Source: a virus (lineage: Duplodnaviria; Caudoviricetes). From it: a stretch of DNA of 30,359 nucleotides. Positions 1 through 30,359 of this stretch are shown here, one piece after another. The stretch lies in IMG/VR virus record IMGVR_UViG_3300012953_000136, positions 1 to 30,359 of that record, one strand, 5' to 3'. Both the position numbers and the translations under genes were made by a program. The first letter of the stretch is position 1, and every line of letters starts with the position of its first letter. The notes under the pieces were generated by a model that did no database searches, was not told where the DNA came from, and saw only the letters and a list, made by a program, of their open reading frames with translations.

Positions 1-507
1 CAATACCGCGAGAACTACGCGGCTCATAACGAGGACTTTGTTCCTGGTGTTTCTGAGGATCATTGGAAATTCAAAGGTGGTACTACTTACGTAGTTCCTA
101 ACTTTAAGGACTTCTCGTCCGTTAACGAGGTTGTTGCCAACCTTGAAAAACTTATTTGTTTTTCTACTCCAGCATCTGAGGAATATGTCCTTAGTTGGGA
201 CGTGGTTCCTCACACAGAAAAGGTCTGTGAATCTTGGGAATCTCCTATACAGATTTCTATAGAATCTTTCTCAGGAAAGACAACTGCTCTTAAGGTTAAT
301 GATAACCGTAAAGATGGTTGGATGAGATCAGAGATCCTCGAGCAAACTGAGTCTTGGACTATGATGAAAGAGTCCGAGAGAAAGGATTACAGAGCTACAT
401 TTTTAATGAATGATGGTGACATCGTCGAAGGCCAATCCGGATTAAAGGAATGGTTTGAAACTGCGGAGTCAGCGTTTGGTATTAAGTATTTAAAGGAGAC
501 AGCGTAA
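1..507 (+). CDS. Phage hypothetical protein, 5'-truncated (open from base 1; the track's 202 start is internal)
   Basis: Frame 1 is open from position 1 (QYRENYAAHNEDF...HWKFKGGTTY) into the 202..507 ORF; the QYRENY...WKFKGG pattern resembles a recurrent phage hypothetical family. Confidence 0.8.
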   Translation, partial: QYRENYAAHNEDFVPGVSEDHWKFKGGTTYVVPNFKDFSSVNEVVANLEKLICFSTPASEEYVLSWDVVPHTEKVCESWESPIQISIESFSGKTTALKVNDNRKDGWMRSEILEQTESWTMMKESERKDYRATFLMNDGDIVEGQSGLKEWFETAESAFGIKYLKETA

Positions 508-809
508 TGAGATCTTCAAAGAATTTTGTAATGACTGCACACGCAGATTGTGCAGGTGATATGCTTGAATTAGAAAATATTCGTAAAGCAGTTAAAATAA
601 TGAATAAAGAATTAAGACATTATAGGTATGGTTCCCGTCAGAAGAAAGACGGGTATGGGAGTCCGTACCGTCAGTTCTATGTTAAGTGTCAAGGACGTGG
701 TCCTAGAGTTCTTCCTTCACTTCGTGATGGTAGAGGCGGTCGTGGCTATGATCAGTCCCTTCCTCTTCGTCACGCCACTCATATGGATGTATACATTTAC
801 GAGAAATAA
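507..809 (+). CDS. Phage hypothetical protein (basic; VKCQGRGPR...YDQSLPL)
   Basis: AAGGAG SD upstream, TAATG overlap with the previous stop, 100 aa. Confidence 0.8.
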   Translation: MRSSKNFVMTAHADCAGDMLELENIRKAVKIMNKELRHYRYGSRQKKDGYGSPYRQFYVKCQGRGPRVLPSLRDGRGGRGYDQSLPLRHATHMDVYIYEK

Positions 810-810
810 T

Positions 811-1164
811 ATGGATTTATTTATTCAAGGTGATATTAAAGATAAGAATCTAGTAGAGATTTATATCATTAATGTATTAAAACATCTTAAAATAGATAGA
901 AGGAAATCAACTGAGATCGTAGTTAAATTCAGGAAAAAAATGCCTAAAGGATTTGGTGACTCAGTTGGCTTATGCGAAGGGGATAGAGAAGAGTGTATTA
1001 TTTCTATATCAAATAAACAGGTATTTTTTGAACAGATGCTCACCCTCGCGCACGAACTCGTGCACGCAAAACAATTTTTAAAAGGGGAATACCCTTCCGA
1101 AATGGAAGCTAAGTCCCAAGAATATGACCTATTAGGACGTTGTTTCCCATGGGAAAGAACTTAG
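811..1164 (+). CDS. Small HEXXH (zincin-like) putative metallopeptidase, 117 aa
   Basis: TLAHELVHAKQ motif plus downstream SEMEA glutamates; ATG at 811 follows the 809 stop, so the 628 start is unlikely. Confidence 0.7.
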   Translation: MDLFIQGDIKDKNLVEIYIINVLKHLKIDRRKSTEIVVKFRKKMPKGFGDSVGLCEGDREECIISISNKQVFFEQMLTLAHELVHAKQFLKGEYPSEMEAKSQEYDLLGRCFPWERT

Positions 1165-1180
1165 TATGAGATTTGTATGC

Positions 1181-1240
1181 CAATTATTTTCAATTATTTT
1201 CAAAAAAGGGGTTTACAAAGGGTCAAAAATGTGGTATAAT
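1181..1240 (+). promoter_or_regulatory. T4 early-type sigma70 promoter with A/T-tract upstream element
   Basis: GTTTACA (1211-1217), 17-bp spacer, TGTGGTATAAT (-10 at 1235-1240); (CAATTATTTT)x2 at 1181-1200. Confidence 0.9.
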
Positions 1241-1275
1241 ACACATGTATTTAATAATATAACTGAGGAGTTAGA

Positions 1276-1596
1276 ATGGATAGATTAGAATTAATCAAAA
1301 AAGCGGCACTAAAAGCCAAAGCAAAAAAACAAAATACAACAGTCGAAGAATTAGAATTTCAAGAAACAATTCGTAGGCTCGACGAACGTAAGGCTAAAAT
1401 CAAAGCCGATCAAAAAAAGATCAAGAAAGATCTTACATCACAAATGAAAAAAGCTGGACATCTAAAGGCAGGTACTTTAGATTTAAACAGTCCAGAAAAC
1501 ATGTATTACTCAGAGAAAGAAACCCAAGACTGGTTCGAAGGTTCTTCCTTAATGGATGCATATAATGCTAACAGATCAGCTGATGGAGATTATTAA
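1276..1596 (+). CDS. Early hypothetical protein, Lys-rich coiled-coil-like N-terminal half
   Basis: GAGGAG SD at 1265-1270; first gene after the early promoter. Confidence 0.85.
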   Translation: MDRLELIKKAALKAKAKKQNTTVEELEFQETIRRLDERKAKIKADQKKIKKDLTSQMKKAGHLKAGTLDLNSPENMYYSEKETQDWFEGSSLMDAYNANRSADGDY

Positions 1597-1597
1597 A

Positions 1598-1783
1598 ATG
1601 TTCGTAGCTAATTTTTTAACAGGTCCTGGTACTGATAAAACACCAGTTAACGTAAAGGTTTCATTTATAGATTATATTGTTTACCTTTTCAGTTCAAAAA
1701 GATTTTTAATTAGAATTGGTAATAAGTATAATACCAATTTTTTATCAAAGTATTATTTTGGAGGAGTAAAATATTATGGATAG
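1598..1783 (+). CDS. Hypothetical protein (61 aa, start MFVANF)
   Basis: GGAG at 1585-1588 precedes ATG 1598; fills the gap between neighbours. Confidence 0.6.
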   Translation: MFVANFLTGPGTDKTPVNVKVSFIDYIVYLFSSKRFLIRIGNKYNTNFLSKYYFGGVKYYG

Positions 1784-1967
1784 ATATTTAATAACAACAG
1801 AGCATTACATTTATGCAGATAGCGATAAGAAAGCAAAATCTCTCGCTAACTACATTCAGGGTAAGCAAAGAAAAGTATATGACAATCAATGTCATGTAAC
1901 AAAATTACAGTCAGCACCGTTTGGAAGATTTGGTTCTGATACTAACCTAATGGATGACGATGCTTAA
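1776..1967 (+). CDS. Hypothetical protein (63 aa)
   Basis: GGAGGAG SD upstream; tight packing with neighbours. Confidence 0.75.
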
Positions 1968-2205
1968 TATAACATTTCATGAGCAATTTCCATTTGGTAT
2001 TCAAAAAGAATACAAATTTAAAAATGGATATGGTGCATCAGTTATTTGCCATAAAGGTTCTTATGGGCATAAGAGCGGTTTATGGGAGTTAGCTGTTTTA
2101 TTGGGTGATGATATTTGTTATGATACACCTATTACAGATGATGTGATAGGAAATTTAACCGAAGCACAAGTAGAGAACTATTTAGAGAGGATTAAAGCAC
2201 TATGA
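1954..2205 (+). CDS. Conserved phage hypothetical protein (FKNGYGASV...SYG...GLWELAVL...[11 protein letters not shown])
   Basis: Recognisable recurrent phage motif; start may be 1960. Confidence 0.85.
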
Positions 2206-2375
2206 GACTATTAGAAGAACATTATGGTGATGTGAGAATTTTTTCTGATAGGCCATACGGATATAAAAGATATATCGTAGAATGGCCGAATGGTAATACA
2301 ACTACTTATTCTAGTTTATGGTATAAGTTAGAAAAAGTAAAAAAACTGGTGGAGGCCAGATTGAATGATGACTGA
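2202..2375 (+). CDS. Hypothetical protein, 57 aa ([28 protein letters not shown]...), not in the ORF track
   Basis: ATGA overlap with the previous stop, GAGGA SD upstream, open to TGA 2373-2375. Confidence 0.75.
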
Positions 2376-2640
2376 ATATGGAGCTGATGTCGAGAGACAA
2401 AGAAATCTTTTAGAAGCCGAAGAATGGGCAAAAGGTATTAAAACCGTACATGTACACCGAATGAAAAGTATGTGGTATGATGATAGACCTAAAGATACCG
2501 ATAAAAATCACGTGACTGATGTACAGTATAACGATGGAAGGATTATAAGGTCCAAACAAGGTAAAGAAATCCATACGTGGAATAATGAAGTAAAACAAGG
2601 AGACGATTTAATCGCAGCATATTTTGCTCAGGGTAAATAA
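2365..2640 (+). CDS. Hypothetical protein (91 aa)
   Basis: GGAGG SD at 2351-2355. Confidence 0.8.
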   Translation: MMTEYGADVERQRNLLEAEEWAKGIKTVHVHRMKSMWYDDRPKDTDKNHVTDVQYNDGRIIRSKQGKEIHTWNNEVKQGDDLIAAYFAQGK

Positions 2641-2657
2641 GTTTAAAAGTACTTTTT

Positions 2658-2665
2658 TATAAGTA
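2658..2665 (+). promoter_or_regulatory. Putative late promoter variant TATAAGTA
   Basis: One mismatch to the T4 late consensus TATAAATA; predicted +1 (2671-2672) coincides with the start of the downstream hairpin. Confidence 0.5.
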
Positions 2666-2671
2666 CTTTAT

Positions 2672-2731
2672 GTTGGCTAAAATCCCTAACCCTAACTCCT
2701 TATTTTATTTAGGGATTTAGCCAGCTTTTTT
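2672..2731 (+). ncRNA. Candidate small hairpin RNA with anti-Shine-Dalgarno loop (at minimum an intrinsic terminator)
   Basis: 17-bp stem GTTGGCTAAAATCCCTAA/TTAGGGATTTAGCCAGC (one bulged A, one G-U), 19-nt loop CCCTAACTCCTTATTTTAT, T6 tail. Confidence 0.55.
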
Positions 2732-2741
2732 AAAGAAGATT

Positions 2742-2843
2742 ATGAAAACATTATTAAATTTTATATTAGGAATATTAAAACTAGGATTATATTTTATAAT
2801 TGTGTGTATGATATTCGTAGTGGTGATGACTATATATGGCTAG
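2742..2843 (+). CDS. Small hydrophobic membrane peptide, 33 aa (MKTLLNFILGILKLGLYFIIVCMIFVVVMTIYG)
   Basis: Open frame filling the gap and overlapping the next start; weak SD. Confidence 0.5.
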   Translation: MKTLLNFILGILKLGLYFIIVCMIFVVVMTIYG

Positions 2844-3990
2844 AAGAATAAAATCATTAGATGAAAAGTACATGGGTTTCGAACCCGACTTTGCAGAAAC
2901 CCCAATGCCTGAGGATCCTCGGGAAAGGTCTATGCTACATTCTAAATCTACTCGATGGTATTCTTACTTCACAGATAAGAAAAAATATGTTCAGCGTGTA
3001 TATACATATTGCGCTAACACAGAATTATTTACTAAAAAAGAAATACAATATTTAAAGAAGTGTCCTGATTGGAGACTTTATATGAATGTGAAAGGTCATG
3101 CATTTGTTCGAATGCAAGAACGTGGTTGGGTTTATACGCCAGAAGAAATAGAAGATGCACATGATTTCCTTAAACAATGTATGTTAGAAGGGAAAAAGAT
3201 CTATTTAGAAAAGAAAGAAGAAAGAGATTCTAAACCTAAACCAAAGGTTATACCCCCACAAGAAAGATTAAAGAAGAAGGTAGCTACCACTATTGGAGTA
3301 GATTTCGATAGTATGGTGGTTGATAAATGGATGGAAGGTGAATATGATAAGAAGAAAATTCAATTCCCTGTTTATAGTTTATTCCAAATGCACGGATTAA
3401 AAGGTGTTGCTGCAATCAATATGTTTAAAGGTATGATTGATAGTGAATACCAAGGTGTAAAAGAAGCTTATGAAAAAACGTGTGATCAAGCAGTAGAAGC
3501 ATATTCCCACGTTAAGAAAGGTGATCAAAGAAAGATGATAGACCTTATGGATAAGATATATGAAGAGTTAGATAGAGTAAGAGAAGCTCAAAAAAGTTCA
3601 AGAATAAGAACTAAGAAACCTCGATCTAGATCCAAACAAGTAGAGAAATTAAACTTCTTACAAGAATTAGATGGATTAGAATCCATTAGCCCTTTATTAA
3701 TTCCAGAATCTAATTACTTCTGGATGTATAATGTTAAGTCTAAAAAGCTTACAGAATTTGAAACATCTTCCGCCACCGGATTTGAAGTTAGAGGTTCCAC
3801 TCTATATAACTGGGAAAAAGGCAGATGTGCTACACTGAGGAAACCAGATGAGATCATTCCTCAAATATTAAATAATGAAGTTAAACAAATTGACAAGGTC
3901 TGGAATAGTTTAACTACAAAAATAGGGAAACCTACAGGAAGAATAAACAAAGATACTATTCTTCTACGTAGAGAATTATGGAAGAGTTAA
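2836..3990 (+). CDS. Conserved hypothetical protein of T4-like phages (384 aa)
   Basis: Long ORF; C-terminal TLRKPDE...LTTK...GRINKDTILLR pattern; directly upstream of g33. Confidence 0.85.
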   Translation: MARRIKSLDEKYMGFEPDFAETPMPEDPRERSMLHSKSTRWYSYFTDKKKYVQRVYTYCANTELFTKKEIQYLKKCPDWRLYMNVKGHAFVRMQERGWVYTPEEIEDAHDFLKQCMLEGKKIYLEKKEERDSKPKPKVIPPQERLKKKVATTIGVDFDSMVVDKWMEGEYDKKKIQFPVYSLFQMHGLKGVAAINMFKGMIDSEYQGVKEAYEKTCDQAVEAYSHVKKGDQRKMIDLMDKIYEELDRVREAQKSSRIRTKKPRSRSKQVEKLNFLQELDGLESISPLLIPESNYFWMYNVKSKKLTEFETSSATGFEVRGSTLYNWEKGRCATLRKPDEIIPQILNNEVKQIDKVWNSLTTKIGKPTGRINKDTILLRRELWKS

Positions 3991-4217
3991 AACATAAGAT
4001 TATGACTAAGAAAAGATTCACTGCAGCTGTTGAAGCATGTGTTTCTAAAAATAATATGAGCTACCTAGATGCTATGACTTACATCATCGAGCAACGAGGT
4101 ATGGATTATATGAATGTGAAGAAACTATTGTCACCTGCGCTAAAAGAGAAGCTTACACAAGAGGCTACAGGCCTTAATCTAGTTAAAGTCAAAAAGAAAA
4201 ATACATTACCAATTTAA
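3978..4217 (+). CDS. 33: Late-promoter transcription co-activator gp33
   Basis: F...VE...MSYLDA...KKLLSPALKEKL..EA..LNL signature; synteny 33-59-32. Confidence 0.88.
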   Translation: MEELKHKIMTKKRFTAAVEACVSKNNMSYLDAMTYIIEQRGMDYMNVKKLLSPALKEKLTQEATGLNLVKVKKKNTLPI

Positions 4218-4219
4218 AG

Positions 4220-4249
4220 GTTTACAAACAACTTAAAATGTGGTATAAT
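4220..4249 (+). promoter_or_regulatory. T4 early-type sigma70 promoter
   Basis: GTTTACA (4220-4226), 17-bp spacer, TGTGGTATAAT (-10 at 4244-4249). Confidence 0.9.
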
Positions 4250-4274
4250 ACATTTATATTATGGAGAAAACTAT

Positions 4275-4595
4275 ATGGCAATGATTAACCTAGGAAGTTC
4301 AATGCGCTACGGGCCATCCGGCAAACGTAGAAAAACAAATGCTTGGACCACAAAGAAAAGAAAACCAACTATAACTGAAACTTTAAAACCATGCGTGCAC
4401 GCAATCGAGCGTATAGAAGCTGCTAGAAAGCATAGAGAAAAATATCCTTCTTGGACAGGTAACGCTAATTATTCTGCACCAGAAGATCAATCTTATAAGA
4501 AAGAAGTTAGTAAAAATTATACAGTTTCTATAGCATATAATAAAGGTGCTTATCAAGTTATTCCTAATAAAGATATAAAAAGTATCGGAAGATGA
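4275..4595 (+). CDS. Basic hypothetical protein (C-terminal AYNKGAYQVI)
   Basis: GGAG SD, own promoter, overlaps the g59 start. Confidence 0.85.
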   Translation: MAMINLGSSMRYGPSGKRRKTNAWTTKKRKPTITETLKPCVHAIERIEAARKHREKYPSWTGNANYSAPEDQSYKKEVSKNYTVSIAYNKGAYQVIPNKDIKSIGR

Positions 4596-5173
4596 TGGAT
4601 CCATTTGAGGTTTATAAGCTATACAATGCACTTAAGCTGCATTTTGAGCAAGATAGTTATGATGCTATTAAATATAACTTCAAGAGTAATGTCACTCCCC
4701 AATCATTCTTTAAAAGAAAAGACAAATACTTTTTTGCAAAGATAGGAAAGAACCAAAAAGATATACAGAACTTTTTCGTATTTAACTTTATAGAAGATAT
4801 GAAATATGTTGGAGATATGATGGATATAGAAGGACAACAGAACTATACCAAGCATAAGAAGATACACGAATCTTTAACACGTGAGTATGAAAAAGATATA
4901 AATAACATAGATACATCGTTTGATGAACTGCTGGTGGTGAACAATATAAACACTCCACCCAAGATCATTGAACTATGGATGGAAGAAGAAATAACATTGG
5001 AGACAGTGGTAATTCTAAATTCCATCACGGACTTTGTTAGTCGGGAAGGACGCAAGATAACCGAAACTTTGTTTTGGCCAGATGTTTCCAAGAAGATAAC
5101 AAAGTACCAACCTTTTGTAAACTTTGATAAAAGTAAATTCGTAGAATTAACCAAAAAGGGGTTTACAAATTAA
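4592..5173 (+). CDS. 59: Helicase loader gp59
   Basis: FEVYKLYNALKLHF...YDAIKY...F.KRKDKYFF N-terminus; ETVVILN motif; directly upstream of g32. Confidence 0.92.
   Translation: MMDPFEVYKLYNALKLHFEQDSYDAIKYNFKSNVTPQSFFKRKDKYFFAKIGKNQKDIQNFFVFNFIEDMKYVGDMMDIEGQQNYTKHKKIHESLTREYEKDINNIDTSFDELLVVNNINTPPKIIELWMEEEITLETVVILNSITDFVSREGRKITETLFWPDVSKKITKYQPFVNFDKSKFVELTKKGFTN
4897..4904 (+). promoter_or_regulatory. Putative late promoter inside g59, directed at g32
   Basis: Exact TATAAATA; could be a chance match in AT-rich DNA. Confidence 0.45.
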
Positions 5174-5190
5174 AAGGTATGTGGTATAAT
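5161..5190 (+). promoter_or_regulatory. T4 early-type sigma70 promoter for g32
   Basis: GTTTACA (5161-5167), 17-bp spacer, TGTGGTATAAT (-10 at 5185-5190). Confidence 0.9.
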
Positions 5191-5253
5191 ATACCTATTA
5201 TATTATGAGTAAAGTGGATAATACAGTAGATACAACGCAATACGGAGAAAAAT

Positions 5254-6144
5254 ATGTCGTTTGAAAACTTAAAGAGCTCGCGAGGCTCGTCTATTGACCA
5301 ACTCGTAAAAGCAGCAGGAGCTGTTTCAGAAAAATCAGAAACAAAATCTTATATAGATGAACGTTTCTGGAAACCAACCCAAGACAAAGCAGGTAATGGC
5401 TACGCAGTAGTTAGATTCCTACCTGCAAAAGAAGGTGAAGATCTTCCTTGGGTAAGATACTGGGATCATGGATTTAAAGGTCCAAATGGTCTTTGGTATA
5501 TCGAAAATAGCTTAACCACTATTAATCAACCTGATCCAGTTTCAGAGATGAATACTCAACTCTGGAATACAGGAAGAGAAGAGGATAAAGCTACCGCAAG
5601 GGAAAGAAAAAGACGTTTACATTATGTGTCAAACATCTTAGTAATATCTGACTCTGCTAACCCAGCAGCTGAAGGTAAAGTATTCCTTTACAGATTCGGT
5701 AAAAAAATCTTTGATAAAATCATGGATTCAATGCAACCACAATTTCAAGATGAGCAACCAGTAAATCCTTACGATTTCTGGGAAGGTGCTGATTTTAAAA
5801 TTAAAATCAGAAAAGTGGATGGTTGGACAAACTATGATGCATCAGAATTCTCTCCAGTGAGTGCATTACATAATGGTGATGATACTCTATTAGAAGAGAC
5901 TTATGGTAAAATCTATGGTCTATCAGAGTTCACAAATCCAAGTAACTTTAAATCTTATGATGAGCTTAAAGCTAAATTGAATAGAGTTCTTGGAGTTAGT
6001 GCAGGTATTAGCGCACCAGAACCAGTCGTAGCGGCTACAATGGCAGCGCCTGAAATAGAAACTGCACCCGTATCAGAACCTGAAAGTAATTCAGAAGAGG
6101 ATGATACATTGAGTTATTTTGCTAAACTAGCAAATGATTCATAA
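5254..6144 (+). CDS. 32: Single-stranded DNA-binding protein gp32
   Basis: DERFWKP..DKAGNGYAVVRFLP, HGFKG..G.WYIEN, GKVFLYRFGKKIFDKI, acidic tail EEDDTLSYFAKLA. Confidence 0.97.
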   Translation: MSFENLKSSRGSSIDQLVKAAGAVSEKSETKSYIDERFWKPTQDKAGNGYAVVRFLPAKEGEDLPWVRYWDHGFKGPNGLWYIENSLTTINQPDPVSEMNTQLWNTGREEDKATARERKRRLHYVSNILVISDSANPAAEGKVFLYRFGKKIFDKIMDSMQPQFQDEQPVNPYDFWEGADFKIKIRKVDGWTNYDASEFSPVSALHNGDDTLLEETYGKIYGLSEFTNPSNFKSYDELKAKLNRVLGVSAGISAPEPVVAATMAAPEIETAPVSEPESNSEEDDTLSYFAKLANDS

Positions 6145-6195
6145 AAAGTCTAGATATTTGGCCTGAATAAGGCCTACAAACTAGAAACTTTTAAG

Positions 6196-6219
6196 AGGAG
6201 GCTTCGGCCTCCTTTTTTT
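6196..6219 (+). terminator. Intrinsic terminator with C(UUCG)G tetraloop
   Basis: AGGAGGC-TTCG-GCCTCCT followed by a T run, downstream of g32. Confidence 0.92.
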
Positions 6220-6286
6220 ATGCGTGCTTAGAAAGTTGATTCTTATAGATATATTGAGTGCCTGAGAAAAGGGACCATACAAGATT

Positions 6287-8323
6287 TTATGTACCTGGTG
6301 CTCCACCGGTTAATTGAGCTTGGGTTCGATTTGGATTAGTTGGTATAACAGTAACATTGGATGTATTATTTACACGGTTATCAACACTAGAATTAGTTAT
6401 ACCAAAGAGTCTCATAACTTTCTCTCTCTGTTCTTCTACGGTCATATCATTTATATTTACGGCTGTTGTAGCAGGTATAAGACCTAAGGCTTCTTTTACT
6501 TTATTAATTTCTTCAACAGCTTTATCTACTCCTTTTATATTAACTAATCCTACAAAATCCATTGAGTTATTACCAAAAATTGCAGTGTCTTTTGTACTAC
6601 CACCTTTTAAAGCTAATTCAAATGTTTTAGATGCGCGTAATAAATCCCTAGCCATCTTTTCAGTGTTTATATTAAAATCAACATCATCTATGTCAGAGAA
6701 ATCATCTAATACGCCTTTAAAATTCTCCAAAGATTCGACACCATCATTAATATCTTCTGAGTTCCTAGCTAATATCATAGCTTGTTCTACTGGGCCTTTT
6801 TCACCTGAGACGAAGTCTAATACTGCTGCTGCACCAGCTCCTAATGAAGCTATAAATTTACCACCCCCAAATTTCATTAATGCTCCACTTAATGTTCCTA
6901 ATAGCCTACTTAAAGCTTTTGCGTCTTCTTCTCCTTTTTCACCAACCATATCCGGAATAGTTAATAATGTTGCTACTTCAGATTTAATATCTTCAGCAAA
7001 ATTCTTGCCAGCATATGCAGTAGTAATATCTGCCATTCCGGCTATACCTTTACCAGCTCCAAATGCTACTAAACCTAAACCTATTCCACCCATCACTGCA
7101 ATAAATTTAGCTGTATCCCAACCCATGCCAGGTATCTTGGATATTGATAATAAGGTTATAACTTCAGCTTTAATATCTTCTGCAAAGTTATCCCCTTGGC
7201 TGAACATTGTGACTGCATCACCTACTCCTGAAGCTGCTTTACCAAATGCAAATGCAGCAAGACCTAGTCCTAAACCTATTAATGCTAATGTTAAAGCACC
7301 ACCGTCTTTTAATGTATCTAATCCACCACCTGCTGCGTCTGGAATTGATAATAGGGTTAATACATTTTCTTTAATTCCTTCAGCCCAGTTAGTTTCACCA
7401 GTGAATAATTCTACACCTTTTTGCATTCCACTAGATACTGCGTTTGCTCCTTGGCCTAATGCGAATACTGTTAAACCTGCTCCTAATCCTATTAATGCAA
7501 GAGTAAGCGCTCCACTTTCTGCAAGCAGATCCAGTTTACCACCTGCTGCGTCTGGTATAGCAAGAAGAGCAATAACATTTTCTTTTATAGTATCGGTCCA
7601 ATTTGTTCCTTCAGTGAATTTACTTACTCCAGCTGCTGCTGCTCCACCTACTGCAAATATTGCTAAACCTGCTCCTAATCCAGATAGTGCTAAGAATAAA
7701 ACTCCACTATCACCGAACATTTCTAGATTACCACCTTCAAAATCTTCACCCATATTCAATAAGGTTTTGATATTATGTCTTACTTTTTCAGCATCTAGAT
7801 CTGCCATAGTATCTGCAAGATATGCAAGTGAAGCTATGACTGCAGCTACACCGATACCAGCAGCTCCAACCCCGATTCCTATTCCGCTCATTACCCCACC
7901 AATTTTGTCCATCATTTCTCCGCCGCCCTTTGATTGGGCTTTAGCTAAAGCATCTGGTTGGTTTTGAAGTGAGGCTCGGATATCCATGAAGATGTCTTTC
8001 ATCTCCATATCAGATTCGGCTTTTTGCATTGCTTCAGTAGAAGATTTTTGATCGTCATCTTCTGCTGCTGCTTTCTGTGCTTTGAGATCTATCCCAAAGC
8101 TTTTATTTAAGGCTATTGTATTGGCTAATGACTCTTTTTGAATGTTCTTCATTTCAAGTAGATGTCTACGAACATTAATCGTATCTCTACCTAAACTACC
8201 ACCCGTGGCTTTACTTTGCTCTATTAATGTAGCTTTTATATCGGATAGTATTCCAGTTTGCGACCGCTCGCGCTGCTGTTCTTCTTCACCTTGATTAGCA
8301 TTATTAGTTATGTCATCAGCCAT
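6287..8323 (-). CDS. Probable tail tape-measure protein (gp29-like position) with hydrophobic repeats
   Basis: 678 aa, Ala/Gly-rich helical repeats, C-terminal SSVDNRVNNTSNVTV; last gene of the tube-g26-g51 operon. Confidence 0.65.
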   Translation of the reverse strand: MADDITNNANQGEEEQQRERSQTGILSDIKATLIEQSKATGGSLGRDTINVRRHLLEMKNIQKESLANTIALNKSFGIDLKAQKAAAEDDDQKSSTEAMQKAESDMEMKDIFMDIRASLQNQPDALAKAQSKGGGEMMDKIGGVMSGIGIGVGAAGIGVAAVIASLAYLADTMADLDAEKVRHNIKTLLNMGEDFEGGNLEMFGDSGVLFLALSGLGAGLAIFAVGGAAAAGVSKFTEGTNWTDTIKENVIALLAIPDAAGGKLDLLAESGALTLALIGLGAGLTVFALGQGANAVSSGMQKGVELFTGETNWAEGIKENVLTLLSIPDAAGGGLDTLKDGGALTLALIGLGLGLAAFAFGKAASGVGDAVTMFSQGDNFAEDIKAEVITLLSISKIPGMGWDTAKFIAVMGGIGLGLVAFGAGKGIAGMADITTAYAGKNFAEDIKSEVATLLTIPDMVGEKGEEDAKALSRLLGTLSGALMKFGGGKFIASLGAGAAAVLDFVSGEKGPVEQAMILARNSEDINDGVESLENFKGVLDDFSDIDDVDFNINTEKMARDLLRASKTFELALKGGSTKDTAIFGNNSMDFVGLVNIKGVDKAVEEINKVKEALGLIPATTAVNINDMTVEEQREKVMRLFGITNSSVDNRVNNTSNVTVIPTNPNRTQAQLTGGAPGT
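6850..7800 (-). repeat. About five degenerate 62-71 aa repeats within the tape-measure-like gene
   Basis: IKENV..LL.IPDAAGG / NFAEDIK.EV.TLL.I units; 18-nt identities at 7325/7538 (213 apart) and 7472/7664 (192 apart); boundaries approximate. Confidence 0.85.
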
Positions 8324-8333
8324 ATTTTATTTC

Positions 8334-8714
8334 CTAGTTAGGGTTATTATCACCGTGCTCTTTTGCAGCACTGTTAACATATAAACCAAACCAAGCTGCA
8401 CCTGCACCTACTAAGATACTGATAAGCCCTGATTGTTCTAAAGTTGGTTCTGGTAATTCCATAAACCAAAATGTTGCATAATATAGTAAATACATGTATA
8501 TGCCTAAAAACGCTCTTGGTATAATTCTCCAAGCATCTAGTGTTTTTGCAGCAAATATCCATTTTTGCCAAGGGTTCTTTTTGTCGTCATGAGTCAGTTC
8601 AAATATTTCTTGTTTCAATTCACCGATTTCGGTGACCATAGCCATAAACTTTTTAAGATCTATTTCAACTTCATTACGAGACATATCTCCCTGAAATTGA
8701 TCTTCTCTAGCCAT
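8334..8714 (-). CDS. Small membrane protein (2 predicted TM segments, N-terminal coiled coil), possibly holin-like
   Basis: LDAWRIIPRAFLGIYMYLLYYATFWF and SGLISILVGAGAAWFGLYV hydrophobic segments; AAGGAG SD. Confidence 0.75.
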   Translation of the reverse strand: MAREDQFQGDMSRNEVEIDLKKFMAMVTEIGELKQEIFELTHDDKKNPWQKWIFAAKTLDAWRIIPRAFLGIYMYLLYYATFWFMELPEPTLEQSGLISILVGAGAAWFGLYVNSAAKEHGDNNPN

Positions 8715-8902
8715 TATAAGCTCCTTTTATTATTCCTGATCTTTTCCATTTCTTCGAGATGTTCTTTAAGTAAAGACATGTATATCTCCCTCTCCCATGG
8801 CATCATATTATCCAATTCTGTCAAACTATATTGGTGATGTTGCATCAACACAAAATTCGTTTGATAGTGGTTCACTATGCTCTCATGTGAGAGGCCTATG
8901 TA
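8714..8902 (-). CDS. 51: gp51-like baseplate hub assembly catalyst frame (not in the track; conserved part begins before the first ATG at 8845)
   Basis: Reads YIGLSHESIVNHYQTNFVLMQHHQYSLTELDNMMPWEREIYMSLLKEHLEE...; YxTNFxLMQHHxYSLTExxNMMPWER is the gp51-family signature; stop at 8714-8716. Confidence 0.85.
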   Translation of the reverse strand, partial: YIGLSHESIVNHYQTNFVLMQHHQYSLTELDNMMPWEREIYMSLLKEHLEEMEKIRNNKRSL

Positions 8903-9600
8903 AAAAAATTGGCTAATCCCCTTAACTTCTGGGTATTAGCATGTTTACAATGCATACATTCAAATACTAGATCATATTCTAATCTAGGGGTTTTCCTAAA
9001 GAAATCACTTATCTTTTGGAATTGATCAGTTGTTAAAGATTCAACAAAATCCTTAACTTCTTCTTTATTTTCTTCTTTAACATCGTGTACCTGATCATTA
9101 TCAAATATAGTATCAACACAAGCTATGATTAAATCCATTAATCCTTCTACAGTATCTAAAGAATCTAACCCAACATCTCTCAATGTATTTGCTGTCGGAT
9201 AATTCATTGTTACGCCAACACTATCTGTTAATTTAATAACTGAAGCGCTTTCGTCTAAATCCGTCATTGTTATATCTTTCGTACTAATAGTAACTGGTGT
9301 TTCACCTTCACACTCTGAACATTTTCCAACTAAGTTAATAGTTTCTCCTACTGAGATTCCACGTAGATCTAAAAATAATTTTTCTACATCAAATCCAGCA
9401 AGCTTATCCAGATTCACCCCATCAATACACGAGGTTATTAAGTTACGTATAGCCATTGTTATTTGTTTTGAATCTTCTGATTCTAACGCTAACAATAGCA
9501 CCTTTTCTTCTTTGACCAAGTATGGTCTCATAGTAAGTTCCTCACCCGTCGACGGAATCGTCACCGGATATCGAGGCACATCAATTTTTGGTAAAGCCAT
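8896..9600 (-). CDS. 26: Baseplate hub assembly protein gp26
   Basis: MALPK...Y...IPSTG....RPYLVKEEKVLLLALES; two CxxC motifs; ends GLANFFT. Confidence 0.92.
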   Translation of the reverse strand: MALPKIDVPRYPVTIPSTGEELTMRPYLVKEEKVLLLALESEDSKQITMAIRNLITSCIDGVNLDKLAGFDVEKLFLDLRGISVGETINLVGKCSECEGETPVTISTKDITMTDLDESASVIKLTDSVGVTMNYPTANTLRDVGLDSLDTVEGLMDLIIACVDTIFDNDQVHDVKEENKEEVKDFVESLTTDQFQKISDFFRKTPRLEYDLVFECMHCKHANTQKLRGLANFFT

Positions 9601-9619
9601 AATTATATTTTCTCCATTT

Positions 9620-10258
9620 TTATGATAATAAATTTCCTAAAGCTCTTAGCCCACCGCCAAGAGTTGAGCTGAGTGCATCTTCTGCGACCCAGCGATCGTA
9701 TGACCATTGGATAGCTATCTCTGCAGCATCACCCTGTTGATCATTATCGAGAGCATAACCACCAATAGAAGTAGGAAAAGCATTAATCAATCTTACTCCA
9801 TATACTGGTTTGTCCTCTTTATTCAACTGTTGTATAGTCACATCAGTTGAAAAATCTTTTTTATAACCAATGTAATATTTATCAGTATCGAATATGGCTC
9901 TTTGCCAACTATCGAACATTGTCTTGATATACATATCGCTGGTTAATCTAAAAACTGTTGTTATTTCTTCATCTGTATGGTTATTAACCATCTTCATTGT
10001 ATTAGTATGATTCTGATAATCCAATGTAGCTAATTGCCTACTAGGAATTGCTGCAGATTTGCAAAGTAAATTAATATCTCTTGGGTCATTAATTAAACTC
10101 TTAACAGAGAATGATCCACTTATAACTGATCCTAATAAATTACTAGGATTTAAATTTAATAAAGACATTTTTGGTGGGGTAAAGATTATATTAAATCTAT
10201 TTGGATGTAAGGTTCCACCGTGACTTTTGATACTAGATTTTAATTTTTCTATGCTCAT
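9620..10258 (-). CDS. Tail-tube-family protein (gp54-like tube initiator / gp19-like)
   Basis: PNRF, LLC..A.IPSRQL, F.SWQ, YGVRLINAFPTSIG..L motifs. Confidence 0.75.
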   Translation of the reverse strand: MSIEKLKSSIKSHGGTLHPNRFNIIFTPPKMSLLNLNPSNLLGSVISGSFSVKSLINDPRDINLLCKSAAIPSRQLATLDYQNHTNTMKMVNNHTDEEITTVFRLTSDMYIKTMFDSWQRAIFDTDKYYIGYKKDFSTDVTIQQLNKEDKPVYGVRLINAFPTSIGGYALDNDQQGDAAEIAIQWSYDRWVAEDALSSTLGGGLRALGNLLS

Positions 10259-10852
10259 TTATTTTCCGTAAATTTGTTTTCTACTATATCTCCAAACAGT
10301 ATCTCTTGAAACTTTCTTAAAGTTATCAACTGGTAAGAATACTGCGATTTCCCACTCTGTCATTGGTACTCTCATTATTTTAGACCTTACATGATCTGTT
10401 AGATAATGTTTAAAGCAAGGTTTAAATTCTCTATATTTTGCCGCTTTTTGTAATAAACTATATCTCAATCTCATCAATCGGGTCGAATCTGTTAATTTCT
10501 TTGGAGCTAAATTCATTAGTTCATCTAAGAATTCTGCTCTAATAACTGGTGAAAGATAATGTAGATTCAATCCATGGAATCCACCTGGTGCTGCCTGAAC
10601 CATTACGGTCATAGGAAACATATCATAATATGGTAATGTTTTTTTATGTTTTGGATCATAAACATACATAACCATATCACCAATTAATGGCTTAGTTCTT
10701 TTATCTAATATAGGATCTTTTAATAAATCTGTTCTGCTTACTGTTCCTAATTCTTTCACAGCCTTACGGAACCAATTCCTAGCCTTATCAGTTCTGGGAA
10801 CTATATTCGCTCTATAAGCGTTTGCCTGTAATGTATCAAATAAAGATGCCAT
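10259..10852 (-). CDS. 2: DNA end protector gp2
   Basis: YDPKHKKTLPYYDMFP, GFHGLNLHYL, FKPCFKHYL..HV.S, EWEIAVFLP. Confidence 0.93.
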   Translation of the reverse strand: MASLFDTLQANAYRANIVPRTDKARNWFRKAVKELGTVSRTDLLKDPILDKRTKPLIGDMVMYVYDPKHKKTLPYYDMFPMTVMVQAAPGGFHGLNLHYLSPVIRAEFLDELMNLAPKKLTDSTRLMRLRYSLLQKAAKYREFKPCFKHYLTDHVRSKIMRVPMTEWEIAVFLPVDNFKKVSRDTVWRYSRKQIYGK

Positions 10853-10857
10853 ATATC

Positions 10858-10865
10858 TATTTATG
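10858..10865 (-). promoter_or_regulatory. Late promoter variant CATAAATA, 5 nt before the g2 ATG
   Basis: Minus strand CATAAATA-GATAT-ATG. Confidence 0.65.
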
Positions 10866-11313
10866 TGCCAGACTTAATTAGTTTGATACCTAAATTCTTT
10901 AAAGTTTCCTCTGTCCAAATTTGGAATTTCCAACCTTTATGCTCAGCAAATTTGTTAGCTGATTCCCATTTATCTTGGTTTTTAACATAGGTTAATACTT
11001 CATTTATGTATCTTTTTGTCTTTCTTTTCGGTTCTTTTGGTGGTATTGTTTGTTTTTTTGGTTTAATTTCAATCAAAAATATTTCACCATCAGTCATTTC
11101 TACAAATAAATCTACAAAATATCTGTGCATTTTCTTGTCATGTCGGTAAACATAAGGTATAACAACCTCTTCAGAATTCCATGCTTTCACATTTGGATTG
11201 CTTTCGCACCATCTAAAGCACTGTCTTTCCCAAAGTGATCTATATACCACATTGGTATAATCCCCAATATACTTTTCGGGTTTGGTAATTTTAAATCTGC
11301 CTTTGTAACTCAT
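10861..11313 (-). CDS. 4: Head completion nuclease gp4
   Basis: YKGRF...PEKY.GD...VYRSLWE, WNSEEVVIPY, HRYFVD, LIEIKP, NQDKWESA. Confidence 0.95.
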   Translation of the reverse strand: MSYKGRFKITKPEKYIGDYTNVVYRSLWERQCFRWCESNPNVKAWNSEEVVIPYVYRHDKKMHRYFVDLFVEMTDGEIFLIEIKPKKQTIPPKEPKRKTKRYINEVLTYVKNQDKWESANKFAEHKGWKFQIWTEETLKNLGIKLIKSGT

Positions 11314-11320
11314 ATAAATA
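11313..11320 (+). promoter_or_regulatory. Late promoter for the baseplate operon
   Basis: Exact TATAAATA upstream of g48. Confidence 0.85.
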
Positions 11321-11348
11321 CTCTTATAATATTATTTTAATATAACTC

Positions 11349-11356
11349 TATTTATA
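11349..11356 (-). promoter_or_regulatory. Late promoter for the g4 operon
   Basis: TATTTATA on + = TATAAATA on -. Confidence 0.85.
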
Positions 11357-11368
11357 ACGGAAAAAAAG

Positions 11369-12268
11369 ATGGCAGAAGAAGAAAATCAGGCTCAGGAAAC
11401 TCCGGCACCGAAAAAGCCGGTGCTAACATATCCGTTGGACCTCAGAGAACATCCAGAAAGAGAAGTAGTTCGATTTACAATAAAAGATAGAACAGAATTA
11501 GAAGAAAAAAAATCCATATACATGTATACCCCACCAGGTATATCAGTACCTGATGGAGCTTCTTATAGTACTATGGACTTAGGAATGTTAGGAGCTGCAG
11601 CCGATAAGTTTGAACAAAATAAACAAGACGGTCAAGGTAATATGGAAGCTCTAGGAAATATTGCTACACAAGCAGATATTGTTGCTGCACTGCAATCAAA
11701 AGCTGGAAATATGGGTGGTGGAATTGGTGGTGCATTAGGTAAAGCATCATTTAAACAAGGTGTTGCAGCAAATCCATATACTGTTACAAATTTTCAAGGT
11801 GTGACACAAAGAAATTTTACTTTTCAATTTAAACTAGTTGCTCAATCAGAAACAGAAGCTCTAGAAATTAAAGCAATAGAAAATACTTTTAGGAAATTCT
11901 TATATCCTAAGTTAGCTAAATCCCCAATCTTATTTAAATATCCACCTTATTGGCAAATTGAATTTTTAAAAGGGGATAAACCAAATACACATTTACCATT
12001 TATTAATTTATCTTTCTTACAGAGTATGTCAGCAACATATAATACTTCAACAAATGCTTTCCATCCAGATGGTGCACCAATTGAAGTAGATATATCTTTA
12101 ACATACGTAGAAGCTAAAAATCTTACAAGAGAAGATCTTTATAAAGATGTTGATAGTTATCAAGATGCTGAATACCATTATGATTATAATAAGAGCGGTA
12201 TAAAAGGAGCTCCAGATAATATGGAACTAGCTGAAACCGTAACCGACGGTGGTGGAGGAACAACATAA
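11369..12268 (+). CDS. 48: Baseplate tail-tube cap gp48
   Basis: IYMYTPP, NPY...FQGV..RNFTFQFKL.AQS..EA..IK.I...FRK..YP, DGAP...I.L.Y.E. Confidence 0.85.
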   Translation: MAEEENQAQETPAPKKPVLTYPLDLREHPEREVVRFTIKDRTELEEKKSIYMYTPPGISVPDGASYSTMDLGMLGAAADKFEQNKQDGQGNMEALGNIATQADIVAALQSKAGNMGGGIGGALGKASFKQGVAANPYTVTNFQGVTQRNFTFQFKLVAQSETEALEIKAIENTFRKFLYPKLAKSPILFKYPPYWQIEFLKGDKPNTHLPFINLSFLQSMSATYNTSTNAFHPDGAPIEVDISLTYVEAKNLTREDLYKDVDSYQDAEYHYDYNKSGIKGAPDNMELAETVTDGGGGTT

Positions 12269-13209
12269 TGGCATACTTTAATAAGTTTCCAAAAGCAGCA
12301 TACGATTTTAATCGCGAAGGTGTTGTTAATAACATTGTAGATATTTTTAGACAGGTAAGACCTTTACAAAATTTTGTAGATGATTTTTCTTCATATCGAT
12401 ATTATGAAATTCAAGATGGGGAAAGACCAGATATAGTATCTAAAAGGTTATATGATAATGCGGATTACTATTGGACATTTTTTATTGTTAACGATTTCTT
12501 ACACGATGGATTAAGTTCTTGGCCGATGACTCAAAGAGATCTAGATGAATATATTAAAAAAGAATATGCTGGTTATGCTTTAGAAACAAGACCAAACATA
12601 AAAAGAGATACCGATGGTGGTATAGAAGAGTTTGAAAATTCTTTAGCAGGTACAGTAGCTGGACAAAATCAAGGTGGTTTCACACCAGGAACAACAGTAA
12701 CATTAACCAGAGGTGGTGTTACTACTGCAACAGGAAAAATCAGAAGAAAAGATCTTTATTTAAATCAATTAATAATACAAGATGTTACTGGTACTCCAGT
12801 ATCAAATGGAACAGGTAATATTGTAGAAAACTGTTCAGGGTTTCATACAGATCCAGTAACAAAAGCACCAATTGCAGTTGATGTTAAAATATGGAAAGCT
12901 TGGAAATACGATGAAGCACCACATCATTATTATATTAGTGGTGATGGAAAAGATGAATCAACAACAGATCCTTTTGGAAATAAAATATATGGAATAGAAG
13001 CTGATGTATCTTCTGCAAACTTCTTTTCAGTAACGGATGATGCAGCTAAAAATTTAATCCTTCAGGAAGGATCAGTGGCAGCACCTTTATATACTTCTAA
13101 TAGAAAATATCTTAACAATTTAAATCAAGAAAAGAGTAGAATAAGAATAATCGATCCAACATTTATGCCTCTATTCATAGAAAAATTTGAACAACTAATT
13201 AAACAATAA
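12268..13209 (+). CDS. 53: Baseplate wedge protein gp53
   Basis: MAYFNKFP, YEIQDGERPDIVSKRLY...YYWTFFIVN...WP, C-terminal N.EKSRIRIIDP. Confidence 0.88.
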   Translation: MAYFNKFPKAAYDFNREGVVNNIVDIFRQVRPLQNFVDDFSSYRYYEIQDGERPDIVSKRLYDNADYYWTFFIVNDFLHDGLSSWPMTQRDLDEYIKKEYAGYALETRPNIKRDTDGGIEEFENSLAGTVAGQNQGGFTPGTTVTLTRGGVTTATGKIRRKDLYLNQLIIQDVTGTPVSNGTGNIVENCSGFHTDPVTKAPIAVDVKIWKAWKYDEAPHHYYISGDGKDESTTDPFGNKIYGIEADVSSANFFSVTDDAAKNLILQEGSVAAPLYTSNRKYLNNLNQEKSRIRIIDPTFMPLFIEKFEQLIKQ

Positions 13210-13211
13210 TT

Positions 13212-14552
13212 ATGTCTAATCTTGGGAACACAGGACAAAGTACTAATCTAGGAAGAGATGGAAAGATCACTTCTCCAATGTCCTATCGGATAGAATATTG
13301 TAAATTATACCCAAACCCAAAAGCTAATCCATTAGAAAAAGATGCAATGGAAATAAATGAGATTCTAAAACAAGTAGTGATAGAAGAATCTATGGATATG
13401 CAATCAATCCTTGTTAGCTTAAAGATTGGTGATGCAACAAACACATTAGAATTTCTAAGAATAACTGGTAATGAAAAAATAGAATTATTGATTAGTCAGG
13501 ATATATTAGATAGAGAAAAGAAAGAAATAAAATTAGAACTTTATATTTCTGATATAATTTCTTATACTAAACCAGCTATAGCTCAACAAACGTATGAAAT
13601 ACAATGTGTGGGTAAACATGCTTATATGAATCAATTAACAATGATAAGCGAACCATTCGATAATTCTATAGGAAAAACTATACAAAATATTTGTCAATCA
13701 CATTTAGATGTAGAAGATGTCACAATTGATTCACAGGGTGGAAGAGTAAAAGGTATAATCCCAAACTTAAGACCGATAGCTGCTTGTAATTGGCTAGCAA
13801 GAAATGCTTTAGAGAATGGTCAACCACATTATTTTTTCGATTCAATTAAAAATGGATTAAGATTTTGTTCTTATGAAGAATTAATAAAAGAAGATCCAGT
13901 AATAAAATTAAACAACCAACCATTTTTTGAAGGTATACAAAAAGACCAAGCAGATAATTATGATGTAGAATTAAATAAGGTACAAAAGGTTTCTTCTGAT
14001 CTTAATCTTTCTAAATTTAACGATGCGGCCGCAGGCGCGTATGCATCTACATTAACATCAATTGATATAGCAAAAAAGAAAGTAGAAGTTAAAAAATCTG
14101 AAGATACTGAATTGTTAATGTTAAATAAGAATAAATCTTGGCCTGAAGAAGATAGTAAGTTTGGTGATAAATTATCTAAGAAGAATTCATCAAAGAAATT
14201 TTTTACAAATCAAAATTCTCTTGCATATAATAATCAATTAAACTATCACGGGCATGAAGTAGATAATTTACAGAAAGCTATTATGCAAATATCAAATCAA
14301 AACTTTATTACACATACATTGGAAGTTGCCGGCAACCCAGATTTATTTCCTGGAGCAATTGTAGAATTAGATTTTTGGAAAAGTGGTGCACCAGAACTTT
14401 TAGAAGGTGCCGAAAAAGAAGAAGATGAATTAATGAGTGGGAAATATATTCTACACAGAGCAGTTCATATTTTTAAAAAAGATTATACCGTAACCATAGA
14501 ATTAAAAAAAGATTCTAGTAAGTTTAGTTATGATGAGAAAGGAACAATATAA
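13212..14552 (+). CDS. Probable baseplate hub protein (gp27-like)
   Basis: Lies between g53 and g5; C-terminal GNPDLFPGAIVEL...SGKYILHRAVHIF typical of hub proteins. Confidence 0.6.
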   Translation: MSNLGNTGQSTNLGRDGKITSPMSYRIEYCKLYPNPKANPLEKDAMEINEILKQVVIEESMDMQSILVSLKIGDATNTLEFLRITGNEKIELLISQDILDREKKEIKLELYISDIISYTKPAIAQQTYEIQCVGKHAYMNQLTMISEPFDNSIGKTIQNICQSHLDVEDVTIDSQGGRVKGIIPNLRPIAACNWLARNALENGQPHYFFDSIKNGLRFCSYEELIKEDPVIKLNNQPFFEGIQKDQADNYDVELNKVQKVSSDLNLSKFNDAAAGAYASTLTSIDIAKKKVEVKKSEDTELLMLNKNKSWPEEDSKFGDKLSKKNSSKKFFTNQNSLAYNNQLNYHGHEVDNLQKAIMQISNQNFITHTLEVAGNPDLFPGAIVELDFWKSGAPELLEGAEKEEDELMSGKYILHRAVHIFKKDYTVTIELKKDSSKFSYDEKGTI

Positions 14553-15070
14553 TGAGAAAAGATGATTTTATAGGACAACAATTTTATTGGTTCACAGGTG
14601 AAGTAAAAGAAATTGCCGATCATAATAGAGTAAAAGTATTATGCCACGGGTATTATCCACAAGATATAGAAAAAAAAGATTTACCATGGGCAACAGTTAT
14701 GATGCCAACAACAGTAGCAGGAACATCTACTAGTTCAGCAAATCACCACTTAGAAGAAGGTTCTTGGGTGGTTGGATTCTTTAGAGATGGTATGTCCGCA
14801 CAAGATCCTATTGTTATTGGTTCTGTTGCTGGAGAAGATATACCTTCTGGCTCTTCTAAAACAAATAAAGTTTATAATTCCCAAGCAGGACATAAAATAG
14901 AATTAGAAAATAAAGAAGGTGATGAAACAATAAGAGTTACACACGCAAAAGGCGCAGTGATTACCATTGATAAAGATAATAACCTTTCAATAGCTAATTC
15001 AGGAACAACAAATCTAACTTCAGCTGGAGCTATTACAATAACATCAGCAGTTAAAACAACTATAGTATAA
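14552..15070 (+). CDS. 5: Short gp5-like central spike (OB fold plus short beta region, no lysozyme)
   Basis: WFTGEV, RVKVLCHGY, DLPWA, GSWVVGFFRDG..AQDPIVIGS; only 172 aa. Confidence 0.85.
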   Translation: MRKDDFIGQQFYWFTGEVKEIADHNRVKVLCHGYYPQDIEKKDLPWATVMMPTTVAGTSTSSANHHLEEGSWVVGFFRDGMSAQDPIVIGSVAGEDIPSGSSKTNKVYNSQAGHKIELENKEGDETIRVTHAKGAVITIDKDNNLSIANSGTTNLTSAGAITITSAVKTTIV

Positions 15071-16161
15071 TGTCATTACCTAGTTTAGAAGTACCTCCAA
15101 TGGAATGTCCGGCAACATTATTGCCAACCCCAGCTAATTTATCTAATATGTTTGGTGGTCTTGCAGCTTTTCCAGGTAAATTAACTGCATTAGCAAAAAC
15201 TACTGCAACTTCAGAAGCAGAAGCATATTTAAAACAAGCTGAGGATCTTCAAAAAACATTAGATAGTATACGATCAGCATTTTCTCCTTATGATCCTAAA
15301 TGGGAAAAATTAAGTATCCCAGAAAAAGAATGGGAGATAATGATACAAAGATTAATTGAAGAATATCCAACATATATCCAAGCTAAGATAATGAGTTTGA
15401 TTAGTTCTTTTGTTAGTTTTAATATGCCATTAATGGGTTTATCCATTGATGTAGTTAAGTTAGCAACTGATAGAGAATATTTAACTACATTATTAGATGG
15501 TATAAAAGGTGATGAGATTGATAAACTATATGCATTGGTTCCATCAGAATACAAATATTTTCAAGGTGATTATGGATTAGAAGCTGCAGAGTTAAAGAAA
15601 AAACAAATAATAGATTATATTAATAATGAATCTGCTAAATTTATGAATGGCCAACTCTTCACTGGATTCGGTGGATTGATAGGGGCATTTAATGAAATCT
15701 GGAGTGCTTTAGGATTACCAGCATTACCGGTACCTTTAAGCTTAGATGTAAAAGGAATGATTGATGCAGCTATAGCAAATGCTAAAACAGATGCAGAAAA
15801 AATAGCAGCTTTAAAGAATATATCTATTGCAGGATTTAAAGTAGAAGGATTATTAGGTGGAGAATTTACAGATAATTTTGATTCTATGGAATTTAAAATA
15901 GCAAGGATAAGTGCAAAGCTAAAAGAATTTGCTGAAGGGTATCAGTTATTTTTAATAAGAGAATGGATGGGTAAAGTTACATCTTTCTTTGATGCAATAG
16001 GATTAGGTACTTTAACCCAATATGCTACATTAAATTTTTGTACATTTATGGGATTAATAGGTATACCTTCATCAATAGATTTAAGTGGGTTTAGTAATAT
16101 AACAACAAAACCAAATGAAATTAAAAAACTTGAGGAAACTCTTGCTGAAACTAGTAGTTAA
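15070..16161 (+). CDS. Hypothetical helical protein (363 aa), probably virion-associated
   Basis: TAATG-coupled to g5 inside the baseplate operon. Confidence 0.8.
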   Translation: MSLPSLEVPPMECPATLLPTPANLSNMFGGLAAFPGKLTALAKTTATSEAEAYLKQAEDLQKTLDSIRSAFSPYDPKWEKLSIPEKEWEIMIQRLIEEYPTYIQAKIMSLISSFVSFNMPLMGLSIDVVKLATDREYLTTLLDGIKGDEIDKLYALVPSEYKYFQGDYGLEAAELKKKQIIDYINNESAKFMNGQLFTGFGGLIGAFNEIWSALGLPALPVPLSLDVKGMIDAAIANAKTDAEKIAALKNISIAGFKVEGLLGGEFTDNFDSMEFKIARISAKLKEFAEGYQLFLIREWMGKVTSFFDAIGLGTLTQYATLNFCTFMGLIGIPSSIDLSGFSNITTKPNEIKKLEETLAETSS

Positions 16162-16165
16162 GTAG

Positions 16166-16173
16166 TATAAATA
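16166..16173 (+). promoter_or_regulatory. Late promoter, 5 nt before the g25 ATG
   Basis: TATAAATA-GATAT-ATG. Confidence 0.85.
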
Positions 16174-16178
16174 GATAT

Positions 16179-16616
16179 ATGGCATATGCATCAGACAAAA
16201 CAGCAGAAACAGTTCAAATCACAACGGTAGCGAGAAAGAAATCTTGGGCCGATTTAGATTTATCTTTAGTACCACACGGTATTACTAAAGATATAATGCC
16301 ACTTAAAGATGATAGAGCTATTAAGAATGCAGTTAGAAATTTAATACTAACTAATTTTTATGAAAGGCCTTTTCAACATAATAAAGGTGCTAACCTAAGA
16401 GGATTATTATTTGAACCTGCTGATTACGTTACCAAGATAGAATTAAAAGATGGTATAAAAGAAGTTTTAGCTTTTCATGAACCAAGAATCGGTTTAATAG
16501 ATGTTAAAGTCCAAGATCAAGCAGAAACAAATTCATATAAAATCATTGTACATTTTATGATAAAAGAAATTAAAGCTGACGAAACAGTTAGCGTAACATT
16601 AAAAAGGTTAAGATAA
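16179..16616 (+). CDS. 25: Baseplate wedge subunit gp25
   Basis: DLDLS, AIKNAVRNLILTN..ERPF...G..L..LLFEP, EPRI. Confidence 0.93.
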   Translation: MAYASDKTAETVQITTVARKKSWADLDLSLVPHGITKDIMPLKDDRAIKNAVRNLILTNFYERPFQHNKGANLRGLLFEPADYVTKIELKDGIKEVLAFHEPRIGLIDVKVQDQAETNSYKIIVHFMIKEIKADETVSVTLKRLR

Positions 16617-18475
16617 TGGCTACAAATTTAAATATCACAGACTTAGATTTTGACGATATAAAAGATAATCTAAAAAATTATCTTAAACAACAAACAATAT
16701 TTAACGATTACGACTTTGACGGTTCAGGTATGAATGTATTACTAGATGTTCTAGCATATAATACACACTACAATGCCATGGCCGCTCATTTATCATTAAA
16801 TGAAGCTTTCCTTGATTCTGCTCAGATAAGAGGAAACGCTGTCTCGAGAGCTCGGATGCTTGGATACGTTCCTACTTCCGAGCTAGCGCCTAGAGCTAAA
16901 GTTAATATAGTTTTAGATGTTGCAACCGAAGCAGCTGGTGGATCAGATATTCCTACTACAATTACTATACCAAGAGGAGCTAAATTTCAAACTTCTTTAC
17001 AAGGTATAACATATAGATTTGTTACTCTAGATTCCCATACAGCAACAGTAAACAATAATAAATTTACATATACAGATGTAGAGATAGCTGAAGGCACATA
17101 TAACTCAATTAAATATAGAGTTGATAACGATATTCAAATACAAAAACATCAGATACCACATAAGAATGTAGATACTACTTCCATGCGCGTACGAGTGCAG
17201 GCGAACGAAGAATCAACTTCTTATGATCTTTATAGTAAATTCGAATCACTATTAAATGTAGATTCTACTTCAAAAATATATCACGTACAAGAAAATTCAA
17301 ATGGATTCTATGAAGTATATTTTGGTGATACAGTTATCGGTAAGAAACCAGCGTACAATAATATAGTTACCTTAGACTATGTTTATTCACACGGTAAGGA
17401 CGCTAACGGCGCTTCTACGTTCACAATGAGTGATAGTATAGGTGGATTTAATAATATTACTATAACAACAGCGAGTAATGCTTCAGGTGGTGCAGAGCAA
17501 GAAACATTAGAATCAGTAAGATATAATGCTCCAATAGCATTCACTGCACAAAATAGAGCAGTTACAGCAGAAGATTATAGATCAATAATCAAAAAGAACT
17601 TTACGAATATAGGTTCTATTAATACTTGGGGTGGAGAAGATCAAGCAATTCCTGATTATGGAAGAATATATATTTGTATTAAACCAAACACAGCATCAGT
17701 ATTAACTGAAGCAGAAAAAACTTCTATTACTAATTCAATATTAAAAGGAAAAAATGTAGTTAGTATCACTCCTTATGTTGTAGATCCTAATTATTCTTTC
17801 TTAGAATTAGATGTTATATTTAAATATAATCCAAACTTAACAGATAGAACTGCAACCGATTTAAAAACTTTAGTTACAGATACAATCGTAGATTATTCAG
17901 TAAATGAATTAAATAGCTTTGATGGATTATTCAGGCATTCACAATTATTAAAAACTATTGATTCATCTGATCCATCTATTTTAAGTTCAACAGTAAGACC
18001 TTATCTATTCCAAAACTATACTCCAACAGCTAATGTTTTAAATAATAACACTTTAACTTTCCCAGGAGTAATATATACTCCAAGTGGAGCTAGTGAATCT
18101 TGTATAGAATCTACAGGATGGGAAGATGGAAATGGAGTAACAAATTATTTTAACGATAAAGTAATCGAGGGTTCTACAGATAGACAAGTATTTGCTTATA
18201 AATTAGTTGGGGATGTTAAGGTAACTACAATTGATAATTGTGGAACAGTCACTCCATCAGCTGGAACAGTTATATTAAATAACTTTACACCTGCAAATAA
18301 TACTGCTATTCGAATAACAGTTCTACCAAATTCATTAGATATAGCTCCAAAGAGAGATCAGATTCTTTCAATTGATGCTACAAGATTAACAGTCACAGCA
18401 GAAAAAGATACAATTGCAACAGCAGGTTCTTCTGGTTCTATAGATTATACAACAGCTTCAAGGTTTAGATCGTAA
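16616..18475 (+). CDS. 6: Baseplate wedge subunit gp6
   Basis: LDFDDIK.NLK.YL...F.DYDFDGS...LLDVLAYNTHYN, NEAFLDSA, QNRAVT.EDY, WGGED. Confidence 0.95.
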   Translation: MATNLNITDLDFDDIKDNLKNYLKQQTIFNDYDFDGSGMNVLLDVLAYNTHYNAMAAHLSLNEAFLDSAQIRGNAVSRARMLGYVPTSELAPRAKVNIVLDVATEAAGGSDIPTTITIPRGAKFQTSLQGITYRFVTLDSHTATVNNNKFTYTDVEIAEGTYNSIKYRVDNDIQIQKHQIPHKNVDTTSMRVRVQANEESTSYDLYSKFESLLNVDSTSKIYHVQENSNGFYEVYFGDTVIGKKPAYNNIVTLDYVYSHGKDANGASTFTMSDSIGGFNNITITTASNASGGAEQETLESVRYNAPIAFTAQNRAVTAEDYRSIIKKNFTNIGSINTWGGEDQAIPDYGRIYICIKPNTASVLTEAEKTSITNSILKGKNVVSITPYVVDPNYSFLELDVIFKYNPNLTDRTATDLKTLVTDTIVDYSVNELNSFDGLFRHSQLLKTIDSSDPSILSSTVRPYLFQNYTPTANVLNNNTLTFPGVIYTPSGASESCIESTGWEDGNGVTNYFNDKVIEGSTDRQVFAYKLVGDVKVTTIDNCGTVTPSAGTVILNNFTPANNTAIRITVLPNSLDIAPKRDQILSIDATRLTVTAEKDTIATAGSSGSIDYTTASRFRS

Positions 18476-20463
18476 TGTCAAAATATGGTTCTGATGCAAC
18501 TAACCCGAATTATATAGAGTCGGTTGCTTCTCTTAAGAGAAAAACAAAAGAAGATATTAGAATTGATTCTTTAATACCTAGTGATATATTATATAATGCT
18601 GATAGAGGTGATAAGCCTGATATAAAAGATTTATTAGAAAAGTATTATGAATTCATGAATATGGAAGAATTCATTTATACTGATACTAAAACTTTTACAG
18701 ATATAGTTGCTTCATCAGGATCATATGCAGGAAAAGGTAAAGCAGTTTTTAGGATCATTGATCCACATAATGATAATAATGAATTTTTTCAAAGTAATGC
18801 TACTCATACATTAACAGTTGATGGAACTGTTATTAGTATAATTGGAAATAGTACTCCAATTATTTCAAATGGGAATGATCTTCCAGGAAGTTTAAAAAAT
18901 ACATCAGTTGAAACAGGTAAAACTATATCATTTGATGATATAGATGCATCTCATTTAACTAAAGTAGCTACTTTATCAACCACAATTACTAATTGGGTTG
19001 GTCCTGGTCCAAGTTATATTCTAAATGCTATAGAAGAAGCTATGAATATAGATGAGAACACAACTGATTATTTAGAAATGATGCAGAAAGAAATCGCAGC
19101 TGTTATACCTCGTGATTTATCTTCAGTTGAAAAAAGAACTCTATATAAAAATATCACAGAGCTCTATAAACTAAAAGGATCACAAGATTCAGTTGAAATA
19201 TTTTTTAGATTATTATTTAATGAAAACGTTGAAGTGGATTATCCATGGGACGTTACATTAATACCTTCTTCAGGTGATTGGGATGGAGCACAGAATAGAT
19301 ATCTAGATCATAAAGGATTTTTATCAGATAAAATTAAATTACAAGATTCAAAATATTATCAGAAATTTTCTTATAATGTTAAGACAGGTAGAAATTTAAG
19401 TGATTGGGAATTAGCTTTTGAAAGATTAATTCACCCAGCTGGATTTATATTCTTTGGAGAAGTATTATTATTAACACAATTAACTCGTGCAGTATTAGGA
19501 GATGGACAAAGAGTATCAGTAACAGTTCCTGGTGGTGGATTAGTTCAAGATCCAGATAATCCTGGATTACAATATAGATATTTAAATGTTTACCCAAGAT
19601 CAAATAGAAAAACTCTTAGCTCTATGCCAGGATTACAACCTGGGGTTATTGGTGCTGAAGACATTCCATTACTTGTAGAAGCTTTTGCATCTACATTCTT
19701 ACCTAACTTTTTAGCTAAGATTGATAGATCAGCAAACTTTTCTACAGATATAAGTGGTGGTCAAATATCAGCTATAAATATAGTAGATGGTGGATTTGGA
19801 TATAATTCAGCTCCAACATTAACGATTACTGGAGATGATGGTTCAAATGCTACAGCAACATGTACTATTGATACTAATGGTGTAGTTAATGCAGTATCAA
19901 TTACAGCTGCTGGATCAGGATATACAACTGCTCATACAGCAGCAGCTGCTAATCCAGATGCTGGTAAAGTTAAAACAATATTGTTAAGTAATCTGGCAGA
20001 TAAAATATATACATCTGCTCCTACTTTAACATTTGCAGAACCAACATCAGTTGATGCAGATGGTAATCCTTTAGGAACTAATGTAACAGCAACGGCTACA
20101 GTACAATTAGATTCAGAGGGAGAAGTTTCTGGGGTAACTATAAACGAAGATGGATTCGGTTATATTAAAGACCCAGTAATAAGAGTTGCCTCACCTACAG
20201 AAAGTGAAGGAAGAGGTAAAGATGTAGCAGAGATAGCGATCATTATGCTTAATCACGTGGCTAATGTTCAAGCTGGATCTTATGCATCTGGATTTAAAAC
20301 TTTGAATGATAATAAATATTTTGAAAGAAAGAATAATTATTATAGTACAAAGAAATTTAGAGATAACTATCCAATAAGCTTCTTTAGTGATAAAACCATT
20401 GGAACTAGTTATGAAAGTGATATAAATAGATATAACGTGAAAATAAATATTAATCAGGGATAA
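18475..20463 (+). CDS. 7: Baseplate wedge initiator gp7-like
   Basis: LYKLKGS..S...FFRLLFNE, KLQDSKYYQKFSY, LIHPAGF..FGE; G(F/S)GY beta repeats; between g6 and g8. Confidence 0.8.
   Translation: MSKYGSDATNPNYIESVASLKRKTKEDIRIDSLIPSDILYNADRGDKPDIKDLLEKYYEFMNMEEFIYTDTKTFTDIVASSGSYAGKGKAVFRIIDPHNDNNEFFQSNATHTLTVDGTVISIIGNSTPIISNGNDLPGSLKNTSVETGKTISFDDIDASHLTKVATLSTTITNWVGPGPSYILNAIEEAMNIDENTTDYLEMMQKEIAAVIPRDLSSVEKRTLYKNITELYKLKGSQDSVEIFFRLLFNENVEVDYPWDVTLIPSSGDWDGAQNRYLDHKGFLSDKIKLQDSKYYQKFSYNVKTGRNLSDWELAFERLIHPAGFIFFGEVLLLTQLTRAVLGDGQRVSVTVPGGGLVQDPDNPGLQYRYLNVYPRSNRKTLSSMPGLQPGVIGAEDIPLLVEAFASTFLPNFLAKIDRSANFSTDISGGQISAINIVDGGFGYNSAPTLTITGDDGSNATATCTIDTNGVVNAVSITAAGSGYTTAHTAAAANPDAGKVKTILLSNLADKIYTSAPTLTFAEPTSVDADGNPLGTNVTATATVQLDSEGEVSGVTINEDGFGYIKDPVIRVASPTESEGRGKDVAEIAIIMLNHVANVQAGSYASGFKTLNDNKYFERKNNYYSTKKFRDNYPISFFSDKTIGTSYESDINRYNVKININQG
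20421..20428 (+). promoter_or_regulatory. Late promoter upstream of g8
   Basis: TATAAATA followed by GATATA, the same context as the g25 and g2 promoters. Confidence 0.75.
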
Positions 20464-20466
20464 AAA

Positions 20467-22095
20467 ATGACAGCAATAGTAAGTACACCTTTCAGAGTGG
20501 TTAATGCAGAAAACTTTAAGGAAGATATTGCCGGATCCTCAGTATATGTGGGTATTGGTAAATCGGACGTTTGGTCCACAACAACTTCTAACTTAGTGGA
20601 CGCATCAGTACCATTCACACCACAAGATCGAATAGACGATCTTCATGAAGCATACCAAAATATGATTGGTATGAAAAAAATAGCATCGAGTGATGTTTCA
20701 CACATTGTACCAAGGCACACTTGGTCAACAGGAACAGTATATGTAGCTTGGGATTCAGATGATTCTGCAATATATGACAAATCGTTTTATATAATCACTT
20801 CTGAATTTAAAGTTTACAAATGCATATCCTCACCAGGAACAGCATCAACTATAGAACCTACACATATTAATACAGATCCAACAGCGGAATCTGATAATTA
20901 TATTTGGAAATATATGTATACAATTACAGTTACGGATTCTGAAAAATTCTTAACTACTTCATATATGCCAGTAGTTACACAGTTTGATCCAGTTACAGCA
21001 ACAGTTAATGGTGCAGTTTCAAGTTCAGTAAATGTTACATTAGATGCAGGACAAAACAACGAATTTATAAAGATTGGTCAATTAGTTACAGGTTCTGGTA
21101 TATCAGGATCAGTTACAGTTGCTACCAAACCTTCAGCAACAAGTATTACATTAAGTTCAGCTCAATCTATTTCAGATGGAGTAACATTAACATTCGGGAG
21201 ATTAGCAAGTACAGATGTTAATTTTGCTAACCAAACAGCACAGATAAATTCTGAAGCTTCAAGTACAGCAGCAGGTATAGAAAGATTAGAAGTTACAGCA
21301 GGTGGATCAAACTATGATGCCGCAGACGTATTCACAGTTACAATTACTGGTGATGGTACAGGTGCAACGGTAGTTGATGCAGGCGTAACCGTTTCTTCCG
21401 GAGCTATTACAGCTATAGCATTAAATGCTAAAGGAACAGATTATACAGTAGCTGATGTAACTATTACACATAATAATGCTTCAGGCGGGACGGCGGGCTC
21501 AGGCGCGAGCGCGAGAGCAGTTATTGCTCCACCAAATGGACACGGAACAGATCCAGTAAGTGAATTAGGAGCTTTTTATGTAGCTGTTAATACACAATTA
21601 TCAGGTTCAGAATCTGGTGATTTAACAGTTGGAAACGATTTTAGACAAGTAACATTAATTAAAGAACCAAAAGCTTTTGGAAGTAATGCAACACTTACAG
21701 CATCTACTGCTAGAGTTAGAAAATCATTAGTATTAGCATCAGGTGCATCTCTTTCAGGATTTGCAGTTGATCAAGTTATTCAAGGTTCAAGTTCGTCGGC
21801 TAAGGCTTATTTAGCAGAGATAGATACTACTAACAAAGTATTATATTATTATCAGAATTCAAAAACAGGTTATATTCCTTTTGTTTCAGGAGATACTATT
21901 ACAGGAACATTACCAAGTGGAGGTACAGCAGTTTTAAATACAACTTCAGGAACTACTTGGTATGGACAAGCAACAAACGGCTATGGTCCAGAGGTAGCTA
22001 TGAATACAGGACAAATTTTATTCCTAGAAAACAGAGCTGCTATTAATAGATCATCTTCACAGATTGAGGATATTAAACTGATTATTGAATTCTAA
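20467..22095 (+). CDS. 8: Baseplate wedge subunit gp8
   Basis: FRVVNAENF, VYKCIS, YIWKYMYTI, GHG.DPV.ELG, ENR..INRS..QIEDIKLIIEF. Confidence 0.9.
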   Translation: MTAIVSTPFRVVNAENFKEDIAGSSVYVGIGKSDVWSTTTSNLVDASVPFTPQDRIDDLHEAYQNMIGMKKIASSDVSHIVPRHTWSTGTVYVAWDSDDSAIYDKSFYIITSEFKVYKCISSPGTASTIEPTHINTDPTAESDNYIWKYMYTITVTDSEKFLTTSYMPVVTQFDPVTATVNGAVSSSVNVTLDAGQNNEFIKIGQLVTGSGISGSVTVATKPSATSITLSSAQSISDGVTLTFGRLASTDVNFANQTAQINSEASSTAAGIERLEVTAGGSNYDAADVFTVTITGDGTGATVVDAGVTVSSGAITAIALNAKGTDYTVADVTITHNNASGGTAGSGASARAVIAPPNGHGTDPVSELGAFYVAVNTQLSGSESGDLTVGNDFRQVTLIKEPKAFGSNATLTASTARVRKSLVLASGASLSGFAVDQVIQGSSSSAKAYLAEIDTTNKVLYYYQNSKTGYIPFVSGDTITGTLPSGGTAVLNTTSGTTWYGQATNGYGPEVAMNTGQILFLENRAAINRSSSQIEDIKLIIEF

Positions 22096-22114
22096 AGATT
22101 AGAAGAGAAAAAAT

Positions 22115-25100
22115 ATGGCAATTACTAGAGTTAAGAATTATAACGTAGCACCTTATTATGATGATTTTGATGAGTCTAAAAATTATCATAGAGTATTATT
22201 TAGACCAGGATTTGCTGTACAAGCAAGAGAATTAACTCAGCTACAAACCGCTCTCCAATCACAAGTTGATAAATTAGGACAATATAATTTCAATGATGGT
22301 TCACGTGTAGTTGGTGGTAAAGTTAGTATTAATACAGAATACGATTTTATTAAATTAACATCAACAAGTTCAGTTGCAGCATTCGTCGGAACAACTATTA
22401 CAGGTGGAACAAATGGTGTAACAGCTGACGTATTAGAAGCTATTGCAGCTAGTGGTTCAGATCCAGATACACTTTATATTAAATATAATAATGCTGGTAC
22501 AAACAATGCTACATCTTTATTTGTTAACGGTGAATCAATTACTAATGGTTCCAAAACAGCAACTCTAGCATCCTCCTCAGCGACAGGAAAAGGATCAAGA
22601 GTAAGTATTGAAGAAGGTGTATATTTTATATCTGGTACTATGGCTTATGTATCATCTCAATCATTAATACTTGACAAATATACAAATACTCCTAACTATA
22701 TTATAGGATTATCGGTCACTGAATCATTAGTAGAAAGTGGAACTGATTCAACTCTTGTAGATAATGCTACTGGAACTCCAAACTTTGCAGCTCCAGGTGC
22801 ACACAGATATTCAATAGCAACAGCTTTAATCAAAGAAAGTTTAACTGCACCAAATACTACACATAGTAATTATATTTTGCTAATGAAAGTAAAAGCTGGT
22901 ATAATACAAGTTAAGACTGAAGACAAAACAGCTAATACAGAATTAACATCTAGATTAGCTAGAAGAACACACGAAGAATCAGGTAATTATTCCGTAACTC
23001 CATATACATTAGATATAAGAGAACATCTAGATGATGAAGCAGGTAATGGTGGTTATTTAACAGCAGCTAGTGGTGGATCAGCTACTAAACTAGCAATTGG
23101 TGTTGAACCATCTACAGCTTATGTTCAAGGTTTCAGAGTAGAAAACCTAGCAACTAAATATGTTACAGTAGATAAACCAAGAGATCACGTAAATGAAAAT
23201 GAAAATTCAGTTTTCTTACCAGTTGGTAACTTTGTAAATCTAACTCTTTCAACAGTTAGAGGTATGCCAGATGTTAATTCATATACAACAATCGAATTAA
23301 GAAATAGTTCTAGTACAAAAATAGGTGAAGCAAGAGTAAGAGGTTTCGAAGTAGCTACTGCTTCAATTTGGCGTTTATTCCTATTTGATATTGTTATGAA
23401 TTCAGGTCAAACATTCTCAAACGTTGCTAAAGTATTCCAAACACAATCAAATCAGGATTTCCAAGCAGATTTAAATACTGCAGGAACAAGATTTGATACA
23501 GGTAATAATGGAATGGTATTTAAATTACCATATGATGGTGTTAAAACTTTATTAGGTTCATCCCCAGCAGATCCATTAGAATATAACGTAAGAAAAGAAG
23601 TAGAAGGAACAGTATCAGGATCTGGTGCAACAGCAACCGTATCATTTACTAACTTAGGTGGAAACCTACAATCTAATTCAGATATTATAATTGCAACAGC
23701 AGGAAATGCAGCAGAAGTAGTTCCACCAGCATGTGTTAGTGGAGTAGGTTCAACTACTTTAACATTAACAAACGCAGGAAGTGCATTAACTGGATTTGCT
23801 TCTGGAACACCACACGTAAAAGTTATATGTACAGTTCAAAAGAATGCTTCAGGTGGACAGAAAGCTAAAACACTTACAACAGTATCAGCTACTGGTTTCA
23901 CGTATGCATCAGCTACAGGATATATTCCACTAGATAAATCAGACATCTATTCAATAGATACAGTCACAGTTGGTGGGGTAGATGCTAAAGATAAATTTAC
24001 TTTAGATGATGGTCAAAGAGATAACTTCTATGATGAAGGAAGATTAACACCAATTGGTGGATGGTTAGCAAATGGTACAGTAGTTACAATCTCATTTAAA
24101 TATTGGTTACATTCAGGAGCTGGAGATTATTTCTCAGTAGATTCTTATGGTGGTTCTAATTATGAAAAGATTGGAACATTCGATGGTATGCAAGGTAAAG
24201 TAGAATTAAGAGATTGTTTGGACTTTAGACCAACAAAAGCTTCTTCTGGTTCTATTACAACTGGCCAAGAATTTACAACTGGTACTGGATTCTCAAACTC
24301 GCAGGCTGTTAAACCTGGATCAGTAGCTCAAGCAGATGTTGATCACTATGTAGGAAGAATTGATAAACTTTATATTGACAGAGAAGGAAACTTTAAAACA
24401 GTTACGGGTGTAGCATCTAATTACCCACAATCCCCGGATGATATAGATGATTCAATGACAATCTTTGAATTGCATTATCAACCGTATGTATTTGATACTG
24501 GTGATTGTATACCTGTTAAGATAGATTCAAAACGCTATACTATGCGTGATATTGGATCTATTGATACAAGAGTTAAGAACCTAGAGTATTATACCTCACT
24601 ATCACTCTTAGAAAAAGATGCAACCTCAGTACAAATTCAAGATGGTTCAAGTAACGATAGGTTAAAAAATGGTATTATAGTTGATGGATTCTACGGTCAT
24701 AATATAGGTAATGTAAGACATCCAGATTATCATAACTCAGTTGATAAAACTCCTGGTGTTCTAAGGCCAAAATACTATTCAGATAATACAAATCTTATAA
24801 AAGGTGCAGTTAGTAACGTAACACAAACTGGATCATTACTCCATTTACCATTTACAGAAGCAATATATGCTGAACAACCTTATGCTACAATGCAAGAGTT
24901 TGTTAACCCATATAATGTATTCACATGGGGTGGAACATTAGATCTTTCCCCAGAATCGGATGAATGGAAAGATACAGACACAAGACCAGATGTTGTGATT
25001 GATGATGAAGGTGTTTATGATCAATTAGTTTCAATGGCAGAACAAAATGGTATCTTAGGAACAGTTTGGAATGAATGGGAAACAAACTGGACAGGTGTAG

Positions 25101-27316
25101 AGGTTACAGAAAGTACACAAAGAAATAATATCGAAGGTGGTGAAGGTGGAAGATGGAGAAGAAGGAGAGGAACATCCTCAACAACTACTGTAGCTACAAC
25201 TACTACTTCAAATCAAGCTAGATCAGGATTAAGAACAACAGTCGTACCTGATACACAATTAAAAGAATTAGGTTCAAGAGTGGTAGAAACAAACTTTGTA
25301 CCATTTATGAGATCAAGAGAAATATTCTTTAAAGCAGAAATGATGAAACCTAATACAAAGGTATATGCTTTCTTTAATGGAGCTAATGTAACAAATTATT
25401 GTTCAGAAACAGGTGGATTTAAAGTCTTTGCAAATGAAACAGGTGTAGTTGGATATAAAGGTGCTACATCCCATGCAAACAATACTGATTTAATTACAGA
25501 TGCCACAGGTAAAGTAGAAGGTTCATTTAGAATACCACATAATTCTACACTTAAATTTAAAACAGGTACAAGAGAATTTAGATTAACAGATTCTAATGTA
25601 AATGATAAAGATAATGAAACAACTTTTTCAGAAGCATTATATCACGCTCAAGGTTTACTGGAAGTAAAAGAAAATGTTATAATGTCAACTAAGGTACCTA
25701 GATTCGTATCAACAGAATTAACTGATGATAGAGTTATTCAAGATGTTGCTATAACAAGATTTACAGATCCAGTTGAATGGGTTGATCCACTAGCACAAAC
25801 ATTTATTGTTGATACTGCAGGTGGGGTATTCATGTCATCTTGTGAGATTTATATAGCAGCAAAGGATGCAAATCTACCAATAAGACTTTCTATACGTTCA
25901 GTTGAAAATGGAACACCAACACAACAAATAGTTCCTGGATCAGACATTAAAGTATATCCAGGTTCAATTACTACATCAACTGACGGTTCAGTTGCAACTA
26001 AATTCACATTTGATCACCCAGTTTATTTAGGTCAAGATCAAGAATATGCAATTGTATTAATATCAATGTCCGATGATTATAAAGTATTCATCGCAGAAAC
26101 AGGTGGATTTGATTTAGCAAATACATCAAACAGAGTTACAAAACAACCATATAATGGTGTATTCTTTACTTCTGCTAATGCTTCTACATGGACTCCAGAA
26201 CAAACAAAAGATCTTAAGTTTAAACTTAATAAGTGTAACTTTACTCAAACCACTGGTACCGTAGTATTAAATAATGATGCTATACCACCAAAAGCATTAG
26301 GAACAAATCCAATAAGATATGTTGCTAACTCTGGTTCAGATACTATTATAAGAATAACACATAGAAACCATGGTATGTTTAATAATAGTTCAGTTACATT
26401 AGCTGGATTTAGTGCAGAGAATGGTATAGCAGCAGCTAAGATTAATGCAAATCATACTATTACAAATGTAGAACACGATAGTTATTCAATTCTTGTTACA
26501 GGTGATAATGCAACAACAGTTGCAATCGATGGTGGTGGTTCTAATATGACAGCCACAGAGAATAAGGTTTATAATGTTGTAGTTCCACAGGTTCAAACAT
26601 TAGAAGTACCAGGGACAGGTATGTCATTTAGCTTAGCTGGATATACAGCTCAATCACAAGATGGTGCTGAATCAGCATATGCTTCCTCAACTATCGGACA
26701 GATATTACCTAATTCAAATAATACACTTACATCACCACATGTGATTGCATCAGCAAGAAATGAATCAGCACAAAGTATAACTGCTAATCAATCATTTGCA
26801 CTTACAGCTACATTAAATGGAACATCAAATCTAAGTCCAATTATCGATTTAAATAGATGTTCAGTAACAACTGTTGCTAATAGAACAAATGATGCAGGAG
26901 CTAATTCAGGTGGATCAGCTTATAATAATACTGGATATGGAAGAAATTACGTAGCAGAAACAGAAGCATTTGGTGGATCAGAATTAAATTCATATATAAC
27001 AAAGAGAATTGATCTTAATAACGAATCATCAAATATCGATGTTTATATAAGTTGTAATAAACCTAAGAATGCTAGTATTGATCTTTATTATAAAACATTA
27101 CCAGCTGGTTCTGATTTAAACTTTGATGACCAAGGTTGGACATTGGATGCACCAGAAACTGCAATACCAGATAACGATGGTGGGGTATATAATGAAGCAC
27201 ATTATTCAATAACTCCAGAGAAGTTTGGATCATTTGCAATTAAAGTAGTATTGAGAACAACTAACAGCTCATATGTTCCTTCGATTAAGGACTTTAGAGC
27301 AATAGCGAGTATATAA
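22115..27316 (+). CDS. Large virion structural protein, VrlC/DUF4815-like (1733 aa)
   Basis: N.APYYDDFD..KNYHRVLFRPG.AVQARELTQLQ N-terminus; RYTMRDIG....RVKNLEYYTSLSLLE; DPLAQTF; C-terminal FAIKVVL.....YVP.IKDFRAIA. Confidence 0.88.
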   Translation: MAITRVKNYNVAPYYDDFDESKNYHRVLFRPGFAVQARELTQLQTALQSQVDKLGQYNFNDGSRVVGGKVSINTEYDFIKLTSTSSVAAFVGTTITGGTNGVTADVLEAIAASGSDPDTLYIKYNNAGTNNATSLFVNGESITNGSKTATLASSSATGKGSRVSIEEGVYFISGTMAYVSSQSLILDKYTNTPNYIIGLSVTESLVESGTDSTLVDNATGTPNFAAPGAHRYSIATALIKESLTAPNTTHSNYILLMKVKAGIIQVKTEDKTANTELTSRLARRTHEESGNYSVTPYTLDIREHLDDEAGNGGYLTAASGGSATKLAIGVEPSTAYVQGFRVENLATKYVTVDKPRDHVNENENSVFLPVGNFVNLTLSTVRGMPDVNSYTTIELRNSSSTKIGEARVRGFEVATASIWRLFLFDIVMNSGQTFSNVAKVFQTQSNQDFQADLNTAGTRFDTGNNGMVFKLPYDGVKTLLGSSPADPLEYNVRKEVEGTVSGSGATATVSFTNLGGNLQSNSDIIIATAGNAAEVVPPACVSGVGSTTLTLTNAGSALTGFASGTPHVKVICTVQKNASGGQKAKTLTTVSATGFTYASATGYIPLDKSDIYSIDTVTVGGVDAKDKFTLDDGQRDNFYDEGRLTPIGGWLANGTVVTISFKYWLHSGAGDYFSVDSYGGSNYEKIGTFDGMQGKVELRDCLDFRPTKASSGSITTGQEFTTGTGFSNSQAVKPGSVAQADVDHYVGRIDKLYIDREGNFKTVTGVASNYPQSPDDIDDSMTIFELHYQPYVFDTGDCIPVKIDSKRYTMRDIGSIDTRVKNLEYYTSLSLLEKDATSVQIQDGSSNDRLKNGIIVDGFYGHNIGNVRHPDYHNSVDKTPGVLRPKYYSDNTNLIKGAVSNVTQTGSLLHLPFTEAIYAEQPYATMQEFVNPYNVFTWGGTLDLSPESDEWKDTDTRPDVVIDDEGVYDQLVSMAEQNGILGTVWNEWETNWTGVEVTESTQRNNIEGGEGGRWRRRRGTSSTTTVATTTTSNQARSGLRTTVVPDTQLKELGSRVVETNFVPFMRSREIFFKAEMMKPNTKVYAFFNGANVTNYCSETGGFKVFANETGVVGYKGATSHANNTDLITDATGKVEGSFRIPHNSTLKFKTGTREFRLTDSNVNDKDNETTFSEALYHAQGLLEVKENVIMSTKVPRFVSTELTDDRVIQDVAITRFTDPVEWVDPLAQTFIVDTAGGVFMSSCEIYIAAKDANLPIRLSIRSVENGTPTQQIVPGSDIKVYPGSITTSTDGSVATKFTFDHPVYLGQDQEYAIVLISMSDDYKVFIAETGGFDLANTSNRVTKQPYNGVFFTSANASTWTPEQTKDLKFKLNKCNFTQTTGTVVLNNDAIPPKALGTNPIRYVANSGSDTIIRITHRNHGMFNNSSVTLAGFSAENGIAAAKINANHTITNVEHDSYSILVTGDNATTVAIDGGGSNMTATENKVYNVVVPQVQTLEVPGTGMSFSLAGYTAQSQDGAESAYASSTIGQILPNSNNTLTSPHVIASARNESAQSITANQSFALTATLNGTSNLSPIIDLNRCSVTTVANRTNDAGANSGGSAYNNTGYGRNYVAETEAFGGSELNSYITKRIDLNNESSNIDVYISCNKPKNASIDLYYKTLPAGSDLNFDDQGWTLDAPETAIPDNDGGVYNEAHYSITPEKFGSFAIKVVLRTTNSSYVPSIKDFRAIASI

Positions 27317-27552
27317 TGCCAAGAAAAAAGAAGATAGAAGAACCAGAAATAGTACCAGTAGAAAATAATCCTGACTTAGTTCGTGATTTATCTACCAATG
27401 CTATTATAAATACTAATAACTACGCATTTGAAAACAGATTAAAGCAAATAGAAAAATCTGAATTAGATGCAAAACAGTCTGAGGATATAGTACAACTGAA
27501 GAAGGACGTGGAAGATATTAAGAAACTTTTAGAAAAGATAGCGAGTAAATAA
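27316..27552 (+). CDS. Small coiled-coil protein typical after VrlC-like genes
   Basis: VENNPDLVRD..TNAIINT motif and LKKDVEDIKKLL tail. Confidence 0.8.
   Translation: MPRKKKIEEPEIVPVENNPDLVRDLSTNAIINTNNYAFENRLKQIEKSELDAKQSEDIVQLKKDVEDIKKLLEKIASK
27405..27412 (+). promoter_or_regulatory. Late promoter inside the small ORF, upstream of the fibre gene
   Basis: Exact TATAAATA within the IINT codons. Confidence 0.65.
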
Positions 27553-30359
27553 TGCCAGCAAATAACGAAACTAGAATTATAAAGACCAACACATTTGAAG
27601 ATTGGAGACAAAAGGATAACGAGATCTCATTTGAACTTGGTGATGTTGATCAGCTAGATTCTCGTATACTAGATAAAAATCATAGTTGGACAGCATCAGC
27701 CGATCAATCTATATTTCAAGATGTAGCACACAGATTTGAAATAGCACCAGAACAAGTTACAGATATAAATGTTATAATCTTTACGGGATTATCTTCTATA
27801 CCAAGTAACTTTGTAGCTGGAAATACAGTAACACAATCAGGTGGATTTTCCGGTAAGATTTTATGGATTAATAAAAATAAAGTTGCACTTGAATTAACAT
27901 CCGGAACATTTAATGCAGGACAAAACTTAGCTCAAGGTGGACAAAATATTCCACATGCTAATATAGTAAGACAAATAGTAGAATCGGTTAAAGTTGGATA
28001 TGCTAGAGTAAAGGTCGAAGGGACAGAAATTACTCAAAGCCAAATTCAAGCTGGATGGCATGCAGCTAGTTATAATTTAAAGATTACACTAACAGGTACA
28101 CCAACAATACCATCTACATTTACAGAAGGTGCAACACTTTATCAAGGAAGTGTTGGATCAGAATCATTTACTGGTACATTACTATATGCTGATTCATCGT
28201 ATTTATATTTTAAAACCCATACTGGAACATTTAATACCAGTATTATGGTTAAACAATCAGAAACAGCTGGTGATAGAATCACAGCTGGTGGATTAAATGC
28301 AGCAACTGCAGCAGATACATCATTCTTACAATTAATTGAATTACATACACAATCAAGTGCTGATGATGTAGTATTACTTATTGCAAATTCAGCCGTATTA
28401 GCTATTAATGAAGTACAAGATGATATTGGTGATATTACTTCATTAGGAACAACTAATAAAGCAGATCTAGTTACAGCTATTAACGAATTAGAAACTGCAG
28501 CACGTGGATCAACAGCTAACTATACTATTAGTACTACATCAAATGATTTAGTTGGAGCAATAAACGAACACGATGCTGAATTAGGAACAATTACATCTGT
28601 TGCAATGGGAACAGGTGCAGCAACAGTAAGTGGAGCTATTGCAGAATTAGAAAACGAAATAGATGTTCTTAATGCAAGAGTAGAACCAACACAAGCATTT
28701 GCAGGAACATTTAGTGCATCAACAGTGATGGATGCTTTAAATGAACATGAAGGTGATATTGGTAATATGACTTTCACAGGCTTAGCAGCTACTGATATAT
28801 CAGCAGCATTAAGAGAAGTAAGAGTTGATATAGGTAACGTTGGAAATAGTGGAGCAACACTAACAACTGGTACAAATATTGCAGCTACAGATTTAACAGC
28901 AGCAGTTGTAGAATTAGATGGAACAATAGGATCTGGTGTTATAACAGGATCAGGAACAGAAGCAGTTGGAGCTGGGAGCTTAACCACTGCAGTTAACCTA
29001 TTAAATACAGCACTTGGTGATTCAGATTCATATAATGATGGAACATACGGTGCAAATACAATTGCAGGTACATTAGATCTTTTACAAGCTGGAATGATCT
29101 CTAATGATACAGATATAGCAGCAAGACTAATTAAAACAAGTGGAAGTTCACAAGCATTAGCAACTGACTTAACATTTGGTGGTAATAAAACCTATACAGT
29201 ATCTTCTGGTTCCACACTAGACGTTTCAAATGGTACATTATTATTACCAGGTAATGCTTCAGGTGTTAACACATTCTCAGTATCATTCCTTAATGTTGAT
29301 GGTAATCAAACATCAACTGGTATGGGTATGCGAGTTGATAGAGCTCATATTGGTGGTTCTCCAACCCCTTATCCAGCAGTACAATGGAGAGAATCTCAGA
29401 TTGGTGCTAGTAAAGGACACAGAGGATGGCAGATAGTTGGAACAAACGCTGCTGGTTCTTCATCAGTTACATCTGATTTAGTTACATTCTATAATGCTGA
29501 AGATTTAATTTCAAGTAATACTGAATCAGGTATTGCAGTAACATGGGATTCAACAAATCAGAATTTTGATTTTAATGTAAATGATTTCACAATTACATTA
29601 GGCGGTGATTTAACAGGTAATGTTACAATTACAGACTTAGCAAGTGCTACACTTACAGCGACAGTCGCAGCTAACTCAGTAGCTTTAGGAACAGATACAA
29701 CTGGCAATTATATGTCAGGTATCTCAGGTACTGCAAACGAAATTACAGTAACACATACTCCAGGTGAAGGTTCATCTGCAACAATAGCATTACCAGATGA
29801 TGTTACTATTGGAAATAACTTAGTAGTTACAGATTATGCAAGAGCAGCTGGTCTTAGAGTTGGTACATCCGGAGCAGATCCAGGTGATAACAATATGGCA
29901 GTTGCTGGTAATGCAGAAGTAGGTGGAAACTTAACAGTCACAGGAAACTTTACAGTAAATGGTACAACAACTACATTAAGCACAACTAACTTAGAAGTTG
30001 AAGATACACTTATACTAGCAGGTTCAGATTTAGGATCTACAGAACCAAGTACAGGTGGATTTGGATTAGAAACTAAAGTGTTCGCGGGCGTACACTCGAA
30101 CGCGGCAGCAGGCGTAACGGGCGCACACTCACTCGTATATAACTTTGCTACAGATAGATGGGAAGCTGATGGATCATTAGTTCTTTCAGCAGCTACTGTA
30201 GGTTCACCAGATGTAGCAGCAGAAGGAAGCGCTAGTCTTGCATTAACACAATCTAGAAGATTACATTTTAATGCAGGTGCAGGTACATCAACATCAGCTT
30301 CTTTAAGTAGTAATGATATTGATATTACAGTTAATAATACTGATAGAGGTTCAGCACAA
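27552..30359 (+). CDS. Tail fibre-like structural protein, 3'-truncated (at least 936 aa; absent from the track because no stop lies in the window)
   Basis: MPANNETRIIKTNTFEDWRQKDNEI start; LVTAINE/LVGAINE-type repeats at about 28.4-29.1 kb; GNLTVTGNFTVNGTTTT fibre motif; same frame at both ends and at the internal points checked. Confidence 0.85.
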   Translation, partial: MPANNETRIIKTNTFEDWRQKDNEISFELGDVDQLDSRILDKNHSWTASADQSIFQDVAHRFEIAPEQVTDINVIIFTGLSSIPSNFVAGNTVTQSGGFSGKILWINKNKVALELTSGTFNAGQNLAQGGQNIPHANIVRQIVESVKVGYARVKVEGTEITQSQIQAGWHAASYNLKITLTGTPTIPSTFTEGATLYQGSVGSESFTGTLLYADSSYLYFKTHTGTFNTSIMVKQSETAGDRITAGGLNAATAADTSFLQLIELHTQSSADDVVLLIANSAVLAINEVQDDIGDITSLGTTNKADLVTAINELETAARGSTANYTISTTSNDLVGAINEHDAELGTITSVAMGTGAATVSGAIAELENEIDVLNARVEPTQAFAGTFSASTVMDALNEHEGDIGNMTFTGLAATDISAALREVRVDIGNVGNSGATLTTGTNIAATDLTAAVVELDGTIGSGVITGSGTEAVGAGSLTTAVNLLNTALGDSDSYNDGTYGANTIAGTLDLLQAGMISNDTDIAARLIKTSGSSQALATDLTFGGNKTYTVSSGSTLDVSNGTLLLPGNASGVNTFSVSFLNVDGNQTSTGMGMRVDRAHIGGSPTPYPAVQWRESQIGASKGHRGWQIVGTNAAGSSSVTSDLVTFYNAEDLISSNTESGIAVTWDSTNQNFDFNVNDFTITLGGDLTGNVTITDLASATLTATVAANSVALGTDTTGNYMSGISGTANEITVTHTPGEGSSATIALPDDVTIGNNLVVTDYARAAGLRVGTSGADPGDNNMAVAGNAEVGGNLTVTGNFTVNGTTTTLSTTNLEVEDTLILAGSDLGSTEPSTGGFGLETKVFAGVHSNAAAGVTGAHSLVYNFATDRWEADGSLVLSAATVGSPDVAAEGSASLALTQSRRLHFNAGAGTSTSASLSSNDIDITVNNTDRGSAQ

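Follow-up and report, generated by a model that had tools for sequence, protein, structure and literature searches.

A conserved hairpin RNA family of T4-like phages with a loop complementary to the leaders of early genes: a candidate brake on early translation

The question of how early protein synthesis is turned off arises for those T4-like phages in which no RegB can be recognised. In T4 itself, the endoribonuclease RegB cuts early mRNAs at GGAG Shine-Dalgarno sites and leaves later genes untouched, and the 2010 review that describes this activity states that functional characterisation had not been achieved for any small trans-acting regulatory RNA of T4 (PMC3014915). A search for RegB (PF10715), run without a positive control, gave no match in five incomplete relatives. 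The hairpin family described below offers a testable answer to this question. One of its members lies in the window, by which we mean the whole stretch of DNA that was analysed, namely the complete 30,359-nt virus record of a T4-like phage.

The early block of the window is headed by a σ70-type early promoter, TTTACA-17-TGGTATAAT, which is located at 1212..1240 on the plus strand, matches the consensus at 11 of 12 positions and recurs at 4221 and 5162, giving three copies in the window. The first gene behind it (ORF 1276; 1276..1596, plus strand) encodes 106 amino acids of unknown function with only weak PHROG and Pfam matches, and the last gene of the block (2365..2640, plus strand) encodes 91 amino acids. 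The 3′ UTR of the latter gene contains two hairpins, P0 and P1. Further downstream lies a gene for a 384-residue protein of unknown function (PHROG 11903; 2836..3990, plus strand), which served as the synteny anchor 3′ of the hairpin and is followed by the T4-like genes gp33 (3978), gp59 (4592) and gp32 (5254). The best matches of this gp32 among cultured phages (C48C1, pelagiphages, Melnitz and cyanophages) are only 52-57% identical. A scan of the window detected no terminator-like hairpin between the promoter at 1212..1240 and P1, and the transcript that ends in P1 is predicted to start at this promoter.

P1 (2672..2725, plus strand) is the main RNA hairpin. Its minimum free energy (MFE) fold has 17 base pairs with one bulged A and one U-G pair, encloses an open 19-nt loop (2690..2708) and is followed by a U6 tract (2726..2731), the predicted 3′ end of the early transcript. 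The geometry given in a preliminary description of this DNA, a 17-bp stem with a 19-nt loop and T6, was thus recovered upon folding. The fold has a free energy of -21.9 kcal/mol and a z-score of -3.94, and none of 200 shuffled sequences was as stable; the loop bases have computed unpaired probabilities of 0.55-1.0. Within the loop, the family core ACUCCUUAU occupies 2695-2703 and the stretch complementary to the target, CUAACUCCUUA, occupies 2692-2702. Compared with an intrinsic terminator, which has a GC-rich stem, a 3-8-nt loop and a U tract, P1 has the stem and the U6 tract together with a 19-nt loop, and it was not called in the terminator scan of the window. A scan of the window with Rfam 15 gave no matches at the gathering threshold, and only chance-level matches were obtained with E≤10 over 2500-2900 and with E≤5 in four related loci.

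P1 belongs to a real phage RNA family that has no Rfam entry. Relatives were reached via the neighbouring proteins: the downstream 384-aa gene and the upstream 91-aa gene gave 19 and 15 loci, respectively, to which the best 80 of 98 loci and at least 67 from a metagenome scan were added. The PHROG 11903 gene was present in 164 of the 173 sequences collected. After removal of those with a truncated gene start, less than 150 nt of upstream sequence or a duplicate upstream region, 108 distinct loci were left. A motif-and-fold search found a hairpin enclosing the motif in 101 of these, and a covariance model added the variant hairpins of L076 and L081, which brought the number upstream of the PHROG 11903 gene to 103 of 108. 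Other misses were L119, which is cut inside the loop, L116, with only 531 nt of upstream sequence, and L103-L105, which have no hairpin at the site. In the 74 unique cores, each position of ACUCCUUAU is kept in 73-74 sequences, in agreement with the loop conservation that had been proposed as a check; this conservation arises partly by construction, since the search required a UCCU-type motif, while the 3′ AU was not required by most patterns. The stems have a median length of 14 bp and differ freely in sequence. Stem covariation, another property proposed for verification, was evident in 18 sequences of one subgroup, where 99.2% of the cells were paired and 11 of the 14 pairs were changed on both sides. 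None of 500 shuffles reached the observed pairing, and slid controls were only 31-43% paired. A covariance model from another clade recognised P1 as the sole match in the window (2669-2730, E = 3e-4), and matches to the model were likewise limited to one per record in the relatives G002, G003 and G005. Some members carry an extra small hairpin beside the motif with the core still unpaired, either on the 5′ side (L040, 6706-6778) or on the 3′ side (L006, 4849-4912).

A strand-neutral count of helix oppositions gave 87 G-U against 13 A-C, and the RNA is therefore the plus strand; locus by locus, 40 favour the plus strand, 2 the minus strand and 32 are tied. An earlier test based on MFE folds (103 versus 153 G-U pairs, plus strand more stable in 41 of 74) is confounded by the G/U-rich minus strand. 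Together, these family data support a conserved plus-strand RNA over the alternative, raised in the preliminary description, that P1 is only a terminator. At least 5 T within the 8 nt after the stem are present in 48 of the 74 homologues, while 26 have no good U tract. The 3′ flank of the stem has a steadier feature than a long U tract: position +4 is U in 71/74 homologues and position +5 in 63/74, ACCUU and ACUUU being frequent, and this may mark a defined 3′ end.

The reach of these searches deserves mention. The covariance model, which was built from one subgroup, gave no match in any of four phages (Cr30, PA5oct, C48C1 and HTVC008M); it also missed the hairpin of G001, whose loop is the variant UUAUCCUUAUCA. 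An exact search of viral contigs for the two stem arms of the window's hairpin gave no match, nor did blastn against cultured phages. A 14-mer loop scan of viral contigs returned 93 distinct sites; all four that were linked to PHROG 11903 are hairpins, compared with 5 of the 89 unlinked sites, which fold modestly. In RNA libraries, a contig of one relative (less than 90% alike), found in one of three, spans 1995-3453 and thus the hairpin; ends and strand of an RNA are not visible from it and it may derive from DNA. No publication describing the hairpin family was found, the supplementary motif tables of comparative RNA screens lying outside this search, and the passages on phage sRNAs in PMC11512511 and PMC9964418 contain nothing similar. 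The family resembles the cuckoo RNAs of Alphaproteobacteria in that the stems vary around a constant C/U-rich loop. Cuckoo RNAs consist of 2-4 hairpins that all carry CCUCCUCCC (PMC4615179); such adjacent hairpins are not found here, where a single motif hairpin displays a core, ACUCCUUAU, that is tuned to phage leaders and has no Rfam match.

What the loop is complementary to is suggested by the window itself. Both CTAACTCCT (2692-2700) and its complement AGGAGTTAG (1266-1274) occur once on the plus strand, and the latter lies in the extended Shine-Dalgarno region of ORF 1276. The exact complementarity to the SD-to-start region of the first early gene that had been noticed beforehand is therefore real, and at 1264..1274 (plus strand) it extends to an 11-bp duplex with one G-U pair and a predicted energy of -16.4 kcal/mol. 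When 25-nt windows on both strands were scanned, as had been proposed for the ribosome-binding sites (RBSs) of the phage, that of ORF 1276 was the best loop partner on the plus strand of the window; a minus-strand site near 29379 scored better (-17.7 kcal/mol). ORF 1276 also stands as the named target in that its homologues carry long loop matches in many relatives, and in G003 the loop target is found at the same site as 1264..1274 of the window. The idea that the loop also matches the Shine-Dalgarno sequences of ORFs 507 and 1776 holds in so far as pairing was found, but this pairing is weaker: 7 bp and -10.4 kcal/mol for ORF 1776 (1761..1767, plus strand) and -9.1 kcal/mol for the RBS of ORF 507. 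A mimic of the 16S tail would be expected to match GGAGGU. The loop instead follows the GGAGUU, GGAGUG and GGAGC leaders of the phages, and nothing was found in support of the shut-off of host translation that had also been put forward.

Targets were then counted in five records (G001 of 137 kb, G002 of 128 kb, G003, G005 and the window) with simple in-house gene calls. Perfect matches of at least 9 nt were present at 14 of 45 first genes behind early promoters (early-first genes), compared with none of 57 late-promoter genes and 3 of 352 others. The difference was retained among genes bearing a Shine-Dalgarno sequence (14/31 early-first versus 3/207). Across the 74 loci, which are related and hence not independent, 68 of 114 early-first sites had at least 9 nt matched, as opposed to 37 of 504 other AGGA-type sites. 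Loop flanks match the leaders of their own phage better than foreign ones. In the 5′ flank of the loop, the match extended over 2.76 nt at own and 1.90 nt at foreign sites when loci were grouped into 17 clusters at 70% protein identity (p-value of 5e-5), and over 2.74 versus 2.13 nt for 9 clusters at 60% (p-value of 2.5e-4). The 3′ flank showed no own-over-foreign excess (p-values of 0.10-0.37).

Loop and leader also change together. AAUUAACUCCUUAU is found with AUAAGGAGUUAAUU in L010 and L025, UCACUCCUUA with UAAGGAGUGA in L143, L155 and L169, and AUUUACUCCUUAUA with UAUAAGGAGUAAAU in L067. In L076, which the motif search had missed and which is thus outside the own-versus-foreign flank test, the loop A that hardly varies elsewhere is replaced by G. 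GGAGC is found at two of the three early sites of L076 and at none of the 93 sites of A-type loops. A loop C at -4 goes with a target G at 6 of 14 sites, compared with 1 of 83 otherwise. Single-position tests on tree-independent pairs were not significant, but these comprised 5-7 pairs and were underpowered. Such natural compensatory alleles (loop GCUCC with GGAGC, UCACUCC with GGAGUGA) provide ready specificity controls. Taken as a whole, we consider it highly probable that the loop pairs with early leaders. The core leader motif can persist without a local hairpin, as judged from one clade (L103, L104, L105, L161 and L162) that has no hairpin at the site, which lies some 100 nt before the PHROG 11903 gene, and has kept the TGATAAGGAA leader. 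This clade is a sister clade of G001, and its clean loss of the hairpin from this site amounts to a natural deletion.

In 54 of 73 loci, no more than 9 nt separate the stem from the stop codon that ends the last early gene. Of 12 loci examined, 8, among them the window, have no terminator-like hairpin in the preceding 4.2 kb. The best reading of the element is therefore that nested early transcripts end with it, in preference to a late transcript. Since the loop is complementary to early RBSs and covaries with them, it is likely to act as a brake on early translation, and a repressing rather than an activating direction is favoured because the predicted duplex covers the Shine-Dalgarno sequence and the spacer. 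In the reading that we prefer, though tentatively, the hairpin RNA would be a processed, trans-acting negative-feedback repressor of the first early genes. Nested early transcripts from several σ70-type promoters would run into the P1 hairpin, and a host nuclease of the RNase E type would cut the U-rich sequence that precedes the stem. Early mRNAs would thereby release a stable 3′-terminal RNA of some 60 nt, protected by its stem. As this RNA accumulates, duplexes of 9-14 bp would hide the Shine-Dalgarno sequence and spacer of the first early genes, so that small early proteins would be made in a burst before loop pairing blocks their translation. The replication genes for gp32, the sliding clamp, polymerase, NrdA and gp55, which are served by this type of promoter too but have no match, would stay on. 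All five are among the match-free early-promoter genes of G002, where long matches belong to small unknown genes of the local block and shorter core matches are found at CobS, at a peptidase gene and at a gene of 64 aa.

Support for action in trans comes from several sides. Matches to the 9-nt core lie 37-96 kb from the hairpin in G001 and G002, the distant ones using the invariant core only, and own sites outscore foreign ones at genes that directly follow the hairpin and have a promoter of their own (6 clusters, p-value of 0.008). In 53 of 74 loci, the RNase E-type motif RNWUU lies no more than 12 nt ahead of the stem, compared with 29.7 in shuffled sequences and with 109 of 220 AU-rich early leaders; in the window, RNWUU is located in the paired arm of P0. 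Against the brake reading stand the predominance of upstream matches, which cis pairing would explain as well or better, and, weighing most, the leader kept in the clade without a hairpin at the site. A search for Hfq, the positive control of which worked, found none in five incomplete relatives.

Precedents for such a scheme exist in bacteria. OppZ and CarZ of Vibrio cholerae are autoregulatory 3′ UTR-derived sRNAs, released by cleavage from the ends of operons, that repress the transcripts they come from (PMC7398697). The phage hairpin shares with them an RNA at an operon 3′ end that pairs with its own translation starts and, close to the predicted 5′ end, a motif of the RNase E type. The 3′ UTR location typical of these sRNAs is likewise seen, both in the proximity to the stop codon mentioned above and in the matches of at least 9 nt at 65 of 79 upstream early-first sites, transcript continuity being predicted. 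Unlike OppZ and CarZ, the hairpin is encoded by phages and known from sequence alone, its seed lies in the loop of one large hairpin, and its target site is common to several first genes of nested transcripts. The parallel with RegB is a functional one, RegB being a protein nuclease and the hairpin an RNA. If the proposed scheme is true, the hairpin would match T4 RegB on the RNA side. It would act in trans as a timer of translation, for which the literature searched gave no example in lytic T4-like phages, and feedback regulation by 3′ UTRs would extend from bacteria to lytic phages. It is conceivable, and we put this forward with still more reserve, that this widespread T4-like clade times its early-to-replicative switch via its own 3′-end RNA, which co-evolves with the leader code of the early regulon.

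The scheme would also explain why early genes of phages carry an extended Shine-Dalgarno motif. A comparable case is that of the start-associated sequences of cluster K mycobacteriophages, an extended phage-specific Shine-Dalgarno motif that precedes non-structural genes and goes beyond 16S pairing (PMC3203893). A single opposite-strand copy was noted there, and whether the binder is RNA or protein was left open (PMC3203893). In contrast to the hairpin family, these sequences concern other phages and another motif, and the passages dealing with them describe no hairpin-displayed complement (PMC3203893).

The main rival, which ranks second to the trans-acting feedback repressor and which we regard as possible though unlikely, is a fold-back in cis. 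Here the 3′-end loop would pair with the 5′ Shine-Dalgarno sequence of its own mRNA, 1.2-4 kb away, so that translation would proceed during synthesis of the transcript and be silenced upon its completion. The icaR mRNA of Staphylococcus aureus sets a precedent, in which an anti-Shine-Dalgarno motif in the 3′ UTR pairs with the upstream Shine-Dalgarno sequence on the same transcript (PMC3868564). The phage hairpin shares the complementarity of a 3′ UTR to the upstream Shine-Dalgarno sequence, but differs from icaR in its polycistronic phage mRNAs, the 1.2-4 kb between the partners, the multiple targets and the covarying scaffold. Matches of at least 9 nt are indeed concentrated upstream of the hairpin (65 of 79 early-first sites, compared with 3 of 26 immediately downstream), and both the closeness of the stem to the stop codon and the eight loci lacking a terminator-like hairpin upstream fit a fold-back. 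The icaR-type geometry thus fits, but distant and downstream matches exist too. The pairing would have to span a long distance over translated cistrons, and the core matches tens of kb away and the 13-nt matches behind a promoter downstream of the hairpin in L022 and L025 speak against it.

It is improbable that loop pairing protects or activates the early leaders, be it as a nuclease shield or by opening a weak leader hairpin. The Shine-Dalgarno sequence of ORF 1276 is indeed predicted to lie in a weak 5-bp hairpin, and the covariation is silent on the direction of the effect. However, RNAs that pair over the Shine-Dalgarno sequence and the spacer exclude the 30S subunit, and the predicted duplex covers both.

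We are equally doubtful that the element is a mere terminator or processing hairpin, with the complementarity as a by-product of promoter-leader cassettes (recombination of the PeSL type) or of an inverted leader copy. The U-rich tails of 48 of the 74 homologues and the leader motif retained in the clade without a local hairpin would agree with this, as would the early promoter that follows the hairpin in 33 of 74 loci, reminiscent of the composite terminator-promoter elements of T4-like phages (PMC4122927). These PeSL cassettes consist of a repeated stem-loop and an early promoter (PMC4122927), and the hairpin resembles them in that those 33 loci have a stem-loop ahead of an early promoter where a variable region begins or ends. 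A repeated unit is nevertheless not seen, since the window and three relatives have a single copy each, and the antisense loop is conserved. The loop has also stayed constant while the stems were freely replaced, loop and target covary in several separate lineages, and 26 of the 74 homologues have no good U tract.

The preliminary description had pictured a stand-alone small RNA that is transcribed late from TATAAGTA and shuts off early and host translation. This we now judge very improbable. The octamer is present at 2658-2665, where it had been placed, but its function as a promoter does not follow from this position. It lies in the loop end and 3′ arm of P0 (2646..2669, plus strand), an AU-rich hairpin of 9 bp in which a G-C pair has changed to A-U in a compensatory manner in L038 and L111. 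A loop change in P0 breaks the octamer in L158, and it is absent in L037; unrelated stems occupy the P0 region in L037, L046, L118 and L140. The exact late box TATAAATA, which should be conserved upstream of homologues of a T4-type late transcript, precedes none of the 74 hairpins, and TATAAGTA precedes 7 of them, all in the window's clade. In the window, TATAAATA boxes are located in the structural region. TATAAGTA shows no strand bias in G001 or G002, being split 9 versus 7 in the latter, where TATAAATA is split 39 versus 3. Across 18 clusters no conserved 6-mer was detected upstream of the stems beyond AT-rich words. In favour of late transcription, the spacing between octamer and stem fits a T4 late start, and none of the 57 late genes has a long loop match. 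Moreover, the 31-nt block 2642-2672 is identical in L004 (2347-2377) and L005 (354-384), where the P1 stems have diverged, and P0 pairing alone does not account for this identity, which is compatible with a late sRNA. The identity keeps a promoter or operator role open in the window's clade, and besides forming P0 the block is possibly a protein-binding operator or a clade-specific promoter. It is made of two AAGTACTT palindromes.

Finally, a minus-strand RNA with a AUAAGGAGU loop acting as a decoy for a leader-binding protein (CsrA-, RegA- or RegB-like) would explain the leader likeness without pairing, and G002 encodes a RegA-type repressor, but the excess of G-U oppositions, the 40 to 2 preference of the loci with 32 ties and the U-rich tail on the plus strand make it barely credible.

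Several minor observations were made alongside. G002 encodes, besides the RegA-type repressor, ribosomal protein S21 as the first gene behind an early promoter (L182:4317-4583; L181:10642-11019), which suggests that a single phage controls translation at several levels. Between the hairpin and the PHROG 11903 gene of the window lies a strongly hydrophobic 33-aa ORF (2742-2843, plus strand) without a Shine-Dalgarno sequence or a PHROG or Pfam match, and similar small hydrophobic ORFs occupy the same place in L001-L005, L119 and L158. A short inverted repeat with A/T tails at 6196-6216, between gp32 and the gene that converges on it at 6287, resembles a terminator for both directions.
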